Part shown: positions 1 to 64,000 of the stretch, one piece after another
Position numbering within the stretch: the first letter of the stretch is position 1
How the letters are laid out: the number at the start of each line of letters is the position of its first letter
From: an uncultured Pelagibacteraceae bacterium
GTDB lineage: Bacteria; Pseudomonadota; Alphaproteobacteria; Pelagibacterales; AG-422-B15
Length of the DNA stretch: 64,000 bases
Assembly (NCBI GenBank): GCA_902611715.1
Contig: CACMAQ010000001.1
Coordinates: forward strand, 26,720-90,719
Reading direction: 5' to 3'
Notes under the pieces: model-generated
Databases searched by the model: none
The model's input: only the letters and a program-made list of their open reading frames with translations
Told to the model about the DNA's origin: nothing
Translations under genes and position numbers: made by a program

Positions 1-524
1 ATATTCAAAGAATTAATGGTCTACCTGAACAGATGGTTACACCTCTTGATGATGAAATCATAAAGCGAATTATTGCTGAAAATGAAGTAATAAAAGAAGC
101 GAAGAAATTAGATATGGATTTGACTTATTTTAAGGAAGAATTTATTCAACCAACTAATGGAATTATCAGTGGAGTTTTTGGCAGCCAAAGAATTCTTAAT
201 GGTAAAGCAAAAAGCCCTCATAGAGGTATTGATATTGCTGCTGATGAAGGATCACCTGTATTGTCTTGTAATGAAGGAATAGTCATTCATGCTGAAAGTG
301 ATTTATATTATACCGGAGGCACAATAATCATTGATCATGGTCATGGAGTAAAATCTATCTATGCCCACTTGTCTTCTGTAAATGTTGCAGTGAATCAAAA
401 AGTTAGCAAAAAAGATATAATAGGCAAAGTAGGATCAACAGGTAGGTCAACTGGACCACATCTACATTGGGGCGTGATGGTTTTTAATACTTATGTTGAT
501 CCACTATTGTTATTGGAAAATTAA
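1..524 (+). CDS. M23/LytM family metallopeptidase (5'-partial, continues upstream of window)
   Basis: The frame is open from the window edge, with no stop upstream of M33. HRGIDIAA and HLHWGV match the M23 HxxxD and HxH zinc motifs. Confidence 0.8.
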   Translation, partial: IQRINGLPEQMVTPLDDEIIKRIIAENEVIKEAKKLDMDLTYFKEEFIQPTNGIISGVFGSQRILNGKAKSPHRGIDIAADEGSPVLSCNEGIVIHAESDLYYTGGTIIIDHGHGVKSIYAHLSSVNVAVNQKVSKKDIIGKVGSTGRSTGPHLHWGVMVFNTYVDPLLLLEN

Positions 525-530
525 ATAAAA

Positions 531-1409
531 TCAGTCCAGTTTCCACCTATTATGAAACCAAAAATATTGTTCCGGGTATTTCTTAATCATACTTTCATAA
601 TAAGCAATAATTATCTCCGATATTTTCTCTACGTTATCTGAAGTATCTTTATAATCGCTGGCATGTATTGATTGATGGATTTCAAATTCAAATTTTCCAT
701 CATTTTTTCTTATAGGCCATCCTAAAAATATTTTACACCCAGATTTTAGGGCAAGTTGTGCGGGTAAAGATGAAAACTTCATTCTCTTTCCAAAGAAATT
801 AAGGTTAATACCTGACGATAACTGAAGATCAGCTAACAGAGCAATTGACTCACCATTTTTAAAATTATTAAGTAATTGTTTTGTACCTATTCTGTTTTTA
901 CTCAAACATCTAAGACTATATTTGTCTCTAAGATTCTTTAAAACAAAATTAATTAGAGGATTGTTAGGCTCTCTAACAATCGCAGATGTTCGATGCATCG
1001 TTTTTCTTATGGACATTCCTGGTATTTCCCAATTTGAATTATGGGCAGATATGATGATTGATCTTTCGCTACCCGAGAAGGCTTCTCTGTAAAGATCATT
1101 TTCAATTACATTAATTTTATTTTTTAATATTTTTTTGAGATGTGAATATTCAGCTATTGTATACCCTAAATTTTCCCATACTTTTTTTGCTTTAGTATTA
1201 ATCCATTTTTCATCTTGATCCTTAAAAGCAATTCTTAAATTTTTTTTTACTAATTTATTAATTGAAAATAAAGGGCCTAAGCTTGTTGTTATGCTTACCC
1301 CTAGTTTTCTAGCAATAGAAAGAGGTAGTAATTTAAATAAAAGATAGAGAAAAACAAATAGAATAAATTCGGAAGGATATCGAATATATCTTTTTAGAAA
1401 AATCTTCAT
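531..1409 (-). CDS. lpxL: Lipid A biosynthesis late acyltransferase (LpxL/HtrB family)
   Basis: 292 aa with an N-terminal TM. It has the HNSNWE acyltransferase motif and the C-terminal PEQYFWFHNRWK typical of the HtrB/MsbB family. It is clustered with lpxK and waaA. Confidence 0.7.
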   Translation of the reverse strand: MKIFLKRYIRYPSEFILFVFLYLLFKLLPLSIARKLGVSITTSLGPLFSINKLVKKNLRIAFKDQDEKWINTKAKKVWENLGYTIAEYSHLKKILKNKINVIENDLYREAFSGSERSIIISAHNSNWEIPGMSIRKTMHRTSAIVREPNNPLINFVLKNLRDKYSLRCLSKNRIGTKQLLNNFKNGESIALLADLQLSSGINLNFFGKRMKFSSLPAQLALKSGCKIFLGWPIRKNDGKFEFEIHQSIHASDYKDTSDNVEKISEIIIAYYESMIKKYPEQYFWFHNRWKLD

Positions 1410-1414
1410 AAGAG

Positions 1415-2392
1415 TTAGTTAACCAGTTTATGCATAAATTTATCCATGTTGCGTAATTTTACCTTCACTTTTAAACATTCAATTCCATCCCTTTTTTCTT
1501 TTGGAATTCTAACAAAATCTTTTTCAGTCGTAATAAGTGAAAGATTATTATCTGACGCTATTTTTGTAAGTTTGTTAAGATCATTTTCTGAAAAAAAATG
1601 ATGATCTGGAAATTCAACTGTTTTAAGTACAGTGCAATTATTATCGATAAGAGTATCAAAGAAGCTTTGATTGTTTCCAATACCGCTAAAAGCTAAGTAT
1701 TTTTTATTTTTGTTGACATATAATGGTCTTATCGAAGCAGTAAGGGTATCAATATTTATATTTTTATACATACTTTTTATTTTTGTTTTATCATCGCCAA
1801 CAATAATTAAAAATTGGGCTTTTTTTAACGCGGGCTTAATTAGTTCTCTTAATGGTCCTGCTGGCAAACACAATCCGTTTCCAAAACCACGTTCCCCGTT
1901 TACCATCAAAATGTTTTTGTCTTTAAATAGAGACTTATCTTGGAAACCATCATCAAGTAAAATAAAATCAGGATTAATATCATCTAAAATTTTTTTCACA
2001 GCTAACCTCCGGTTCGTTGAAATATAAGTAGGTACATGATTTGAATAGAGAATTGCCTCATCACCCACTTGGATCGCTGATTCATCTGGTGATACTTTTT
2101 TAAAAATAGTTTTTTTACCACCATATCCTTTTAACAATACACAAATATTTTTGTTATTAATTTTGAAATGATTAATAATTTCTAAAAGAGTTGAGGTCTT
2201 TCCTGTGCCGCCTAAGTTTATATTACCTATACATATGATTGGAATATCAATTTTGTGTTCAGTTTTGAATATTCTGATTAAATAAAAAATTAATAAATAT
2301 AGTAAAGATATTGGAGTAAGTACGTACGAGACCAATCTATAAAAAATTTGATTGGAATACCATATATTCAATATTATTTTTTCCATGCGCAA
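1415..2392 (-). CDS. lpxK: Tetraacyldisaccharide 4'-kinase
   Basis: 325 aa with an N-terminal TM, the P-loop GNINLGGTGKT and an LDDGFQ motif. It lies directly downstream of waaA with 0 nt spacing. Confidence 0.85.
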   Translation of the reverse strand: MRMEKIILNIWYSNQIFYRLVSYVLTPISLLYLLIFYLIRIFKTEHKIDIPIICIGNINLGGTGKTSTLLEIINHFKINNKNICVLLKGYGGKKTIFKKVSPDESAIQVGDEAILYSNHVPTYISTNRRLAVKKILDDINPDFILLDDGFQDKSLFKDKNILMVNGERGFGNGLCLPAGPLRELIKPALKKAQFLIIVGDDKTKIKSMYKNINIDTLTASIRPLYVNKNKKYLAFSGIGNNQSFFDTLIDNNCTVLKTVEFPDHHFFSENDLNKLTKIASDNNLSLITTEKDFVRIPKEKRDGIECLKVKVKLRNMDKFMHKLVN

Positions 2393-3640
2393 CTATAAAT
2401 ATTGGTAAATAACGTCCAGCACTTTGTATACTGTATCATCACCCTCTTTTTTTAGTCTATTTATATTAATATCCTTATTAATAGACTTTGGGTCAGCTAA
2501 TGCTTCTTTAATGTAATGCTCTAGCTGGCGCTCATTTTCTACTTGTTGAGTAAATTTTAATTGATTAAGAACGTCGTACACATCAATGAAATTCTGGATA
2601 TTTTTACCATGATATATTTTTTTACCTAAATAAGCAGCTTCTATGGGATTTTGTCCACCATGTGGTACTAAACTGCCACCAATAAAAACGATATTTGCTA
2701 AACTATAAAATATGTTCAATTCTCCTATTGTATCAGCAAGATATAAATATGTTCGATCATTGATTTTTTCTTTCTTTGATCTGATAGTTAAGCCAAGTCC
2801 TTTAGATGATGAAAAAAATGATTTTCTAGTTACGTGTCTGGGTACAATAATTGTTAGAAGGTCTTTTACGGTTTTTTTTAAATTAAGAGTAATGTTTTTA
2901 ATTATTTCTTCCTCTCCAGGATGTGTACTGGCTGCAAGAAATATTTTACGTTTCTTTGTAAGGGATCTCAGTTTTTTTAGTTCATCTGAAATAATCTCAT
3001 CAGGTTTATAAGCAAATTTAAGATTTCCTGTATTAATAGTATTTTTAATACCTAACTTCTCATAAAAAAAAGCACTATCACTGTTTTGAGTACAGCATGC
3101 AGTAATATTAGAAAATAGATTTTTTGATGATCCACTAAGCATTGACCATCTCTTAAAACTTTTAATTGTCATTCTTCCATTTACAATTAGAGAACATACA
3201 TTTCTTTTTTTAAGCTCAGTTAGAAAGTTAGGCCAAATTTCAGACTCGACAAATACAGCCAAAGAGGGGTTCCAGTGATTTAGAAACTTATGTATATAAG
3301 ATGGAACATCAAATGGAATAAATTGATGAATAATTTTTTTTGATAACTTATCTTTGAGGATATTTGCAGAAGTAAGTGTCCCGGTAGTAAGAATTATTTG
3401 ATCAATGGATTTATCAGAGTTTAATTTTTTTAGTAAAGGTAATATTGATAAACTTTCACCAATACTAGCGGCATGAAACCATATGACTTTTCCGTCTTTT
3501 CTATCAATATCACTTATTCCATATCTTTCTGTTACCCTTAATCTATCTTCTTTACCCTTATAAATTCTGATAAGAACATAAAAAGCAATAAATGGTCTAA
3601 TGAGTGTCGTAATTAACCTATAACTATAATAAGGTAGCAT
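2393..3640 (-). CDS. waaA: 3-deoxy-D-manno-octulosonic acid (Kdo) transferase
   Basis: 415 aa. WFHAASIGE near the N-terminus and the GGSLVPHGGQNPIEAA C-terminal glycosyltransferase motif are typical of KdtA/WaaA. Confidence 0.85.
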   Translation of the reverse strand: MLPYYSYRLITTLIRPFIAFYVLIRIYKGKEDRLRVTERYGISDIDRKDGKVIWFHAASIGESLSILPLLKKLNSDKSIDQIILTTGTLTSANILKDKLSKKIIHQFIPFDVPSYIHKFLNHWNPSLAVFVESEIWPNFLTELKKRNVCSLIVNGRMTIKSFKRWSMLSGSSKNLFSNITACCTQNSDSAFFYEKLGIKNTINTGNLKFAYKPDEIISDELKKLRSLTKKRKIFLAASTHPGEEEIIKNITLNLKKTVKDLLTIIVPRHVTRKSFFSSSKGLGLTIRSKKEKINDRTYLYLADTIGELNIFYSLANIVFIGGSLVPHGGQNPIEAAYLGKKIYHGKNIQNFIDVYDVLNQLKFTQQVENERQLEHYIKEALADPKSINKDININRLKKEGDDTVYKVLDVIYQYL

Positions 3641-3642
3641 TA

Positions 3643-4320
3643 TTAATTATTTTTGTTTGCTCTTTTAGTTAAATTTTCCATTTTACTTTCTAGTTTATTC
3701 TTAGTCTGATTAATACTTTTTTCATCTTTTATAGCTGGAATTGCTTCACCCCAGATTATAGTGATTTGATTAAATGGTTTTGGTATAATAAATTTATCCC
3801 AGGTATTCAGTACCCATTTTTTTTTAAAACCTATTCCTACAGGAAGTATCGATGAATTACTCAGACGGGAGATGCTCAGGACGCCGTCGCTGACCTTGTG
3901 GCGTGGTCCTTTAGGGCCGTCGGGCGAGATTCCAATTGAAATACCGTTTTTAAGAGATTTTATCATTTGGCGCGCTGATGTAAGCCCGCCTTTATTCTTA
4001 GTTTTACCAAATTTATGGGTAGATCCTCTAATAGACTTAAATCCAAGTTTTGATATTAATCTAGCGATTATATCGCCGTCTCTGTGTTTAGAGATTAATA
4101 CTTTTATTTCAAATTCACTTTGCCATGTAAGAGGGCAAAATAATAGTTGATCATGCCAAAATGCATAAATGAAAGATTCATTTTTTTTAAATAACCTATC
4201 AATATTTTTTCTATTCTTTAAATTAATCGTAGATGTCTTGTAAACAAATAATACGTACATTGATCCTAGCAAGGATATTAATAATTGGATTAATTTAAAT
4301 CCAGCAATGTATTTTACCAT
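3643..4320 (-). CDS. DUF374 lysophospholipid-acyltransferase-like protein
   Basis: 225 aa with an N-terminal TM. SKHRDGDIIA and SPDGPKGPRH motifs match DUF374. The position between msbA and waaA is the conserved alphaproteobacterial arrangement. Confidence 0.7.
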   Translation of the reverse strand: MVKYIAGFKLIQLLISLLGSMYVLFVYKTSTINLKNRKNIDRLFKKNESFIYAFWHDQLLFCPLTWQSEFEIKVLISKHRDGDIIARLISKLGFKSIRGSTHKFGKTKNKGGLTSARQMIKSLKNGISIGISPDGPKGPRHKVSDGVLSISRLSNSSILPVGIGFKKKWVLNTWDKFIIPKPFNQITIIWGEAIPAIKDEKSINQTKNKLESKMENLTKRANKNN

Positions 4321-4326
4321 TAGCTT

Positions 4327-6057
4327 TTAAAATTCACGCTCATATAATTTTTTATAAACGCCATCTTTATTTAATAATTCCTCATGAGTACCAGTTTCTA
4401 CAACCTTACCTGAGTCTAAAACAATTATTTGATCTGAATTTATAATCGTACTAAGTCTATGAGCGATTACGAGAGTAGTTCTATCCTTCATGAGAATACT
4501 TATCGCTTTTTGTACAAGATGCTCAGACTCTGTATCAAGACTTGAAGTAGCCTCATCAAGTAAAAGTATTGGTGCGTCTTTAAGAAAGGCTCTTGCAATT
4601 GAAATCCTCTGTTTTTGCCCACCCGATAAACTATAACCTTTTTCACCTACTACAGTTTTATATTTATCTGGAAGTTCATTAATAAATTCGTCTGCCGCAG
4701 CTGCTTTTGCAGCTTTTATGACTTCATTATCGGAAGAGTCTGGTTTACCGTATAGAATATTATCGTGAATAGACATATCGAATAAAATAGGTTCTTGACT
4801 AACTAATGCGATTGAAGATCTTACCGATGCAATTGATAATTCTTTTATATCTTGATTATCAATTTTAACACTTCCTGTATCAGGGTCATAAAATCTTGGT
4901 ATAAGATTTAGAATTGATGATTTGCCTGATCCGCTTGGGCCAACTAAAGCGGTTGTTTTACCGTGCGGAACCTTTAAGCTAATTTCTTTTAAAGCTGAGT
5001 TTTTTTGCCCTTCATAGGATAAAGTTACATTTTCAAAAGATATATCTGATTTAATGAGAGATAGATCAGATGTGTTGGGCTTTTCATTAATGTAGCTTTT
5101 TTGGTCAAGTAATCCAAACACTCTAATTGCTGCTGCAAATCCCTCTTGTAAAGTTGCATTTATTTGAGCTAAGCGTCTTAGAGGTTGAAAAGCGAGCATC
5201 ATTGCTCCCAAAAATGATACAAATTCGTTTAGAGCCAATTCACCTTGCAGTCCTCTTAAGCCTGCATAGTAGAGTGCACCAGCGATACCGAAACCTGCTA
5301 GAAATTCTGCAAATGGGGATGCAGCACCTCTTGCATTAATACCTTTCAAAATTTTTTGCATTCTTCGGAATACGGATTTACTAAGCTTTTCTATTTCCTG
5401 CGTTTCCTGTTGATAGGCTTTTACAATTCTTGTTCCATCTAGATTTTCAGACAATATAGAAGCAAGGACACCGGTTTCCTCTTGTGTTTCTGTCGAGGCT
5501 TTTTTTATTCTTTTTCCTAAACGTCTAGTGAGTACCCCGACCAACGGAAAAGCAATTATTGAGATTGTTGCTAGCTGCCAATCTTGATAATACATTACAC
5601 CAACCAGACAAATCAATGTGAGTATATCTTTTACTCCATTTGCTAAACTACTACTTACAGAGTCTTGTAACAATGTTACATCGTATAAGAAATTTGATAT
5701 TATCTTGGCTGAATGAATTTTATGCAACCAGGCAAGATCTGCATTTATAATTTTCTTAAAAAGTTTTATTTGTGTATCAGCAATAATATTCTGAGCAACT
5801 CCATTCAATAATATTATTTGTATGTAAGTAGCTACACTCTTAATAAATAGTGTTAATATTATTGCAATTGGAATTAATAAGAGCATAGACTCATCTTTAT
5901 CCAGAAAAATTTTATCAATTGCAGGATCTAAAAGCCAAGCAGTCGCTCCAGTTGCAAGTGCTATGATGACCATAAAAAATAGAGAACTAAACAATCTAAC
6001 TGTATAGGGTTTAATACTGTCCTTAAACAGCCTGATTAGTATTTGCGATCCTGTCAT
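4327..6057 (-). CDS. msbA: Lipid A export ABC transporter, fused permease/ATPase (MsbA-like)
   Basis: 576 aa with a 6-TM domain plus an NBD carrying Walker A GPSGSGKSS, signature LSGGQKQR and Walker B ILLLDEATS. The lipid A gene context supports the call. Confidence 0.8.
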   Translation of the reverse strand: MTGSQILIRLFKDSIKPYTVRLFSSLFFMVIIALATGATAWLLDPAIDKIFLDKDESMLLLIPIAIILTLFIKSVATYIQIILLNGVAQNIIADTQIKLFKKIINADLAWLHKIHSAKIISNFLYDVTLLQDSVSSSLANGVKDILTLICLVGVMYYQDWQLATISIIAFPLVGVLTRRLGKRIKKASTETQEETGVLASILSENLDGTRIVKAYQQETQEIEKLSKSVFRRMQKILKGINARGAASPFAEFLAGFGIAGALYYAGLRGLQGELALNEFVSFLGAMMLAFQPLRRLAQINATLQEGFAAAIRVFGLLDQKSYINEKPNTSDLSLIKSDISFENVTLSYEGQKNSALKEISLKVPHGKTTALVGPSGSGKSSILNLIPRFYDPDTGSVKIDNQDIKELSIASVRSSIALVSQEPILFDMSIHDNILYGKPDSSDNEVIKAAKAAAADEFINELPDKYKTVVGEKGYSLSGGQKQRISIARAFLKDAPILLLDEATSSLDTESEHLVQKAISILMKDRTTLVIAHRLSTIINSDQIIVLDSGKVVETGTHEELLNKDGVYKKLYEREF

Positions 6058-6122
6058 GAAGAGGTATTCATAATACTATTATCAAAAATTTAAATCTAAA
6101 TATTGATAAATGGCTAAAACTC

Positions 6123-7454
6123 TTATTTTCCAGCTAAAGTCATGCTATCGATGAGTACTGTTGGGGCATTGGTACGGTATTTGAATTCTAAATCGTTTGC
6201 TGCTGATAAATTCATAAATATTTCTTTTAGATTTGAAGCAATTGTTACTTCGCTTACTGCATGCGTAATTTCGCCTTTTTCAATAAGCATACCGCTCGCC
6301 CCCATGCTGTAATCGCCAGTGACTAAATTAACTCCCATACCAATTAATTCAGTCGCATAAAAACCATAATTAATAGAGGATAAAATATCATCGTAACTTT
6401 TTAAACCGTTTGTCATGTATAAATTAGAGGTTGACACACCTGGTGGAGAACCAACTGATCTTGATGCGTTTCCAGTAGTTTTTAATCCTAATTTTTTTGC
6501 AGTTGATGTATTTAGGATCCAAGTATTGAGCTTACCGTTTGTAACTAACTCTCTTTTCTTAACTTTAATGCCCTCACCATCAAATGGTTTTGATCCAAGT
6601 CCTCTATTAATCGCTGGATCATCTATAATTGTTACGTCTTTATTAAATATTTGTTTTCCTAAACTTTCTTTAAGAAAACTTGTACCTCTAGCTATTGAAG
6701 TACCTGATATTGAACTTGCTAGATAGCCCAATAAGTCATTACTTATTCGTTTATCAAATACAACAGGCAATTTTGTTGAACTGATTTTTTTGGCATTAAG
6801 CCTTTTGAGAGTTTTTTTTGCAGCAGATAATCCAATTTCCTTTGCACTTGGCAAATCACTTGAGTGTCTTTTAACAGCATATTCGTAATCTCTTTCCATG
6901 TCCTGACCGTGTCCTGCAAGAACTGAACAAGATACCGAACTGCTTGATGATTGATATCCACCTTGAAAACCATTACTTGTAGCAAGATAGAACTCTCCCT
7001 TGGAAGTAGAAGCCCCAGCTCCCTCTGAATTTGTAATACCTTTCACTGATAAAGCTGCATCTTCGCATTCCTTGACAGCATCAATAAGTTTTTCAGTATT
7101 TACCTCATCTTTTTCAAATAAATCTAAATCAATTGCATCGTGCTCAAACATGGAACTGTCTCCAAGTACAGCAGTATCATCAATTGGAGCCAATTTTGCC
7201 ATTTCAACACATTTTGAAACAAGTTTATCAATATTGTCAGTCTCAATATCTGACGATGAAACAAATGCTTGGCGTTGATCAACTAATGCTCTAATGCCTA
7301 TTGTTTTTTCATTAGACTCATCTAAATCTTCTATTTTTTGAAATCTACAGCTTATTGATTTACCATAGGACTTAGCAAGAACAACATCACAATCTGATGC
7401 GCCTGCTTTTAGAGTTAAATCTATAATATTTTGAGCAGTTTCTTCAAAATTCAT
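6123..7454 (-). CDS. pmbA: PmbA/TldE family metalloprotease
   Basis: 443 aa. The overall PmbA/TldD-family pattern is present, including the C-terminal GDYS..G..IE.GE region. Confidence 0.8.
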   Translation of the reverse strand: MNFEETAQNIIDLTLKAGASDCDVVLAKSYGKSISCRFQKIEDLDESNEKTIGIRALVDQRQAFVSSSDIETDNIDKLVSKCVEMAKLAPIDDTAVLGDSSMFEHDAIDLDLFEKDEVNTEKLIDAVKECEDAALSVKGITNSEGAGASTSKGEFYLATSNGFQGGYQSSSSSVSCSVLAGHGQDMERDYEYAVKRHSSDLPSAKEIGLSAAKKTLKRLNAKKISSTKLPVVFDKRISNDLLGYLASSISGTSIARGTSFLKESLGKQIFNKDVTIIDDPAINRGLGSKPFDGEGIKVKKRELVTNGKLNTWILNTSTAKKLGLKTTGNASRSVGSPPGVSTSNLYMTNGLKSYDDILSSINYGFYATELIGMGVNLVTGDYSMGASGMLIEKGEITHAVSEVTIASNLKEIFMNLSAANDLEFKYRTNAPTVLIDSMTLAGK

Positions 7455-7456
7455 TT

Positions 7457-8308
7457 CTATAAAATACCTATAAATAAAGTTAGGGCAACCATCAAACCTA
7501 AGTATTGGTTACTTTTAAAAATACTTAAACAACTGTCTTTATTTTCTATATCTAGTCTTTTTATCTGGTAAGACAAATGGGTGCTAACGAATATCAATAA
7601 AATAAAATAGTAAATATTTTGATCATGCAATAAACCAAATAATATCAAGCATAATACCATCAAGCTATAGAAAATAATGATCCATTGTTTCGTATTATTA
7701 CCAAATAAAATTGCAGTAGATTTTATTCCAATTTTTAAGTCATCCTCACGATCTTGGTGAGCATATATTGTGTCATAGCCTAAAGTCCAAAAAATACCAG
7801 AGAGATATAATATTATAATTTGAGAATTTAATTGATTTTCAATGGCAGCATATCCTATCAAACAGCCAATATTAAAAGTTATGCCTAAAAAAAGTTGAGG
7901 CCAATAAGTTATTCTTTTCATTAAAGGATAAAAAATAAATAACACAAAAGAAATTAAACCAATAATAATGGCAAGAAAATTTAGAGATAATAATATAGCC
8001 AGACCGATCAAATTAAGTATTAAAAAAATTATGAAGGCTTCAAAAGTAGAAATTGCACCACTAGCGAGTGGTCTTTGAGATGTTCTAGATACATGTTTAT
8101 CTAGATCTTTGTCAAAAAAATCATTTATGATACATCCAGCCGATCTCATGACAATCGATCCAATCGCAAAAATAAGAAATAAGTAAATATTACTCCATAA
8201 GTGTTGGTAGGAATTTGAGGCAGCAAGCACGCCCCAAAAACACGGCAACATTAACAGAAAAAAACCAACGGGCTGCTCTAAACGCAATAATTGTGAATAT
8301 TTTTTCAA
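7457..8308 (-). CDS. ubiA: 4-hydroxybenzoate polyprenyltransferase
   Basis: 283 aa polytopic membrane protein. It has NDFFDKDLD (NDxxDxxxD) and a second Asp-rich motif, YAHQDREDD. Confidence 0.85.
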   Translation of the reverse strand: MKKYSQLLRLEQPVGFFLLMLPCFWGVLAASNSYQHLWSNIYLFLIFAIGSIVMRSAGCIINDFFDKDLDKHVSRTSQRPLASGAISTFEAFIIFLILNLIGLAILLSLNFLAIIIGLISFVLFIFYPLMKRITYWPQLFLGITFNIGCLIGYAAIENQLNSQIIILYLSGIFWTLGYDTIYAHQDREDDLKIGIKSTAILFGNNTKQWIIIFYSLMVLCLILFGLLHDQNIYYFILLIFVSTHLSYQIKRLDIENKDSCLSIFKSNQYLGLMVALTLFIGIL

Positions 8309-8349
8309 CTTATCTTTATAAAATAAATAATGTTATAACCAATATATAT

Positions 8350-9069
8350 ATGAAAAAAATTAAAAACAGAATTTTTGTAGATAAAACAATAGATTCGAAC
8401 GGTCAAATTATTCTTGATGCTAACCAGATACACTATTTAAAGAGTGTTTTGAGAACAAAAAAAAGTGACTATGTTTCAGTTTTCAATCGTGAAATACTTT
8501 GTTTAACAAAAGTTATTAATATTACAAAAAATACATGTGAATTAGAAATAATTGATCAAAAAAAAATCGAAAGTGAAGATCATAATATAACTCTATTTTT
8601 TTCTCCTATAAAACGTACACCTCTAGAAATCATGATACAAAAGTGCTCAGAAATTGGAATTTCAATTTTTCAACCAGTAATTATGGAAAGAACTAATATG
8701 AAGAATATGAATTTTGAAAGACTGGGAGTTATTGCTGTTGAAGCGTGTGAGCAGTCTAATCGAAATAAGATACCGGAAATTAATAAACCTATATCATTTA
8801 CCACAATGATTAATGATAACTCTTTAGCAGGTTATTTGTATTGCTCGTTAGATAATAATGAAGAAAAAATAAAGAATAGAAAACTGAACAAAAATGAACC
8901 AATTGGTATAATCATAGGACCTGAAGGAGATTTTTCAGCTAAAGAGTATAAAAGTTTAAAATCAAAGAAAAAATCCATTGGTGTTACACTTGGGCCAAAT
9001 ATTTTAAAATCAGAAACTGCTGCAATTACCGCGACTTCAATTATCATGGACAAAATTTATAATGCTTAG
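8350..9069 (+). CDS. rsmE: 16S rRNA (uracil1498-N3)-methyltransferase
   Basis: RsmE-like with a C-terminal GPEGDFS motif. I place the start at ATG 8350 (MKKIKNRIF) because the track start at 8215 would overlap ubiA. Confidence 0.75.
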   Translation: MKKIKNRIFVDKTIDSNGQIILDANQIHYLKSVLRTKKSDYVSVFNREILCLTKVINITKNTCELEIIDQKKIESEDHNITLFFSPIKRTPLEIMIQKCSEIGISIFQPVIMERTNMKNMNFERLGVIAVEACEQSNRNKIPEINKPISFTTMINDNSLAGYLYCSLDNNEEKIKNRKLNKNEPIGIIIGPEGDFSAKEYKSLKSKKKSIGVTLGPNILKSETAAITATSIIMDKIYNA

Positions 9070-10396
9070 CAAAAGTGATCTAATAAAATATTTTGAAAAC
9101 GGTATTAAGAATATATCTGAAATTAAAATAGGTACCGAACATGAGAAATTTATTTATCACAAAAGTGATCTTAGTTTAGTTCCTTATAGCGGCGATGTAA
9201 GTATTAACTCAATTTTTGACGACTTTATAAAGGATGGTTGGAAACCAATAAAAGAGAACAAAAATATTATTGCACTCAACAAAGATAGGGCAAGTATAAC
9301 ACTTGAACCTGGCGGTCAATTTGAATTATCTGGAGCACCACTTAAAACGATTCACGAAACTTGTAAGGAAATAAATAATCACCTCGCATTTACAAAAAAA
9401 TTAGAAGAAAAATATAATATTGGCTTTTTAGGGCTGGGCTTTTTTCCAATTGGTGAGCTAAAAGACGTGCCAATGGTTCCAAAAAAAAGATATTCAGAGA
9501 TTATGACTCCTTATATGAAATCGCTTTCTGGTTTAGGTCTAGAAATGATGTATCAGTCAGCAACAGTTCAAGCAAATTTTGACTATATTTCAGAAAGTGA
9601 TATGCAAAGAAAAATTAATGTATCAGCATTCATTCAGCCAATAGTGACAGGTTTATTTTCAAACTCCCCATTCAAAAATTCAAAGCTTTCGGGCTATGAA
9701 ACTTATAGAGGTTATGTTTGGACAAAAACTGATACAGAGAGAACTGGTATTCCGAAGTTTTTGACTGAAAAAACTTTGAGTTTTGAGGAATACATTGATT
9801 ATGCTTTACAAGTTCCCGTATACGCAATTATCAGAGATAATAATTATCATAATTGTACTAAATATACATTCCAAGACCTGTTAGATGGAAAAAATAATCA
9901 ATTTGCGCCTGATGATATTTTAATTGAAGATTGGATAAATCATATCTCGACCATCTTTACTGAGGTGAGGTTAAAAACTTTTATCGAAATGAGAGGTGCT
10001 GATGCAGGAAGTTACGACACACTCTGCGCTTTACCAGCTTTTTGGTCGGGCATTTTATATCAAGAAGAAGCACTAGAAGAAACTATCAAATTGATTAGTG
10101 AATTTGAATATGATGATTTAATTAAATTTAGAAGTGATGTCCTATCAAACGGACTTAATTCTTTGTACAAAAATAAAACGGGCTGGCAATTAGCAGAGAA
10201 ACTTATAAACATCTCATTTGAGGGACTCAAAAAACGGAGTAAGAAAAATTTATACGGAGATGATGAAACCGTACACTTAGATTATTTGTTTGAAGTGATC
10301 GACAAAAAAGAAACCGCATCAGAAAAAGCTAAAAAACTGTATTTTCAAAATAATGAATTGAATATCCAGAAACTCTTTGAGGGCGAGTCTTTTTAA
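9062..10396 (+). CDS. gshA: Glutamate--cysteine ligase, plant/alphaproteobacterial type (GCS2)
   Basis: 444 aa. EPGGQFELSGAPL and the downstream blocks match plant-type gamma-glutamylcysteine synthetase. Confidence 0.8.
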   Translation: MLSKSDLIKYFENGIKNISEIKIGTEHEKFIYHKSDLSLVPYSGDVSINSIFDDFIKDGWKPIKENKNIIALNKDRASITLEPGGQFELSGAPLKTIHETCKEINNHLAFTKKLEEKYNIGFLGLGFFPIGELKDVPMVPKKRYSEIMTPYMKSLSGLGLEMMYQSATVQANFDYISESDMQRKINVSAFIQPIVTGLFSNSPFKNSKLSGYETYRGYVWTKTDTERTGIPKFLTEKTLSFEEYIDYALQVPVYAIIRDNNYHNCTKYTFQDLLDGKNNQFAPDDILIEDWINHISTIFTEVRLKTFIEMRGADAGSYDTLCALPAFWSGILYQEEALEETIKLISEFEYDDLIKFRSDVLSNGLNSLYKNKTGWQLAEKLINISFEGLKKRSKKNLYGDDETVHLDYLFEVIDKKETASEKAKKLYFQNNELNIQKLFEGESF

Positions 10397-11475
10397 TTTT
10401 TTTCGATATATATTGATTGAGAAGGAAAAGCAAAGCCAGCGCCATTTTTCTCGACAATTTCTTTTATTTCTAAAGCTAATTTTTCTTTGATCTCTAACCA
10501 CTCACCCCAATTTGTAGTTGTTGCAAAACAGTAAATTAACAAATCAATTGAGCTATCTGAAAATTTTTCAATTCTTACAAACAATGGCTGTTCGGAAGAT
10601 TTAACAAAATTACCATCGCTTGTGATGTAGTCATCTATCTCGTCTCTAATTTTTCTTAACTGGTCACGTGTAGTCCTATATTCTAAGCCAATATTCCAAT
10701 ATATACGCCTACTTTTCATATTGCTAAAATTTGTGACAGCATTTTCTGCAAAATTAAAATTTGGAACCATAACAGGTGAAGAGTCAAATCTTCTAACTAA
10801 TGTTGATCGAAAACCTATTTTTTCCACTACCCCTTCAACAATGTTTTCAACTTTAATCCAATCTCCATTTTGAAATCGTTTCTCTAATAAAATTAAAATT
10901 CCTGATATCAGATTTTTAAATAAATCTTGGGCACCCAAAGCCACAGCCACACTGAGAAGTCCCAGTCCAGCTAGAATTGGTCCAACCTTGATACCCCATA
11001 TTTCTAAAACAGCAGCTGCCCCAATAACAAATATGAAGAATTTTAAAATTCTTACTCCCCAATCTATGAGATCATTTGTTAGTAATTCTCCCAATTTGTG
11101 AACAAATGACGAAATCGGATCAATAATTTTGTATAAAAACCAAAATATTTGAATTGTTATGAGTGAACGATTTAAATTTGCAGCAAACAGTTCAAGAGTT
11201 GTATTTAAATTTAAATACTGAGTACTTATGTATACACCGATTACTACAGGAAAAAATCTGAGAGGGCCATCAAAAGCCTCAAGCATCGCATCATCTATCT
11301 TAGTCTTGGATTTTTTTACAACAACTTTTAATCTACCGATCACAATTTTTGAAAAAATTGACCTTAAAATTACAAATATAAAGAGTATTATTATTGCTAC
11401 TAAAATATTATTAAGATCAATACCAAAAACCCCCTGGTTCCATACGGATGATACTAATTTTGAAAAATTTTCCAT
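10393..11475 (-). CDS. Mechanosensitive ion channel (MscS family)
   Basis: 360 aa with N-terminal TM helices. The pore-helix region GAQDLFKNLISGILILLEKRFQNGDWI is typical of MscS. Confidence 0.75.
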   Translation of the reverse strand: MENFSKLVSSVWNQGVFGIDLNNILVAIIILFIFVILRSIFSKIVIGRLKVVVKKSKTKIDDAMLEAFDGPLRFFPVVIGVYISTQYLNLNTTLELFAANLNRSLITIQIFWFLYKIIDPISSFVHKLGELLTNDLIDWGVRILKFFIFVIGAAAVLEIWGIKVGPILAGLGLLSVAVALGAQDLFKNLISGILILLEKRFQNGDWIKVENIVEGVVEKIGFRSTLVRRFDSSPVMVPNFNFAENAVTNFSNMKSRRIYWNIGLEYRTTRDQLRKIRDEIDDYITSDGNFVKSSEQPLFVRIEKFSDSSIDLLIYCFATTTNWGEWLEIKEKLALEIKEIVEKNGAGFAFPSQSIYIEKN

Positions 11476-11517
11476 TTGCTAAACATACCTTATTTGTTTT
11501 GTTAAGAACAGATTTAG

Positions 11518-12381
11518 TTAGGCGAGAAAATTATTAATTTCACTTGCAACATCCTCAGTTTTTTCAAGTGGAAGCATATGCGATGTCTTATCAATAAAAC
11601 AAATTTCAGTTTGAGGATTTAATTTTTTAATTCTATTTTGACTTGTCTCATTACAAACAACGCTGTTAGGAGTGAGTATAATCTTTATTGGAATATTAAT
11701 TTTCTTTAAATCAAACCAAACCTCGTGCGAGGTAAGCTTAAAGCAAGCTGACTCCCAGCGTGGGTCACATTTTAAAACATATTTGTTTTGGTCATTTTTT
11801 TTAAGTCCATATTGTACATAGTCTGTGATTATCTTTTCACTAATATTTTTAAAAAGAGGCTTACTAGAAAAATATTTATGAGCTTCAGCTTCGCTATTCC
11901 ACAAATTACGTCTAATCAAAGCATTCTTTGAAAGAGGACTTGCTAAATGTGCAAGATTAACAATCTGCAAAAGCTTGTATGAAATGATATACCGCAATGG
12001 CAATATGACTGGATCTATGAGGATTAGTTTCTTTACTAATTTAGGTTTTGAGAGAGCGAGCAGCAAGCTTGCAGTGCCTCCCATTGAATGCCCAGATAAA
12101 GTTACTGGTTCATTATGTTTTTTAATTAATTGCTCTAAATCATCTCTGAAAGTATACCATGACTTTAGTTTATTAGAGTCTGCCATCAAATCGGTTTCGC
12201 CATGACCACGCATATCATATGTTATAACCTCGTATGAATTATCAATTTTATTTAAGAGATCTGTATACGCCTGCCCACAGAAACCATTAGCATGAGAAAA
12301 ATATAGTATATCGCTTGTTTTTTTTGATCTTCTGTAAGTTACGATATTACCAGTGTCAATTTTGACATTTTCTTTAATCAT
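11518..12381 (-). CDS. Alpha/beta-fold hydrolase
   Basis: It carries the GHSMGG nucleophile elbow and an HANGF oxyanion region. I place the start at M26 (12381) because the longer track start overlaps the upstream gene. Confidence 0.65.
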   Translation of the reverse strand: MIKENVKIDTGNIVTYRRSKKTSDILYFSHANGFCGQAYTDLLNKIDNSYEVITYDMRGHGETDLMADSNKLKSWYTFRDDLEQLIKKHNEPVTLSGHSMGGTASLLLALSKPKLVKKLILIDPVILPLRYIISYKLLQIVNLAHLASPLSKNALIRRNLWNSEAEAHKYFSSKPLFKNISEKIITDYVQYGLKKNDQNKYVLKCDPRWESACFKLTSHEVWFDLKKINIPIKIILTPNSVVCNETSQNRIKKLNPQTEICFIDKTSHMLPLEKTEDVASEINNFLA

Positions 12382-12385
12382 TATT

Positions 12386-12811
12386 TTAATGACATGACTC
12401 GTTATATTTTTTGAGTCTGTAATAATTATATGGAAGCGGGGTAATAAATCCCGCAAGCAGCATAAAAGGAATTATTGTAATAGTAAGAACTCCGCCAGCA
12501 AATATTAAGTCTGTGGCATTCATAGCTATTTCCATGCTGATCATGCTGATGAAACTCATTTTAAATGCAATACTAATTGCTTCAGCAAAAATAAATGTTT
12601 TCATTAGAATTATGGTTTCTAATATAATGCTAGTAATCAAGCCATTTAGTATTGCGAGCAACATCACCACATATATAGATAAAGAGTGATCAATGATTTG
12701 AAAGTAATAAATTGTTCCAAAGTCACCAATACTGCAGCCTATCAAACACCACATTGTATTATAGCTTGCTTTTTGCCAAGTATGTTTACACGTCCAGCTA
12801 ATATCAAACAT
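12386..12811 (-). CDS. DUF4396 membrane protein
   Basis: 141 aa with 4 predicted TM helices. The WCLIGCSIGDFG motif is recalled from DUF4396. Confidence 0.6.
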   Translation of the reverse strand: MFDISWTCKHTWQKASYNTMWCLIGCSIGDFGTIYYFQIIDHSLSIYVVMLLAILNGLITSIILETIILMKTFIFAEAISIAFKMSFISMISMEIAMNATDLIFAGGVLTITIIPFMLLAGFITPLPYNYYRLKKYNESCH

Positions 12812-13019
12812 GATTTTTCAAAAATTCTTTTTTTCTTTCTATAGTATCTTCTATTACTAACTGCTTTTCAGAGTTACTCATTTTTACCCAATTAGTTATT
12901 TCAAACTGCTCCCTAAAACAACCAATGCAAACATTCCCATCCATGAACTCTTTTTTGTACTTACAAATTTTTACACATGGACTACCGATATATTCAGTGT
13001 TTTCTTTAAAATGGGCCAT
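12804..13019 (-). CDS. DUF1289 (YdhL-like) small Cys-rich protein
   Basis: 71 aa. The SPCVKIC...CIGCFR...W pattern matches DUF1289. It overlaps the downstream DUF4396 gene by 8 nt. Confidence 0.6.
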   Translation of the reverse strand: MAHFKENTEYIGSPCVKICKYKKEFMDGNVCIGCFREQFEITNWVKMSNSEKQLVIEDTIERKKEFLKNHV

Positions 13020-13096
13020 TTGCTATATAAATTAAACTTTCAGCTTGATTTATTTATATATTTCAATAAAAAGCAACATCAATTCCAAATATTATT

Positions 13097-13753
13097 ATGG
13101 CACGAATTACTGTTGAAGATTGTATAAAGTTGATAAATAACCAATACGATCTAGTCATATTAGCTAAAGAAAGAGCTGTTCAATTAGGCAGAGGAGCTAC
13201 TCCAGCTGTTGATCCTGAAAATGATAAAAAACCTGTTATTGCTCTTCGAGAAATTGGAGAGTCAAAAATAACTGCTGAAGAGTTAAAGGAAAGTATTGTG
13301 TCGAAGCTTAGACAAATACCTGATTATGAAGAAGAGGAAGAGCTAGAAGAAGTTGATAATGATACTTTCAGACAAATGTATCAAGGTGGTTTATCAAAGT
13401 CAGAAATGGAAAAATCGGCTACGAGAAAATTTACTGCTCGTTCACCAAGAGTAGAGTCTAGAGCAAAGCCAATTGAAGAAGTTATTCAACCACAGCCATC
13501 CTCTGATGAAATAGTTCCAAGCGATGATGAACTTGAAAGAATTGAACAAGAAAATTCTGAAATAGATATAATCAATGATGTAGAAAGTTCAGAGGTAACA
13601 GAAGAGCCTATATCATCAAGTGAATCCATGAATGTATCTGAGGTTGAGGAAACTGAAATAAATACCATTGAAGCAGAAGAGGTTTCAGAGAGTATCGACA
13701 CAGTTCCTGAAACTGAAACAGCAATTCAAGAAAAAAACGATACAAAAGAATAG
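13097..13753 (+). CDS. rpoZ: DNA-directed RNA polymerase omega subunit with long acidic C-terminal extension
   Basis: The N-terminus MARITVEDCI...YDLVILAKERAVQL is canonical omega. Residues from about 80 to 218 form a continuous E/D/S-rich tail in the same frame. Confidence 0.8.
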   Translation: MARITVEDCIKLINNQYDLVILAKERAVQLGRGATPAVDPENDKKPVIALREIGESKITAEELKESIVSKLRQIPDYEEEEELEEVDNDTFRQMYQGGLSKSEMEKSATRKFTARSPRVESRAKPIEEVIQPQPSSDEIVPSDDELERIEQENSEIDIINDVESSEVTEEPISSSESMNVSEVEETEINTIEAEEVSESIDTVPETETAIQEKNDTKE

Positions 13754-13761
13754 TTGCCGTC

Positions 13762-14892
13762 ATGAATTTTGATTTCTCAGATGATCAAAAGCTTCTCCGT
13801 GATCAAGCAAGAAAATTTTTATTCGATAAGTGTGATCGCAAATCAGTAAGAACAGTTCTTGATGACGATCAACTGCATTACCATAAAGAACTATGGTCAC
13901 AAATATCTGAAATGGGTTGGACTGGAACTGCAATTCCAGAGGAATATGGTGGACTCGGTCTCGGTATGTTGGAACTATGCGTTATTGCAGAAGAATTGGG
14001 AAGATCTTTAGCTCCTACACCATTTTCGTCATCAATATATTTATTTGCAGAATTTATAAAAAACTATGGTTCTGAAGATCAAAAGAAAAAATTCTTACCA
14101 TCAATTGCATCTGGTGAAAAAATAGGCACATTTGCACTATCAGAAACAAATGGAACTCCAAAACCATCAAATGTAAAGACGAAGTTTTCATCTGGAAAAA
14201 TTAATGGCTACAAATCACCTGTAAGTGATGGAGAGTCAGCTGACTTTCTAATAATCGCTGCCAATAGCGATGATAAGGGAAATAGAAATTCACTTTCATT
14301 ATATATTATCGATTTAAATCAAGATGGAGTAAGCAAAAAAAGCCTTGAAACAATTGATCCGACGCGACCTGCATGTAGTATTAATTTTGAAAATATAGAA
14401 GCCGAACTACTTGGTGAGCAAGGAATGGCATGGGACATGACAGAAAACATACTTAACAGAGCCGCGGTTTTATATTCATTTGAGCAAGTTGGAGGAGCGC
14501 AAGTTTCTCTGGATGAAGCAAAAAAGTATTCAATGGAAAGGTTTGCTTTCGGAAGACAAATTGGTTCATTTCAGGCTTTAAAGCATAAAATGGCAGATAT
14601 GTATGTTAAAATTGAATTAGCTAGATCTAATGCATACTATGGTGCATGGGCCTTGAGTACCGATTCCAATGAATTACCAGTTGCTGCAGCAGGTGCAAGA
14701 GTGAGTGCATCTGACGCCTTTAATTATGCCGCAAAGGAGAATATTCAAATCCACGGAGGAGTGGGTTTTACCTGGGATTATGATTGCCACTTGTTTTATC
14801 GCAGATCAAAACTACTTTCTTTAAATATTGGCAGTACAAGGCAATGGAAAGAAAATTTAATTTCAAATCTTGAAAAAAGGAATATAGTTTAA
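13762..14892 (+). CDS. Acyl-CoA dehydrogenase family protein
   Basis: 376 aa with an ACAD N/M/C domain pattern (GWTG, ...QIHGGVGFTWDYD...). Confidence 0.8.
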   Translation: MNFDFSDDQKLLRDQARKFLFDKCDRKSVRTVLDDDQLHYHKELWSQISEMGWTGTAIPEEYGGLGLGMLELCVIAEELGRSLAPTPFSSSIYLFAEFIKNYGSEDQKKKFLPSIASGEKIGTFALSETNGTPKPSNVKTKFSSGKINGYKSPVSDGESADFLIIAANSDDKGNRNSLSLYIIDLNQDGVSKKSLETIDPTRPACSINFENIEAELLGEQGMAWDMTENILNRAAVLYSFEQVGGAQVSLDEAKKYSMERFAFGRQIGSFQALKHKMADMYVKIELARSNAYYGAWALSTDSNELPVAAAGARVSASDAFNYAAKENIQIHGGVGFTWDYDCHLFYRRSKLLSLNIGSTRQWKENLISNLEKRNIV

Positions 14893-14894
14893 TT

Positions 14895-16178
14895 ATGGAC
14901 TTTAATGACTCACAGCAGGAAGCTGCATTTAGAAAAGAGGCTAGAGATTTCCTTGAGGCAAATGCCGAAAAGAGATCAATCATCTCTGACAAACCGAATG
15001 ATAAAAACCCTCAAATTGCTGTTGCAGGCGCCCCTGAAACAGTTAAGGGCGGCAAAGAAGCTGCGCAAGAGGCACTAGAACGAGCTAAAGTGTGGCAAAA
15101 GAAGAAAGCTGAAGCAGGTTTTGCTGCCATCTTATGGCCAAAAGAATTTGGTGGTTATGGTGGATCACCAATACAACAAGTTATCTACTCACAAGAAGAA
15201 CATGATTACTTGGTTCCTTCTGGATATTTTGAGATTGGAATTGGTATGCTTGGACCTACTATGATGGTGTGGGGTAAAGATGAGGATAAAAAAAGATATT
15301 TACCTAAAATGATCACAGGTGAAGAAATATGGTGCCAGCTTTTTTCAGAACCTTCAGCAGGATCAGATTTAGCTGGAATTAAAATGAAAGCTGAAAAGGA
15401 TGGCGATGAGTGGGTTTTAAATGGGCAAAAAGTTTGGACATCTGGAGCACACTTTGCTGATTATGGAATGATAGTTGCAAGATCAGATCCATCTGCCTTA
15501 AAGCATAAAGGCCTTACTTATTTTTATCTAGATATGAAAACTCCTGGCATAGAAATAAGACCAATTAAGCAGATATCAGGTACCTCAAATTTTAACGAAG
15601 TCTTTTTCAATGATGTAAGAATCCCTGACAGTCAAAGACTAGGTGGAGAAGGTGAAGGCTGGAAAGTTGCGCTTACTACACTTATGAATGAAAGACTTGC
15701 TGTTGGCGACCCTCCAGGACTTGATTTTGATCAAATATTTGAGGCGACTAAAGAATTAGAAGTTGAAGATGGTCTAGCAATCAAAAATAGTGAAGTTAGA
15801 CAGAAAATGGCTGACTGGTATGTTCAATCTCGCGGTTTGCAATATACAAAATTTAGAAGTATTACTGCTTTATCAAAAGGTCAGACTCCAGGTCCAGAGC
15901 TATCAATAAGCAAACTTGTTACAGCGTCAAAAATGCAAGATGTGTCAGCTTATGCGCTCGAACTGATGGATTCTTCAGGAATGGTACATCACGATCAAAA
16001 CCCTGTATTAAAGAACTTATTTCAAAATGGATATTTTTTCTCTGCGGCAATGAGAATTGCTGGTGGCACAGATGAAGTTCTTCGTAATATTATTGCAGAG
16101 CGAGTTCTTGGGTTACCACAAGATGAAAGAGCGGATAAAAAAGTTCCATTTAACGAACTTCCTTCTGGCAAAAACTAA
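14895..16178 (+). CDS. Acyl-CoA dehydrogenase family protein
   Basis: 427 aa. WCQLFSEPSAGSDLA, NGQKVWTSGA and the C-terminal GGTDEVLRNIIAERVLGLP are ACAD-type. It starts 2 nt after the previous ACAD gene. Confidence 0.8.
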   Translation: MDFNDSQQEAAFRKEARDFLEANAEKRSIISDKPNDKNPQIAVAGAPETVKGGKEAAQEALERAKVWQKKKAEAGFAAILWPKEFGGYGGSPIQQVIYSQEEHDYLVPSGYFEIGIGMLGPTMMVWGKDEDKKRYLPKMITGEEIWCQLFSEPSAGSDLAGIKMKAEKDGDEWVLNGQKVWTSGAHFADYGMIVARSDPSALKHKGLTYFYLDMKTPGIEIRPIKQISGTSNFNEVFFNDVRIPDSQRLGGEGEGWKVALTTLMNERLAVGDPPGLDFDQIFEATKELEVEDGLAIKNSEVRQKMADWYVQSRGLQYTKFRSITALSKGQTPGPELSISKLVTASKMQDVSAYALELMDSSGMVHHDQNPVLKNLFQNGYFFSAAMRIAGGTDEVLRNIIAERVLGLPQDERADKKVPFNELPSGKN

Positions 16179-16185
16179 GCTCTAA

Positions 16186-17037
16186 GTGTTTACAACGATA
16201 TTTAGCAATGTTGCCTCTGGCGACTTGCTATTTTCTTTAGTGTTATTGGTTAGTACTGGTATTTTTGCTGGATTTATTGCAGGGCTTTTTGGAATTGGAG
16301 GAGGTGTAGTTGTTGTACCTGCTTTATACTATATCTATACACTAGCAGAAGTAGATGAGAGTATAAGAATGCACTTGGCTGTTGGAACTTCCCTTGCAAA
16401 TATTGTTCCAATTTCAATTATATCAGCAATAAATCATCATAGAAGAGGTTCAGTCAATTTAGATTTTTTAAAATTTATTTTTTTGTCATTATTAATCGGA
16501 GTGATTTTTGGGTCGATTGCAGTATCCTTTCTTGAAGGTAGCAGCCTAATACTAATTTATTCTATAATCTTATTTTTTGTTGCTCTTCAATTTTTCTTTT
16601 GGAAAGATGAATGGAGATTTGCAGATAAATTTCCAAACAATTTAAAAGGTCATGGCTATGGATCAACAATTGGTTTTTTATCTGTAATAATAGGTGTTGG
16701 TGGTGGCTCAATAAGTATACCCATCTTAAAACTTTATAACTTCGATATACACCGTGCCATTGGAACCGCTGCTGGCATTGGAACAATAATTGCTGTTCCT
16801 GGTACAATTGGTTTCATTATAGCTGGAATTCAAAATAATGTATCTCTACCACTAACTTATGGATATGTAAGTTTAGTGGGTTTAATTTTAATAACGCCCA
16901 TGACAATTATAGGCGCCCCTTTAGGAGTAAGATTTGCCCATTATCTCTCCAAAGCTAAATTAAGTTTTATTTTTGGTTTATTTATTTTATTTATGTCCAT
17001 TCGATTCTTTATTGAATGGGCATCATTAACATCATAG
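16186..17037 (+). CDS. TSUP (TauE/SafE) family anion exporter
   Basis: 283 aa with about 8 TM helices. The duplicated G(I/V)GGG(V/S) motifs are typical of the TauE/SafE family. GTG start. Confidence 0.7.
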   Translation: MFTTIFSNVASGDLLFSLVLLVSTGIFAGFIAGLFGIGGGVVVVPALYYIYTLAEVDESIRMHLAVGTSLANIVPISIISAINHHRRGSVNLDFLKFIFLSLLIGVIFGSIAVSFLEGSSLILIYSIILFFVALQFFFWKDEWRFADKFPNNLKGHGYGSTIGFLSVIIGVGGGSISIPILKLYNFDIHRAIGTAAGIGTIIAVPGTIGFIIAGIQNNVSLPLTYGYVSLVGLILITPMTIIGAPLGVRFAHYLSKAKLSFIFGLFILFMSIRFFIEWASLTS

Positions 17038-18540
17038 TTTTTGGTCGTATTCTCCAACTTTGCCAGTTTCATTTAAAAGTGTGTTAATGTATTTAAAAAT
17101 CATTTTAACTTCTTCATTTGAAAAAAGGCTTTCGATAACTATAACTAAAGATGGCTTATTTGATGACGCTCTAATTAATCCCCATGATCCATTGGATAAG
17201 CTAAATCTAATTCCATTTACTGTATTTGTTTCAACAATTTCAGAATCTGCAACTTTTGTTTTATTGTCTAGGTCTTGAATTATTTTATTTGTAATTTCAT
17301 CTACAACCACATATTTTTCTTCATCCTTACAGAAAGGCGCCATAGTAGGAGATTGATAGGAAGTATTTAACTTTGAATACAATTCAGACATACTCTTATT
17401 TTTATAGTGATCCAAATATTCAATCATCATAGAAGCTGATCTCAAACCATCGTCAAAGCCCAGTCCTAAGGGCTTACCAATGAAAAAATGACCACTTTTT
17501 TCAAAACCGCATAAAGCATTTATTTCTTTAACTCGCCTCTTCATATGTGAGTGACCAGTCTTCCACATATCAACAGTGCAATTATTTTTCTTCAAAATCT
17601 CATTATTAAAAAATAAACCAGTCGACTTTACATCGATAACAAATTTTGAGCTTGAATATTTCTCAGATAAATACTCTGAAAGCATTAATCCTATTTTGTC
17701 AGAAAATATTTCATTACCTTCATTGTCCACAACCCCAAGACGATCGCCATCGCCATCAAAAGCAAATCCTACATCTGCATTATTATCTTTTACGGTTTTT
17801 GCAAGATCATTAAGCATTGTTAGATCTTCTGGATTAGGATTATAATTAGGGAATTTAAAATCTAAATTGCAATGCAATTCAATTACTTCACATCCAATGC
17901 TTCTTAACAAATCAGGGGCAAATGCACCTGCTGTTCCATTACCACAAGCTAAAACAATTTTTAAATTTCTTTTTACTGATTGTGTGCCCTTTAGATATTT
18001 TAGATATGCTTCACGAATACCATTTTTAAACTCGTAGCCGCCGTTATTTGACGCAATAAAATCATGACTATTTTCAGTAATAGTTTTTATTTTTTTTATA
18101 TCATCAGGACCAAATGTAAGTGATTTTTCTATTCCACATTTTATCCCAGTCCAACCATTTTCATTATGGCTTGCAGTTACCATAGCAAGACTATCGGTAT
18201 CTAAGTGATGTTGGGCAAAGTATACCATTGGCGATAAAGCTAAACCAACATCGATTACTTTGAGACCGCTTGTCAATAACCCTTTTGTTAGATGATATTT
18301 TACCTCAGCGCTGTATGATCTATAATCTTGACCAATAACGATTGATGAGCCTTGACCTTTAGAATTACTTATATATTTTCCAAGACTGAAACCAAATATT
18401 TCCAATCCTTTTTTGTTTATTTCCTCTGGATAAAGCCAACGTGCATCATACTCTCTAAAACCGTTTGGAGATATTTGAGCCTTATCTAAACTTTCGTTAA
18501 AATCAAAAGAGAGAGGTCTTTGATTTTCAAAAATTTCCAT
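17032..18540 (-). CDS. Phosphomannomutase/phosphoglucomutase (alpha-D-phosphohexomutase)
   Basis: 502 aa with the active-site TASHNENGW, the Mg site FDGDGDR and a GEKSGH sugar-binding loop. Confidence 0.85.
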   Translation of the reverse strand: MEIFENQRPLSFDFNESLDKAQISPNGFREYDARWLYPEEINKKGLEIFGFSLGKYISNSKGQGSSIVIGQDYRSYSAEVKYHLTKGLLTSGLKVIDVGLALSPMVYFAQHHLDTDSLAMVTASHNENGWTGIKCGIEKSLTFGPDDIKKIKTITENSHDFIASNNGGYEFKNGIREAYLKYLKGTQSVKRNLKIVLACGNGTAGAFAPDLLRSIGCEVIELHCNLDFKFPNYNPNPEDLTMLNDLAKTVKDNNADVGFAFDGDGDRLGVVDNEGNEIFSDKIGLMLSEYLSEKYSSSKFVIDVKSTGLFFNNEILKKNNCTVDMWKTGHSHMKRRVKEINALCGFEKSGHFFIGKPLGLGFDDGLRSASMMIEYLDHYKNKSMSELYSKLNTSYQSPTMAPFCKDEEKYVVVDEITNKIIQDLDNKTKVADSEIVETNTVNGIRFSLSNGSWGLIRASSNKPSLVIVIESLFSNEEVKMIFKYINTLLNETGKVGEYDQKL

Positions 18541-18579
18541 TTTTTTCTTGCTTTGTAATTTCGAATATACAATAGTTTC

Positions 18580-18735
18580 AATGTTGGTTCACGTAAAGTG
18601 AATAACAGGGAATAAGGTTTAAAGCCTTAACTGTACCCGCAACTGTAACTCAAGAGTTTAAGTGCTTGTACCACTGATATTTCGGGAAGGTGCATTTAAA
18701 CGTTGACAGAGAAGTCAGGAGACCTACCAACAATT
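18580..18735 (+). promoter_or_regulatory. Cobalamin (B12) riboswitch aptamer
   Basis: Conserved blocks are AACAGGGAA, GGTTTAAAGCC, CCCGCAACTGTAA (18636-18648), CCACTG...GGGAAGG and the B12 box AGTCAGGAGACCTACC (18713-18728). P1 pairs GTTGGT (18583-88) with ACCAAC (18726-31). The downstream GTCATCCT (18739-46) is complementary to the RBS AGGATGAC (18840-47). Confidence 0.85.
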
Positions 18736-18852
18736 TTAGTCATCCTCAAATAATCGGGATAATTATTTGGACTTTAAGCAAGTAGCGATGACTTTTTAAA
18801 AATCGCTATGACTTTTAAGTCGTCGTAGAATAAAAAGAAAGGATGACAGCTC

Positions 18853-21090
18853 ATGCTGAAATTTATTTTAATATTTGTATTTAGTTTATCTATTTTTCTT
18901 AGCGCTAATGCAGACAATCAAACGATTTGGATAACGCCAAGTGAAACTGATTATTCAAGATTATCTACTGGTCTAGCAGGTTCAAATATATCTATTATAA
19001 ATGAAAACGAAATCAAAAACTCAAGCAATCTTACACTTCCTGAAATTGTATCTAAATACTCAGGCGTTCAGCTCAGAAACCTGTATTCAAATGTTAATTC
19101 AACTCAGACAACTTTAGATTTAAGAGGGTTTGGTGAGTCAGCAAAAAATAATTCATTAATTTTACTAAATGGGCGTAAATTAAATGATATAGATATGTCT
19201 GGAGTAAATCTTTCTATAGTTCCAAAAGAGTCCATAAAAAGAATAGAGTTAATTCGTGGAGGTTCAGCTTCAACTATTTATGGTGATGGAGCAATTGGTG
19301 GAGCTATAAATATAGTAACAAAAAATGTTTCAGATACAGAAAATATTCTAAAAATTGGATCAAGATCCCATGATACTTACTCTTCAGATATTTTAGTTCC
19401 AATCAAGATTGATGATAACTCCGGTATTTTAGTTTCTGCATCAATCAGTAACAGCGATACTTATAGGCAACGTTCAGATTTTGAAAGTGAAAATTTTTTA
19501 ATAAGGTATAACTTAAAAAACGAAAATTATGATTTTTACATTGACGTCAATAATAATGCATATGAGCAATTGCTTCCGGGAGCAAGGTTCACTCCAAATT
19601 TGAATGGATCTACTCCAACAGATACAGTTTCTTGTAATCTTCTTTCAGATAGTAGAACTGCTTTTCAAAAAGGAGCGTGGTATCTTTTGCCGGGTCAGTG
19701 TTTAACTAGAGATCCTGATTACGCTAAATTTGACATCATTGAGGTGTCCGCGGGCGTCAATATTAAACTTAATAGTGTAACTGATATCAATTTAAACGCT
19801 GCCAATAGAGATAAAGAACAAAAGGCATTTGTAGCAGGAGGAGCATCAACTCTCGGAAATTCAACTACTAGTGATGTCTTTAATCATTACGACATGGAGA
19901 CAGACTACTTATCATTAAGATCAGACCATAAAACTTTTATAGGAAATAGCTTTACAATTCTTAGCACAGGAATTGATGTTCAAAACACTGATTACTCTAA
20001 GAAATCGAGTCAAAATCCATTACTCTCATTTGGAGGATTTGTTTATGCTTCGCAAGAAAGCCGAGCAATGTACTCACAAAATTCTGTAAATCTAGATGAT
20101 GGAAATTCAATTCTTTCATTTGGAGCTAGATTGGAAAATGCTAAATATAAAGTTTATGAGTTTTTTGATAATAGTATTAGTAAGTTTGCGTTTAGTAATG
20201 CGCGGGACTCTTACCAAACAAAAATGTCAAATCATGCAATTAATATTGGTATTGAACACATCCTAGATAATCAAAACAGAATATACGCAAAATATGCTGA
20301 AGCTTTTAGAACGCCAGATTTAGACTCTAGAAATTCGACATGTGTTAGTAGTTATAATTATCCTTGTAGTGACCCAGCTTTTTTCCTTAAAGATCAAACA
20401 TCTGATGAGATTGAAGTAGGAGTACGTCACAACCAAAATGGATTGAATTTAAATGCTAGTATATTTGAAATGAACACCCTAAATGAAATTAGATATTTAC
20501 CCGAAAAAAATAATACTAACTTAGATCCAATAAAACGTAAGGGCTTTAATTTAGATTTTAATTATGATTATTTGTCAAACGTTAACATATTTGGATCATT
20601 TTCATACATTGATGCGCACTTCACATCTGGCTCCCTTACAAGAGGAGCTTTTGAGGGAACTTATGCAGCAAACTCACAAACCGCAATTAATAAAATGGAC
20701 AATAGTAGAAATTTAGAAGACGGAACCTACAATATTGCAGGATTAAAGGTACCTCTAGTATCTGAATATATTTATAATTTAGGACTAAGCTATAAAATTT
20801 CTCAGGAAACTACTTTTAAAATAGACGCGTCGTTTGTTGACGAAATGTTTGTTTCAAATGATCAAGAGAATATAGAGCCTACTATACCAAGTTATTATTT
20901 ATTTGATTTATTTCTAACTACTGAAAATAAAAAAAATAAATGGTCTTTCGGTATCGATAATATTTTTAATACAAGTTATTATAATTTTGCAGTAGCTAGT
21001 AGTTCGCATACGGACTCCTCGTATGGTAGACAAAACATGTATCCAATGGAAAGAAGGAGTATTTTTCTTGATTATTCTTATAAATTTTAA
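18853..21090 (+). CDS. TonB-dependent outer-membrane receptor (corrinoid-regulated, BtuB-like by context)
   Basis: 745 aa with a signal peptide. Plug-domain motifs are DLRGFG, LLNGRKLN and IELIRGGSASTIYGDGAIGGAINIVTK. The C-terminal aromatic ...YSYKF is typical. It is preceded by the B12 riboswitch. Confidence 0.85.
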   Translation: MLKFILIFVFSLSIFLSANADNQTIWITPSETDYSRLSTGLAGSNISIINENEIKNSSNLTLPEIVSKYSGVQLRNLYSNVNSTQTTLDLRGFGESAKNNSLILLNGRKLNDIDMSGVNLSIVPKESIKRIELIRGGSASTIYGDGAIGGAINIVTKNVSDTENILKIGSRSHDTYSSDILVPIKIDDNSGILVSASISNSDTYRQRSDFESENFLIRYNLKNENYDFYIDVNNNAYEQLLPGARFTPNLNGSTPTDTVSCNLLSDSRTAFQKGAWYLLPGQCLTRDPDYAKFDIIEVSAGVNIKLNSVTDINLNAANRDKEQKAFVAGGASTLGNSTTSDVFNHYDMETDYLSLRSDHKTFIGNSFTILSTGIDVQNTDYSKKSSQNPLLSFGGFVYASQESRAMYSQNSVNLDDGNSILSFGARLENAKYKVYEFFDNSISKFAFSNARDSYQTKMSNHAINIGIEHILDNQNRIYAKYAEAFRTPDLDSRNSTCVSSYNYPCSDPAFFLKDQTSDEIEVGVRHNQNGLNLNASIFEMNTLNEIRYLPEKNNTNLDPIKRKGFNLDFNYDYLSNVNIFGSFSYIDAHFTSGSLTRGAFEGTYAANSQTAINKMDNSRNLEDGTYNIAGLKVPLVSEYIYNLGLSYKISQETTFKIDASFVDEMFVSNDQENIEPTIPSYYLFDLFLTTENKKNKWSFGIDNIFNTSYYNFAVASSSHTDSSYGRQNMYPMERRSIFLDYSYKF

Positions 21091-21135
21091 ATTGAATTAC
21101 AAAATAAATATATTGCTATTAAGTAGTTGTTAGGT

Positions 21136-21666
21136 ATGTTTGATTTTATGAAATTAGTGAGAAATCAATATTTAACATTAGTTTTTATAATTATAGCATT
21201 AGCTGTAGCTCGAATAATACCCCATCCACCAAACTTCACTCCAATTTTAGGTATGGCAGTTTTCTCTGGAGCAATTATTGGTAAAAAATATATTGCTTAT
21301 TTAATACCACTAGCAGCAATGTTACTAAGCGATCTATATATTGGGTTTCACAGTAGTATGCCAATTATTTATTTTGCTTTAGCTTTGTGTGTTTTAATTG
21401 GTACATTAATTGAGTCGAAAATTTCCGTTCTTAATTCTATTTTTAGTATTAGTTTTGGTGTTATTGTTTTTTTTATTATTTCAAATGCTGCTGTATGGTA
21501 TGGATCTGGGATGTACGAGCACAACATACAAGGTATTTTAACTTGTTATTATATGGCACTTCCTTTCCTGCAAAATACCTTTATTTCAAGTTTAATTTAT
21601 GGATTAGCCGCTTTTCAGATTTATGATCTAATTGTCAACAGAACCAATATGGTAAAAGATAACTGA
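21136..21666 (+). CDS. Small 6-TM membrane protein, candidate inner-membrane corrinoid permease (context only)
   Basis: About 176 aa with about 6 predicted TM helices. It lies 45 nt downstream of the riboswitch-controlled receptor on the same strand. The start is uncertain (TTG 21127, ATG 21136 or ATG 21148). Confidence 0.5.
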   Translation: MFDFMKLVRNQYLTLVFIIIALAVARIIPHPPNFTPILGMAVFSGAIIGKKYIAYLIPLAAMLLSDLYIGFHSSMPIIYFALALCVLIGTLIESKISVLNSIFSISFGVIVFFIISNAAVWYGSGMYEHNIQGILTCYYMALPFLQNTFISSLIYGLAAFQIYDLIVNRTNMVKDN

Positions 21667-21730
21667 AAAATACCGTTGAAATTTGGGTTTTAAGAGATAT
21701 ATTTTGAAATAATCAAACACAGGAGATTCT

Positions 21731-22933
21731 ATGGATACCGCTTTTTCAAATGATGATTTAAAGTTTCAAAGTGAAATAAGAGATTTTATAAAAACAAATT
21801 ATCCGCAAGAACTTAGAGACTCAATCAACTCAAAAAGAAAACTAGGTAAAGAACTCTCGAGAGAAGATCTTACAGCTTGGCATAAAATTTTAGGAAAGCA
21901 CAATGGTTGGTCGGCACCAAGTTGGCCTAAACAGTATGGTGGAGCAGAATTCACTCCTACACAAAAATATATTTTTGAGAAAGAATGCGCAAAAGCTGAA
22001 TGTCAATATATTATGCCATTTGGAATAAATATGGTTGGTCCAGTAATTTATACTTTTGGAAATGAAGAGCAAAAAGCCCAACACTTACCTGGAATTTTAA
22101 GTGGTGAAGTTTTTTGGTGTCAGGGTTACTCAGAGCCTGGCTCAGGTTCGGACCTTGCCTCATTAAAAACAAGCGCTGTGAAGGAAGGCGACCATTATAT
22201 CGTTAATGGACAAAAAACTTGGACTACAATGGCACAGTATGCAGATTGGATTTTTTGTTTAGTAAGAACCAATCCTGATGCAGAAAAACCTCAACAAGGT
22301 ATTTCATTTCTTTTGATTGATATGAAAACTCCTGGTGTAACAGTTAGACCAATCAAGCTTATGGATGGATCTCATGAGGTCAATGAAACTTGGTTTGATA
22401 ATGTCAAAGTTCCAGTAGAAAATTTAATTGGTCAAGAAAATATGGGTTGGACGTATGCAAAATTTTTATTAGCACATGAAAGATCAGGTATTGCCGGTGT
22501 TGCAAGATCAAAGAAAGCAATAGAAAGAATTAAGCAAATTGCAAGCTCTGAAATGTCATACGGCGAACCTTTAATTCAAGATCCAGCATTTAAAGCAAAA
22601 ATAGCAGCTGCAGAATTAGAGTTATCAGCACTTGAGTACACTGAATTAAGAACGCTTGCAAAGGACTCTGCTGGTAAAGGTCCTGGGCCAGAATCTTCTC
22701 TTTTGAAAATTAAGGGAACAGATATTCAGCAAGCTGTTACTGAGTTGGCTATGGAAGCTGTTGGATATTACGCAAATCCTCATCTTGGCACGACTTTGAG
22801 TAATGAATATGTCGGTCCAGACTATGCTACTAATCTATCAGGAACATACTTTAACTTTCGTAAGGCATCCATTTATGGAGGATCTAACGAAATTCAAAGA
22901 AATATCATAGCTAAAATGGTCCTAGGTCTTTAG
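21731..22933 (+). CDS. Acyl-CoA dehydrogenase family protein
   Basis: 400 aa. WCQGYSEPGSGSDLASL, NGQKTWTT and the C-terminal IYGGSNEIQRNIIAKMVLGL are ACAD-type. Confidence 0.8.
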   Translation: MDTAFSNDDLKFQSEIRDFIKTNYPQELRDSINSKRKLGKELSREDLTAWHKILGKHNGWSAPSWPKQYGGAEFTPTQKYIFEKECAKAECQYIMPFGINMVGPVIYTFGNEEQKAQHLPGILSGEVFWCQGYSEPGSGSDLASLKTSAVKEGDHYIVNGQKTWTTMAQYADWIFCLVRTNPDAEKPQQGISFLLIDMKTPGVTVRPIKLMDGSHEVNETWFDNVKVPVENLIGQENMGWTYAKFLLAHERSGIAGVARSKKAIERIKQIASSEMSYGEPLIQDPAFKAKIAAAELELSALEYTELRTLAKDSAGKGPGPESSLLKIKGTDIQQAVTELAMEAVGYYANPHLGTTLSNEYVGPDYATNLSGTYFNFRKASIYGGSNEIQRNIIAKMVLGL

Positions 22934-22976
22934 TACCTTTTGACATATTTACTGTCATAACTTATAACGCTTTTTT

Positions 22977-24155
22977 ATGAATTTTGATTACACCGAGGAA
23001 CAGACCTTGCTCGACAACATGGTTACTTCTTTTGTAAGAGATAATTATGATTGGGACACTCGTTGCAATATAGTCAAATCAGAAGAGGGATGGAAAGAAG
23101 AAAATTGGAAACAATTTGCGGAACTTGGTCTTCTAGGCGTTCCATTTGATGAAGTCTATGGAGGACTTGGTGGAAAATCTACCGATTTAATGATTGTAAT
23201 GGAACAGTTTGGAAAAGGACTCGTTGTTGAACCATATTTACCAACTGTAATATTAGCTGGTGGATTGATATCAAAACTTGGATCTGAGGAGCAAAAGAAT
23301 TCAATTATACCAGAAATAATCTCAGGAAAAATTAGATGTGCGTTTGCATATGCTGAGCCACAAAGTAGATTTGATTTAAATGATGTAAAAACGTCAGCTG
23401 TACTTAACGGAGATGACTATGTATTAAATGGTTTTAAGTCGGTGGTATTTGGAGCAGGTATGGCTTCACACCTTATTATTTCTGCAAGAACTGAAGGAGA
23501 GCAAAGATCTGAGTCTGGAATTACATTATTTATTGTTGATACAAAGTCTGAGGGACTTACACTGCAAAATTATCCAACAATTGATGAATACAGAGCCTCT
23601 GAAGTTATCATTGAGAATCTAAAAGTTTCAAAAGATAATGTCTTAGGAAAAGTTAATATGGCTTACGATGCCATTGAGGAAATTGTAGATATAAGCACAA
23701 TTGCTGCATGCTCTGAAGCAGTTGGTATTCTGCAAGTTTTAAAAGACTCTACAACTGAATATTGCAAAAACCGGAAACAATTCGGACAATCAATTGCTAA
23801 AAATCAGGTTATACAGCACCGTCTAGTGGATATGATGATTGAGTATGAACAGGCTAAGTCAATTCTTTACATGGCAGTTACAGCAGATTTGACTAATTCA
23901 GATGAAAGAAGAAAAGCAGTATCAGCTGCTAAAGCACGTATAGGTAAAGCAATAAAATTTGTAGGCGAAAGTGCTATTCAATTGCATGGCGGAATGGGTG
24001 TTGTTGATGAATATATGGTAAGTCACTATTTTAAAAGGGCGACAATGATTGGAGTATTATTTGGTAATACTGATTATCATATGAAAAGATATATGACTCT
24101 TACCCAATCAGGTATTTCATCATCTGACGAAGCAATTTCAGTCAGTGTTACCTAA
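22977..24155 (+). CDS. Acyl-CoA dehydrogenase family protein
   Basis: 392 aa with an ACAD domain pattern (QLHGGMGVVDEY...). It is paired with the preceding ACAD gene. Confidence 0.75.
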   Translation: MNFDYTEEQTLLDNMVTSFVRDNYDWDTRCNIVKSEEGWKEENWKQFAELGLLGVPFDEVYGGLGGKSTDLMIVMEQFGKGLVVEPYLPTVILAGGLISKLGSEEQKNSIIPEIISGKIRCAFAYAEPQSRFDLNDVKTSAVLNGDDYVLNGFKSVVFGAGMASHLIISARTEGEQRSESGITLFIVDTKSEGLTLQNYPTIDEYRASEVIIENLKVSKDNVLGKVNMAYDAIEEIVDISTIAACSEAVGILQVLKDSTTEYCKNRKQFGQSIAKNQVIQHRLVDMMIEYEQAKSILYMAVTADLTNSDERRKAVSAAKARIGKAIKFVGESAIQLHGGMGVVDEYMVSHYFKRATMIGVLFGNTDYHMKRYMTLTQSGISSSDEAISVSVT

Positions 24156-24162
24156 ATAAATT

Positions 24163-25065
24163 TTATTCAGCGAGTTTTTTAAATATGTGAGCTGTATGTT
24201 CTGCTCCTGTTTTGAGCGCCTTACCGCCATCCATATTCGATGCTTCAGCCCACTTTTCAGCTAACATATCCGCATTAAGTTCATCGCCTTTAAGAGCAAC
24301 ACCTTGTGAATGAACTATTTCTGCAGAAGCAAATACACCAGCACCGGCTGATATCATCGCACCATTCGGTGCATCTTCAGATGCCATAAACATGACTGCA
24401 GGTGAAACAGTTTCAGGTTTTAAACTATCGAAAACTGCATCAGGCATTCCTAAATTTTCTGTCATTCGTGTTGCCGCAACAGGAATTAAAGAATTTACTT
24501 TAATATTATATTTCATACCCTCAATTTTAAGAGTATTCATTAGTCCAACAACTCCCATTTTAGCTGCACCGTAATTTGATTGCCCAAAATTTCCAAACAC
24601 ACCAGAAGATGAAGATGTCATGATTATTCTTCCATAATTTTGTTCTGTCATAATTGGCCAAACCGCTTTTGTACAATAAACAGAACCCATCATATGAACG
24701 TTTACTACAAATTCGAAATCATCAAGTGTTACTTTTGCAAACGACTTGTCTCTCAGAACACCTGCATTATTTACTAAAATATCAACACGACCAAAGGCAG
24801 CCATTGTATCATCAACTAGTTTTTTCACGCCTGCTTTGTCAGTTACACTTGATCCGTTAGAAATTGCCTCACCACCCATGGCTTTTATTTCATCAACTAC
24901 TTTCTCAGCAGCTTCACTTGATCCACCAGTACCATCAACAGAACCACCTAAGTCATTTACGACAACTTTAGCTCCTCTTTTTGCAAATTCTAAAGCGTGA
25001 CATCTTCCAAGACCACCACCTGCACCTGTGACTATTGCAACTTTATCGTTAAAACTAATTGTCAT
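24163..25065 (-). CDS. Short-chain dehydrogenase/reductase, MFE-2 (3-hydroxyacyl-CoA dehydrogenase)-like
   Basis: 300 aa. The N-terminus FNDKVAIVTGAGGGLGR...VVVNDLGG closely resembles the dehydrogenase domain of multifunctional enzyme type 2. A YGAAK catalytic motif is present. Confidence 0.75.
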   Translation of the reverse strand: MTISFNDKVAIVTGAGGGLGRCHALEFAKRGAKVVVNDLGGSVDGTGGSSEAAEKVVDEIKAMGGEAISNGSSVTDKAGVKKLVDDTMAAFGRVDILVNNAGVLRDKSFAKVTLDDFEFVVNVHMMGSVYCTKAVWPIMTEQNYGRIIMTSSSSGVFGNFGQSNYGAAKMGVVGLMNTLKIEGMKYNIKVNSLIPVAATRMTENLGMPDAVFDSLKPETVSPAVMFMASEDAPNGAMISAGAGVFASAEIVHSQGVALKGDELNADMLAEKWAEASNMDGGKALKTGAEHTAHIFKKLAE

Positions 25066-25074
25066 GTATAACTC

Positions 25075-25740
25075 CTATTCGATTAATTCCGTTAATTGAG
25101 AAAAATTGTTTATAACTAAATCAGCATCATTGTAAATATTTTTATTATCAGTATATCCATAACCCACCAAAACAACTGGCATATTTGCATTATGACCTGC
25201 ATTTAAGTCTGTTGCACTATCTCCAATCATTATTGACTCATTTTCACTTACACTTAATTTTTTACATATTTCAATCAATGGAAATGGGTCAGGCTTACTT
25301 TTTGCAAACGTATCTCCACCAACAAGGTAGTCAAAGTAATGCAAGACTCCAAGTTTTTCTAATAACATATTGCTGAGCTTTTCCATTTTATTTGTACAAA
25401 CTGCCAACTTTAATTTTTTAGATTTTATGAGCTTTAATACCGTTTCAATATTTTCAAATAATACACTATCGTCATCAATATTGTGAGTATAGTGAAGCAA
25501 AAATATTTTTAACATCTCATTAATTTTATCATCATCATGAGGAATATTTTTGGTTACTGCTGTTCTTCGAATTAATTCACGAGCCCCATAACCAACTAGA
25601 TTTCTTATTTCCTCCAATGTGACAAGCGGTTCATTCAGTTCTGATAGCATATAATTCAGTGAGTTCTTAAAATCTGGAGCTGTATCAACTAGGGTCCCAT
25701 CTAGGTCAAATATGAAGAGTTTTTTATTTTTTAAATTCAT
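25075..25740 (-). CDS. HAD-superfamily phosphatase (phosphoglycolate phosphatase-like)
   Basis: It has the FIFDLDGTLVDT motif I and the GDSATD motif IV. I place the start at M49 (25740) because the longer track ORF overlaps glmU. Confidence 0.7.
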   Translation of the reverse strand: MNLKNKKLFIFDLDGTLVDTAPDFKNSLNYMLSELNEPLVTLEEIRNLVGYGARELIRRTAVTKNIPHDDDKINEMLKIFLLHYTHNIDDDSVLFENIETVLKLIKSKKLKLAVCTNKMEKLSNMLLEKLGVLHYFDYLVGGDTFAKSKPDPFPLIEICKKLSVSENESIMIGDSATDLNAGHNANMPVVLVGYGYTDNKNIYNDADLVINNFSQLTELIE

Positions 25741-25816
25741 TTTTTTGAGTAAATCTCTGAAATAAAATTTTACGATACAATTAATGGCATATTGGTTATT
25801 TTCCAAAAAAAATTCA

Positions 25817-27118
25817 ATGAAAAATTTAGAAATAATAATACTTGCTGCTGGTAAAGGCACAAGAATGAAATCAAGCAAACCCAAAATACTTCATGAATTG
25901 GGCGGTAAGCAAATAATTGATTATGTGATCGATGCATCAATTAGATTGAAGCCAAAAAGAATTCATCTAGTTGTAAACAACCAAATTAAAAATAATTTTA
26001 AAAAATATAATAATTTAAATATTGTTATTCAAAAAAAACAGAATGGCACCGGCGATGCAATAAAGTCTGCTATAAAAAGTCTTGAAAAAGATTCGGTTAC
26101 TCTAGTTCTTTATGGTGACGTTCCTCTTATAAAATATAAAACTATTCTTAATGTCTCAAAAATTAGAAGAAATAAAGTAAACTTATTATGTTTCAATAAA
26201 GAAGAAAGAAATAATTACGGTAAAGTTATATTAGGAACAGACGGTTTGGTCAGTCAGGTTGTTGAGCAAAAAGAGCTTAAGAAAAACGAAAATTACTACT
26301 TATGCAATTCAGGAATTTTTGCTATCGAGACAAAGCTATTAAGCTCTTTGTTACCTAAATTAAATAATAATAATAAGAAGAAAGAATTTTATTTAACTGA
26401 TATATTTAATTTGGCATTTAAAAAAGGTATAGAAGTCAATCCGATACTAACTGCAAGGACAGAAGTTATGGGTGTAAATGATAAAAATGATTTAGCGATG
26501 GCTGAAAAAGAAATCCAAAATGAATTGAGATCCAAGCATCTTACTGCAGGCGTGACCATGAGAGACCCTGATACTGTATATTTATCGAAAGATACTAAAA
26601 TTGGAAAAGACGTTACAATTCATCCATTTGTGATCATCGGCAAAAACGTCGTTATTGGTAACAATACTGAGATACACGCATTCAGTCATATAGAAGATTG
26701 TAAAATTGGGAAAGAAGTTAGTATTGGACCTTATGCAAGAATAAGACCAGGCACAAAAATATCCGATAATGCTAAGGTTGGTAATTTTGTAGAGATTAAA
26801 AATTCAAAAATAGATAAGGGGTCAAAAGTAAATCACTTGTCATATATAGGTGATACAGAAATAGGTAAAAAAGTTAACGTGGGAGCTGGAACTATTACTT
26901 GCAATTACGATGGTGTCTCAAAATTTAAAACAGTTATCAAAGATAAAGCATTTATAGGCTCAAACTCATCTTTAGTAGCCCCGTTAATTATAGGTAAGAA
27001 TGCTTATGTTGGTTCTGGTTCAACTATAACTAAACATGTAGTTGAGAATAGTCTTGCGGTTGAAAGATCATCTCAAAAGATGGTAAAAAATTGGTCAAAT
27101 AAAAAAGGAAAAAAGTAA
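25817..27118 (+). CDS. glmU: Bifunctional UDP-N-acetylglucosamine pyrophosphorylase / GlcN-1-P acetyltransferase
   Basis: It has the LAAGKGTRMKS motif and C-terminal hexapeptide repeats. The start is taken at MKNLEIIILAAG (25817). Confidence 0.85.
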   Translation: MKNLEIIILAAGKGTRMKSSKPKILHELGGKQIIDYVIDASIRLKPKRIHLVVNNQIKNNFKKYNNLNIVIQKKQNGTGDAIKSAIKSLEKDSVTLVLYGDVPLIKYKTILNVSKIRRNKVNLLCFNKEERNNYGKVILGTDGLVSQVVEQKELKKNENYYLCNSGIFAIETKLLSSLLPKLNNNNKKKEFYLTDIFNLAFKKGIEVNPILTARTEVMGVNDKNDLAMAEKEIQNELRSKHLTAGVTMRDPDTVYLSKDTKIGKDVTIHPFVIIGKNVVIGNNTEIHAFSHIEDCKIGKEVSIGPYARIRPGTKISDNAKVGNFVEIKNSKIDKGSKVNHLSYIGDTEIGKKVNVGAGTITCNYDGVSKFKTVIKDKAFIGSNSSLVAPLIIGKNAYVGSGSTITKHVVENSLAVERSSQKMVKNWSNKKGKK

Positions 27119-28941
27119 TGTGCGGTATCATTGGTATAGCTTCTAAAGAAAATGTGTCTTCGAACATTATAAATGCATTAAGGAAATTAGAATATCGTGG
27201 TTACGATTCTGCTGGTATTGCAATAAACACTGCCAAGAAGATCAATCAAAGAAAAGTAAAAGGCAAGCTTGATAATTTGATTTACGCTCTTCAGAAAGAT
27301 CAATTTGATGGCAATACGGGAATAGGTCATACTCGTTGGGCTACTCATGGGGAACCTTCTGATAAAAATGCTCACCCCCATTCATCAACCTCGGTATCGC
27401 TTGTACATAATGGAATAATTGAAAATGCTGCGGAATTGAAAAAATTAAAGGAGGTTAAAGATTACCATTTTGAGTCTGACACTGACTCTGAAGTAATTAC
27501 AGCATTATTAACGTTTTATCTAAAGGAGGGTCTTAGCCATCTTGAGAGTGTTCAAAAGACAATTTCTTCTCTTGAGGGATCATATGCTCTAGCAATTATT
27601 TTTAGTGATAGTGAAGACACTATTTATGGCGCTAAGAACGGAAGTCCACTTGTTGCAGGTACAAATGGAGTTGGCAATTCAATAGGATCTGACTCAATTG
27701 CATTAAGTTCAGTTGCCAATAAAGTGTGTTACTTGGAAGATGGGGATATAACAGTTTTAAATAAAGAAAGCATAGAAATTTATAACCTGGAGGGTGAAAG
27801 AGCTAATAGAGAATTTGTTGAAATAGGAATAAACGAGTCAGAAGTTTCGAAGGGTCCCTATAAACACTTTATGGAGAAAGAAATACATGAACACCCTCAT
27901 GCAGTAGGTGAAACATTTCGACAATTTATAGATTACGATAAGGGTACAATCGTAATTTCAAATATTAATTTTAATTTTGATAAAATTTCAAAGATCTATC
28001 TGATTGCTTGCGGAACAGCTTATTATTCGTGTTTGATGGGAAAATATTATTTTGAACAATATGCAAGGACACCAGTTGAATGCGATATGGCATCAGAGTT
28101 TCGCTATCGTGATCCAGTAATCGATCCAAATGCATTATGTATATTTGTCTCTCAATCTGGTGAAACCGCCGATACTAAAGCTGCATTAGATTATTGTAAA
28201 AAGCAAAAAATTCAGACGTTGAGTATTGTAAACGTTAAAAATAGCTCAATAGCAAGAGATAGTGATCATTGTATTTATACTAAGGCAGGAGCAGAAATAG
28301 GGGTTGCTTCAACAAAGGCGTTTACCGCTCAATTATCAGTACTATTATCTCTATCAATTCATTTGGCATCAGAAAAAAAATTCATGTCTATTGAGGAAAA
28401 TGCAAAATTATGTAAGGAGATTATGCAAGCACCTCTATTGCTTGAACAAGCAATTGAAAGATCTTATTCACTTAAAGACACGGCAAAAGCAATTATAAAT
28501 GCCAAGGGTGTAATGTATCTTGGCCGCGGTACTGCGTTTCCATTGGCACTGGAAGGAGCATTAAAGTTTAAAGAAATATCATATATTCACGCAGAGGGAT
28601 ATCCTGCAGGTGAAATGAAACATGGTCCGCTTGCACTAATAGAAAAAGATTTGCCAGTTGTGTGCATTGTTCCACCAGGTCCCCTTTTTCATAAATCAAT
28701 ATCAAACATACAAGAAGTTATTGCTCGTGGGGGTAAAATATTAATGATAACAGACGATGAAACATTGGAGTCAAACTCTGAAAATATTTGGGAAGTTTTT
28801 CGTTTACCAAAATGTCCCAAATCAATTGAAGCAATCGTTTATTCAGTTCCCATTCATATGCTTGCCTATTACACGGCAGTTGAGCTTGGCAATGATGTCG
28901 ATCAGCCAAGAAATCTTGCTAAGTCTGTTACCGTAGAATAA
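27118..28941 (+). CDS. glmS: Glutamine--fructose-6-phosphate aminotransferase
   Basis: 607 aa with N-terminal MCGIIG, two SIS domains and the C-terminal ...KSVTVE. The start overlaps the glmU stop codon by one base (27118). Confidence 0.9.
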   Translation: MCGIIGIASKENVSSNIINALRKLEYRGYDSAGIAINTAKKINQRKVKGKLDNLIYALQKDQFDGNTGIGHTRWATHGEPSDKNAHPHSSTSVSLVHNGIIENAAELKKLKEVKDYHFESDTDSEVITALLTFYLKEGLSHLESVQKTISSLEGSYALAIIFSDSEDTIYGAKNGSPLVAGTNGVGNSIGSDSIALSSVANKVCYLEDGDITVLNKESIEIYNLEGERANREFVEIGINESEVSKGPYKHFMEKEIHEHPHAVGETFRQFIDYDKGTIVISNINFNFDKISKIYLIACGTAYYSCLMGKYYFEQYARTPVECDMASEFRYRDPVIDPNALCIFVSQSGETADTKAALDYCKKQKIQTLSIVNVKNSSIARDSDHCIYTKAGAEIGVASTKAFTAQLSVLLSLSIHLASEKKFMSIEENAKLCKEIMQAPLLLEQAIERSYSLKDTAKAIINAKGVMYLGRGTAFPLALEGALKFKEISYIHAEGYPAGEMKHGPLALIEKDLPVVCIVPPGPLFHKSISNIQEVIARGGKILMITDDETLESNSENIWEVFRLPKCPKSIEAIVYSVPIHMLAYYTAVELGNDVDQPRNLAKSVTVE

Positions 28942-28982
28942 TTTGTTGACACAAAAACTGACAGCATATTATCTTTGTTTAA

Positions 28983-30053
28983 ATGTTGGCAAAGATGAGT
29001 ATCCTTATTTGTTTGTTTTTTTTTAATGCAATAAGTTTCATTCATGCATATGAAGTTTCACCGGGTATTTTGAGAACTCCTGATACACAATTTGAAAATT
29101 TAGAAGATTATCCATTTGATCCAAATTATATTGAAATTGATGGTTTAAGAATTCACTACCTCGATGAAGGACCAAAAGATAGTGACCCAATTTTCCTTCT
29201 TCATGGCTTACCAACTTGGAGCTATCTATTTCGAACAATGATACCGGTGTTAACTGACGCAGGTCATAGAGTTATTGTTCCTGACCTAGTAGGATTTGGA
29301 AAGTCAGATAAATTTATTTCTAAATATGACTATAGTTATGAGTTTCATATCAACACCATGAAGGCGTTGGTGGAACAACTTGATTTAGGAGAAGCTACAT
29401 TCTTTGGACAAGATTGGGGAGGCATGATTGGACTTAGGGTTGTAGCTGAGATGCCTGATCGTTTTGCAAGAGTTGTTGTTTCAAATACAGGCATGGCTGC
29501 TAGAGATGGAATAACTGCATGGCTATTTGAAAATTTTGTTAAGTTTATGGTCTGGTGGAATGGAGCGGTCACTTTTGAGGAACTTAAAACAGCTGCTGAT
29601 AAAGCACTAATGTTGGAAGAGCCATCACCGCTTGAAGGTATGAGAATGTTTTCAAAATGGATTGCACACTCGTATTACTCGGATGATATGGATGTATCAG
29701 GAATTATTTCTACCTTTGGGCGTTTAGAGCTATCTGATGAGCAGATTAGAGCTTATGAGGCTCCGTATCCTTCAGGTCAATATAAAGCAGGAGCTCATGT
29801 AATGGCTTATTTTACACCAACACAATTATCCGAGAATGAGAAATACTGGAAAGATGTTTATGAAAAATGGGATAAACCTTTTCTTGTGGCGTTTGGAGGT
29901 AATGAACGAATAACAATAACTATGAAGGAAGATTTTTTGACTAGGATACCGAACCCAACTGTTGTTTCTTTGGAAGGAGTTGGACATTTCTGCCAAGAAG
30001 AGGCCGGTCCTCAACTAGCAAACTTAATAAATGATTTTATTCTAAAAAACTAG
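28983..30053 (+). CDS. Haloalkane dehalogenase-like alpha/beta hydrolase (DhlA/HLD-I-like) with N-terminal signal peptide
   Basis: HGLPTWSYLFRTMIPVL, GQDWGG (nucleophile Asp followed by Trp) and VGHFCQEE (catalytic His) parallel Xanthobacter DhlA, recalled from memory. The hydrophobic N-terminus is MLAKMSILICLFFFNAISFIHA. Confidence 0.7.
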   Translation: MLAKMSILICLFFFNAISFIHAYEVSPGILRTPDTQFENLEDYPFDPNYIEIDGLRIHYLDEGPKDSDPIFLLHGLPTWSYLFRTMIPVLTDAGHRVIVPDLVGFGKSDKFISKYDYSYEFHINTMKALVEQLDLGEATFFGQDWGGMIGLRVVAEMPDRFARVVVSNTGMAARDGITAWLFENFVKFMVWWNGAVTFEELKTAADKALMLEEPSPLEGMRMFSKWIAHSYYSDDMDVSGIISTFGRLELSDEQIRAYEAPYPSGQYKAGAHVMAYFTPTQLSENEKYWKDVYEKWDKPFLVAFGGNERITITMKEDFLTRIPNPTVVSLEGVGHFCQEEAGPQLANLINDFILKN

Positions 30054-30107
30054 AAAATATAAAATTTATACCTATTATAAATTAAACTTTTATTTAAAAT
30101 TAAACGT

Positions 30108-30788
30108 ATGACAGTAACTTTAAGATCAGATGGAGATGTTTCAATCATTCAAATGGATGATGGAAAAGTTAATGTATTCTCTCCTGATATGATAAAAAAT
30201 TTTAGTGAAATATTAGATCAAGTCCCAACTGATAAAGGGTCTGTTTTAATAGCGGGTCGAGAAGGGATGTTTTCTGCTGGATTTGATTTAAAAGTTATGA
30301 TGTCAAGTCCAGAAAATGCAGCTGATATGGTTAAAAGTGGTTTTAACTTATTATTAAAAATCTTTACTTTTCCAAGACCGATTATTGCGGCTTGCAGCGG
30401 ACATGCAATCGCGCTTGGTGCTTTTTTACTTTGTAGTTGTGATCACCGTATAGGAATTAAAGGTGACTTTAAAATTGGAGCTAACGAATTACGAAATAAT
30501 ATGATTATTCCAACACCAATACTTGAACTTGCAAAATTTAAATTGACAAAACCGCACAAGCAGAGAGCTCTATTAAATGCGGAAATGTATTCAATAGAAG
30601 ATGCTATTGCTCCAGGTTATTTAGATGAAGTAACTGAACATGAAAAGTTAATGGAGCTTGCATTAGCTAAAGCAAAAGATTTGGCAACACTCGCTCATCC
30701 ACAATATCAGCAAACCAAAAAACTCGACCAGGAAGATGTAGCAGCAAAAATAAGTGCTGGTATAGATACCTTAGGAGCAATAAACTAA
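30108..30788 (+). CDS. Enoyl-CoA hydratase/isomerase (crotonase) family protein
   Basis: 226 aa with crotonase-fold motifs (FSAGFDLK, GHAIALGAFLL). Confidence 0.75.
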   Translation: MTVTLRSDGDVSIIQMDDGKVNVFSPDMIKNFSEILDQVPTDKGSVLIAGREGMFSAGFDLKVMMSSPENAADMVKSGFNLLLKIFTFPRPIIAACSGHAIALGAFLLCSCDHRIGIKGDFKIGANELRNNMIIPTPILELAKFKLTKPHKQRALLNAEMYSIEDAIAPGYLDEVTEHEKLMELALAKAKDLATLAHPQYQQTKKLDQEDVAAKISAGIDTLGAIN

Positions 30789-30871
30789 GTAAAATCAATG
30801 TATTTTACTGAAACTCTAGTATTTTACTTTATTTAGTACTATAAAGCCCGCAAAACGAATATTTAAAAAAT

Positions 30872-32251
30872 ATGAAGAAATGGTCTGTTAACAGTTGGAG
30901 AAATTACGAGGCTAAGCATTTGCCAGAGTATCCAGATGTGAAGAAATTAGAAAAAACTGAGGATCAGTTAAGATCTTACCCGCCGCTTGTTTTTGCAGGT
31001 GAAGCAAGAGATTTAAAAAGGAATCTTGCTGAAGTTTCAGAGGGTAAAGCATTTTTGCTGCAAGGTGGTGATTGTGCAGAAAGTTTTGATGATTTCAATG
31101 CAGATTATATAAGAGATACATTTAAAGTATTATTGCAAATGTCAGTCACATTAACTGCTGCAGGTAATTGCCCTGTCGTAAAAGTTGGAAGAATGGCAGG
31201 TCAGTTTGCAAAACCGCGAAGTGCACCAAAAGAAGAAATAGATGGCGTTGAGTTAGATAGTTATAAGGGCGACATTATAAATGATATGGATTTTAATGAA
31301 GATGCGAGAGTTCCTGATCCTGATCGCATGATCAGAGCATATACTCAATCAGCCGCTACACTTAATTTATTGAGAGCTTTTGCTAAAGGTGGATTCTCAG
31401 ATTTAAATAAAGTTCATCAATGGAATATGGGATTTGTAGATGAAAGTTCTCAAGGAAAGAAATTTAGAGAACTAGCGAATAAAATCTCGGACACACTATC
31501 TTTTATGGAAGCTATTGGAATTTCTTCAAGAAACACAAAACGTCTAAGAAGCGTTGACTTCTTTACAAGTCACGAGGCTTTATTGCTTCCTTATGAAGAA
31601 TGTCTGACACGACTAGATAGTACATCAGGTGAGGTTTATGACACATCAGCCCACATGGTTTGGATTGGTGATCGAACCAGACAGCCTGACGGAGCACATG
31701 TAGAATTTTGCAGAGGGATTAAAAATCCAATTGGAATTAAATGTGGACCATCTTTAGATCCTGAGGAATTGAAAAAGCTTCTTGATATTTTGAACCCTGA
31801 GAATGAGGCTGGAAAAATTACATTAATTTGTCGATTTGGTTCTGAGACTATTAATGAAAAGTTACCTAAGCTTATACAACCGTTTTTAAATTCAGATCAC
31901 AATTTAGTTTGGTCTTGTGATCCAATGCATGGCAACACCATGAAAGCTAATTCAGGTTTTAAAACGAGACCATTTGAAAGTGTTCTTAAAGAAGTTGAGA
32001 CATTTTTTGATATTCATCATCAAATGGGAACGTACCCAGGTGGAGTTCATTTAGAAATGACAGGTCAAAATGTAACTGAATGTATTGGTGGCGCTCAAGC
32101 CATTAAGGATGAAGATCTTTCAGCTAGATATCATACCCACTGTGACCCAAGGCTGAATGCAAATCAAGCACTTGAACTTGCATTTTTAATATCTGACAAG
32201 CTCAGAGAGTCCCAAGAACCAAATAATTCAAAAATTACGATTGCTAAGTAA
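30872..32251 (+). CDS. 3-deoxy-7-phosphoheptulonate (DAHP) synthase, class II
   Basis: 459 aa. The W..W.......Q.P.YPD N-terminus, [11 protein letters not shown] and KPRS blocks are typical of plant-type class II DAHPS. Confidence 0.85.
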
Positions 32252-32286
32252 TTGCGACTAAATTATTTAGTTGTAAGATCAGTCAA

Positions 32287-33936
32287 ATGACAGAAAAAAC
32301 CTCCATATTAATTGTTCAGTCCAACCCACAAGTGGGAAATATTTACAAAAATAAGCAAATTGTGATTGATCATATTGAAAGCAACAAATCTGATCTCATA
32401 ATTTTCTCTGAATTAGTGCTTACAGGTTACCCACCAGAAGATTTGGTTTTGAAACCAGCTTTTATGGAAAAAGTTAACAATGCAATTTCAGATATTTTGA
32501 ATTCTTCTAAAAATAGTAAATCAACTATAATTATAGGCACTCCTTTTTTGGAAGAGAGCAAACTGTTCAATACAGCTCTTGTAATTAATAAGGGTAAGAT
32601 CTTACATAAACATCATAAAATGGCTTTGCCAAACTATGGGGTATTTGATGAAAAAAGAATTTTCTCAAATGGAGAGCAAGTCAGCATAATCGAATTTAAT
32701 GGAATTAAATTGGGTCTATTTATTTGTGAGGACATATGGGTGAACGATACAATTGTTGAGATAGATAAAAATGAAATTGATTTGGCGGTATCATTAAACG
32801 CATCCCCATTTGATATAAATAAAATTGAGGAAAGAGAAAAAAAGGCACTCAGTTTTGCAAACTCTATTGATGCTCCTTTAATTTATGTAAATCAAGTTGG
32901 AGGTCAGGATGAGATTGTTTTTGACGGATCTTCCTTCTTATGTGATCCAAAAAAGGTAATTTCTAGATTTAAATACTGCGTTGAAGAAAGCAGGGAATAT
33001 ACATTCAACCTCAATACTAAGACTTTTGATATTGAAGAAGAGGCACCTCTCGTTAGTGACAAGCACGATATTGTCTATTCCAATCTTATGCTTGGGCTAA
33101 GAGACTATGTTGAAAAAAATAAATTTCCAGGAGTTGTCATTGGCATTTCAGGAGGCATAGACAGTGCATTTAGCGCTGTTGTCGCAACCGATGCATTAGG
33201 ACCTGATAGAGTAAAAGGCATTTTAATGCCATCCCAGTTTACAAGCGAGGAAAGTAATGAGGATGCAAATCAGCTAGGTAAAAAATTAGGTATCGAGTTA
33301 ATAAGTGTTTCTATAAAAGATATCGTGAATTCATACGATAGCACTCTTTCAAATTTATTCGCGGGTAAAGAAAAAGATATTACTGAAGAAAATATTCAAT
33401 CAAGAACCAGAGGCGCAATATTGATGGCTTATTCAAACAAGTTTGGCCATATGGTAGTTACTAATGGCAATAAATCAGAAGTCTCAGTTGGATATTCAAC
33501 TTTATACGGAGATATGTGTGGGGGGTTTTCAGTAGTTAAGGATATTTATAAATCTGATTTATATAAACTTTCCGAATGGAGAAACGAAAATCTTCCATCA
33601 TTTTCAGCAATTAAAGCAAAGGAAGTTATTCCTAAAAATATTATAACAAAAGAGCCCACTGCTGAACTTAAAGAGGATCAGAAAGATAGTGATTCCCTTC
33701 CGCCCTATGATGTCTTGGATAAAATTTTGTACTTACTTGTTGAAAAAGAAAGTTCAATTAACGAGATTATTTCGAAAGGTTATGAGCCAAGCTTGGTTAC
33801 AAAAGTTCAGAATTTGCTTTATAATTCTGAATATAAAAGACGACAAGCTGCTCCGGGTGTAAAAATTTCAGAGAGAAATTTTGGGTATGACAGACGATAC
33901 CCAATAACTAATGCATTCAGAGATAAGGAAAAATAG
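32287..33936 (+). CDS. nadE: Glutamine-dependent NAD+ synthetase
   Basis: 549 aa with an N-terminal nitrilase/CN-hydrolase domain plus a C-terminal NAD synthetase domain carrying the SGGIDS PP-loop. Confidence 0.85.
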   Translation: MTEKTSILIVQSNPQVGNIYKNKQIVIDHIESNKSDLIIFSELVLTGYPPEDLVLKPAFMEKVNNAISDILNSSKNSKSTIIIGTPFLEESKLFNTALVINKGKILHKHHKMALPNYGVFDEKRIFSNGEQVSIIEFNGIKLGLFICEDIWVNDTIVEIDKNEIDLAVSLNASPFDINKIEEREKKALSFANSIDAPLIYVNQVGGQDEIVFDGSSFLCDPKKVISRFKYCVEESREYTFNLNTKTFDIEEEAPLVSDKHDIVYSNLMLGLRDYVEKNKFPGVVIGISGGIDSAFSAVVATDALGPDRVKGILMPSQFTSEESNEDANQLGKKLGIELISVSIKDIVNSYDSTLSNLFAGKEKDITEENIQSRTRGAILMAYSNKFGHMVVTNGNKSEVSVGYSTLYGDMCGGFSVVKDIYKSDLYKLSEWRNENLPSFSAIKAKEVIPKNIITKEPTAELKEDQKDSDSLPPYDVLDKILYLLVEKESSINEIISKGYEPSLVTKVQNLLYNSEYKRRQAAPGVKISERNFGYDRRYPITNAFRDKEK

Positions 33937-35265
33937 ATGGCAACGATAACAAGATTTGCGCCTAGTCCAACAGGATTATTGCACTTGGGCAATATCAGAA
34001 CAGCCCTCATAAATTGGTTGTATGCTAAAAATAGTGGTGGAAAATTTATTCTTCGAATTGATGATACCGATCAAGAGAGGTCAAAAGATGAATACATTTC
34101 TCAAATAAAATACGATTTGGAGTGGCTGGGAATAGACTATGACGAGACTTTTAATCAGTCTTCTAGATTTGAAAGATATAAAGAGCAATTCGAAAAATTA
34201 AAATCTGATGGCAGAATATATGCTTGCTATGAAACTCCTGAAGAACTTGAGAGAAAAAGAAAGCTTCAGATGGCTGCCGGTGGAAAGCAAGTGTATGACC
34301 GTTCTGCATTAAAATTAACGGAGCAACAAATTAAAGATTATGAGAATGATGGAAGAAAACCTCATTGGCGATTTCTTCTTCAAACAGAGCGCATGAAATG
34401 GAATGATTTATTAAAGGGTGAAATTGATATTGATTTAACGAGCTTATCAGATCCTGTTTTATTTCGAGAAGATGGTGTTCCACTTTATACATTCAGTTCA
34501 GCTGTAGATGATGTTGATTACAACATTACTAATGTAATTAGAGGGGATGATCACACTAGTAATACCGCTGTACAAATTGAAATCATAAATGCATTGGATG
34601 AAAATAAAATTTCATTTGCACATCATGCCCTTTTAAAGGCATCTACAGGAGACAAACTATCAAAAAGAGACAATGTAATATCAATCGATAGTTTCAGAAA
34701 AGATAATATTGAGCCCATCTCAATTCTCAGCTTACTAGCAACGATTGGAACTTCAAATTCTATTGAACTAAAGAGTGGGATAAAACAAATCATTGACGAA
34801 TTTAAACTTGAGACAATTTCAACATCACCAGGACGTATTGAAATTGATGTCCTAAAGGCGCTTAACAAAAAACAAGTCCAAAAATTTGATTATGAGGAAA
34901 TTCAATCAAGACTTACTGAGATTGATGAAAATGTTGATAAAAAGTTTTGGGACACCATAAAAGGTAATTTGGAAACTGTTGAAGAAATATCTTCTTGGAC
35001 TGACATTGTGTTTAACAGTAAGCCTGCTGAGTCTGATGATAAAGATTACATAAAATTAGCATTAGAGTTAATGCCAGCGGAACCGTGGGATGATGATACT
35101 TGGACCATATGGACGAATGCCATAAAAGAAAAAACAGGACGCAAGGGCAAAGAACTGTTTCTTCCATTGCGAGTAGCATTCACAGGACTGACACATGGTC
35201 CAGAAATGAAGCTTCTCATACAACTAATTGGTAGAGACAAAATTGTTGAGAGGATACAGACTTAA
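33937..35265 (+). CDS. gltX: Glutamyl-tRNA synthetase
   Basis: 442 aa. RFAPSPTGLLHLGNIRTAL carries the HIGH motif and KLSKR is the KMSKS-like motif. Confidence 0.85.
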   Translation: MATITRFAPSPTGLLHLGNIRTALINWLYAKNSGGKFILRIDDTDQERSKDEYISQIKYDLEWLGIDYDETFNQSSRFERYKEQFEKLKSDGRIYACYETPEELERKRKLQMAAGGKQVYDRSALKLTEQQIKDYENDGRKPHWRFLLQTERMKWNDLLKGEIDIDLTSLSDPVLFREDGVPLYTFSSAVDDVDYNITNVIRGDDHTSNTAVQIEIINALDENKISFAHHALLKASTGDKLSKRDNVISIDSFRKDNIEPISILSLLATIGTSNSIELKSGIKQIIDEFKLETISTSPGRIEIDVLKALNKKQVQKFDYEEIQSRLTEIDENVDKKFWDTIKGNLETVEEISSWTDIVFNSKPAESDDKDYIKLALELMPAEPWDDDTWTIWTNAIKEKTGRKGKELFLPLRVAFTGLTHGPEMKLLIQLIGRDKIVERIQT

Positions 35266-36630
35266 ATGGACTTGATGCTTTACGATACATTTACCAATTC
35301 AAAAAAGAAGTTTGAGCCAATTGATCCAAATAATGTGCGAATGTACGTTTGTGGGCCAACTGTTTACGATTATGCGCATGTAGGCAATGCTCGACCAGTT
35401 ATAGTGTTTGATATTTTATTTCGATTACTCCAAAAAATTTATGGCAGTGAAAATGTAACTTATGTAAGAAATATCACTGACGTTGATGATAAAATTATAC
35501 ACGCAGCAAATGATCAAAATGAAGACATTGGAATACTTACAGAAAAGACAATTAATTATTTTCATGACGATGCGAAATATATTGGTGCTTTAAAACCTAC
35601 ATTTGAGCCAAGAGCAACCGAACATATACCTGAGATGATCGAGTTGATAGAAAAACTCATATCAAAAGAGTTTGCATATGTATCGGATGGTAATGTTCTT
35701 TTTTCTTCAAATAAATTTAAAGAATATGGAAAACTCTCTGGCAAGAATTTAGATGAAATGGTTGCTGGTTCACGCGTAGGTGTAGAAAGTTATAAAAAAG
35801 AAGAGTCTGACTTTGTATTATGGAAACCTTCAAAAGAAGATGAGCCCAGTTGGAAAAGTCCATGGGGAGATGGGAGACCTGGCTGGCACATTGAATGCTC
35901 TGCAATGAGTGAAAAACTTTTGGGGGAAAATTTTGATATTCATGGAGGAGGCCAAGATTTAATATTTCCACATCATGAGAATGAAATTGCTCAAAGTGAG
36001 TGTGCAAATAATAACAAATTCGCAAATTATTGGGTTCACAATGGCTTTGTTACTGTTGAGGGTAATAAAATGTCAAAGTCTGATGGTAATTTTGTAACTG
36101 TAAATGAGTTAAAAGACAGTTTCCAAGGGGAAGTTATTAGGCTTACCATGATATCAACTCACTACAGACAACCTCTGAATTGGACCAAGGATAATCTCAA
36201 TGAAAGTAAAAAAACATTAGATAAATGGTACACATTCTTGAGTAATTTTAATGGTGATGAATTAAAAGATGCAAATAATGATAGTGAAATTATGGAAACA
36301 TTATTGGATGATATGAATACACCTAAAGCTATTAGCGTGCTTCATCAAAAATTTAAAGACTGCCAATCAGGGGATAAAGGCTTAGTAAGCAATTTTTTAT
36401 ATTCAGCAAATATGCTTGGACTTTTAAATGAAAAACCATCTGAATGGCTTTCCTGGAAAAAGGAAAATTTAAATATTAATGCCGCTCAAGTTGAGTTGCT
36501 TATTGCTCAAAGAAATGAGGCGCGATCAAACAAGAACTTTGATGATGCTGATAGGATCCGAGATGAATTAGACAAAATGGGAGTCATACTTGAAGATCAA
36601 GGTGGCGAAACAACTTGGAAAGTTAAGTAA
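35266..36630 (+). CDS. cysS: Cysteinyl-tRNA synthetase
   Basis: 454 aa with CGPTVYDYAHVGNARP, GWHIECS and KMSKS motifs. Confidence 0.9.
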   Translation: MDLMLYDTFTNSKKKFEPIDPNNVRMYVCGPTVYDYAHVGNARPVIVFDILFRLLQKIYGSENVTYVRNITDVDDKIIHAANDQNEDIGILTEKTINYFHDDAKYIGALKPTFEPRATEHIPEMIELIEKLISKEFAYVSDGNVLFSSNKFKEYGKLSGKNLDEMVAGSRVGVESYKKEESDFVLWKPSKEDEPSWKSPWGDGRPGWHIECSAMSEKLLGENFDIHGGGQDLIFPHHENEIAQSECANNNKFANYWVHNGFVTVEGNKMSKSDGNFVTVNELKDSFQGEVIRLTMISTHYRQPLNWTKDNLNESKKTLDKWYTFLSNFNGDELKDANNDSEIMETLLDDMNTPKAISVLHQKFKDCQSGDKGLVSNFLYSANMLGLLNEKPSEWLSWKKENLNINAAQVELLIAQRNEARSNKNFDDADRIRDELDKMGVILEDQGGETTWKVK

Positions 36631-38223
36631 GTGAAAGAAAAGTTATACATATTTGATACGACTCTTAGAGATGGAGCTCAAACTTACGGTGTTGATTTTA
36701 ATGTTGATGAAAAAAAACTTCTCGCAAAAAAATTAGATGAGCTTGGTGTTGACTATATTGAGGGTGGATGGCCAGGCGCAAACTCAACTGATACTAAGTT
36801 TTTTAATGAAGATTTAAAATTTAAAAACTCAATGTTTACTGCGTTTGGCATGACTAAAAAATCTGGTCGCAGCGCAGAAAATGATCCTGGTTTGGCTGCA
36901 ATGATAAATATTAATGCGCCTTCAGCATGTGTTGTTGGAAAATCTTGGGATTTCCATGTTGATCTTGCACTGGGAATTGCTAATGAGGAAAATTTAGAAA
37001 ATATTGGAGATTCAGTAAAATTTTTAGCAAAAACAAAAAAAGAAGTACATTTCGATGCTGAACATTTTTTTGATGGTTACAAATCTAATCCAAATTATGC
37101 AATTGAATGTCTTAAAGCTGCAAAGTCAAATGGTGCACGGTGGCTTGTTCTTTGTGATACGAATGGAGGAACTCTTCCGCATGAAGTTGAAGATATCGTA
37201 TCAAAAGTTTCTAAAGAAATTTCAGGAGATCATCTTGGAATTCATGCACATAATGACACAGGTAATGCAGTCGCCAATACTCTTGCTGCTGTGAGAGCAG
37301 GTGCAAGACAGGTTCAGGGCACGATAAACGGCTTAGGTGAAAGATGTGGAAATGCTAATCTAATTTCACTACTGCCAACATTTGCTTTTAAAAAAGAATT
37401 TGAAAATAAATTTGACTTATCAATTAATAAACAACAACTTAATCTTTTAACCGAGCTTTCAAGGCTCCTTGATGAAATCTTAAACAGAGTCCCAAATCGT
37501 ACAGCACCTTATGTTGGCTCTTCTGCTTTTGCACATAAGGGTGGATTACATGTTTCTGCGGTTAACAAAGATCCAAAGACTTACGAACACATCAATCCTG
37601 AACTTGTGGGCAATCAAAGGCAAATTATCATTTCTGAACAATCAGGAAAATCTAATATTTTATCAAAATTAAAATCAGCAGGAATAGAAGTTAATGAAGA
37701 CGATAAGACAATTCAAAAAATCTTAGATCGAGTAAAAGAAAGAGAATTTAATGGATATTCTTATGATGGTGCTGATGCTTCTTTTGAAATTCTTGTTAAT
37801 AAAGTACTTGGAAAAATGCCAGAATACTTTGATGTAATCAGTTTTAATGTGAATGTTCAAAATTCAGGTGAAGAGGGGGAGACCATGTCAGAAGCTTCTG
37901 TGAAATTAAAAATTGATAATGATGAAATAATTGGCACTGGTAAAGGAGTTGGTCCAGTCAATGCATTGGATAATGCTCTTCGAAATAATTTTAAGTCAAG
38001 CCGTTATGCTGAGTACATAAACGATTTATCATTAATTGATTATAAGGTTCGAATTCTCAATACGGGTACCGATGCGATAACTCGAGTTTCAATTGAAAGT
38101 TCAGATGCAAATATGAAAAGTTGGTACACGATAGGTGTTTCAGAAAATATTATTGAAGCATCTTTTAGAGCACTTATTGATAGTGTTGAATTTAAATTAA
38201 TGAAAGAACAAGTAAAAGTTTAA
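36631..38223 (+). CDS. cimA: Citramalate synthase / 2-isopropylmalate synthase family (CimA-like)
   Basis: 530 aa with a GTG start. DTTLRDGAQ, the HxH (HAHND) metal site and the C-terminal LeuA-type regulatory domain are present. The length and N-terminus favour CimA over LeuA. Confidence 0.65.
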   Translation: MKEKLYIFDTTLRDGAQTYGVDFNVDEKKLLAKKLDELGVDYIEGGWPGANSTDTKFFNEDLKFKNSMFTAFGMTKKSGRSAENDPGLAAMININAPSACVVGKSWDFHVDLALGIANEENLENIGDSVKFLAKTKKEVHFDAEHFFDGYKSNPNYAIECLKAAKSNGARWLVLCDTNGGTLPHEVEDIVSKVSKEISGDHLGIHAHNDTGNAVANTLAAVRAGARQVQGTINGLGERCGNANLISLLPTFAFKKEFENKFDLSINKQQLNLLTELSRLLDEILNRVPNRTAPYVGSSAFAHKGGLHVSAVNKDPKTYEHINPELVGNQRQIIISEQSGKSNILSKLKSAGIEVNEDDKTIQKILDRVKEREFNGYSYDGADASFEILVNKVLGKMPEYFDVISFNVNVQNSGEEGETMSEASVKLKIDNDEIIGTGKGVGPVNALDNALRNNFKSSRYAEYINDLSLIDYKVRILNTGTDAITRVSIESSDANMKSWYTIGVSENIIEASFRALIDSVEFKLMKEQVKV

Positions 38224-38229
38224 ATTCAA

Positions 38230-38967
38230 ATGAATTTTGATAAAATTTCAGTTATTCTTGTTGATACACAATTACCTGAAAATGTCGGCCTTGTTGCTCG
38301 CTCTATGTACAATTTCGGTTTCACTAATTTAAAACTGGTATCGCCTAAACTCGAATGGCCATCAGAAAAAGCTCTTGCTGTAGCTGTTGATGCTAAGAAC
38401 ATAGTTGAAAATATCATAGTATATAGCTCTCTCCGAGAGGCGTTGAGTGATACCAATTATTCGATTGGCTACACAGCACGTCTAAGAGATATGAGTAAAC
38501 AATTTAGTGAAAATTTTAAAATTATTAGTGAAATAAAAGAGCAAAAAATTAATGATAGTATCGGCGTTGTTTTTGGCGGCGAAGCTTCGGGACTTACAAA
38601 TGATCATTTGTCACTTATAACAAAATGTGTGACTATTGATACGCATGAAAATTTTTCATCTCTTAATTTATCTCATGCAGTCAATGTATTTTGTTATTCA
38701 TTATTTTCTAAAGTATTTAAAACGGAGCAGTTAGTTGATAAGAATTCTGAGCCTCATGGAAGTCAGAATGATCTGATGTATTTTTTTGACCATTTAGAAG
38801 AAGAGCTTGAATCTAGAGGTTTTTTTCAACCTGAAGAAAAAATGCCAAAAATGAAGCAAAACTTAAGAAATATCTTTCATCGTGCTGATCTCAGTGAACG
38901 TGAGATAGCAACACTTAGAGGAGTTGTGACAGTGCTTACAGAATATAGAAAAACTAAGGAAATTTAG
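38230..38967 (+). CDS. SpoU/TrmH-family RNA 2'-O-methyltransferase (TrmJ/LasT-like)
   Basis: 245 aa with an SPOUT-fold pattern ([26 protein letters not shown]). Confidence 0.65.
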
Positions 38968-38976
38968 CTTTCAGGT

Positions 38977-39004
38977 TTGACATTGGCGAGGAAACCAGTA
39001 TAAA
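38977..39004 (+). promoter_or_regulatory. Putative sigma-70 promoter for rpsD
   Basis: TTGACA (38977-82), a 16-nt spacer, then TATAAA (38999-39004), 16 nt upstream of the rpsD ATG. The hexamers are near-consensus. Confidence 0.45.
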
Positions 39005-39020
39005 CCACGGATCATCAAAT

Positions 39021-39638
39021 ATGACAAAAAGAGTTGCACAAAAACATAAAATAGACAGACGTCTGAGTGTTAACCTATGGGGCAGACCAAAAAGCCCATT
39101 CAACCTAAGAAAATACAGACCCGGCCAGCATGGACAAAAGCATACAGGTAAATTGTCTGATTATGGCGTTCAATTAAATGCTAAACAAAAGCTAAAAGGT
39201 TATTATGGAAACCTCAACGAAAGACAATTCCGTAATTGTTATAAAGAGGCTATTAGACAAAAGGGTGACTCAGGTGAAAACTTAATTGCTATTTTAGAAC
39301 GCAGACTTGATACTATTGTTTATCGGTCAAAGTTTGTACCAACTGTATTTGCTGCTAGACAATTTATTAATCATGGGCATGTCAAAGTTAATGGAAAAAG
39401 AGTTAATATTGCAAGCTGTCTTCTTAAAGAAGGTGATGTTGTCGAAGTCAAAGATAAATCAAAAGAGATGGCGTTAGTAGTCGAGTCAATGAAAAGCCAG
39501 GAAAGAGACATCCCAGGATACATCACAGTTGATGAAAAAAAATGTTCTTCTACTTTTGTAAGGACACCTCAGTTTGCTGAAGTTCCATATGCAACTCAAA
39601 TGGATCCAAAACTAGTTATCGAGTATTACTCTCGATAA
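39021..39638 (+). CDS. rpsD: 30S ribosomal protein S4
   Basis: 205 aa with the canonical S4 N-terminus and an S4 RNA-binding domain (RLDTIVYR...[13 protein letters not shown]). Confidence 0.95.
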
Positions 39639-39645
39639 TATTAAA

Positions 39646-40752
39646 ATGAGTGCATCGCACTGGTTTTCCAAATCTTATACTGAAGCTAAGAAACGGTTTA
39701 ATGAGTCTGTTAACCAACTAGAGTCACTGGGTCATCAAGTACAACGTGATAGCTTATCATTAGATTTAGTAGGTCCTGATGGAGAGGATCTCACAATAGA
39801 TATCGCAGTTCTTGGATCTTTAACAAGTAATAAATTATTGTTATATACCTCCGGTATACACGGCGTTGAGGGTTTTGCCGGTTCAGCTATACAACTTTCA
39901 GTCATTGATATGTTGAAAAATCAAAAGCTAATTGAGGATTATTGCATAATCTTCGTACATATCATTAATCCTTTTGGCATGGCTTGGCACCGAAGAGTCA
40001 ATGAAAACAATGTCGATATGAATAGAAATTTTATTAACACGCATAGCGGTGAGCCTGATGGCTATAAAAAAATAGATAAATTTTTGAATCCAAACACAAT
40101 ACCAAAAAAATTTGAATTATCCTTTTATATAGATGGAATAAAATTAATTTTGAAATATGGTTTCACTAATTTCAAGCAATGGTTTGCTCAAGGTCAGTAC
40201 ACAAGGCCATCCAGCCTGCAGTATGGAGGTGAAAAACTCCAAAAAGGTCCTAAATTATTAATTGATTGGTTAAGAAATAACTTAAAAGAAACTCAAATGA
40301 TATTTGGTATCGATTTGCACACTGGTCTTGGTAAATCTGGTTACGATACAATTTTAATTTCAGACCAAATTGGTGAAGCTGATTATGAATTGCTTCAAAA
40401 TTTATATGGAAGTCATATAGCACCGTTGGATCCAAATAAGGGGGTGGGCTATCACGTGACAGGCGACATTCACTCTGGAATTTCAGCTGAATTTCCATCT
40501 ATTAAGTGGCTTACAATCACACAAGAATTTGGAACTTATGGACCAGTAACAGTTTTTAAAAATTTAAGAGCTGAAAATAGATGGACACAAAACAATAAAC
40601 TCAATGATCCGCTGGATATTATGAAACATTGGAGTAGAAATAATTTATTACGTACATTTAATCCAGACAGTAGGAAATGGCATGAAAGTTTAATTGTGCG
40701 AGGAAAGATTGTATTTAATAGAGCAGTCGAATATCTTATTTCAATAGACTAA
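39646..40752 (+). CDS. DUF2817 / M14-like metallopeptidase-fold protein
   Basis: 368 aa. SGIHGVEGFAGS and NRNF motifs resemble the M14/succinylglutamate-desuccinylase-like DUF2817. The family is recalled from memory and was not searched. Confidence 0.5.
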   Translation: MSASHWFSKSYTEAKKRFNESVNQLESLGHQVQRDSLSLDLVGPDGEDLTIDIAVLGSLTSNKLLLYTSGIHGVEGFAGSAIQLSVIDMLKNQKLIEDYCIIFVHIINPFGMAWHRRVNENNVDMNRNFINTHSGEPDGYKKIDKFLNPNTIPKKFELSFYIDGIKLILKYGFTNFKQWFAQGQYTRPSSLQYGGEKLQKGPKLLIDWLRNNLKETQMIFGIDLHTGLGKSGYDTILISDQIGEADYELLQNLYGSHIAPLDPNKGVGYHVTGDIHSGISAEFPSIKWLTITQEFGTYGPVTVFKNLRAENRWTQNNKLNDPLDIMKHWSRNNLLRTFNPDSRKWHESLIVRGKIVFNRAVEYLISID

Positions 40753-41078
40753 TCGTACGTAATACCTTTTGTATCAAAAACTGATGCTAACTCCCCACTT
40801 TTATGCATGTCTAAAATAATATCGCATCCTCCAATAAACTCGCCCTTAATATAAAGTTGTGGAATTGTAGGCCAGTTAGTGAAATCTTTAATGCCTTGTC
40901 TTAGTTCGTCACTTTCCAAAATATTTACATCTTTATAATTTACGTTCATAAAAGAAAGAGTATTTACAACAGCATTCGAAAAACCACATTGAGGCTGGTC
41001 CTTTGTCCCTTTCATAAAGAGAACTACATCGTTTTGATCAACAATGTTTTTTATTTCATCTTGCACATTATCAGTCAT
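40749..41078 (-). CDS. grxD: Monothiol glutaredoxin (Grx4 family)
   Basis: 109 aa with the CGFS active site and WPTIPQLYIKGEFIGG. Confidence 0.85.
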   Translation of the reverse strand: MTDNVQDEIKNIVDQNDVVLFMKGTKDQPQCGFSNAVVNTLSFMNVNYKDVNILESDELRQGIKDFTNWPTIPQLYIKGEFIGGCDIILDMHKSGELASVFDTKGITYD

Positions 41079-41135
41079 GAATGAAGAATTAACTGCTTTT
41101 TATAATTATTCAATAATAATTTTGAGCCCTTTAGG

Positions 41136-43334
41136 TCAAAATTCATTAAACCATTTTGTATGGTGGTCAATTAAGCTTGATAATTCAACCTCTCCAATTG
41201 AATTGATTGAGATAGATGTTCCTCCAATTTCTCCAATTCTCTCTATTTTGACACCACTCTTGCTTGCGTCAACTTCTAGTTGTTCAAGTTTATTTTGTGA
41301 GACCTCAACCAGGTACCTAGCTTGATCCTCTCCAAAAAAGAAACCGTGAAGAAAATCTTTAGTTATATCAATTTTTATACCTTGCTTACCTGAAATGCAC
41401 ATTTCAGCAATTGCAATAAGAACACCACCTTCACCAACATCATGAACAGATTTTAGCAATTTCTTAGCGACACAATCTAGAATGAATTTTCCATTTTTTA
41501 ATTCATCATCCAAATTAATTGATGGGGTACCGCCGTCTTCTCTACTTTGTATGATTGAGAGATAATGACTATTGCCTAAATGATTGTAGCTTTCCCCAAT
41601 GAGGCATAAAACATTACCCTCATTTTTAAGATCTATTGTCATTGTATTAGATAAATCTCTAATTAGTCCAACTCCACCAATAGCGGGAGTAGGATAAATC
41701 CCTTCACCGTTAGTTTCATTATAGAGTGATACATTTCCTGAAATGACAGGGTAATTAAGCTTACTGCAAGCATCTCCCATGCCACGAATGCATTCTACAA
41801 ATTGTCCCATGATTTCTGGCTTTTCAGGATTTCCAAAATTCATACAATCTGTAATTGCAATTGGTTCAGCTCCGGATGCAACAATATTACGCCAAGTTTC
41901 AACAACCGCATGCTTTCCTCCTTCATAGGAATTATGTCTGCAGTATGTGGGTGAACAGTCTGTACTGATCGCTATTCCTTTGTTCGTTCCATGCACTCTG
42001 ACAACAGCTGCATCAGAACCAGGTCGCACAACTGTATCTGCCATAACCATGTGATCATATTGTTCCCATATCCATTTTCTGCTGCATAAACTTGGATGGC
42101 TGATCATTTTTAATAAATCGCTTAGGATATCTTTATCTTCAAAATCCTTACTTTCGAAACTAATTAGGGGAGAAGGGTCATTGACAATATAATCTCGCTG
42201 ATACTCTGGCGCATCCTCTACCAAAATATTAATTGGTATACTTGCCTGCTCTTCACCATTCATATGCAATATTAATTTTTTTGTATCTGTAACTTCACCA
42301 ATCACTTCAAATTCAAGATCCCATTTTTTAAAAATGCTTCGGGCAAGTTCCTCTTTTTTGGGCTGAATAACCATTAGCATTCTTTCCTGACTTTCTGAAA
42401 GCATGAGTTCGTAGGCAGTCATGTTAGCCGCTCGTATTGGAACCTTAGATAAATTTATATCAATCCCTACATTTCCTTTGGATGCCATCTCAATTGATGA
42501 TGAAGTTAAACCTGCAGCTCCCATATCTTGAATTGCTATAATTGCATCCTCTTTCATGAGTTCTAGACAAGCCTCAAGTAATAGTTTTTCAGTAAAAGGA
42601 TCGCCTACTTGAACAGTGGGTTTTTTTTCTTCAGAGTCATCATCAAATTCAGCTGATGCCATTGTTGCACCATGAATACCATCTCTACCTGTTTTTGAAC
42701 CAACATACACTACTGGATTTCCTATTCCTGCAGCCGCTGAATAGAAAATTTTATCTTTTTTTGCGATACCAACTGTCATAGCATTTACCAAAATATTGCC
42801 ATTGTACGATGGATGAAAATTTACTTCACCTCCAACAGTTGGAATTCCAATACAATTTCCGTAACCACCAATACCACCGACAACACCTGAGACTAAATGC
42901 TTTGTTTTTGGATGATTGGGATCTCCAAATCGAAGTGCATTCATGTTTGCTACAGGTCTTGCGCCCATAGTAAATACATCTCTCAAAATACCCCCTACAC
43001 CAGTTGCAGCTCCTTGATAAGGCTCTAGAAATGAAGGATGATTATGACTTTCCATTTTGAATACCGCAACATCTCCATCATCGATATCAATAACACCCGC
43101 GTTTTCACCTGGTCCTTGGATAACTCGTTCCCCTGAGGTTGGTAATTTTTTTAGCCAATACTTAGACGATTTATAGGAGCAATGTTCATTCCACATTGCA
43201 CTAAATATTCCAAGTTCAGTAAGATTGGGTTCACGCCCAAGACCCTCAACAATTTTTTCAAACTCGTCAAGTTTAAGACCGTGACTTTCTACAAGTGATT
43301 TTTCTGTATCAAAATGCCAATTGGATGAAGTCAT
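41136..43334 (-). CDS. purL: Phosphoribosylformylglycinamidine synthase subunit PurL (FGAM synthase II)
   Basis: 732 aa small-type PurL (HNHPS, duplicated AIR-synthase-like domains). It lies in the purS-purQ-purL order. Confidence 0.9.
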
Positions 43335-44005
43335 TAACTTAGAAGACTTTCAAAAATATTTCTTCCATCATCACACCCATGAATGCTTTCAGCTGCTCTT
43401 TCGGGGTGCGGCATCATACCTAGTACATTTTTGCTTTTGTTGAACACCCCGGCAATATTATTTATTGATCCATTTGGATTTGAATGGGAATTGATATCTC
43501 CGTTTTCGTCACAGTATTGGAAGGCAATTTGATCGTTATCTTCTATTTCTTTTATTTGATTACTGTTAGCAAAATAATTTCCCTCGTTGTGAGCTATTGG
43601 CATTTTCGAAATAGTGGATTTATTAGTAAACATGGTTTTTGTATTTGTTGGTTTAATTATTATGTCGCGACATATAAAACTTAAACTACTATTTCTCATT
43701 AGTGCACCTTGAAGAAGACCACTTTCAATTAGAATTTGAAATCCATTACAAATTCCCATTACCGGCACACCTTTATTTGCATTTTCAATCACACTTTTCA
43801 TGATAGGTGACGTTGATGCCATCGCGCCACATCGTAAATAATCACCATAAGAAAACCCACCAGGAACAACAATTAAATCTGATTGATTTATTGTCGAGTC
43901 TTTATGCCAAACCATTTCAGGCGAAGAGCCAATAATATTTTGAATTGCAACAGCTACATCTCTGTCGCAGTTCGAACCTGGGAAAACAATTACATGTGTC
44001 TTCAT
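43334..44005 (-). CDS. purQ: Phosphoribosylformylglycinamidine synthase glutaminase subunit PurQ
   Basis: 223 aa class I amidotransferase with GICNGFQ (catalytic Cys) and MPHPER. Confidence 0.9.
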
Positions 44006-44248
44006 CTAACTTTCAATTTCTACTGAGTAGTCTTCAATAACTAAGTTAGCCAATAATTTCTCACACATATCATTACACTGCTTCTCAGCTTCCTCTTTAC
44101 TGTTACTGTTGATTTCGAGTTCTATGAATTTTCCCTGTCTGACATCATTAACGTTGTCGAATCCAAGAGATTTCAGTGAATTTGCAATAACTGAGCCTTG
44201 AGGATCAAGTACGTCTTTTTTTAATGTGATATGAATTTTGGCAAGCAT
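44006..44248 (-). CDS. purS: Phosphoribosylformylglycinamidine synthase subunit PurS
   Basis: 80 aa. The LKKDVLDPQG motif and the position directly upstream of purQ support the call. Confidence 0.85.
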   Translation of the reverse strand: MLAKIHITLKKDVLDPQGSVIANSLKSLGFDNVNDVRQGKFIELEINSNSKEEAEKQCNDMCEKLLANLVIEDYSVEIES

Positions 44249-44254
44249 TAGACT

Positions 44255-44974
44255 TTAATGCACGATTCCTAATCTTGAGGCAACCTCCTCATATGCACTT
44301 AATAAGCTGCCGAGGTTTCTTCTGAACACATCCTTATCAAGTTTCTTATTAGTTTTTTTATCCCATAATCGACAAGAATCAGGACTTATTTCATCAGCTA
44401 ATACAATTTTTTTGGGGTTTGATGAAAGTCTGCCGAATTCAATTTTGAAATCTACAAGTATAATATTCTTTTTGAGAAAAAGATTTCTTAAGTGCTTATT
44501 AATTTGAAGAGACATTTTATCTATTTTTTTAAGCTCAGAGTTTGTTGCCCAACCAAAAGTGATAAGATGATCTCTTGAAATCATTGGATCATCCAAACTG
44601 TCTTCTTTGTAATAATATTCTAGTAAAGGTTTTTTAAGTTTTAATCCTTCTTTAATCCCTAATTTTTTAGCAATAGAGCCAGCTGTTATATTTCTTACAA
44701 CAAATTCAATCGGAATAATTTCACATTTTTTTATAAGTTGCTCACGGTCATTCAGCTTTTCTTCAAAATGTGTTGGGATACGTTTTGACTTAAGGTAATG
44801 CATAATGTAAGCAGAAATATGATTGTTTAGTACGCCTTTGCCTTTAAAAATTTTATGTTTCTTTTTATTATAGGCTGTAGCATCGTCTTTAAAAATTTGA
44901 ATGAGTGTGTTTTTTTTAGGCCCTTTAATAATTTTTTTAGCCTTACCTTCATATAAAGTTTTAGATGATCTCAT
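44255..44974 (-). CDS. purC: Phosphoribosylaminoimidazole-succinocarboxamide (SAICAR) synthase
   Basis: 239 aa with YEGKAK, IPIEFVVRN and LADEISPDSCRLW motifs. Confidence 0.9.
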   Translation of the reverse strand: MRSSKTLYEGKAKKIIKGPKKNTLIQIFKDDATAYNKKKHKIFKGKGVLNNHISAYIMHYLKSKRIPTHFEEKLNDREQLIKKCEIIPIEFVVRNITAGSIAKKLGIKEGLKLKKPLLEYYYKEDSLDDPMISRDHLITFGWATNSELKKIDKMSLQINKHLRNLFLKKNIILVDFKIEFGRLSSNPKKIVLADEISPDSCRLWDKKTNKKLDKDVFRRNLGSLLSAYEEVASRLGIVH

Positions 44975-45046
44975 TGCAGGTAATAAAAATATTTGTTAAG
45001 ATAAGTGCTTAAATTAAATTAAATTCATTCAAAAGTACAAAAAATC

Positions 45047-45376
45047 ATGAAAAAACTTGATGAGAGAAAAAAGGGTTTCGAGGGTAAGTTTGCTCGTGAC
45101 CAGGAACTAGAGTTTAAAATATTAGCCCGTAGAAATAAGTATTTAGGTGTGTGGGCAGCTGAAAAATTAGGCATATCAGGCCCTGGTGTTGAAGAATATT
45201 TTGCAGAGGTTGTAAAATCAGATCTTGAAGAAGACGGGGATATGGATGTTTTTAGAAAGGTTAGAAAGGATTTTGACGATAAAGGTATTTCAATTTCAGA
45301 CGACGAATTAAGACAAAGTATGGATCAATTTTTACTTCAAGCAAAAGAAGAAATTATTGGTAAAGACAACATATAA
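45047..45376 (+). CDS. DUF1476 protein (alphaproteobacterial F1Fo-ATPase zeta-inhibitor family)
   Basis: 109 aa. FEGKFARDQELEFKILARRNKYLGVWAAEKLG matches the DUF1476/zeta-subunit family. Confidence 0.7.
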   Translation: MKKLDERKKGFEGKFARDQELEFKILARRNKYLGVWAAEKLGISGPGVEEYFAEVVKSDLEEDGDMDVFRKVRKDFDDKGISISDDELRQSMDQFLLQAKEEIIGKDNI

Positions 45377-45385
45377 GAGTTTTTT

Positions 45386-45625
45386 ATGAAGTATCAGTTT
45401 GCCCAAAAAAAGAAAAAGTCGGTAAAAAAGAAAGTAACTAAAAAAAAGAAGCAAGTTACTAAAAAAAGGATTGTTAAGAAATCAACAAAGAAAAAATCAG
45501 TTAATAAAAAGAAAGCTTCTTTAGTGGATATGATTGATCGTTCTAATTATGTCGTATTTTACTATGCAGGAGCTTATGCGCTGATTTTTGGTTTATTTGC
45601 AGTCGCAATTTACTATTCAAATTAA
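45386..45625 (+). CDS. Lysine-rich, C-terminally TM-anchored miniprotein (hypothetical)
   Basis: 79 aa. About 45 residues are K-rich and are followed by one hydrophobic helix (YVVFYYAGAYALIFGLFAVAIYY). The ORF exactly fills the gap between the DUF1476 gene and purB. The RBS is weak. Confidence 0.4.
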   Translation: MKYQFAQKKKKSVKKKVTKKKKQVTKKRIVKKSTKKKSVNKKKASLVDMIDRSNYVVFYYAGAYALIFGLFAVAIYYSN

Positions 45626-45626
45626 A

Positions 45627-46919
45627 TTACTTAAAAACTTTTTTGAAAATATAGTCAGTTCTGCGAGCGGCATGTTTTAAATCTAAAATTTTTGATATTT
45701 CTTTTTTGCTTAGGTAATTTTTTAATTCTTCATCTTTGTTAAGTATTATCTCAAAATCTGCATTCGTTTTCCATACTTTCATTGCATTACGTTGAACTAT
45801 CTTGTACGCATTTTCTCGTGATAAACCTTTTTGTGTCATTGCCAGCATTAAACCTTCTGACATTGGCAATTTTTTTAATCTATCTAAATTAGTTTTCATA
45901 TTTTTAGGATATATAACAAGATTTGATATCACATTATTCATTCGTGAAAGTGCAAAGTCGATTATAATATTTGCATCTGGCGCCATTATTCTCTCTACAC
46001 TTGAATGTGATATGTCTCTTTCATGCCAAAGAGTAATATTTTCTAAAGCAGGAACCGTATAACCTCTAATCAGTCTTGCCAGTCCAGTTAAATTCTCAGT
46101 CAGAACTGGATTTCTTTTGTGAGGCATCGCTGATGACCCTTTTTGTCCTTTTGAAAAAAATTCTTCAACTTCTAAAACCTCAGTTCTTTGCAAATGTCTT
46201 ATCTCAGTAGCTAAACGTTCAATCGAACTTGCAATTACTGCAAGAGTATTAAAATATACTGCGTGACGATCTCTTGGAATTATTTGAGTTGAAATCGTTT
46301 CTGCTTTCATGCCCAACTTTTTTGCGACGTACTGTTCAACACGTGGATCAATATTTGCATAATTGCCAACTGCACCTGAAATCGCACAAACATTTATTTC
46401 TTCGATTGCTTTTAAAAAACGCTTATAGTTCCTCCAAAATTCTGCATAAAAAGATGCCATTTTAACTCCAAAGGTTGTGGGTTCCGCATGAATTCCATGA
46501 CTTCTTCCAATGCATGGTGTGTTTTTATGTTTTATTGCAATCTTTTTTAATGATTTTAGTAAATTTAATAGTTCCTTCTCAATAATGACCGAGGACTGTT
46601 TTAGTTGAACATTAAAAGCCGTATCTAAAATATCTGAAGAAGTTAGACCTTGGTGAAGAAATCTTGCAGGTGGACCCGCGTATTCAGAAATTGTTGTTAA
46701 AAAAGCAATTACATCGTGTTTCACTTTTTTTTCAATTTGGTCAATTCTCTTTTCATTAATCTTTGCTTTTGATCTAATTTTTTTACTTGTTCCCTTAGGA
46801 ACAGTTCCTAATTTTTCCATGGCTTCACAAGCGTAGAGCTCAATATCAAGCCATATTTTAAATTTAGAGTTAGAGCTCCAAACGTCAGTCATCTCGGCTC
46901 TAGAATAACGAGGGATCAT
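45627..46919 (-). CDS. purB: Adenylosuccinate lyase
   Basis: 430 aa with the fumarate-lyase signature GSSAMPHKRNP. Confidence 0.9.
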   Translation of the reverse strand: MIPRYSRAEMTDVWSSNSKFKIWLDIELYACEAMEKLGTVPKGTSKKIRSKAKINEKRIDQIEKKVKHDVIAFLTTISEYAGPPARFLHQGLTSSDILDTAFNVQLKQSSVIIEKELLNLLKSLKKIAIKHKNTPCIGRSHGIHAEPTTFGVKMASFYAEFWRNYKRFLKAIEEINVCAISGAVGNYANIDPRVEQYVAKKLGMKAETISTQIIPRDRHAVYFNTLAVIASSIERLATEIRHLQRTEVLEVEEFFSKGQKGSSAMPHKRNPVLTENLTGLARLIRGYTVPALENITLWHERDISHSSVERIMAPDANIIIDFALSRMNNVISNLVIYPKNMKTNLDRLKKLPMSEGLMLAMTQKGLSRENAYKIVQRNAMKVWKTNADFEIILNKDEELKNYLSKKEISKILDLKHAARRTDYIFKKVFK

Positions 46920-46943
46920 ATAAGTATGTTTTTAATCTTTAAT

Positions 46944-47714
46944 TTACGGTTTATCAAGCCCAGCAGGTGATTTTGTAAAAATTTCTACGCCATCGTTGGT
47001 AATGCCAATACTATGCTCAAATTGTGCTGACAAACTTTTATCTTTTGTAACAGCCGTCCAACCATCGCCTAACATTCTAACATCATATTTTCCAAAATTT
47101 ATCATCGGCTCTACCGTAAAAAACATGCCTGGTTCAATTCTTTCACCTTTACCTTTATCCCCGTAGTGAAGAATGTTTGGAAACTCATGAAAAACTTTTC
47201 CTAGTCCATGACCACAAAAATCACGAACAACACTGTAGTTTTGTTTTTCTGCATACGTTTGAATTGCACTACCAATATCACCTAATGTTGCATCAGGTTG
47301 AGCAGCATTAATGCCTTCATGCATTGCTTGGAAAGTACAATCAATTAATTTTTGTGCTTTGGCATTTATTTTTCCAACAGGAAACATGCGGCTCGTATCG
47401 CCGTGCCAGCCATCAACAATTACAGTTACATCAATATTTACAATATCTCCATTTTCTAAAATTCTTGATGAAGGTATTCCATGGCATATTACGTGATTAA
47501 TTGAAGTACAAACTGACTTAGGATAGCCCTTATAAAATAAAGGGGCAATAAGGCCTCCATGACGAACTATATAATCAAATGCAATATTATCTAACTCTTC
47601 AGTAGAAACACCAGGCTTTACTTTTTCAACAAGAAGATCCAAAGTAGATGCTGCAAGATTACCTGCTTTTCGCATCCCTTCAAAGTCATTTGAGCTATGA
47701 ATAGTGTTATTCAA
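46944..47714 (-). CDS. map: Methionine aminopeptidase type I
   Basis: 256 aa with CHGIP, D..V..DGWHGD, HG.G and EP metal-ligand blocks. Confidence 0.9.
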   Translation of the reverse strand: MNNTIHSSNDFEGMRKAGNLAASTLDLLVEKVKPGVSTEELDNIAFDYIVRHGGLIAPLFYKGYPKSVCTSINHVICHGIPSSRILENGDIVNIDVTVIVDGWHGDTSRMFPVGKINAKAQKLIDCTFQAMHEGINAAQPDATLGDIGSAIQTYAEKQNYSVVRDFCGHGLGKVFHEFPNILHYGDKGKGERIEPGMFFTVEPMINFGKYDVRMLGDGWTAVTKDKSLSAQFEHSIGITNDGVEIFTKSPAGLDKP

Positions 47715-48412
47715 TTTAATATCTTTATTTTTTTATTTACACTTATACCATTTCTACTAAAAGAACAGTCATAACATAATGGTTCTACACCCATTTTTTT
47801 AACCTTCTTAAAAGTATCTGCATATTTAGTATCAATATCTGCAGCGATCTTAAACTTACTGCAATCATCTCTTTGGACTAAGAAAAGCATTACAGCTCTA
47901 ACAGACTTGGTTGGTAGAGTGGAAAGCTCATTTAAATGCTTTAGTCCTCTTTCAGTGACCGCATCGGGAAATTCTGCAATTGATTCATCTCTCGATAAAG
48001 TAACATTTTTAACTTCTACATATATTTCTTCATTTTTTTTTTGAACTAAGAAGTCAATTCTAGAATTTTGTCCGTACTTAACTTCTCTTTTAAATGATAC
48101 AATATTTCCTAGCTCTGAAATTTTGCCATTACTTATTGCTTCCTCAACAATTCGATTAGCTCGATGAGTATTTACTCCAACCATTGCTCCGTTTGATTGA
48201 ATTGCTTCTAAAGTAAATTTTAGTTTTCGGTTAGGATCATCTGCTTCTGTTAAATAGACCAAATTATCTTTTTCAAGCAATCCCATCATAGAGCCTGTAT
48301 TAGGACAATGAGCTGTGACAATTTTTTTACTATCAAGTTGAACATCTACAAAAAATCTCTTATATCTCTTTATGAACTTACCAGTGAGGAAATTTTTCGA
48401 ATTTTTTGACAT
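47711..48412 (-). CDS. sfsA: Sugar fermentation stimulation protein SfsA
   Basis: 233 aa. RYKRFFVDV...HCPNTGSM and FPDAVTERG.KHL are typical of SfsA. Confidence 0.85.
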   Translation of the reverse strand: MSKNSKNFLTGKFIKRYKRFFVDVQLDSKKIVTAHCPNTGSMMGLLEKDNLVYLTEADDPNRKLKFTLEAIQSNGAMVGVNTHRANRIVEEAISNGKISELGNIVSFKREVKYGQNSRIDFLVQKKNEEIYVEVKNVTLSRDESIAEFPDAVTERGLKHLNELSTLPTKSVRAVMLFLVQRDDCSKFKIAADIDTKYADTFKKVKKMGVEPLCYDCSFSRNGISVNKKIKILN

Positions 48413-48418
48413 AAGCTT

Positions 48419-49144
48419 ATGAAAGCATCATTGATTATTATAGGTAATGAAATTTTATCAGGTCGTACACAAGATAAGAATCTATCATATCTTGCAAATT
48501 GGTTGAATGAAATAGGTATTCAATTAACAGAAGTCAGAGTAATTCGTGACGAAGAGGATGTGATTGTTGAGACAGTTAACCATTTAAGAAAAACTTATGA
48601 CTATGTGTTTACCACTGGGGGCATTGGGCCAACACACGACGACATCACTTCAGAGTCAATTGCTAAAGCATTTTCTGTTGATTTGGAAATAAATCAGGGA
48701 GCGCTCTCAATATTAAAAGAGTATTATAAAGATGGAGAGCTCACAGAAGCTCGAATGAAGATGACTAAGATGCCTGTTGGCTCAGAGCTCATTGAAAATC
48801 CAGTCAGTAGAGCGCCAGGGTTTAAAATGGACAATGTATTTGTTTTGGCAGGTATACCAGGAATTATGCAAGGAATGTTGGAGGGGGCTCGTCAATTTCT
48901 TAAGAAAGGGGATGTGGTAAAATCTAAATCAGTCGACATTTTTACCCCCGAAAGCAATGTGGCCGAGATACTGACTAACCTTCAGGCAAAATATAGCTCG
49001 GTTGAAATAGGCAGTTATCCATTTAGCAAGGAAAATAGATTTGGAACATCAATTGTTATGCGTTCAACGAGCGATGATCAGCTTTCAAAATGTGATACAG
49101 AATTAAAGGAATTAGTTAAAAATTATGATACAAAACATTGTTAA
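48419..49144 (+). CDS. CinA-like molybdopterin-binding (MoCF_biosynth) domain protein
   Basis: 241 aa with IIGNEILSGRTQDKN and TTGGIGPTHDDIT motifs. Confidence 0.65.
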   Translation: MKASLIIIGNEILSGRTQDKNLSYLANWLNEIGIQLTEVRVIRDEEDVIVETVNHLRKTYDYVFTTGGIGPTHDDITSESIAKAFSVDLEINQGALSILKEYYKDGELTEARMKMTKMPVGSELIENPVSRAPGFKMDNVFVLAGIPGIMQGMLEGARQFLKKGDVVKSKSVDIFTPESNVAEILTNLQAKYSSVEIGSYPFSKENRFGTSIVMRSTSDDQLSKCDTELKELVKNYDTKHC

Positions 49145-49265
49145 TTTTTATCCACAAATCTCTAAGTAATTGATTTTATTTATTATTATTATTTTTTTAA
49201 TATTTACTTAAGTAGGATTCTCAATAATAATTGCCTAATTTTATAAAATTAAGGGGAAAATAAAC

Positions 49266-49958
49266 ATGAAAGTATTAATGCTAAATCCCGGAGATCAGGT
49301 AGCCATTTCGTTTTGGTTGATCTCTATGGCCATGGTTGCCGCTACTGCTTTCTTCTTTCTTGAAAGAGATCGTGTAGCTGCTAAATGGAAAACGTCCCTA
49401 ACAGTTGCTGGTTTGGTCACTGGTGTGGCGGCGTGGCACTATTTCTACATGAGAGATGTATGGGTAGCTACAGGTGATTCGCCAACAGTCCTTCGTTATA
49501 TTGACTGGTTGATTACTGTGCCTCTACAAATCGTAGAATTCTATGTAATTCTTGCAGCGATGACTGCTGTTGCTTCAAGCCTTTTCTGGAGACTACTAAT
49601 TGCATCAATTATTATGCTTGTCGGCGGTTATCTCGGTGAAACTGGAGCGATGAATGTAACACTAGCCTTTGTAATTGGTATGGCTGGATGGTTGTATATC
49701 ATCTACGAGGTTTTTGCAGGTGAAGCGAGCAAGGCAAGTGCTGGTAGTGGGAATGCTGCCGGTCAGACTGCATTTAACGCATTGAGATTAATTGTTACAG
49801 TAGGATGGGCAATTTATCCAATTGGTTATGCTGTGGGTTACTTCGGTGGCGGCGTTGACGCTGGCGCATTGAACTTAATCTATAACCTTGCAGACTTTGT
49901 TAATAAAATTGCATTTGGTATGGCTATTTATGTAGCTGCAGTATCAGACAGCAACTAG
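49266..49958 (+). CDS. Proteorhodopsin, blue-absorbing type (Q105)
   Basis: RYIDWLITVPLQIVEF gives D97, Q105 and E108 in GPR numbering. The Schiff-base Lys lies in ADFVNKIAFG. 7 TM helices. The RBS AAGGGG lies upstream of the ATG. Confidence 0.9.
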   Translation: MKVLMLNPGDQVAISFWLISMAMVAATAFFFLERDRVAAKWKTSLTVAGLVTGVAAWHYFYMRDVWVATGDSPTVLRYIDWLITVPLQIVEFYVILAAMTAVASSLFWRLLIASIIMLVGGYLGETGAMNVTLAFVIGMAGWLYIIYEVFAGEASKASAGSGNAAGQTAFNALRLIVTVGWAIYPIGYAVGYFGGGVDAGALNLIYNLADFVNKIAFGMAIYVAAVSDSN

Positions 49959-49984
49959 TTAACTGCAAAGTAAATAATAAAGAA

Positions 49985-50008
49985 GGGGCCTTCGGGCCCC
50001 TTTTTTTT
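49985..50008 (+). terminator. Rho-independent terminator after proteorhodopsin
   Basis: A perfect GGGGCC-TTCG-GGCCCC hairpin (49985-50000) is followed by T8 (50001-50008). Confidence 0.85.
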
Positions 50009-50064
50009 ATCCATTGTTAAAGTTCTGGAACTTAATTACACATAGAGCTATAAATTACCTTATT

Positions 50065-50152
50065 GGCCTCATGGCGGAATTGGTAGACGCAAAGGACTTA
50101 AAATCCTTTGGGATTTATTCCCGTCCCGGTTCGAGTCCGGGTGAGGCCACCA
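50065..50152 (+). tRNA. tRNA-Leu (anticodon UAA)
   Basis: Hand-folded. Acceptor GGCCTCA/TGAGGCC; anticodon stem AAGGA/TCCTT with loop CTTAAAA; long variable arm; T arm CCCGG-TTCGAGT-CCGGG; encoded CCA. Confidence 0.85.
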
Positions 50153-50210
50153 GAAAACTAGCTAATTTTTATGAGTGATGTGAGAGGAAATTTTGGTTAT
50201 ACTTTTATAT

Positions 50211-51098
50211 ATGAAAAATCTTAGGACCTATATTTGCTCAATCTTTTGTATCTTTTTGTTAATAGGTATTTCAAATGCTTCTAATTTAGAAAATAGAGTT
50301 GCTTCATATTTTAATGGTCTAGCTAATAGCTTAGGCACAAGTGTCTCTTCATTATTGGGAGAAAATAGTAGAGTTAAGTATCTTGATTTAAATTTGGGTG
50401 TACAAGAGCATTTTAAGCCAACAATCTCACTTACTAATGTGAATATGATTTCTGAGTATGGCAATAACGCAATATTTAATCAAAACTCTCTAAACCTTCA
50501 TAACAATGACCAAACAATCAATTTAGGCATTGGTCACAGAACTCTACTAAATGATGACAAAGTTTTATTTGGATTGAATGTATTCTTTGATTATGCATTT
50601 GATGACGCACATCAGAGAAATGGAGCCGGCCTTGAGGTATTAAGTAGTGTTTTTGATTTGAGATCTAATATTTATGATGCCACATCAGGTATTGAAACCG
50701 TTTCGACAGGGAAAGATGAAGAGGCGATGGACGGATGGGATATGCGACTTGACTATCATTTACCTATTAAAGCAAATGTGAGATTGTTTGCGGGGTTATT
50801 TGAATTTGAAAATGCAGCCGGTTCATATGAATTAGAAGGAGAGAAGTACGGACTTAATGTAATTGGTAACAATCTCGATTTAGAAATTGGATATATCGAT
50901 GACAATAAAACAGGTGATGGCACATTTGCTAATATAAGTTATGTTGTGCCTCTAAGTGGTAATAGTTCTTTTAAAAATAACTCTTCTAACTATTTTGAAT
51001 ATACATCCGTTGCTGAAAGACTGTATGAACCAGTTAAACGTGAAAATAAGATTAGAGTTGTCTCTACAACACTAAATGTTAAAGCAAGTGGGTTTTAG
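50211..51098 (+). CDS. Inverse-autotransporter (intimin/invasin-type) beta-barrel domain protein, no passenger
   Basis: Signal peptide MKNLRTYICSIFCIFLLIGISNA. The region INLGIGHR..LFGLNVFFDY....QRNGAGLEV....DLRSNIYDATSG....EEAMDGWDMRLDYHLP....LFAGLFEFEN aligns block by block with the intimin barrel (NLGAGQR..GYNVFIDQ...RLGIGGEYW...SVNGYFRMSGW...ERPANGFDIRFNGYLP...LGAKLIYEQY), recalled from memory. Confidence 0.6.
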   Translation: MKNLRTYICSIFCIFLLIGISNASNLENRVASYFNGLANSLGTSVSSLLGENSRVKYLDLNLGVQEHFKPTISLTNVNMISEYGNNAIFNQNSLNLHNNDQTINLGIGHRTLLNDDKVLFGLNVFFDYAFDDAHQRNGAGLEVLSSVFDLRSNIYDATSGIETVSTGKDEEAMDGWDMRLDYHLPIKANVRLFAGLFEFENAAGSYELEGEKYGLNVIGNNLDLEIGYIDDNKTGDGTFANISYVVPLSGNSSFKNNSSNYFEYTSVAERLYEPVKRENKIRVVSTTLNVKASGF

Positions 51099-51101
51099 AT
51101 A

Positions 51102-51974
51102 ATGAAATTCAATGTAATAATCAAAATATATACTTTTTTATTTTTAATTTTTGCTCCTATGTCGAGCTTGTTTGCTGACAGCCATGTTAATAGTTGCACT
51201 ATCACAAATGGAGTATTTTCAGCCGCTGAAGTAATAGGTGATGGAGCTGGAGAGTATTGTGCGAGCGCGCCAGAAACGTATGAAATTGTTGCTTATGAAA
51301 TGTATCTTTGTACAGCAGCTCCAACCGCACCCACATTATCTTCGTCGATGGGATTAGATAATTGCTTTAAAAATTGGGAGTCACCCGCTGGTGCAACGCT
51401 CCCTCTTCAACAAAACCAAACAAGAGACATGCCAGGCATTATGTCTAGGCCACCAAATGAGACGTATACTCACGGTGTCATGTTAATTGATAATACATTT
51501 GGAATCACTATGGCCATGCAGTTCGATGGAGCGGTTGGTGGACAAGATGGTACTTCAGGTGTTTTCTGTGCATCGGTTGCTGGCAATGAAACATATGGTT
51601 CGGGTGGAAATATACCTTCTGCTAGCTCAACGTGTGGATCCTCAGCAATCACGCCTGGAAAATTTGTTGAAACTCTTACAAGCTTTGATAGTGGCGATTT
51701 TGATGCAGATGTATCAGCAGATAATTTGAATGGTACTTCCGCATCCATAAGTGGTTACTTGGTTGATACAGATGGAAACTTGGCCGAGAACGACGCTGAT
51801 GTAGATAAATTAATTGGGTCACTAGTTTTCGCCTCAACGGTAAGCTTTACAGATGCAACTACTACTCTAACAATGTCATTCAATGTCGGTGAGGGAATGT
51901 CACTTTATGACGATGGTTCAGATCAGATAACTTTTGGCAGTGGACCTTTTCAGGCAATTTTAACGACTGATTAG
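51102..51974 (+). CDS. Secreted hypothetical protein (signal peptide, 6 Cys, G/S/T/D-rich)
   Basis: 290 aa. The signal peptide ends ...SSLFA/DS. I recognise no family. It starts 3 nt after the barrel gene stop, and its codon usage is less AT-rich than its neighbours. Confidence 0.6.
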   Translation: MKFNVIIKIYTFLFLIFAPMSSLFADSHVNSCTITNGVFSAAEVIGDGAGEYCASAPETYEIVAYEMYLCTAAPTAPTLSSSMGLDNCFKNWESPAGATLPLQQNQTRDMPGIMSRPPNETYTHGVMLIDNTFGITMAMQFDGAVGGQDGTSGVFCASVAGNETYGSGGNIPSASSTCGSSAITPGKFVETLTSFDSGDFDADVSADNLNGTSASISGYLVDTDGNLAENDADVDKLIGSLVFASTVSFTDATTTLTMSFNVGEGMSLYDDGSDQITFGSGPFQAILTTD

Positions 51975-51975
51975 T

Positions 51976-52743
51976 TTAAAATTTAAATTGTTCATTTAAA
52001 ATTCTTTCATCAAATGAATGATCTTCATCGAATAAAAGTTCTACAACTTGATCTTTACTTTGATGTACTTCAACAGAACTGATATCTCTAAACTCAGTAC
52101 TATCAGCGACAACACTTACGGGTCTTTTCTTACTATCAATAATTTCAAATTTCACATTTGACTCGTTATTTAATATTGCACCTTTCCATCTTCTAGGTCT
52201 AAAAGCACTGATAGGAGTTAATGCAAGAACATCGGCATTTATTGGGAGTATTGGACCGTGAGCAGATAAATTGTAAGCTGTGCTACCAGACGGTGTTGAA
52301 ATTAATACACCATCACAGATTAGTTCATCTAACCTAACTTTGCCATCAACTGAAATTTTAATTTTTGATGCTTGATGTGTTTCTCTAAGTAATGATACTT
52401 CGTTAATAGCAATCGCCTCATGAATTGAGCCATCGACACTCACAGCTTTCATTATCAAAGGAGATATTTTTATTGATTGAGATTGATTAATTCTATTTAC
52501 CAAATCATTTTGATTTGAGGAATTCATCAGAAATCCAACACTACCATAATTTAATCCAAAAATAGGCAAGTGTCTGTCCATATGAGATTTTATGGCTTCA
52601 AGCATAAATCCATCACCGCCCAGTACTACTATCACATCAGCTTTATCAAATTCATTTTTACCAAACTTATCTTCTAAAATCTTTTTCTGAGAACTTGCCT
52701 CATCACTGTTAGAAGCCAAAAAAACTGGTTTATTTAAATTCAT
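51976..52743 (-). CDS. nadK: NAD kinase
   Basis: 255 aa with GGDGFML and the TPSGSTAYNLSAHGPI motif. Confidence 0.85.
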   Translation of the reverse strand: MNLNKPVFLASNSDEASSQKKILEDKFGKNEFDKADVIVVLGGDGFMLEAIKSHMDRHLPIFGLNYGSVGFLMNSSNQNDLVNRINQSQSIKISPLIMKAVSVDGSIHEAIAINEVSLLRETHQASKIKISVDGKVRLDELICDGVLISTPSGSTAYNLSAHGPILPINADVLALTPISAFRPRRWKGAILNNESNVKFEIIDSKKRPVSVVADSTEFRDISSVEVHQSKDQVVELLFDEDHSFDERILNEQFKF

Positions 52744-52823
52744 GGTTTTTTACCTACAAAAAAGTATTCCTTTATCCTAAAATCTTCTCTAATTGAACAT
52801 AATTAATTAATTATTCTTATCTT

Positions 52824-54317
52824 ATGTCTTTAGATGGGTATTTACTCTCAATAGATCAAGGCACAACCAGTTCAAGGGCCTTAATTTTAGATACTAATGG
52901 CAATATCATTAGTCAAAAAAACTATGAATTTAATCAGTATTTCCCGAATGATGGTTGGGTTGAGCATGATCCAATAGAAATTTTAAAGACAACTCAAGAC
53001 GCTATTAACTTTGTAATAAAAGAAACAAACATTAGTCCAAAAGACATCAATATCGCAGGTATGACGAATCAGAGAGAGACGGTTGTAGCATGGAATAAAT
53101 TAACAGGAGAGCCAGTCTATAATGCTATAGTATGGCAGGACAGACGAACAGAGAACTTTTGTGAGACTCTTAGAGAAAAAAATTTAATAAAACTTATCCA
53201 ATCAAAGACTGGTCTTATTATTGATCCATACTTTTCGGCAACGAAAATTCAGTGGATTATTGAAAATATTGAAGAAGCAAAAAATTTAATGAATGAAAAT
53301 AATCTGTTAGTTGGAACTATTGATACTTGGCTTATTTGGAATTTTACAAAAGGAGAATGTCATTTCACTGATGTTACAAATGCATCAAGAACTATGCTTT
53401 ACAATATAAATGAAGATTGTTGGGATGATGAATTATTAAAAATATTTAATATTAACAAAAAAATTTTACCTGATGTAAAAAATTGTGTTGATGATTTTGG
53501 AATAATAGACCCTAGTTTCTTTGGAGAAAAAATTTCAATAGGCGGTGTAGCTGGTGATCAACAGGCAGCAACAATTGGACAGGCTTGTTTCAAGGAAGGA
53601 ATGGTTAAATCTACTTATGGTACAGGTTGTTTTTTATTAATGAATACTGGAAGTAATTTTATAGAGTCTCAGTCCAATTTATTGTCCACCACAGCTTACA
53701 ATATATTCGATAAAAAAGATTTTGCTTTAGAGGGTAGTATCTTTAATGCGGGCACTGTTGTTCAATGGATGCGCGATGAAATGAATTTTATTAACGATGC
53801 AAGTAAGGTAGAAGAGCTCGCATATAAAAGTACCAACGAAATACAATTCATTCCTGCTTTTACTGGTTTGGGTGCTCCTTATTGGAACTCTGATGTAAGG
53901 GGTCAAATTACAGGAATTACTAGAGATACTTCTAAGGCTGATATTGCTATGGCTGCACTAAAATCAATATGTTATCAAACAAGAGATCTCGTTGAGTGCC
54001 TGCTTAAAGATACAGAGTTAAAGAGAAATGATTTTACTATTCGAGTTGATGGAGGCATGTCTAAAAATAATCTTATGATGCAATTATTATCGGATATCAC
54101 TCAAATAAGAATTGAAAGACCTTTAAATCAAGAGTCGACTGCTATGGGTGCAGCTTACTTAGCTGGAATGAAATCTGGCGTTTACAAAGATGTTGCAGAG
54201 GTCGAGAAATTATGGAAGACTGATTGCAAATTTGAACCTAATATTTCGTTGGACGAGGCAGATCAACAATATTATAGATGGTTAAAAAATGTAAAAGGAC
54301 TGATTAATAATGGTTGA
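52824..54317 (+). CDS. glpK: Glycerol kinase
   Basis: 497 aa. SIDQGTTSSR, TNQRETVVAW and GDQQAA are canonical GlpK blocks. Confidence 0.9.
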   Translation: MSLDGYLLSIDQGTTSSRALILDTNGNIISQKNYEFNQYFPNDGWVEHDPIEILKTTQDAINFVIKETNISPKDINIAGMTNQRETVVAWNKLTGEPVYNAIVWQDRRTENFCETLREKNLIKLIQSKTGLIIDPYFSATKIQWIIENIEEAKNLMNENNLLVGTIDTWLIWNFTKGECHFTDVTNASRTMLYNINEDCWDDELLKIFNINKKILPDVKNCVDDFGIIDPSFFGEKISIGGVAGDQQAATIGQACFKEGMVKSTYGTGCFLLMNTGSNFIESQSNLLSTTAYNIFDKKDFALEGSIFNAGTVVQWMRDEMNFINDASKVEELAYKSTNEIQFIPAFTGLGAPYWNSDVRGQITGITRDTSKADIAMAALKSICYQTRDLVECLLKDTELKRNDFTIRVDGGMSKNNLMMQLLSDITQIRIERPLNQESTAMGAAYLAGMKSGVYKDVAEVEKLWKTDCKFEPNISLDEADQQYYRWLKNVKGLINNG

Positions 54318-55056
54318 TGTAAAAAATAGTGTTTCAAAGGAAGAATGGGGAACAAGACAAGACTTGGCGGCATTCTATAGATCAATTCCATATTTTGGTT
54401 GGGATGATTTAATATTTACACATATCTCTGCTAAAGTTCCTGGGGCTGATGATGAATTTCTAATTAACCCTTATGGATTTTTATTTGACGAAATAACTGC
54501 TTCAAACTTGGTGAAGGTTAACTTAAAGGGAAAAATACTTAGTGACACAAATAATTTTATAAATCCTGCAGGTTTTACCATTCATAGCGCAATACATGAG
54601 TCAAGAGAGGATGCACATTGTATCGTACATCTTCACTCAAATGACGGTGTGGCAGTAGCCTCACTAAAAGATGGTTTGTTGCCTTTATCTCAAACTGGAA
54701 TGTTAGTTAGGAGTCAAATCGCATACCACGATTATGAAGGAGTTGCTCTTTTTGAAGAAGAAAAAGAGCGATTAGTAAAGGATCTTGGTGAAGCACGCTT
54801 AATGATACTTAGGAATCATGGGACATTGGCTTTAGGTAAAAATGTTGCAGAAGCATTCACTAATATATATTTTTTAGAAAAAGCCTGCTCTTATCAAGTA
54901 AGAGCTCTTTCTGGAAATCTTGAATTGAACTACCCCTCAGAGGAATCAATTGAAACAACAAGACAACAAGGTGAGGGAAGAGAAATGGCTGCGGCTTTAC
55001 TATGGCCTGCAGTGAAAAGAAAGATGGAACGATTAGACTCATCTTTTCTGAATTAA
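54310..55056 (+). CDS. Class II aldolase/adducin family protein
   Basis: 248 aa with a His cluster (HSAIH...VHLH) and the RNHG motif of class II aldolase/adducin N-terminal domains. Confidence 0.7.
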   Translation: MVDVKNSVSKEEWGTRQDLAAFYRSIPYFGWDDLIFTHISAKVPGADDEFLINPYGFLFDEITASNLVKVNLKGKILSDTNNFINPAGFTIHSAIHESREDAHCIVHLHSNDGVAVASLKDGLLPLSQTGMLVRSQIAYHDYEGVALFEEEKERLVKDLGEARLMILRNHGTLALGKNVAEAFTNIYFLEKACSYQVRALSGNLELNYPSEESIETTRQQGEGREMAAALLWPAVKRKMERLDSSFLN

Positions 55057-55079
55057 TCAAAATAAATAAGGAGATATAG

Positions 55080-56279
55080 ATGAAAGTATTGTGTATTTTA
55101 TACGATGATCCAAAAGGGGGTATGCCGTCAAGTTATCCTGTTGGAACTTTGCCAAAAATTGAAAAGTATCCAGATGGACAGACATTACCAACGCCAAAAG
55201 GTATTGATTTTAATCCAGGAGAATTGCTTGGATGTGTTTCTGGTGAACTAGGCCTAAGAAAATTTCTTGAGGATGCTGGCCATACATTGGTGGTTACAAA
55301 TGATAAAGATGCTCCTGGATGCGCAGCTGAAAAAGAACTTGTTGATGCTGATGTAGTAATTTCACAACCTTTCTTTCCATTTTATTTAACAAAAGAACGT
55401 ATTGCTATGGCTAAAAATCTGAAAATGGCAATAACTGCTGGTATCGGTTCAGACCACGTTGATTTACAGGCTGCCATGAATAATAAAATTGATGTCATGG
55501 AAGTTACCTTTTGTAATTCAAGGTCTGTAGCTGAGCATATTGTGATGATGATTTTATCTTTGGTGAGAGATTATCATAACCAATACAGAATTATTAATGA
55601 GGGCGGATGGAATATTGCAGATGCAGTGCAAAGATCATACGACCTTGAAGGTATGCATGTAGGCACAGTTGCAGCTGGAAGAATAGGCCTAGATGCATTA
55701 AGAAAACTTAAGCATTTTGACGTTCACATGCACTATTTTGACAGACACAGATTACCAGAGTCAGTAGAAAAAGAATTGAATTTGACTTTTCATGACTCAG
55801 TTGAGTCAATGGTTGGAGTATGCGATGTTGTTACAATCAATTGTCCACTTCACCCTGAAACTGAAAATCTATTTGACGATGAAATGATCGGAAAAATGAA
55901 AAAGGGAGCATATATTGTAAATACTGCACGTGGTAAAATTTGTAATCGAGATGCAATTGCGCGCGCATTAGAGTCGGGTCAATTAAGTGGTTATGCTGGT
56001 GATGTATGGTTTCCACAACCTGCTCCAAATGATCATGTGTGGAGAACGATGCCAAATCATGGAATGACTCCCCATACCTCAGGAACTTCGCTATCAGCAC
56101 AAGCAAGATATGCAGCTGGTGTAAGGGAAATTCTTGAATGCTTCTTTGCTGGAGAGGTTCAAAGAACAGAATACACAATTGTTAAAGATGGCGCACTTGC
56201 TGGAACAGGTGCTCACTCTTATAGTGAAGGTTCTGCTACAAGTGGTTCCGAAGAAGCGGCAAAATACCAGAGAAAATAG
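55080..56279 (+). CDS. fdh: NAD-dependent formate dehydrogenase
   Basis: 399 aa. It is colinear along its whole length with Pseudomonas sp. 101-type FDH (KVLCILYDDP..., GSDHVDL, GTVAAGRIGL, TLNCPLHPETE, GYAGDVWFPQPAP, GTGAHSYS), recalled from memory. Confidence 0.9.
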   Translation: MKVLCILYDDPKGGMPSSYPVGTLPKIEKYPDGQTLPTPKGIDFNPGELLGCVSGELGLRKFLEDAGHTLVVTNDKDAPGCAAEKELVDADVVISQPFFPFYLTKERIAMAKNLKMAITAGIGSDHVDLQAAMNNKIDVMEVTFCNSRSVAEHIVMMILSLVRDYHNQYRIINEGGWNIADAVQRSYDLEGMHVGTVAAGRIGLDALRKLKHFDVHMHYFDRHRLPESVEKELNLTFHDSVESMVGVCDVVTINCPLHPETENLFDDEMIGKMKKGAYIVNTARGKICNRDAIARALESGQLSGYAGDVWFPQPAPNDHVWRTMPNHGMTPHTSGTSLSAQARYAAGVREILECFFAGEVQRTEYTIVKDGALAGTGAHSYSEGSATSGSEEAAKYQRK

Positions 56280-56295
56280 TCTAAATTTTATATTG

Positions 56296-56315
56296 GGACG
56301 GAGTAAAATCCGTCC
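56296..56315 (+). terminator. Hairpin after fdh (weak terminator candidate)
   Basis: A 7-bp stem GGACGGA-gtaaaa-TCCGTCC lies 17 nt after the fdh stop. It has no clean T-run, only tatatagtactttt. Confidence 0.35.
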
Positions 56316-56329
56316 TATATAGTACTTTT

Positions 56330-56950
56330 ATGTTAAGTGTATTTAAAAATTATTTTTCACACTCAACCATTTATGGCTTCTTCATAATGGCAGTTGTTGG
56401 AATGTACTATATTGTTTCAAACGGACTGTTGTCTGAATATTTATTTTGGTTTTTTATACCAATTGTTCTAGCCCCTTTTTATGAATGGTATGTTCATAAG
56501 TATCAACTACATAGAGAACTAACAAAAAAAGAAGGTTGGTACAGAAGGTATCAAATTATACTGCACCATGGACACCATAGAGATCCCGATAATATTAAAC
56601 TTCAATTTGCGCCATGGAGATACCTAATCTATACATATGGACAAGTATATTTGCTCTATTCACTTATACTTTGGAGCTTTCCTGCAGCAATGGTACCTTT
56701 TACAGGACATCTAGTTTATCACTTGTGGTACGAGTGGATTCATTTGGCTCATCATTCCAAAGAGTATAAACCTGTTTCAGTAATTGGAAAAAAATTACGA
56801 GATGCCCATATGAGTCACCATTTTCATAATGAGAATTACAACTGGGGTATTACAAATATGATCGGTGATTATTTCTTTGGTACTTTAAAAGATAACAAAA
56901 CTATAAAAAAAAGTACTACTGCAAAATCAATAGCGGGTTATATAGATTAA
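56330..56950 (+). CDS. Fatty acid hydroxylase / sterol desaturase superfamily membrane protein
   Basis: 206 aa with 3-4 TM helices. Histidine boxes are HKYQLH, HHGHH, HLAHH and HMSHHFH. Confidence 0.6.
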   Translation: MLSVFKNYFSHSTIYGFFIMAVVGMYYIVSNGLLSEYLFWFFIPIVLAPFYEWYVHKYQLHRELTKKEGWYRRYQIILHHGHHRDPDNIKLQFAPWRYLIYTYGQVYLLYSLILWSFPAAMVPFTGHLVYHLWYEWIHLAHHSKEYKPVSVIGKKLRDAHMSHHFHNENYNWGITNMIGDYFFGTLKDNKTIKKSTTAKSIAGYID

Positions 56951-56955
56951 ATAAG

Positions 56956-57005
56956 TGGTGCTCCCTCGCGGACTTGAACCGCGAACTTATTGATTACAAA
57001 TCAAT
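56956..57005 (-). tRNA. Truncated tRNA-Thr(UGU): 3' ~50 nt only (anticodon arm to CCA); putative prophage att core
   Basis: The reverse complement reads ATTGA-TTTGTAA-TCAAT (anticodon TGT), AAGTT, CGCGG-TTCAAGT-CCGCG, AGGGAGC-A-CCA. The next 26 nt (57006-57031) cannot form a D arm, and the would-be 5' acceptor strand TATCCCA does not pair with AGGGAGC (GCTCCCT is needed). Confidence 0.7.
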
Positions 57006-57118
57006 TGTACGGAGTTCTGCCGTGTTGGGATATTCAAGTATAGCACTTTGCTAGTTCCACGTGAAACACTTTCTTCTCTCTCTTCATTAACATTAATACT
57101 CGAAGGGAGAGTAAAACT

Positions 57119-59557
57119 ATGGCCAAGATTTATGAAAGCCTACCTACATACCAAGACGAAGTTGCCCATGAAAAACAAATGCTGGAGAATGGCAAACTCC
57201 GAACCAACAAAAGACGGCTTGAGCACGTACAACGAGGCGAAGAGTCAGTCACATCTTACGGCAAGGAGATGGTCAAACGCACCATCAGACCTCTTGCCAA
57301 ATTAATCCAAGAATACCTTATCGAACAAGACGACAAGACAGGCGGAAGGCCAGAGATAGCCTTTCAGCATTTATGTGAAGTAGAACCAGAAATTTCTGCA
57401 TTAATCACAGCCAAGCATGTCATCAACACTGTCACGCAACAGAAGCCTTTTACAGGCTCATGTATTGCGCTAGGAGGCAAGCTTGAGACTGAGGTCGCTA
57501 TGAAGACATTCAAAATCACAAACTCAGAGCTCTATGAGACGATTATGAGAGATTTAGATGCAAGGCCTACCCGTCATTATACGTACAGACGTAGGAAGCT
57601 GAGAGAGTCAGCAAACAGAGCAGGTGTAGGTTGGCTTGAATGGAGCAAGACCGACAAGCTGCATGTAGGCATCCGCCTGGTTGAAATGATGGTGCTTGCT
57701 ACAGGTTTGATAGAGATTGGTCACGACATTGTGAAAAAGAAAAAGACCAAGGTCATCAAAGTTACACAAAAAACCATGGAATGGATTAAACACAGGAGTG
57801 CCTGGAATGAATTATTATCTCCAGAGTATATTCCTATGGTCACAAGGCCTTTAGGGTGGACATCTCCGCAAGGTGGTGGTTATGACCTTCTCAAGCTTGA
57901 TTTAGTGAAACAAAGAAACAAGCGGTACAAGGAGGAGTTGGCCAGCTATCAGATGCCAGCGGTTTATTCTGCAGTAAATCACATGCAGGCCACACCATTT
58001 CAAATAAATAGATTTATCTTTGATGTGATGAACCATGCCTGGGACAAAGGATTAGAGTGGGGTTCTATGCCATCATCTGAACTTCCACCATTTCCAAATA
58101 AACCACATGATATTGATACTAACGAAACAGCTTTAAAGAAATACAAAGCAGACAAACGTGAAGTACACGATGAGCATGCTGTGATTAAATCTAAAAGGAT
58201 TTTATTCACGAAGGTGCTCCTGGCTGCTAAGAAGTGCCTGAACTATGAGGAGATATATTATCCTTTACAATTAGACTTCAGAGGTCGTGTGTATTGTGTT
58301 CCTGCATTTTTAAATTATCAATCTGTAGGTGGTGCCAAGGCACTGATACGATTTGCCAACGGCAAGCCTATTACACATGAGAACAAAGGTATCTTCTGGT
58401 TAGCCATACATGGTGCTAACTGTTGGGGTAATGACAAAGTTGCTCTAGCTGACAGGCACAAGTGGGTTGAAGAAAACACAGAGTGGATAGAAGCCTGCGG
58501 TAAAGACCCTATTGCAAACTTGCAATGGAATGATGCAGACGAACCTTATCAGTTCTTAGCATTCTGTGATGAATGGGCACGTTACAAGCAAGAGGGTGAA
58601 GGATTTATCAGTCACATACCTGTTGCTGTTGATGGCAGCTGTAATGGACTGCAGCTTTACTCGCTGATGCTACGGGATGAAAAGGCAGGTAAGCTTGTGA
58701 ACCTAACAGTTACAGATAAGCCCCAGGATATTTACCAGGCGGTTGCTGATAGTGTTAGGGAGAAGGTGCGTAAGGATGCAACAGATGGTATACCTTTTGC
58801 ACAAGCTTGGTTGAACTATGGCATCACTCGTAAGATAACGAAGAGACCCATAATGACTATTTGTTATGGTTCGACTCGCTACAGTTGCACCGATTTTGTT
58901 CTTGAAGAAATCAAAAAGGCTGCAAGAAAAGGTAAGCCACATCCATTTACGAAGCTTAACATTTTGCAGGCATGCACCTATCTGGCTAAAGCTATATGGG
59001 CTAGCATTGGTGACAACTTATCATCTGCAAGACAAGGCATGGACTTCTTACAGGCCATCGCTCGTATCATTTGCAAAGACCAATTGCCTATACATTGGGT
59101 TAATCCTGTAGGCTTTCCTATCTGGCAATCATATCCAGAAACCAGGTCTATGCGTGTGAAGGCACACTTGATGGGTGAAGTTATTAAGCCAAGATTAAAC
59201 AAAGAACTTGATACCACAGACAGACGTAAGATGGTCAATGGTGTTGCAGCTAACTTTGTGCATAGCTTAGACAGTGCTTGCATGATGGAAACTGTAAACC
59301 TTTGTGCAAAGAGAGGCATAACAAACTTTTGTAACGTACATGACAGCTTCGGTACGACAGCTGCAGATGTTCATGTGCTTAATGAAACGTTGCGTGATGC
59401 TTTTGTAAAAATCTTTCAAGATGATGTGCTGCAAGATTTTAGAGATGGAATAGAAAAACTTATTCCTGAAAAGGAAAGAGGTAAACTTCCACAAGTTCCT
59501 GAAAAAGGAAATCTTAATCTTGATGACTTACGTCAATCAGAATTTTTCTTTGCTTGA
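57119..59557 (+). CDS. T7-like single-subunit DNA-directed RNA polymerase
   Basis: 812 aa. DGSCNGLQLYSLMLRDE (T7 DGSCSGIQHF...), RKITKRPIMTICYGS, FCNVHDSFGT and the C-terminal ...SEFFFA (T7 ...FAFA) are present. The RBS GGGAGAG lies upstream. Confidence 0.95.
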   Translation: MAKIYESLPTYQDEVAHEKQMLENGKLRTNKRRLEHVQRGEESVTSYGKEMVKRTIRPLAKLIQEYLIEQDDKTGGRPEIAFQHLCEVEPEISALITAKHVINTVTQQKPFTGSCIALGGKLETEVAMKTFKITNSELYETIMRDLDARPTRHYTYRRRKLRESANRAGVGWLEWSKTDKLHVGIRLVEMMVLATGLIEIGHDIVKKKKTKVIKVTQKTMEWIKHRSAWNELLSPEYIPMVTRPLGWTSPQGGGYDLLKLDLVKQRNKRYKEELASYQMPAVYSAVNHMQATPFQINRFIFDVMNHAWDKGLEWGSMPSSELPPFPNKPHDIDTNETALKKYKADKREVHDEHAVIKSKRILFTKVLLAAKKCLNYEEIYYPLQLDFRGRVYCVPAFLNYQSVGGAKALIRFANGKPITHENKGIFWLAIHGANCWGNDKVALADRHKWVEENTEWIEACGKDPIANLQWNDADEPYQFLAFCDEWARYKQEGEGFISHIPVAVDGSCNGLQLYSLMLRDEKAGKLVNLTVTDKPQDIYQAVADSVREKVRKDATDGIPFAQAWLNYGITRKITKRPIMTICYGSTRYSCTDFVLEEIKKAARKGKPHPFTKLNILQACTYLAKAIWASIGDNLSSARQGMDFLQAIARIICKDQLPIHWVNPVGFPIWQSYPETRSMRVKAHLMGEVIKPRLNKELDTTDRRKMVNGVAANFVHSLDSACMMETVNLCAKRGITNFCNVHDSFGTTAADVHVLNETLRDAFVKIFQDDVLQDFRDGIEKLIPEKERGKLPQVPEKGNLNLDDLRQSEFFFA

Positions 59558-59639
59558 TTGTGCTAGACTATGACGCAGAGTTTAGTGTCCGTATATGAAC
59601 TTATTAGTTCATTAACTTCAATCATAGGAGAATTATAAA

Positions 59640-60251
59640 TTGAAAAATAATTACAAACGAATTGTAACAGGTGTTGGTGTTAGTCAATATGCTTGGCTGA
59701 CACAACCTGATACAAGATTTGATGAAGTCGGACATTATAAAACTAATCTGATTTTATCAGGTGATGATGCTGAACAATTAAAAGCTAGCATCGATGCCGA
59801 AATACAAAATAGCATTGCTCTTGCTAAAGAGAAAGCTAAAGGCAAGAACTTGAAGACCGCACCTGCGCCATACGAAGATGACGTAGACGATGAAGGTAAG
59901 CCAACAGGCTCTACTGTTTTTAAGTTTAAGACTAAGGCTCAACTCACAACCAAAGACGGGAAGATAATTCCTAACAGGGTTGCAATCTTTGATTCAAAAG
60001 GTACTCCGATGACGGATTGCAATGTTTGGTCAGGGAGTGAGATGAAGGTAAGTGCAGAACTCGTACCCTACTATACAGCTATGGTTGGGGCTGGCGTGTC
60101 TATGAGACTACGAGCAGTTCAAATAACTAAATTAGTTGAAGGAGGGAATGGTAATGCCAAAGGATACGGCTTTGGGGAAGAGGAAGGCTATGAGCAATCC
60201 TTATCTGAAGCGCCATCAGAAGAGGAGAGCCAACAAGCCTTTGACTTCTAA
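59640..60251 (+). CDS. T7 gp2.5-like single-stranded DNA-binding protein
   Basis: 203 aa with a TTG start 8 nt after AGGAG. The YAWLTQPD, TVFKFKTK and VPYY..MVGAGVSMRL blocks parallel gp2.5. The acidic tail ends in DF, as in gp2.5. Confidence 0.8.
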   Translation: MKNNYKRIVTGVGVSQYAWLTQPDTRFDEVGHYKTNLILSGDDAEQLKASIDAEIQNSIALAKEKAKGKNLKTAPAPYEDDVDDEGKPTGSTVFKFKTKAQLTTKDGKIIPNRVAIFDSKGTPMTDCNVWSGSEMKVSAELVPYYTAMVGAGVSMRLRAVQITKLVEGGNGNAKGYGFGEEEGYEQSLSEAPSEEESQQAFDF

Positions 60252-60627
60252 CGAAGTCGGCTTGAGGTATGGTTTCCGTTCTGGTTTAGAGGAACGGATT
60301 GCCAGCGAGTTAGAGACAGAGAGTGTGGAGTTTGAGTTTGAAGAGACTAAACTGCAATATGTTAAGCCACAGAAAACACACACCTACACTCCTGACTTTT
60401 ACCTACCAAAACAAAAAATATTCATAGAGACCAAAGGATTATTTACTAGCGCAGACAGACAAAAGATGCGCCTGGTAAAAGAACAACATCCAGAAAAAGA
60501 CATCAGGTTTATTTTCAACAATTCACGAGCACGCATCAGTAAGAAGTCTAAGACGACTTACGGCATGTGGTGTGAAAAGTACAAGTTTCCTTTCGCTGAT
60601 AAACACCTACCTGTGGAGTGGTTATGA
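60136..60627 (+). CDS. T7 endonuclease I-like Holliday junction resolvase
   Basis: FRSGLEERIASELE...HTYTPDFYLP...IFIETKG....DRQKMRLVKEQHPEKDIRFIF matches T7 gp3. The start is uncertain (ATG 60136, 60148, 60154 or 60190), and all of these lie inside the SSB gene. Confidence 0.85.
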   Translation: MKEGMVMPKDTALGKRKAMSNPYLKRHQKRRANKPLTSNEVGLRYGFRSGLEERIASELETESVEFEFEETKLQYVKPQKTHTYTPDFYLPKQKIFIETKGLFTSADRQKMRLVKEQHPEKDIRFIFNNSRARISKKSKTTYGMWCEKYKFPFADKHLPVEWL

Positions 60628-61055
60628 GTAATCAAAGATTAGAGACAAAGTTTATTGTCGTACATTCTTCTCAAACTACTCCAGAGGAAGATTTATCTGC
60701 AAAAGATATTGATACCCTGCATCGCAAAGATGGACTTCTACAAAACGGCTATCACAAAATTATAAAACGTGATGGCACGATTGAAGAGGGAAGAGACATA
60801 ACTCTTTGTGGTGTTCATGTTGAGGAGCTAGGCCAGGTATCAAACAGGAACTCAATCGGGGTCTGCCTAATTGGAGGCAAGAACCATAGAGGAGAGCCTG
60901 ATTGTAATTTTACTTTGGCACAGTTTAAAGGGCTTAACGAGTTACTCGTTGAGTTGCAATCTCAATATGATAAAGTCCTCGTCATCGGTCACAGAGATGT
61001 GACTGATACATCCTGCCCCAATTTTGAAATTTCAGAGTTGGGTCGGTTTGTTTGA
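60624..61055 (+). CDS. N-acetylmuramoyl-L-alanine amidase (T7 lysozyme gp3.5-like)
   Basis: FIVVHSS, GYHKIIKRDGTIEEGRD, NSIGVCLIGG, NFT.AQ and H.....CP match T7 lysozyme. ATG 60624 overlaps the endonuclease stop (ATGA). An alternative GTG lies at 60618. Confidence 0.85.
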   Translation: MSNQRLETKFIVVHSSQTTPEEDLSAKDIDTLHRKDGLLQNGYHKIIKRDGTIEEGRDITLCGVHVEELGQVSNRNSIGVCLIGGKNHRGEPDCNFTLAQFKGLNELLVELQSQYDKVLVIGHRDVTDTSCPNFEISELGRFV

Positions 61056-61058
61056 TTG

Positions 61059-61101
61059 GAGCTCAGGGTTTGGTTAGCCTCCCTGGGCTCTTTTCTTTTC
61101 T
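61059..61101 (+). terminator. Stem-loop plus T-rich tract between amidase and primase-helicase genes (terminator or RNase III-type processing site)
   Basis: GAGCTCAGGG (61059-68) pairs with CCCTGGGCTC (61081-90) as 10 bp including one G-U. TTTTCTTTTCT follows. Confidence 0.45.
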
Positions 61102-61131
61102 CAGGAATATTTCAGCACAAAATTTTTAACA

Positions 61132-62706
61132 ATGACAGAGAGTAATTTCTTATATCACACAAGTTGTGACCAATGTGGGAGTCGTGACAACGTTGCCGTC
61201 TATGACGATGGACACACATACTGCTTTGGTTGCCAACACGTCACAAGGGAGAATGAATTGACAGAGACTAAATCCACTAACACAGGTTTTATTGAGTATG
61301 ATGTTAACGAACTGACATCACGCAAGATTGATTACAATACAGTACAGAAGTTTCATTACGGAACAGGTAAATACTTTGGCAGACCATGCCAAGTAGCAAA
61401 CTATTATAACTCTGATAGAGAGTTAGTTGCACAAAAGCTGCGGTATCCTAGTAAAGAGTTTCAATGGCTAGGTGATGCCAAGCAAGCTACATTGTTTGGC
61501 CAGCAGCTTTGGGGTAGCAAAGGTAAAATGATTGTTGTCACTGAAGGTGAGATAGATGCACTCAGTGTGTCTAAACTTTGGAACAACAAGTTTCCTGTTG
61601 TGTCTGTAAAGACAGGAGCAGCAGGTGCAAAGAAGGACTTATCAAAAGAATTAGAATGGCTTGAGAATTTTGACAGTGTTGTCTTGTGTTTTGACCAAGA
61701 CGATGCAGGCAAAAAGGCGGCAGTGGAGTGTGCTAGATTGTTCTCCCCTAACAAAGCTAAGATATGTACGCTGCCGCTTAAAGATGCAAACGAAATGCTG
61801 CAACAGAATAAGTTCAAAGAACTTACTGATTGCATTTGGTCAGCCAAACCATACAGACCAGACGGGATTGTATGTGGCACTGACATTTGGAATACAATCA
61901 AAGAGGAAGATAACTATGTTTCTGTTGATTATCCGTTTGAAACATTAAACGTTAAGACACATGGCTTGCGTAAAGGAGAGTTAGTTACACTGACAGCTGG
62001 TTCAGGTGTTGGTAAAAGTTCTTTCTGCAGGCACACAGCATTACACCTATTACAAAAAGATTTTAAAGTTGGATACATCGCACTTGAAGAGAGTATCAAA
62101 CGCACCTCACTCGGCATCATGGGAGTGAGCTTACACAAACCATTACATTTAACCAGGGAAGGAGTAGACGATGACACCCTACGACACACATATAACGCTA
62201 CTGTGGGTAATGGTAACTTTTATTTGTACAATCATTTTGGTAGTACAGTTGCCGACAATCTTATTTCAAAGATACGATACTTGGCTAAGGCATGTTCAGT
62301 TGATTTTGTTATTCTTGACCATTTGCACATGGCTCTTAGTGCTCTGGGTGACGGGCATACCAACGATGAACGTAAACTAATTGACTATACAGTTTCTGTA
62401 TTAAGAACTTTAGTAGAAGAGACAGGTATAGGATTAATTCTTGTTTCACACTTGCGCAGAAGTGAGGGTGATAAAGGATTTGAAGATGGCAAGAATGTTA
62501 CCATGAATGCACTTCGTGGTTCAGCATCTATAGGCCAACTAAGTGACATGATTATTTCAATGCAAAGAGACTTGCAGGCAGAAGACAACCTTACACAAGT
62601 AAACATATTGAAGAATAGATTTACAGGTGAGACGGGGCATGCCTGTGATTTACACTTTGACATAGCCACAGGTTGTTTGAGTGAAATACAAAACAGAGAC
62701 TTCTGA
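61132..62706 (+). CDS. T7 gp4-like bifunctional primase-helicase
   Basis: 524 aa with an N-terminal Cys4 zinc finger (CDQCGS...CFGC), a TOPRIM region (VTEGEIDALS, FDQDDAG), Walker A GSGVGKSSF and Walker B VILDH. Confidence 0.9.
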   Translation: MTESNFLYHTSCDQCGSRDNVAVYDDGHTYCFGCQHVTRENELTETKSTNTGFIEYDVNELTSRKIDYNTVQKFHYGTGKYFGRPCQVANYYNSDRELVAQKLRYPSKEFQWLGDAKQATLFGQQLWGSKGKMIVVTEGEIDALSVSKLWNNKFPVVSVKTGAAGAKKDLSKELEWLENFDSVVLCFDQDDAGKKAAVECARLFSPNKAKICTLPLKDANEMLQQNKFKELTDCIWSAKPYRPDGIVCGTDIWNTIKEEDNYVSVDYPFETLNVKTHGLRKGELVTLTAGSGVGKSSFCRHTALHLLQKDFKVGYIALEESIKRTSLGIMGVSLHKPLHLTREGVDDDTLRHTYNATVGNGNFYLYNHFGSTVADNLISKIRYLAKACSVDFVILDHLHMALSALGDGHTNDERKLIDYTVSVLRTLVEETGIGLILVSHLRRSEGDKGFEDGKNVTMNALRGSASIGQLSDMIISMQRDLQAEDNLTQVNILKNRFTGETGHACDLHFDIATGCLSEIQNRDF

Positions 62707-62896
62707 GTCATTGGAATGGACAGCTATTGTTTTGGAAGCATTAGCTGCTGCCGTCAAACACCCACACAAAACTATTACAATCGATGTAGCCACTGAAGAC
62801 AGTTATGAACTTATTGATAACGCAGTCTTCGCACTTATTGCTGAAGGCAATGAAGCTGCCTGGCGCATTCGTATTCAGAAACACACATTACATTAG
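62681..62896 (+). CDS. Small phage hypothetical protein
   Basis: The ORF lies just after gp4. The start is uncertain: ATG 62681 lies inside gp4, and TTG 62711 is a non-overlapping alternative. No recognisable motifs. Confidence 0.35.
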   Translation: MKYKTETSESLEWTAIVLEALAAAVKHPHKTITIDVATEDSYELIDNAVFALIAEGNEAAWRIRIQKHTLH

Positions 62897-62903
62897 GAGT
62901 AAA

Positions 62904-63242
62904 ATGAAAAAAGTAAAACTACCAGACACTATCAATGTGTCTTATCACACGCTCAAGATTACAATGCTTGACCCTACAGTAGCCCTGGAAGTTGGAGACC
63001 AACAAGGCAGCTATGATGCAAGAGGTCAGAATATATTTCTTGATAGTGCAATCATAGAGGAGGGTGGTGCAAGAGCTGTATCACTTGTGTTGCACGAAAC
63101 GTATCATGCGTGTTGGTACATATTTAATTTAGACAAAGCAGAAGAAGAGCGAGCTGTAGATAGCTTCGCAAACTTCACAACAGAATTATTAATACGAAAC
63201 GTACAACTTAGGAATTGGATTAATCAAGAGTTATGCGATTAG
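62904..63242 (+). CDS. Small phage protein with HExxH motif (possible mini zinc-metallopeptidase)
   Basis: 112 aa from ATG 62904, preceded by AGGAG. It contains LVLHETYHACWY. It overlaps the DNAP start by 10 nt. Confidence 0.5.
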   Translation: MKKVKLPDTINVSYHTLKITMLDPTVALEVGDQQGSYDARGQNIFLDSAIIEEGGARAVSLVLHETYHACWYIFNLDKAEEERAVDSFANFTTELLIRNVQLRNWINQELCD

Positions 63243-64000
63243 TATTTGATATTGAGACTGATGGTTTGTTACCAGATGTCACTAAGGTGCATTGCATTGT
63301 ACTTAAAGACCTCGACACAAATGAGGTAATCACACCTAAAATTAAAAAAGCAATGCAGCTATTAGGTGAAGCTGAACTTATCATTGGTCACAATGTTATT
63401 AAGTATGACATACCTGTACTGCAAAAACTGTATGGGTTTTATACAGAAGCAAAAATCTTTGACACTATTGTTGCTGCGCGTTTGATGTATCCTGACATCA
63501 AAGACAGAGACTTTCGCAAAAAAGATTTTCCTAAAAATATGATAGGCCGACATAGCCTGGAGGCATGGGGTCATCGTATTGGTAATTATAAATCTTCAAT
63601 CATTACTGATTGGAAAGAATTTACCCAGGAGATGTTAGACTACTGCATCCAGGATGTAGAAGTTACTGCAACTCTTTACAACATCCTCACACAATCAGTG
63701 CAATCAGACGCTCTAGATTTAGAACACAAAGTTGCACAGATAATTCACAAACAAGAACAGCATGGTTTTTCTTTTGACAAAACTGCTGCTGAAAAATTAT
63801 TCACAACACTCAACACAAGACGCTTAGAGCTTGAGAGTGAGCTGCAGAATATATTCCCACCCATTGTTGAACGAACAAAATTCATACCAAAAGTTAATAA
63901 TAAATCTAGGGGCTATGTAAAAGGTGTGCCTTACATGAAATGCAAGAAGGTTGCTTTCAATCCTTCTAGTCGTATGCACATAGCGCAAAGGCTCAAAGAT
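63233..64000 (+). CDS. T7 gp5-like DNA polymerase (family A), 3'-partial at window end
   Basis: The frame is open from ATG 63233 to the window end (translated by hand), so the gene is absent from the ORF track. MRLVFDIETDGL is Exo I, GHNVIKYDIPVL is Exo II and YCIQDVEV is Exo III. Confidence 0.9.
   Translation, partial: MRLVFDIETDGLLPDVTKVHCIVLKDLDTNEVITPKIKKAMQLLGEAELIIGHNVIKYDIPVLQKLYGFYTEAKIFDTIVAARLMYPDIKDRDFRKKDFPKNMIGRHSLEAWGHRIGNYKSSIITDWKEFTQEMLDYCIQDVEVTATLYNILTQSVQSDALDLEHKVAQIIHKQEQHGFSFDKTAAEKLFTTLNTRRLELESELQNIFPPIVERTKFIPKVNNKSRGYVKGVPYMKCKKVAFNPSSRMHIAQRLKD

What the first reader, a model, noticed from the sequence alone, without database searches (positions are those of the whole stretch)
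50211..51974. Barrel-only inverse autotransporter coupled to a separate secreted protein: possible split type Ve secretion pair
The 296-aa product of 50211-51098 has a signal peptide. Its central about 150 residues align motif by motif with the intimin/invasin beta-barrel domain. The protein ends right after the barrel, so there are no Ig-like/Big passenger repeats and no LysM domain.

Three nt downstream starts a 290-aa signal-peptide protein that is G/S/T/D-rich with 6 Cys and no family I recognise. Its composition is what one expects of a beta-rich surface passenger.

A two-gene arrangement of barrel plus trans-passenger or partner would be unusual, because inverse autotransporters are by definition single polypeptides. 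Any adhesin-like system is unexpected in a free-living streamlined planktonic genome. The pair lies directly after tRNA-Leu, a typical island insertion point, and the second gene is visibly less AT-rich.
Basis: partly seen in the sequence, partly recalled or inferred. Interest (0 to 1): 0.6.

Follow-up and report, generated by a model that had tools for sequence, protein, structure and literature searches.

The report
Barrel anchor plus tail-docked variable protein
A marine SAR11 bacterium carries a two-gene unit: an intimin-type outer-membrane barrel with no adhesin domain, followed by a highly variable secreted protein of an undescribed family. The conserved link between the two genes is a short tail at the end of the first protein, so the barrel probably anchors its partner and probably does not secrete it.

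Summary
ORF 50211-51098 is a passenger-less inverse-autotransporter barrel: Pfam IAT_beta scores E=1.8e-28, and the AF2 model's best matches are invasin 4E1T and intimin 4E1S. ORF 51102-51974 is a signal-peptide protein with 6 invariant Cys, no Pfam, NCBIfam or PDB relative, and a confident all-beta model.

It is not a split gene, an artefact or a tRNA island. The pair is adjacent in 77 of 77 Pelagibacteraceae loci, with gaps of -1 to +4 nt in differing frames. It occurs in at least three genomic contexts and in non-SAR11 metagenome contigs.

Two findings are new:
- **Hypervariable cassette.** Flanking DNA is 95-100% identical between genomes, while the barrel is 78-96% and the partner 46-88% identical. 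dS is high and dN/dS is 0.07-0.27, which indicates old alleles exchanged by recombination.
- **Conserved C-terminal tail.** The gene upstream of every partner ends in the motif [FL]-x-V-x-[AV]-x-G-[FY]. The tail sits on IAT barrels, on 48-aa mini-lipoproteins and on a 351-aa secreted protein.

My reading is that the tail docks the partner, and the barrel is one of several interchangeable anchors. Barrel-only and two-partner inverse autotransporters were already described in 2016, so this is a new variant of a known kind. Docking, topology and surface exposure are inferred, not shown.

The parts
49983..50002 (+). GC-rich hairpin followed by a T-run, immediately after the proteorhodopsin gene (49266-49958). 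It probably separates that gene's transcript from the tRNA and the pair.
   Evidence: The sequence ggggccttcgggcccc + tttttttt is visible. The scan reported a terminator-like site at these coordinates, but on the minus strand. The T-run that suits a plus-strand terminator is read directly from the sequence.
50065..50152 (+). tRNA-Leu (anticodon UAA). It marks the left edge of the hypervariable cassette.
   Evidence: ARAGORN found it. Nucleotide identity to related genomes falls from 94-100% to about 83% just after it. There is no duplicated tRNA 3' end.
50211..51098 (+). Gene for the passenger-less inverse-autotransporter barrel protein (295 aa plus stop).
   Evidence: Pfam IAT_beta E=1.8e-28. 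AF2 model pLDDT 73.5. Foldseek top hits are invasin 4E1T (E=8.5e-15, TM 0.78) and intimin 4E1S/5G26 (TM 0.79). There are 407 homologues; the 120 listed (79% identity or more) are nearly all 280-307 aa and carry only PF11924. dN/dS is 0.07-0.11.
50211..50279 (+). Signal peptide of the barrel protein (aa 1-23, MKNLRTYICSIFCIFLLIGISNA|S).
   Evidence: Read from the sequence: a basic N-terminal region, a hydrophobic core and S-N-A before the predicted cut. No predictor was run. The same layout appears in homologues.
50373..50951 (+). Twelve-stranded transmembrane barrel (aa 55-247). All loops are very short except a hairpin in loop 4 (aa 158-173).
   Evidence: DSSP on the AF2 model. Invariant H134 and R136 on strand 6 match the 'completely conserved' intimin R288 (PMC13078405).
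50952..51065 (+). Linker (aa 248-285). It consists of a variable stretch, a helical turn (aa 268-272), the conserved V-K/R-R-E/D-N-x-I motif (invariant R277 and N279) and a short strand (aa 283-285).
   Evidence: The layout corresponds to the intimin helical turn, the pore-crossing linker with conserved R434/N441/N443, and the strand that pairs with loops 4 and 5 outside the cell. Pfam profile coverage runs to its last position at aa 279.
51066..51095 (+). C-terminal tail TTLNVKASGF (aa 286-295). This is the proposed docking strand for the partner.
   Evidence: pLDDT is about 31 in the monomer model. The motif [FLM]x[VILG]x[VAFT][SAQGI]G[FYIE] at the extreme C-terminus occurs in 85 of 1347 ORFs in the window and loci. 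Of these, 84 lie directly upstream of a partner gene and the 85th lies upstream of a truncated one. The same tail sits on mini-lipoproteins and on a 351-aa protein. The tail co-varies with partner class, and L008 is a recombinant that keeps tail and partner together.
51096..51101 (+). TAG stop plus ATA. The two ORFs are in the same frame here, separated by this one stop codon.
   Evidence: Read from the sequence. In the 77 related loci the gap is 0 nt (38 loci), 3 nt (25), 4 nt (7), 1 nt (6) or -1 nt (1), so 14 loci are out of frame. Every partner has its own ATG and signal peptide.
51102..51974 (+). Gene for the partner: a 290-aa secreted, acidic, all-beta protein with 6 Cys, from an uncharacterised family.
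   Evidence: 740 homologues in the clustered database and 720 50%-identity clusters by profile search. There is no Pfam, NCBIfam or PDB sequence match. AF2 gives pLDDT 85.1 and pTM 0.80. Foldseek finds no neighbour in PDB or BFVD: best E is 0.1 or worse and TM is at or below 0.15. dN/dS is 0.12-0.27.
51102..51176 (+). Signal peptide of the partner (aa 1-25, ...SSLFA|DSH). There is no lipobox.
   Evidence: Read from the sequence and from alignment A1. The AF2 model shows an N-terminal helix at aa 2-24 followed by a low-confidence stretch.
51976..52743 (-). Convergent NAD kinase gene. It marks the right edge of the hypervariable cassette.
   Evidence: Pfam NAD_kinase is assigned to the syntenic gene. 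Nucleotide identity returns to 88-92% at 52001.

Best explanation
The two genes form one conserved operon that builds an anchor-plus-cargo complex on the outer membrane.

Gene 1 encodes a minimal inverse-autotransporter: a 12-stranded barrel and the conserved linker that fills and crosses the pore, as in intimin. Where intimin has an adhesin passenger, this protein has only a ten-residue tail (TTLNVKASGF). By homology with intimin, the tail emerges on the outer face of the cell.

Gene 2 encodes a Sec-exported, disulfide-bonded, very acidic beta-rich protein of an undescribed family.

The tail is the coupling element. The partner is proposed to bind it non-covalently, most simply by adding the tail as an extra beta-strand and recognising its free C-terminus. 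The barrel therefore serves as a membrane anchor, not as a channel for the partner.

The same tail-plus-partner module is used with other anchors elsewhere: a lipid-anchored 22-residue peptide, and a 351-aa secreted protein.

In SAR11 the cassette is a hotspot of old, recombining alleles between otherwise near-identical genomes. That pattern is expected of an exposed surface structure under frequency-dependent selection, for example by phages or grazers.

**Shown:** the barrel's family and fold, conservation of the linker, strict gene adjacency, the tail motif and its specificity, interchange of anchors, hypervariability under purifying selection, and the partner being a confident fold without known relatives.

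**Inferred:** physical binding of tail to partner, the tail being outside the cell, surface exposure of the partner, how the partner crosses the outer membrane, and what the partner does.
For: **Barrel identity and layout**
- Pfam IAT_beta E=1.8e-28.
- The AF2 model has 12 strands, a helical turn at aa 268-272 and a strand at aa 283-285.
- Foldseek top hits are invasin and intimin barrels, TM 0.78-0.79.
- Invariant R136, R277 and N279 correspond to the conserved intimin R288, R434 and N441/N443. In intimin the linker crosses the pore (PMC13078405).

**Coupling of the two genes**
- Barrel and partner are adjacent in 77 of 77 Pelagibacteraceae loci, with gaps of -1 to +4 nt.
- At least three flanking contexts occur: proteorhodopsin-tRNA/NAD kinase, SelR/glutaredoxin, and hypothetical/APRT.
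- Five divergent metagenome lineages also have the pair: L079 (GC 0.32), L080-L082 and L090/91 (GC 0.41-0.46), and L092 (GC not computed).

**The tail**
- Every upstream gene ends in the motif. Of 85 motif-bearing ORFs, 84 sit directly upstream of a partner and the last sits upstream of a truncated one.
- The tail is disordered in the monomer model, with pLDDT about 31.
- Three independent mini-lipoproteins carry the tail and abut partner homologues: L078 ...LSLASC-GGGSSSSGGGSSGFSVGVQGF, L083 ...FLTAC-GGDSTAAPAPAPTTFDVTVSGE, and L086-89 ...SAAGC-GSKTTTAPVSKAPFTGTFAGY. So does a 351-aa secreted protein, L084/85 ...PTFSVGVSGF. No IAT barrel is called within 3 kb in L086-89.
- Tail type tracks partner type. 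The divergent third kind of pair has a different tail (...TISRAD) and a different partner.
- L008 joins a class-2-like barrel body to a class-3 tail and a class-3 partner.

**Variability**
- CinA, proteorhodopsin and NAD kinase are 93-100% identical in protein among the closest genomes, against 78-96% for the barrel and 46-88% for the partner.
- Nucleotide identity falls from 95-100% to 47-65% only between the tRNA and the NAD kinase gene.
- dS is 0.3 to above 2, with dN/dS 0.07-0.27.
- A second genomic context shows the same pattern.
Against: - No tool here could model or test the complex.
- The tail lies next to the partner gene, so its co-variation with partner class could be linkage alone.
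- A folded protein with three disulfides has no evident route across the outer membrane. A default lipoprotein anchor would face the periplasm, which argues against a common surface location.
- The partner model is confident without the tail, so its fold is not obviously incomplete.
- Each non-barrel carrier comes from a short metagenome contig of unknown taxon. Two of the mini-lipoprotein ORFs are cut by the contig end.
- Whether any organism fuses barrel and partner was not surveyed exhaustively. No such fusion appeared among the 150 listed profile hits; the single long hit (647 aa) is a partner fused to BNR-like repeats.
Confidence: 0.5

Rival explanations
1. True two-partner type Ve secretion. 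The barrel is a translocator that moves the separately encoded partner across the outer membrane, as proposed for ZirT with ZirS/ZirU.
For: The operon layout matches the 'two-partner inverse autotransporters' of Heinz et al. 2016, and the paper cites experimental ZirT-dependent secretion of ZirS. Adjacency is strict. Hypervariability suggests the partner is exposed.
Against: - In homologous modules the barrel is replaced by a 48-aa lipoprotein or a soluble 351-aa protein with the same tail. Neither can be a channel.
- The barrel keeps the conserved pore-filling linker and helical turn.
- A 12-stranded pore is narrow, and the partner has six invariant Cys.
- There is no covalent link to pull the partner through.
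- The partner is unrelated to IgSF domains, unlike ZirS/ZirU.
Confidence: 0.15
2. Periplasmic complex. The tail stays in the periplasm, and the partner is a periplasmic protein tethered under the outer membrane by a barrel or by a lipoprotein.
For: Lipoproteins with Gly or Ser after the lipidated Cys normally face the periplasm (general knowledge of Lol sorting, not tested here). Three carriers are mini-lipoproteins. No export route for the partner is then needed. Heinz et al. 2016 proposed a periplasmic C-terminal domain for ZirT-like proteins.
Against: - The conserved linker residues, the helical turn and the terminal strand match the intimin arrangement, in which the chain exits to the outside.
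- The extreme allelic diversity of the partner between near-identical genomes is unusual for a periplasmic protein.
Confidence: 0.2
3. The tail is a signal, not a docking strand. It could be an OMP-like C-terminal signal (ending in Gly-aromatic) that directs the carrier or the partner to the barrel-assembly machinery. It could also be a substrate motif that the partner processes.
For: The tail always sits at the extreme C-terminus and ends in G-F or G-Y, which resembles the C-terminal signal of outer-membrane proteins (own knowledge).
Against: - The true last barrel strand is internal, at aa 235-247.
- Mini-lipoproteins and a soluble protein do not need a barrel-assembly signal.
- One tail ends in Glu and one in Ile.
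- The partner has no conserved catalytic-looking residues beyond Cys, Gly and Pro, and the near-invariant His124 becomes Tyr in distant members.
Confidence: 0.1
4. Artefact or decay. A single ancestral inverse-autotransporter gene was split here by a stop codon, a frameshift or a sequencing error.
For: In this window the two ORFs are in frame and separated only by TAG-ATA.
Against: - The stop codon, a separate ATG and a partner signal peptide are present in all 77 related loci, and 14 of these are out of frame.
- Both genes are under purifying selection.
- There are hundreds of separate stand-alone homologues of each gene.
Confidence: 0.01

Closest known systems
Inverse autotransporters (type Ve secretion): intimin and invasin barrel domains, PDB 4E1S and 4E1T, Pfam PF11924
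   Same: Both have an N-terminal signal peptide, a 12-stranded barrel, a periplasmic helical turn, a conserved Arg/Asn linker through the pore and a short strand at the outer opening. The fold match has TM 0.78-0.79.
   Different: There is no passenger at all; ten residues stand where intimin's D00 and Ig-like domains begin. There is no LysM domain. The loops are very short. The host is a free-living alphaproteobacterium, whereas Heinz et al. 2016 described the family as almost exclusively gammaproteobacterial.
'Two-partner inverse autotransporters' (ZirT/ZirS/ZirU, SinH/SinI, Yfr4) of Heinz et al. 2016, PMC4943183
   Same: An inverse-autotransporter gene is followed directly by genes for signal-peptide proteins thought to depend on it.
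   Different: ZirT and SinH keep their own IgSF passenger, and their partners are homologous to that passenger. Here there is no passenger and the partner has an unrelated fold with no known neighbour. The coupling element here, a C-terminal tail also found on non-barrel carriers, is not part of that model.
[quoted passage not shown] 2016)
   Same: The domain architecture is the same: a barrel with a few extra residues.
   Different: In the passages read from that paper, no function, conserved partner or tail motif is attached to that group. Its supplementary tables were not available, so I could not check whether SAR11 sequences were included.
Docking by a donated or terminal beta-strand (donor-strand complementation in chaperone-usher pili; PDZ-type binding of C-terminal peptides). 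This is a mechanistic analogy from general knowledge.
   Same: A short amphipathic terminal strand on one polypeptide is proposed to be bound by a beta-rich partner.
   Different: There is no sequence or fold relation to pilins or PDZ domains. Binding was not tested here.
Classical two-partner secretion (type Vb, FhaC/FHA)
   Same: The layout is a two-gene outer-membrane barrel plus a secreted protein.
   Different: The barrel here is not an Omp85 16-stranded barrel, it has no POTRA domains, and the partner has no TPS domain.

Membership tests
Inverse autotransporter (type Ve) | IAT_beta (PF11924) 12-stranded outer-membrane barrel after an N-terminal signal peptide | tested here: met
   Pfam E=1.8e-28, 100.3 bits against a cut-off of 22.3, covering profile positions 31-279 of 279. 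AF2 shows 12 strands. Foldseek top hits are 4E1T, 4E1S and 5G26, E from 1e-12 to 1e-15, TM 0.78-0.79.
Inverse autotransporter (type Ve) | Helical turn plus a linker with conserved Arg/Asn that occupies the pore, ending in a strand at the outer opening | tested here: met
   R136, R277 and N279 are invariant in 32 barrels. The model has a helix at aa 268-272 and a strand at aa 283-285. The Foldseek alignment spans the whole intimin chain. The feature definitions come from PMC13078405. The actual threading is inferred from homology.
Inverse autotransporter (type Ve) | C-terminal passenger (Ig-like/Big, lectin or other) on the same polypeptide | tested here: not met
   Only 16 residues follow the domain and no other Pfam domain is found. 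All 240 listed homologues are 271-311 aa and carry PF11924 only.
Inverse autotransporter (type Ve) | Export of the passenger through the barrel by a hairpin intermediate | not testable with these tools
   This needs experiments, and there is no passenger to export.
Two-partner inverse autotransporter (ZirT-like; Heinz et al. 2016) | Co-encoded downstream signal-peptide protein or proteins | tested here: met
   The partner is adjacent in 77 of 77 loci and in 5 divergent metagenome lineages, L079 to L092.
Two-partner inverse autotransporter (ZirT-like; Heinz et al. 2016) | Partner homologous to the IgSF domains of the translocator's own passenger | tested here: not met
   The barrel has no passenger. 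The partner has no Pfam or PDB match and no Foldseek neighbour.
Two-partner inverse autotransporter (ZirT-like; Heinz et al. 2016) | Partner secretion depends on the barrel | not testable with these tools
   This needs genetics or heterologous expression. Replacement of the barrel by lipoprotein or soluble carriers argues against a channel role.
'invasin_beta-only' group (Heinz et al. 2016) | [quoted passage not shown] | tested here: met
Classical two-partner secretion (type Vb) | Omp85-type barrel with POTRA domains, and a TPS domain in the exoprotein | tested here: not met
   No such Pfam hits on either protein. The barrel fold matches intimin/invasin, not FhaC.
tRNA-targeted integrative genomic island | Integrase, a direct repeat of the tRNA 3' end, and presence/absence polymorphism | tested here: not met
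   No integrase-like ORF lies between the conserved flanks. There is no tRNA-derived repeat. The pair is present at this site in all related loci. GC3 is normal. An empty site was not searched for.

The most novel reading that the evidence does not exclude
A widespread, undescribed modular docking system. A roughly ten-residue C-terminal tail ([FL]-x-V-x-[AV]-x-G-[FY]) on interchangeable carriers tethers a new family of beta-rich, disulfide-bonded proteins to the cell envelope. The carriers seen are a passenger-less inverse-autotransporter barrel, a lipidated mini-peptide and a secreted protein.

In SAR11, the most abundant marine bacterium, the tethered protein would be a major exposed and highly polymorphic surface component. 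Old alleles of it would be maintained and shuffled by recombination under phage or grazer pressure. It would imply that a type Ve barrel can serve purely as a surface peg for a protein delivered in trans.
Probability: 0.35. Interest if true: 0.8.

Novelty: new variant of a known kind. Interest (0 to 1): 0.62.

Why it matters
SAR11 is the most abundant bacterial lineage in the sea, and little is known about what it exposes on its surface. This cassette has the population-genetic signature of a surface antigen or phage-contact protein at a fixed chromosomal site, beside the proteorhodopsin gene. That makes it a concrete candidate for studies of pelagiphage adsorption and strain-level diversity.

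For secretion biology, it gives a natural minimal inverse autotransporter: barrel, linker and ten residues. It also points to a way of attaching a protein in trans, through a short terminal strand shared with lipoprotein carriers. The idea can be tested directly with peptides and heterologous expression.

It also defines a large protein family (720 clusters at 50% identity) that has a confident predicted fold, no Pfam entry and no structural neighbour.

Tried and rejected
- **Split gene or sequencing error.** Rejected. There are 14 out-of-frame loci, every partner has its own start codon and signal peptide, and both genes are under purifying selection.
- **tRNA island or horizontal transfer.** Rejected. 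There are no att repeats, no integrase, a conserved position and normal GC3.
- **Partner as a lipoprotein.** Rejected. No conserved lipobox is present.
- **Partner as a transmembrane barrel completed by the tail.** Considered because weak Foldseek hits included porins. It is unlikely, given TM at or below 0.15, three probable disulfides and an acidic, non-amphipathic sequence.
- **Metagenome scans with distant partner alignments.** The scan with A6 returned only 2 loci.
- **Profile-profile comparison of the partner with the third kind of partner.** It gave only weak support: probability 35%, E=4e-4, N-terminal 80 residues.
- **Literature.** Searches for SAR11 or Pelagibacter with invasin or inverse autotransporter, and for passenger-less inverse autotransporters, found nothing relevant. 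The supplementary tables of Heinz et al. were not held.
- **Promoter scan.** It found no more sites than the shuffled controls, so no transcription start can be named.
Full report
**1. What is in the window**

ORF 50211-51098 (+) and ORF 51102-51974 (+) exist as described. They follow tRNA-Leu(UAA) at 50065-50152 and a proteorhodopsin gene at 49266-49958. They are followed by a convergent NAD kinase gene.

ORF1 (295 aa) matches Pfam IAT_beta PF11924 with E=1.8e-28 and 100.3 bits against a cut-off of 22.3. The match covers profile positions 31-279 of 279 and protein residues 38-279. Nothing else matches: no LysM, no Big/Ig domain. NCBIfam gives only partial, sub-threshold matches to SinH, YchO/YchP, Inv and intimin barrels. 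phmmer against PDB sequences finds invasin 4E1T (6.4e-7) and intimin 4E1S.

ORF2 (290 aa) has a signal-peptide-like N-terminus and six Cys that are invariant in 26 homologues. Its mature part is very acidic and S/G/T/A-rich, with 33 D+E against 5 K+R. It has no Pfam, NCBIfam or PDB sequence relative.

**2. Structures**

An AF2 model of ORF1, built from an alignment of 32 diverse barrels, has pLDDT 73.5, with the core at 80-93. It shows:
- twelve transmembrane strands (aa 55-247) with very short loops, plus a hairpin in loop 4;
- a helical turn at aa 268-272;
- a short strand at aa 283-285;
- a disordered last stretch, with pLDDT about 31.

Foldseek against the PDB puts the invasin and intimin barrels first: 4E1T at E=8.5e-15 and TM 0.78, and 4E1S/5G26 at TM 0.79. 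They are far ahead of classical autotransporters and porins.

In the alignment, H134/R136 on strand 6 and R277/N279 in the motif V-(K/R)-R-(E/D)-N-x-I are invariant. A 2026 mutational study of intimin (PMC13078405) describes the same elements. R288 on strand 6 and R434 in the linker are 'completely conserved'. A helical turn plugs the periplasmic end. The linker crosses the pore. A strand at the linker's C-terminal tip pairs with loops 4 and 5 outside the cell.

By homology, ORF1 is therefore a complete inverse-autotransporter barrel-plus-linker. Its chain ends ten residues after the point where intimin's passenger begins.

**3. Not a split gene, not an island**

In this window the two ORFs are in frame, separated by TAG-ATA. 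A scan of species-representative genomes with the partner profile returned 67 loci, all Pelagibacteraceae single-cell or metagenome-assembled genomes. Ten further loci came from exact-protein look-ups.

In all 77 loci a barrel-only IAT gene (281-311 aa where complete) lies immediately upstream of the partner. The gap distribution is:

| Gap (nt) | Loci |
|---|---|
| 0 | 38 |
| 3 | 25 |
| 4 | 7 |
| 1 | 6 |
| -1 | 1 |

Fourteen loci are therefore out of frame. Each partner has its own ATG and signal peptide. Both genes are under purifying selection, with dN/dS 0.07-0.11 for the barrel and 0.12-0.27 for the partner.

There is no direct repeat of the tRNA 3' end and no integrase-like ORF. The partner's higher GC (0.41) sits at codon position 2 (0.48, against 0.33-0.36 in all neighbours but proteorhodopsin, 0.43), and GC3 (0.29) is within the local range. 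The difference reflects composition, not foreign origin.

**4. Distribution**

The pair occurs in at least three flanking contexts in Pelagibacteraceae:
- proteorhodopsin-tRNA-Leu / NAD kinase, as in this window;
- SelR / glutaredoxin;
- a third context next to an adenine-phosphoribosyltransferase-like gene.

Eight loci carry a second pair nearby. Three of them (L037, L070, L076) have a tandem second barrel with a 322-aa partner paralogue. Four (L054, L060, L069, L075) have a third kind of barrel, ending ...KIMVEFxGxxTISRxx, followed by a 291-298-aa secreted protein. In the eighth, L071, the gene downstream of the second barrel runs off the contig. The third-kind secreted protein shares only weak N-terminal similarity with the partner (hhalign probability 35%, E=4e-4).

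A profile search of 1.84 billion representatives found 720 partner-family clusters at E of 1e-3 or better, and 391 at 1e-10 or better. Nearly all full-length members are stand-alone proteins of 265-315 aa. The family extends well beyond AT-rich SAR11, judging by sequences and contig GC of 0.41-0.62. The exact window partner also exists in public assemblies as 'hypothetical protein', and a cluster member lies on the ALOHA clone HF10_12C08.

**5. A recombining, hypervariable cassette**

The first comparison is with genomes whose flanking proteins are almost identical to the window's. In the closest set, CinA is 98-100%, proteorhodopsin 97-100%, NAD kinase 93-98% and GlpK 90-93% identical. In those same genomes the barrel is 78-96% identical, and the partner falls into discrete classes at 83-88%, 71-72%, 60-62% and 46%.

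Sliding-window nucleotide identity to five such genomes gives this profile:

| Window region | Nucleotide identity |
|---|---|
| Up to the tRNA | 94-100% in most windows |
| Just after the tRNA | about 83% |
| Along the barrel | declining |
| Partner (the four genomes with a different partner class) | 46-79% |
| From 52001, NAD kinase | 88-92% |

Two genomes (L018, L036) are 100% identical to the window for over 1 kb upstream yet carry different partner classes. Synonymous divergence is 0.3 to above 2. These are therefore old alleles moved by recombination, not recent fast evolution. A second genomic context shows the same excess divergence: flanks 94-98%, barrel 85-94%, and partner either 74-75% or 87-96%.

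This is the pattern usually seen at loci for exposed surface structures. That interpretation is an inference.

**6. The unexpected common denominator: a C-terminal tail**

All barrels end, after the linker motif and its strand, in a short tail:

| Source | Tail |
|---|---|
| Window and most proteorhodopsin-context loci | TTLNVKASGF |
| Proteorhodopsin-context loci with the 46% partner class | TSLNVTASGF |
| SelR-type and related loci | x-F-x-V-K-A-G-G-F |
| Tandem second pairs | KEMDLTVIGF |
| Non-SAR11 barrels | TNFNVVATGF, SELTITVSGF, RTFSIKVTGF, GGFATKVSGI, KKMELAVIGF |

Three independent GC-rich contigs have no barrel upstream of the partner. Instead there is a tiny lipoprotein-like ORF with a canonical lipobox, a flexible linker and the same kind of tail:
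- L078: ...GGLSLASC-GGGSSSSGGGSSGFSVGVQGF
- L083: ...VFLTAC-GGDSTAAPAPAPTTFDVTVSGE
- L086-L089: complete 48-aa ORF MKNHRFSIATKVLAALSVLLVLSAAGC-GSKTTTAPVSKAPFTGTFAGY

Each ends 1-5 nt before the partner's ATG. L086-L089 have no IAT_beta gene within 3 kb.

In L084/L085 the upstream gene is a 351-aa signal-peptide protein with no Pfam match that ends ...STTLAPPTFSVGVSGF, 1 nt before the partner.

A regular expression for the tail at the extreme C-terminus matches 85 of 1347 six-frame ORFs of 60 aa or more in the window and all loci. Of these, 84 lie directly upstream of a partner gene, and the 85th lies upstream of a partner cut by a contig end.

Within the proteorhodopsin context, tail variants follow partner class. 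L008 combines a class-2-like barrel body with a class-3 tail and a class-3 partner, so tail and partner move together. The third kind of pair has both a different tail and a different partner.

**7. Most likely mechanism**

The conserved unit is 'tail plus partner', and the anchor varies. I therefore favour a docking model. The partner binds the tail, most simply by beta-strand addition with the free C-terminus. The passenger-less barrel acts as an outer-membrane peg that, by homology with intimin, presents the tail at the cell surface. Confidence in this model is about 0.5.

It does not fit the lipoprotein and soluble carriers, the retained pore-filling linker, or the six Cys of the partner. 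I put it at about 0.15.

A periplasmic-tether model fits the lipoprotein carriers and needs no export route. It conflicts with the intimin-like linker and with the hypervariability. I put it at about 0.2.

A signal or processing role for the tail is less likely, at about 0.1.

What remains unknown is how the partner would cross the outer membrane, and what it does once there.

**8. Comparison with what is known, and novelty**

[quoted passage not shown] It fails the family's passenger criterion. It fits the 'invasin_beta-only' architecture noted in 2016. That paper called the family almost exclusively gammaproteobacterial and gave no function for barrel-only members in the passages read.

It resembles ZirT-type two-partner systems in gene order only. 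I found no paper linking SAR11 to this family or describing the partner family or the tail. The library searched is limited to open-access papers and preprints.

I rate it a new variant of a known kind, with moderately high interest. The most novel reading is a general tail-docking system that defines a polymorphic SAR11 surface protein. That reading remains open.

Noticed in passing
L069:4951-6674; L054:79-1839; also L060, L075, L071 and L079:2334-3221(-): A third kind of pair in Pelagibacteraceae. The IAT_beta barrel (279-291 aa) ends in ...KVKRxNKIMVEFxGxxTISRxx instead of the G-F tail. It is followed at 0-2 nt by a 291-298-aa signal-peptide protein with no Pfam hit. That protein shares only an N-terminal motif (YKVxMxKxELCTG ... 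LPLGETYTH) with the partner family (hhalign probability 35%).
   Followed up: partly
L037:4911-6748; L070:3441-5257; L076:1693-3530: A tandem second barrel-partner pair lies directly downstream of the first. The barrel is 280-288 aa with tail KEMDLTVIGF, and the partner paralogue is 322-323 aa. Some SAR11 genomes therefore carry two pairs side by side.
   Followed up: partly
P0367 (647 aa); L084:3001-4269 and downstream: One partner homologue is fused at its C-terminus to BNR/Asp-box, sortilin-like repeats (Pfam Sortilin-Vps10 E=9e-8, below cut-off). In L084 the reading frame appears interrupted after 422 aa.
   Followed up: partly
P0304, P0342, P0343, P0376 (L079:904-1926): Several distant partner homologues carry an extra basic C-terminal extension ending in an aromatic residue then Arg: ...TRPLRGSWR, ...TPRKRNWR, ...TPRKRSFR, ...NKRARGSWR. 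Its role is unknown; it may be a sorting or anchoring signal.
   Followed up: no
L049:6274-7203 and the same gene in L040, L045, L051, L056, L063: Another signal-peptide protein (309 aa), 2.3 kb downstream of a barrel-partner pair, is only about 60% identical between genomes whose neighbouring genes are 94-98% identical. It is a second local hypervariable gene.
   Followed up: no
window 49266-50010: A proteorhodopsin gene (Pfam Bac_rhodopsin on the syntenic gene) is followed by a strong GC hairpin and a T-run. Its GC (0.43) is as high as the partner's. The proteorhodopsin-tRNA-Leu-pair-NAD kinase order is conserved in about 30 SAR11 genomes, and a close partner homologue (same 90%-identity cluster) is annotated on the ALOHA clone HF10_12C08.
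   Followed up: partly
window 50193-50210: The mechanical ORF for the barrel starts at a TTG 18 nt upstream of the ATG. Homologues start at the position of the ATG (MKN/MRN...), so 50211 is the better start.
   Followed up: yes
window 50952-51008 (barrel aa 248-266): The most variable part of the barrel protein is the stretch between the last barrel strand and the helical turn: mean column entropy 1.05 against 0.1-0.4 elsewhere, and low pLDDT. By homology this stretch would lie at the periplasmic mouth. Why it varies so much is unexplained.
   Followed up: partly

What the first reader, a model, noticed from the sequence alone, without database searches (positions are those of the whole stretch)
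56956..64000. T7-like prophage junction at a truncated tRNA-Thr in a streamlined proteorhodopsin-bearing alphaproteobacterial genome
From 57119 on, the gene order and motifs are colinear with T7 genes 1 / 2.5 / 3 / 3.5 / 4 / 5:
- single-subunit RNAP
- gp2.5-type SSB with an acidic ...DF tail
- endonuclease I
- amidase
- primase-helicase
- family A DNAP with DIETDG

Immediately to the left, on the minus strand, only the 3' ~50 nt of a tRNA-Thr(UGU) is present (anticodon arm, variable loop, T arm, 3' acceptor strand, CCA). The place where the D arm and 5' acceptor strand should be does not fold. Because the tRNA 3' end faces the host gene at 56950, this is the geometry expected for the displaced host 3' tRNA fragment left after site-specific integration into a tRNA gene. 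The phage would re-supply the 3' half at the distal junction.

T7-like phages are the textbook lytic phages. Integrase-carrying marine relatives (P-SSP7, HTVC019P-type pelagiphages) are known to carry tRNA-matching attP sites. An actual integrated copy in a genome of this type is still rare and worth documenting.

Prediction: 30-45 kb further right there should be the structural and terminase genes, a tyrosine integrase, a second copy of the 56956-57005 core and the intact tRNA-Thr.
Basis: partly seen in the sequence, partly recalled or inferred. Interest (0 to 1): 0.85.

Follow-up and report, generated by a model that had tools for sequence, protein, structure and literature searches.

The report
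Pelagiphage integration junction at SAR11 tRNA-Thr
This is the left junction of a T7-like SAR11 phage that recombined through its attachment site into the tRNA-Thr locus of a Pelagibacter genome; this phage group is already known to integrate this way, so it is a good example, not a new kind.

Summary
Window 57119-64000 encodes a T7-type RNA polymerase, gp2.5-type SSB, endonuclease I, amidase, primase-helicase and the start of a family A DNA polymerase. At 56956-57007 (minus strand) lie only the 3' 52 nt of tRNA-Thr(UGU).

The host is a SAR11 (Pelagibacteraceae) genome. The phage is an HTVC019P-type pelagiphage, 99.0-99.9% identical to free-phage metagenome contigs that read integrase-attP-RNA polymerase. 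Their attP is an exact copy of nt 25-76 of the SAR11 tRNA-Thr.

The window matches attP from the RNA polymerase side into the anticodon arm. It then switches to host sequence, at the place where related genomes carry this tRNA. That is an attL, with the crossover mapped to 56988-57007.

- The fragment differs at four positions from a tRNA that is invariant in 37 SAR11 species. The closest relatives carry an old decayed fragment at this spot, then a small islet, then the intact tRNA. The phage probably used that old fragment, so the tRNA was probably not split.
- The 107,782-bp source contig also carries portal, capsid and tail genes. No terminase, regulator or integrase could be placed on it, so attR is unverified.

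It is a new member of a known kind.

The parts
56330..56950 (+). Last host gene before the junction: a fatty-acid hydroxylase family protein. In SAR11 relatives its stop codon lies 3-6 nt from the 3' end of tRNA-Thr or of a tRNA-Thr fragment.
   Evidence: Pfam FA_hydroxylase. Host flank is 90-98% nt identical to Pelagibacteraceae SAGs. The gene-to-tRNA arrangement is conserved.
56956..56987 (-). Host-side part of the att fragment: tRNA-Thr nt 45-76 (T arm, 3' acceptor strand, discriminator, CCA). It carries four substitutions relative to the invariant SAR11 tRNA-Thr and to attP, at 56962, 56966, 56968 and 56987. It is probably an old, decayed displaced fragment.
   Evidence: Comparison with attP and attB. 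The variant 32-mer is absent from GTDB representatives, JGI metagenomes and IMG/VR. Two of the changes would break acceptor pairs 3-70 and 7-66 with the standard 5' half (read directly from the sequence).
56988..57007 (-). Crossover segment: 20 nt (TATTGATTACAAATCAATTG) covering the anticodon stem-loop (UGU). It is identical in attP, attB and this attL, so strand exchange must have happened here.
   Evidence: All host-type differences lie to its left. Identity to attP continues to its right, where attB reads CTCTACC. A sister-phage scar in L029 switches inside the anticodon loop.
57008..57118 (+). Phage right arm of attP and leader of the RNA polymerase gene. It is continuous with the free-phage sequence.
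   Evidence: Matches the int-attP-RNAP contigs L004-L008 with only a few single-base differences (none in L007). The window's phage part is 99.0-99.9% identical overall to the metagenome phage contigs.
57119..59557 (+). Single-subunit (T7-type) RNA polymerase, 812 aa.
   Evidence: Pfam RNA_pol 1.4e-109. PHROG 414, 3.4e-253. 58-61% aa identity to HTVC109P/HTVC168P. Same protein as P0015, on an NCBI contig of 107,782 bp.
59640..60251 (+). gp2.5-type single-stranded DNA-binding protein with an acidic C-terminus ending DF.
   Evidence: Pfam SBB_T7; translation.
60190..60627 (+). Endonuclease I (Holliday junction resolvase).
   Evidence: Pfam Phage_endo_I 2.4e-49. Called as 145 aa in the metagenome contigs.
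60624..61055 (+). N-acetylmuramoyl-L-alanine amidase (T7 gp3.5-like).
   Evidence: Pfam Amidase_2.
61132..62706 (+). Primase-helicase (T7 gp4-like), 524 aa.
   Evidence: Pfam Helic-prim_T7_N, Toprim_2 and DnaB_C. The exact protein occurs on 10 metagenome contigs.
62681..63242 (+). Two small phage ORFs (71 aa and 112 aa) of unknown function.
   Evidence: The same genes are called in the metagenome contigs. The 112-aa ORF matches PHROG 1233, function unknown.
63233..64000 (+). N-terminal 255 aa of the family A DNA polymerase (3'-5' exonuclease domain, DIETDG motif). It runs off the window.
   Evidence: Translation; Pfam DNA_pol_A_exo1. The full 575-aa protein P0223 is on the 107,782-bp contig.

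Best explanation
Window 56956-57118 is the attL junction made when an HTVC019P-type (T7-like, Autographiviridae) pelagiphage recombined through its attP into the tRNA-Thr(UGU) locus of a SAR11 (Pelagibacteraceae) chromosome.

The free phage carries, between its tyrosine integrase gene and its RNA polymerase gene, a 52-nt exact copy of tRNA-Thr nt 25-76. The integrase exchanges strands within the anticodon stem-loop (56988-57007). Everything to the right is phage. Everything to the left stays host.

The host partner was most likely not the working tRNA gene. It was most likely an older, already decayed tRNA-Thr 3' fragment left beside the hydroxylase gene by an earlier integration. If so, the intact tRNA-Thr should still sit beyond the far end of the prophage, after a small islet.

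Shown: the junction anatomy, the attP, the empty and scarred sites in relatives, and continuation of the phage for at least 20 kb on the same contig. Inferred: which host copy was used, that an integrase catalysed the exchange, and that a complete prophage with attR exists.
For: 1. Phage identity. The genes and their order are T7-like. The best DNA matches are Pelagibacter phages HTVC168P and HTVC109P at about 66%, with 58-73% aa identity for RNA polymerase and primase.
2. Free-phage form. Contigs L004-L008 that carry the window's exact primase read integrase, 228 nt, RNA polymerase. More than 30 further contigs of the same phage population, fetched through its integrase and terminase variants, have the same layout. 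The window's phage part is 99.0-99.9% identical to them.
3. attP equals the tRNA. The spacer holds TGGTGCCCCCACACGG...CAATTG, identical over 52 nt to the tRNA-Thr(UGU) of 37 Pelagibacteraceae species. It is invariant in 26 of 26 phage contigs.
4. Hybrid junction. The window follows attP from the right as far as 56988. It then carries four host-type differences and the host hydroxylase gene, with the same 5-nt spacer as relative L026.
5. Empty site. L030 and others have the hydroxylase stop codon, 3-6 nt, then the intact tRNA-Thr.
6. Old-fragment model. Relatives with 88-99% identity in the adjoining 150 nt of the hydroxylase gene (L026, L033, L048, L039, L016) have a decayed fragment at this exact position, then a roughly 350-bp islet, then the intact tRNA. 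L033 shares the window's change at 56966. The variant 32-mer was found nowhere else.
7. Recurrent use of the site. Phage-arm scars lie next to tRNA-Thr in L021, L029, L045 and L046.
8. Same molecule. Host FDH-like protein P0178, RNA polymerase P0015, primase, DNA polymerase, exonuclease, RNR, portal, capsid, tube A and a gp14-like protein all have a 107,782-bp NCBI contig as the longest contig on record.
9. The integrase has the R176, H265, R268, H291 and Y300 catalytic residues.
Against: No attR, integrase or second att copy could be tied to the source contig. The exact terminase, lysozyme, MarR-like regulator, integrase and small late ORFs of the closest free-phage contigs are not on it. None of the 120 closest terminase sequences is on it either. 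An attR-specific pattern gave no hit in JGI metagenomes. Every metagenome contig that reaches the integrase-RNA polymerase spacer shows the attP form, not an integrated form. The source contig itself could not be read, so read support for the junction is unknown. The choice between 'integrated into the old fragment' and 'integrated into the tRNA and later lost the islet by repeat recombination' rests on parsimony only.
Confidence: 0.8

Rival explanations
1. The phage integrated into the working tRNA-Thr gene of a host whose tRNA-Thr has a variant 3' half. The fragment at 56956-57007 is the freshly displaced host 3' half, and the phage re-supplies the 3' half at attR.
For: The geometry is the classical one. 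One of the four changes (U64 to C) turns a G-U pair of the T stem into G-C, as a working variant might. Some relatives (L030, L041, L024, L038) have a plain site without an old fragment.
Against: The tRNA-Thr 3' 52 nt and the 5' 24 nt are identical in all 37 SAR11 species recovered, whose flanks are only 75-98% identical. The variant 32-mer has no match in GTDB representatives, 241 million JGI metagenome records or IMG/VR. A70 and A66 would mispair with the standard 5' strand. The closest relatives have the old-fragment architecture.
Confidence: 0.12
2. The junction is real, but it is a transient integration in an infected cell (integration during a lytic cycle), not a stable lysogen.
For: T7-like cyanophages integrate without establishing lysogeny (title and abstract of PMC8776855). 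Zhao et al. raise the same possibility for these pelagiphages (bioRxiv 10.1101/410191). The phage is 99.0-99.9% identical to circulating free phage. The nearest host relatives in the databases are single-cell genomes. None of the 37 species representatives has an intact prophage at this site.
Against: The free phage carries a MarR-like winged-helix regulator next to the integrase. Scars of both phage arms persist in several lineages, which requires integrated copies that were inherited. Nothing in the sequence separates the two states.
Confidence: 0.3
3. This is an assembly chimera. A host contig and a co-occurring free-phage contig were joined by the assembler through the sequence they share at the att site.
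For: attP and the standard tRNA share 52 identical nt. Only attP forms are seen in metagenomes. No attR was found. The source contig appears to stop inside the phage. One other odd host-phage join exists, in L060.
Against: With the window's variant left part, host and phage share only the 20 nt at 56988-57007. From my own knowledge of assemblers, that is shorter than the k-mers normally used for final contigs. The switch point falls exactly in the anticodon arm, where this integrase family exchanges strands. Independent scars show that such phages do integrate at this locus.
Confidence: 0.06
4. This is a truncated, defective prophage. The late and early ends (terminase, lysozyme, regulator, integrase) have been deleted, as in the short scars seen in other SAR11 genomes.
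For: No terminase, lysozyme, MarR-like regulator or integrase can be placed on the 107,782-bp contig, although 11 other phage proteins can. Deletion-derived scars are common at this locus.
Against: All ORFs in the window are intact and 99% or more identical to free phage. At least 20 kb of colinear phage genes are present. A contig break inside the phage explains the same data more simply.
Confidence: 0.12

Closest known systems
HTVC019P-type pelagiphages (genus Pelagivirus, Autographiviridae), e.g. HTVC109P and HTVC168P; integration described by Zhao et al. (bioRxiv 10.1101/410191)
   Same: T7-like gene order with a single-subunit RNA polymerase. A tyrosine integrase lies directly upstream of the RNA polymerase gene with attP in the spacer. 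A MarR-like regulator lies next to the integrase, as in HTVC109P. attB lies in a SAR11 tRNA gene.
   Different: Only about 66% nt and 58-73% aa identity in replication proteins, and 40% for the integrase. The target is tRNA-Thr(UGU), whereas the isolates use tRNA-Cys, tRNA-Leu or tRNA-Arg. No phage in the 2025 phage collection carries this attP. The 52-nt core is longer than the reported 11-46 bp.
P-SSP7 and other integrase-carrying T7-like cyanophages
   Same: An integrase at the left end and a tRNA-matching attP (a 42-bp match to tRNA-Leu, as quoted). Integration has been demonstrated experimentally (PMC8776855).
   Different: Different host phylum and no close sequence relationship. For the cyanophages, integration did not lead to lysogeny (PMC8776855). 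Whether it does here is unknown.
Anticodon-loop class of tRNA integration sites used by tyrosine integrases
   Same: The identity block runs from the 5' side of the anticodon stem to the tRNA 3' end, and the crossover maps to the anticodon stem-loop.
   Different: Here the recombination partner seems to have been a non-functional relic copy, not the tRNA gene itself.
HTVC106P-type environmental pelagiphage sequences with integrases and matches to SAR11 tRNA-Thr or tRNA-Asn (bioRxiv 10.1101/2019.12.14.876532)
   Same: They have the same proposed target gene family in SAR11, tRNA-Thr. This may explain part of the multi-copy att arrays at this locus.
   Different: They are a different phage group, not an RNA-polymerase-bearing T7-like phage, and their att sites were only predicted from sequence matches.
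SAR11 prophage PNP1 (Morris et al. 2020) and catalogued Pelagibacter proviruses (PMC10533544)
   Same: Integrated phages in SAR11 genomes. The viral cluster tVC 577_0 groups with HTVC011P/HTVC019P and was found in Pelagibacter genomes.
   Different: PNP1 is related to HTVC010P, not to T7-like phages. The catalogue text searched here (keyword search only) gave no att site or junction anatomy for this phage.

Membership tests
Autographiviridae (T7-like phages) | Phage-encoded single-subunit RNA polymerase | tested here: met
   Pfam RNA_pol 1.4e-109 and RPOL_N. PHROG 414 with full-length match.
Autographiviridae (T7-like phages) | Colinear early and DNA-metabolism gene order (RNA polymerase, SSB, endonuclease I, amidase, primase-helicase, DNA polymerase), all on one strand | tested here: met
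   The order continues as exonuclease, RNR, portal, scaffold, capsid, tube and nozzle in the near-identical contigs L003 and L068.
Autographiviridae (T7-like phages) | Linear genome with direct terminal repeats | not testable with these tools
   Metagenome contigs run from terminase through to integrase without a break. That fits terminal repeats collapsed in assembly, but the genome ends were not determined.
HTVC019P-type pelagiphage (Pelagivirus) | Closest relatives are HTVC019P-group phages, with shared synteny | tested here: met
   26 of 38 phage records matched are Pelagibacter phages. The best are HTVC168P and HTVC109P, covering 81-84% of the query at 66% identity. aa identities are 52-75%. 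Whether this falls inside the genus by ICTV thresholds was not tested.
HTVC019P-type pelagiphage (Pelagivirus) | Tyrosine integrase upstream of the RNA polymerase gene with attP in the spacer | tested here: met
   Met for the free-phage form (L006, L059-L067, L077-L086). Pfam Phage_integrase 2e-25 and R-H-R-H-Y residues. Not seen in the window itself.
HTVC019P-type pelagiphage (Pelagivirus) | Infects SAR11 | tested here: met
   The phage is joined to DNA that is 90-98% identical to Pelagibacteraceae single-cell genomes. attP equals the SAR11 tRNA-Thr.
Site-specific prophage in a tRNA locus | attP carries a copy of the 3' part of the target tRNA | tested here: met
   52 of 52 nt are identical to tRNA-Thr(UGU) nt 25-76 of 37 SAR11 species.
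Site-specific prophage in a tRNA locus | attL hybrid: host sequence on one side of the core, the phage arm on the other, at the position of attB | tested here: met
   empty site in L030.
Site-specific prophage in a tRNA locus | attR with the integrase at the other end, on the same replicon | tested here: inconclusive
   The source contig could not be read. Integrase, MarR-like regulator, lysozyme and terminase variants of the closest phages are not recorded on the 107,782-bp contig. An attR pattern had no hit in JGI metagenomes.
Site-specific prophage in a tRNA locus | The target is the functional tRNA gene, which is split and then restored by the phage copy | tested here: inconclusive
   The host-side fragment has 4 changes relative to the invariant tRNA. 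Relatives carry a relic fragment at this position. This points to a relic target but is not proven.
Stable lysogen | The prophage is maintained and inherited; a repressor is active; the phage can be induced | not testable with these tools
   There is only indirect evidence: a MarR-like regulator in the free phage and inherited scars in other lineages.

The most novel reading that the evidence does not exclude
The phage did not split the tRNA gene. It recombined with a decayed, non-functional tRNA-Thr relic left by an earlier integration. More broadly, the SAR11 tRNA-Thr locus is a stacked array of att copies: up to five in one genome, about half of the 37 species with at least one relic or islet, and a conserved 90-aa cargo ORF. 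That would be a fossil record of repeated integration by T7-like pelagiphages, and possibly others, in a genome usually described as almost prophage-free.
Probability: 0.5. Interest if true: 0.55.

Novelty: new member of a known kind. Interest (0 to 1): 0.4.

Why it matters
SAR11 is the most abundant bacterial group in the ocean. Its streamlined genomes were long thought to lack prophages. Integration of HTVC019P-type phages has mostly been shown by PCR and read mapping in infected cultures.

A natural junction is a useful reference case for three reasons. Its crossover is mapped to 20 nt. A matching attP is seen in dozens of ocean metagenome contigs. It adds a new target, tRNA-Thr(UGU), for this phage group.

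The surrounding comparison also shows that this tRNA locus has taken up phage DNA many times in different SAR11 lineages. That bears on how often lysogeny or transient integration happens in SAR11, and on how small cargo genes enter these genomes. It does not reveal a new mechanism.

Tried and rejected
1. Reading the source contig beyond 64000. Exact-protein look-ups of the hydroxylase, the FDH-like protein, the RNA polymerase and P0015 were 'not on record'. The contig is known only through cluster tables, which give its length of 107,782 bp. Its content was therefore inferred gene by gene.
2. Searching for the window's variant fragment. There were no hits in GTDB representatives (degenerate core), JGI metagenomes or IMG/VR.
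3. Searching for attR in JGI metagenomes with the integrase-side flank, the core and a following CTC or GTC. No hit.
4. Looking for integrated copies through integrase variants (P0001, P0158, P0150, P0156) and through a 66,954-bp contig (P0166). All were attP forms. The long contig is longer than the ~40.5-kb genomes of this sister phage and reads terminase to integrase to RNA polymerase without a break; I take it to be a wrap-around or concatemer assembly, but only 21.6 kb of it was read.
5. IMG/VR gave only one 4-kb contig of this phage. Three IMG/VR hits to the intact tRNA sequence turned out to be unrelated phages encoding their own tRNA-Thr.
6. I considered that the four differences came from the phage's own attP. 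Rejected, because attP is invariant in 26 of 26 contigs.
7. I considered that the fragment decayed after this integration. Rejected, because 4 changes in 32 nt do not fit a phage that is 99.0-99.9% identical to free phages.
8. The promoter/terminator scan and the repeat scan of the junction gave nothing above background, apart from the antisense T-arm hairpin.
9. A fuzzy-regex scan timed out and was replaced by blastn-short.
10. The correct number is four (corrected).

Full report
**Observation**

The region is as described. Pfam assigns the following:
- 57119-59557: single-subunit RNA polymerase.
- 59640-60251: T7 gp2.5-type SSB, ending ...QQAFDF.
- 60190-60627: endonuclease I.
- 60624-61055: Amidase_2.
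- 61132-62706: T7-type primase-helicase.
- From 63233: the exonuclease domain of a family A DNA polymerase, MRLVFDIETDG.

To the left, on the minus strand, 56956-57007 reads in tRNA sense CAATTGATTTGTAATCAATAAGTTCGCGGTTCAAGTCCGCGAGGGAGCACCA. That is the anticodon arm (UGU), variable loop, T arm, 3' acceptor strand, discriminator base and CCA. ARAGORN calls no tRNA there. Rfam's tRNA model stays below its threshold (26.8 against 29 bits), with the D arm deleted and the acceptor mispaired. GC rises from about 0.33 to 0.40 at the junction.

**Host**

A scan of one genome per species with the att core returned 37 loci. All are Pelagibacteraceae single-cell or metagenome-derived genomes. Window 52001-56955 is 90-98% identical to many of them; the best is AG-404-P01 at 97.9%. 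A proteorhodopsin gene lies at 49266-49958. The host is SAR11.

**Phage**

The best DNA matches are Pelagibacter phages HTVC168P and HTVC109P, at about 66% over 81-84% of the query. Protein identities are 58-61% for the RNA polymerase and 71-73% for the primase.

The window's exact primase protein is on ten ocean metagenome contigs. Where those contigs reach far enough left, the gene before the RNA polymerase is a tyrosine integrase, separated by 228 nt (L004-L008). More than thirty further contigs of the same phage population, fetched through its integrase and terminase variants, show the same layout. Several run terminase, lysozyme, about 2 kb, MarR-like regulator, integrase, RNA polymerase. 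The window's phage part is 99.0-99.9% identical to these contigs. The integrase has a Phage_integrase domain and the residues R176, H265, R268, H291 and Y300. This layout matches what Zhao et al. describe for HTVC019P-type pelagiphages, where attP lies between the integrase and RNA polymerase genes and attB lies in a SAR11 tRNA gene (bioRxiv 10.1101/410191).

**Junction anatomy**

- attP (L006 and others) reads ...GTTGGAATTAG | TGGTGCCCCCACACGGACTTGAACCGCGAACC TATTGATTACAAATCAATTG | TACGGAGTTCTGCC....
- The 52 nt between the bars are identical to the tRNA-Thr(UGU) of all 37 SAR11 species. There they continue as CTCTACCAATTGAGCTATAGGGGC, the tRNA 5' half.
- The window reads ...GATTAAATAAG | TGGTGCTCCCTCGCGGACTTGAACCGCGAACT TATTGATTACAAATCAATTG | TACGGAGTTCTGCC...

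So the window equals attP from the RNA polymerase side through the anticodon arm. It differs from attP at 56962, 56966, 56968 and 56987. It then runs into the host hydroxylase gene with the same 5-nt spacer as relative L026. This is the signature of an attL, and strand exchange is confined to 56988-57007.

A sister phage supports a crossover in the anticodon loop. Its attP shares only GATTACAAATC with the tRNA, and its scar in L029 switches from host to phage right after that motif.

Plain empty sites exist: hydroxylase stop codon, 3-6 nt, intact tRNA-Thr in L030, L041, L024 and L038.

**Which host copy was used**

The four differences are not phage variation, because attP is invariant in 26 of 26 contigs. 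They are also unlikely to be a working host allele:
- The tRNA is identical in 37 species whose flanks differ by up to 25%.
- The variant 32-mer is absent from GTDB representatives, 241 million JGI metagenome records and IMG/VR.
- A70 and A66 would mispair with the standard 5' strand.

They cannot have arisen since this integration, because the phage is 99.0-99.9% identical to circulating phages.

The closest relatives offer an explanation. L026, L033, L048, L039 and L016 carry a tRNA-Thr 3' fragment at exactly this spot, with scattered lineage-specific substitutions. A roughly 350-bp islet with a 90-aa ORF follows, and then the intact tRNA. L033's fragment shares the window's change at 56966.

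The simplest reading is that the window's lineage had this relic and the phage recombined with it, because the relic still had an intact anticodon arm. A two-step alternative gives the same sequence: integration into the real tRNA, followed by recombination between the two direct repeats that removed the islet. Either way, the fragment is older than this prophage.

**A recurrent site**

Of the 37 loci:
- About 19 have at least one extra fragment or the islet.
- 15 have the islet.
- L029 has four fragments plus the tRNA.
- L021, L046 and L029 keep an 80-87% homologue of the phage's integrase-side arm next to the intact tRNA.
- L029 and L045 keep a homologue of the RNA-polymerase-side arm next to a fragment.
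- None has an intact prophage.

**Far end of the prophage**

The source contig could not be fetched. Cluster tables show that the window's RNA polymerase (P0015), its host FDH-like protein (P0178) and its primase have a 107,782-bp NCBI contig as the longest contig on record; the first two are recorded on one NCBI contig only.

I read all of these as one contig. On that reading the phage continues for at least about 20 kb from attL.

In contrast, the following proteins of the closest free-phage contigs are not on it:
- the terminase;
- both lysozyme variants;
- the orf69 and orf76 late ORFs;
- a 78-aa early ORF;
- both MarR-like variants;
- all integrase variants that were listed.

Among the 120 closest terminase sequences, nearly all of which are singleton clusters, none is on a 107,782-bp contig.

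The contig therefore most likely ends inside the phage, between the gp14-like gene and the late small ORFs. A truncated prophage is the alternative.

An attR-specific pattern found nothing in JGI metagenomes. All metagenome contigs that reach the spacer show the attP form.

**Chimera or biology**

A misjoin through the att repeat needs shared sequence. With the variant left part, host and phage share only 20 nt. The switch is where the integrase family acts, and inherited scars show that such phages do integrate here. I put a chimera at about 6%.

Whether the cell was a stable lysogen or was caught during an infection cannot be told from sequence. T7-like cyanophages integrate without lysogeny (PMC8776855), and Zhao et al. 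raise the same point for pelagiphages.

**Comparison with what is known**

The element passes the tests for a T7-like phage and for an HTVC019P-type pelagiphage. It is a distinct lineage: about 66% nt identity overall and 40% aa identity for the integrase.

Its target, tRNA-Thr(UGU), is not among those reported for isolates, which use tRNA-Cys, tRNA-Leu or tRNA-Arg. No phage in the 2025 phage collection carries this attP. tRNA-Thr has been proposed as a target only for another pelagiphage group, the HTVC106P-type (bioRxiv 10.1101/2019.12.14.876532). Proviruses clustering with HTVC011P/HTVC019P in Pelagibacter genomes have already been catalogued (PMC10533544).

**Verdict**

This is a real and well-resolved attL of a known kind of temperate T7-like pelagiphage, with a new tRNA target and a probable relic-site integration. 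It is a new member of a known kind, of moderate interest.

Noticed in passing
L029 1797-3763 (AG-461-B04); also L019, L027, L045, L046, L021, L036: Arrays of tRNA-Thr 3' fragments lie between the hydroxylase gene and the intact tRNA-Thr. L029 has four fragments plus the tRNA, spaced about 0.4-0.5 kb apart, each bounding a small insert. About half of the 37 SAR11 species representatives have at least one relic or islet.
   Followed up: partly
L026 1531-1830 and 14 other loci (L015-L018, L021-L023, L027, L029, L032, L033, L039, L044, L048): A roughly 300-bp islet, conserved at 92-100% nt, encodes a 90-aa ORF (MFVSFTDWEFDGN...). It sits between a relic fragment and the intact tRNA-Thr. It has no Pfam match and no match in the phage contigs, so it looks like fixed cargo from an old integration.
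   Followed up: partly
L019 2647-3503 (AG-895-F20): The insert between two perfect att copies encodes an ORF with an HNH-like motif (CHHIVPLHE...CSNCHRMVH), different from the usual islet.
   Followed up: no
L060 1-2650 (ENA ERZ841439 NODE_6896, coverage about 4): Host ribosomal protein genes (L18, S5, L30, L15) on the minus strand are joined to the phage's small late ORFs upstream of the terminase, far from attP. This could be an assembly chimera or an illegitimate recombination or transduction-type product.
   Followed up: no
L073-L075 (ENA contigs of 66,954, 40,549 and 40,511 bp): A sister phage (primase in the same 90%-identity cluster as the window's) has a genome of about 40.5 kb. Its integrase-RNA polymerase spacer shares only GATTACAAATC with the tRNA-Thr anticodon loop. 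The 66.9-kb contig is longer than that genome and reads terminase to integrase to RNA polymerase without a break in the 21.6 kb read, so it is probably a wrap-around or concatemer assembly.
   Followed up: partly
L059-L067, L077-L088: The regulator-integrase module of this phage population is called in several combinations: 270 aa + 336 aa directly adjacent (L060, L065, L067), 270 aa + 324/325 aa (L077-L088) and 267 aa + 325 aa (L051, L059, L061-L064, L066). The shared terminase protein is 100% identical across L059-L067, which suggests module exchange within the population.
   Followed up: no
L052, L053, L054 (IMG/VR contigs): Unrelated phages encode their own complete tRNA-Thr. It is identical to the SAR11 tRNA-Thr across the 43-nt search pattern (variable loop, anticodon arm and D arm) but has a different acceptor stem (GCCCTCA...).
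   Followed up: partly
window 56966-56994 (+): Read on the plus strand, the antisense of the tRNA T arm forms a GC-rich hairpin followed by a T-rich stretch. The scan flags it as terminator-like, directly after the hydroxylase gene and before the phage RNA polymerase gene. It may limit read-through from the host gene into the prophage.
   Followed up: no
window 49266-49958 and 50065-50152: A proteorhodopsin gene (RYIDWLITVPL motif) lies next to the only complete tRNA in the window, tRNA-Leu(UAA).
   Followed up: partly
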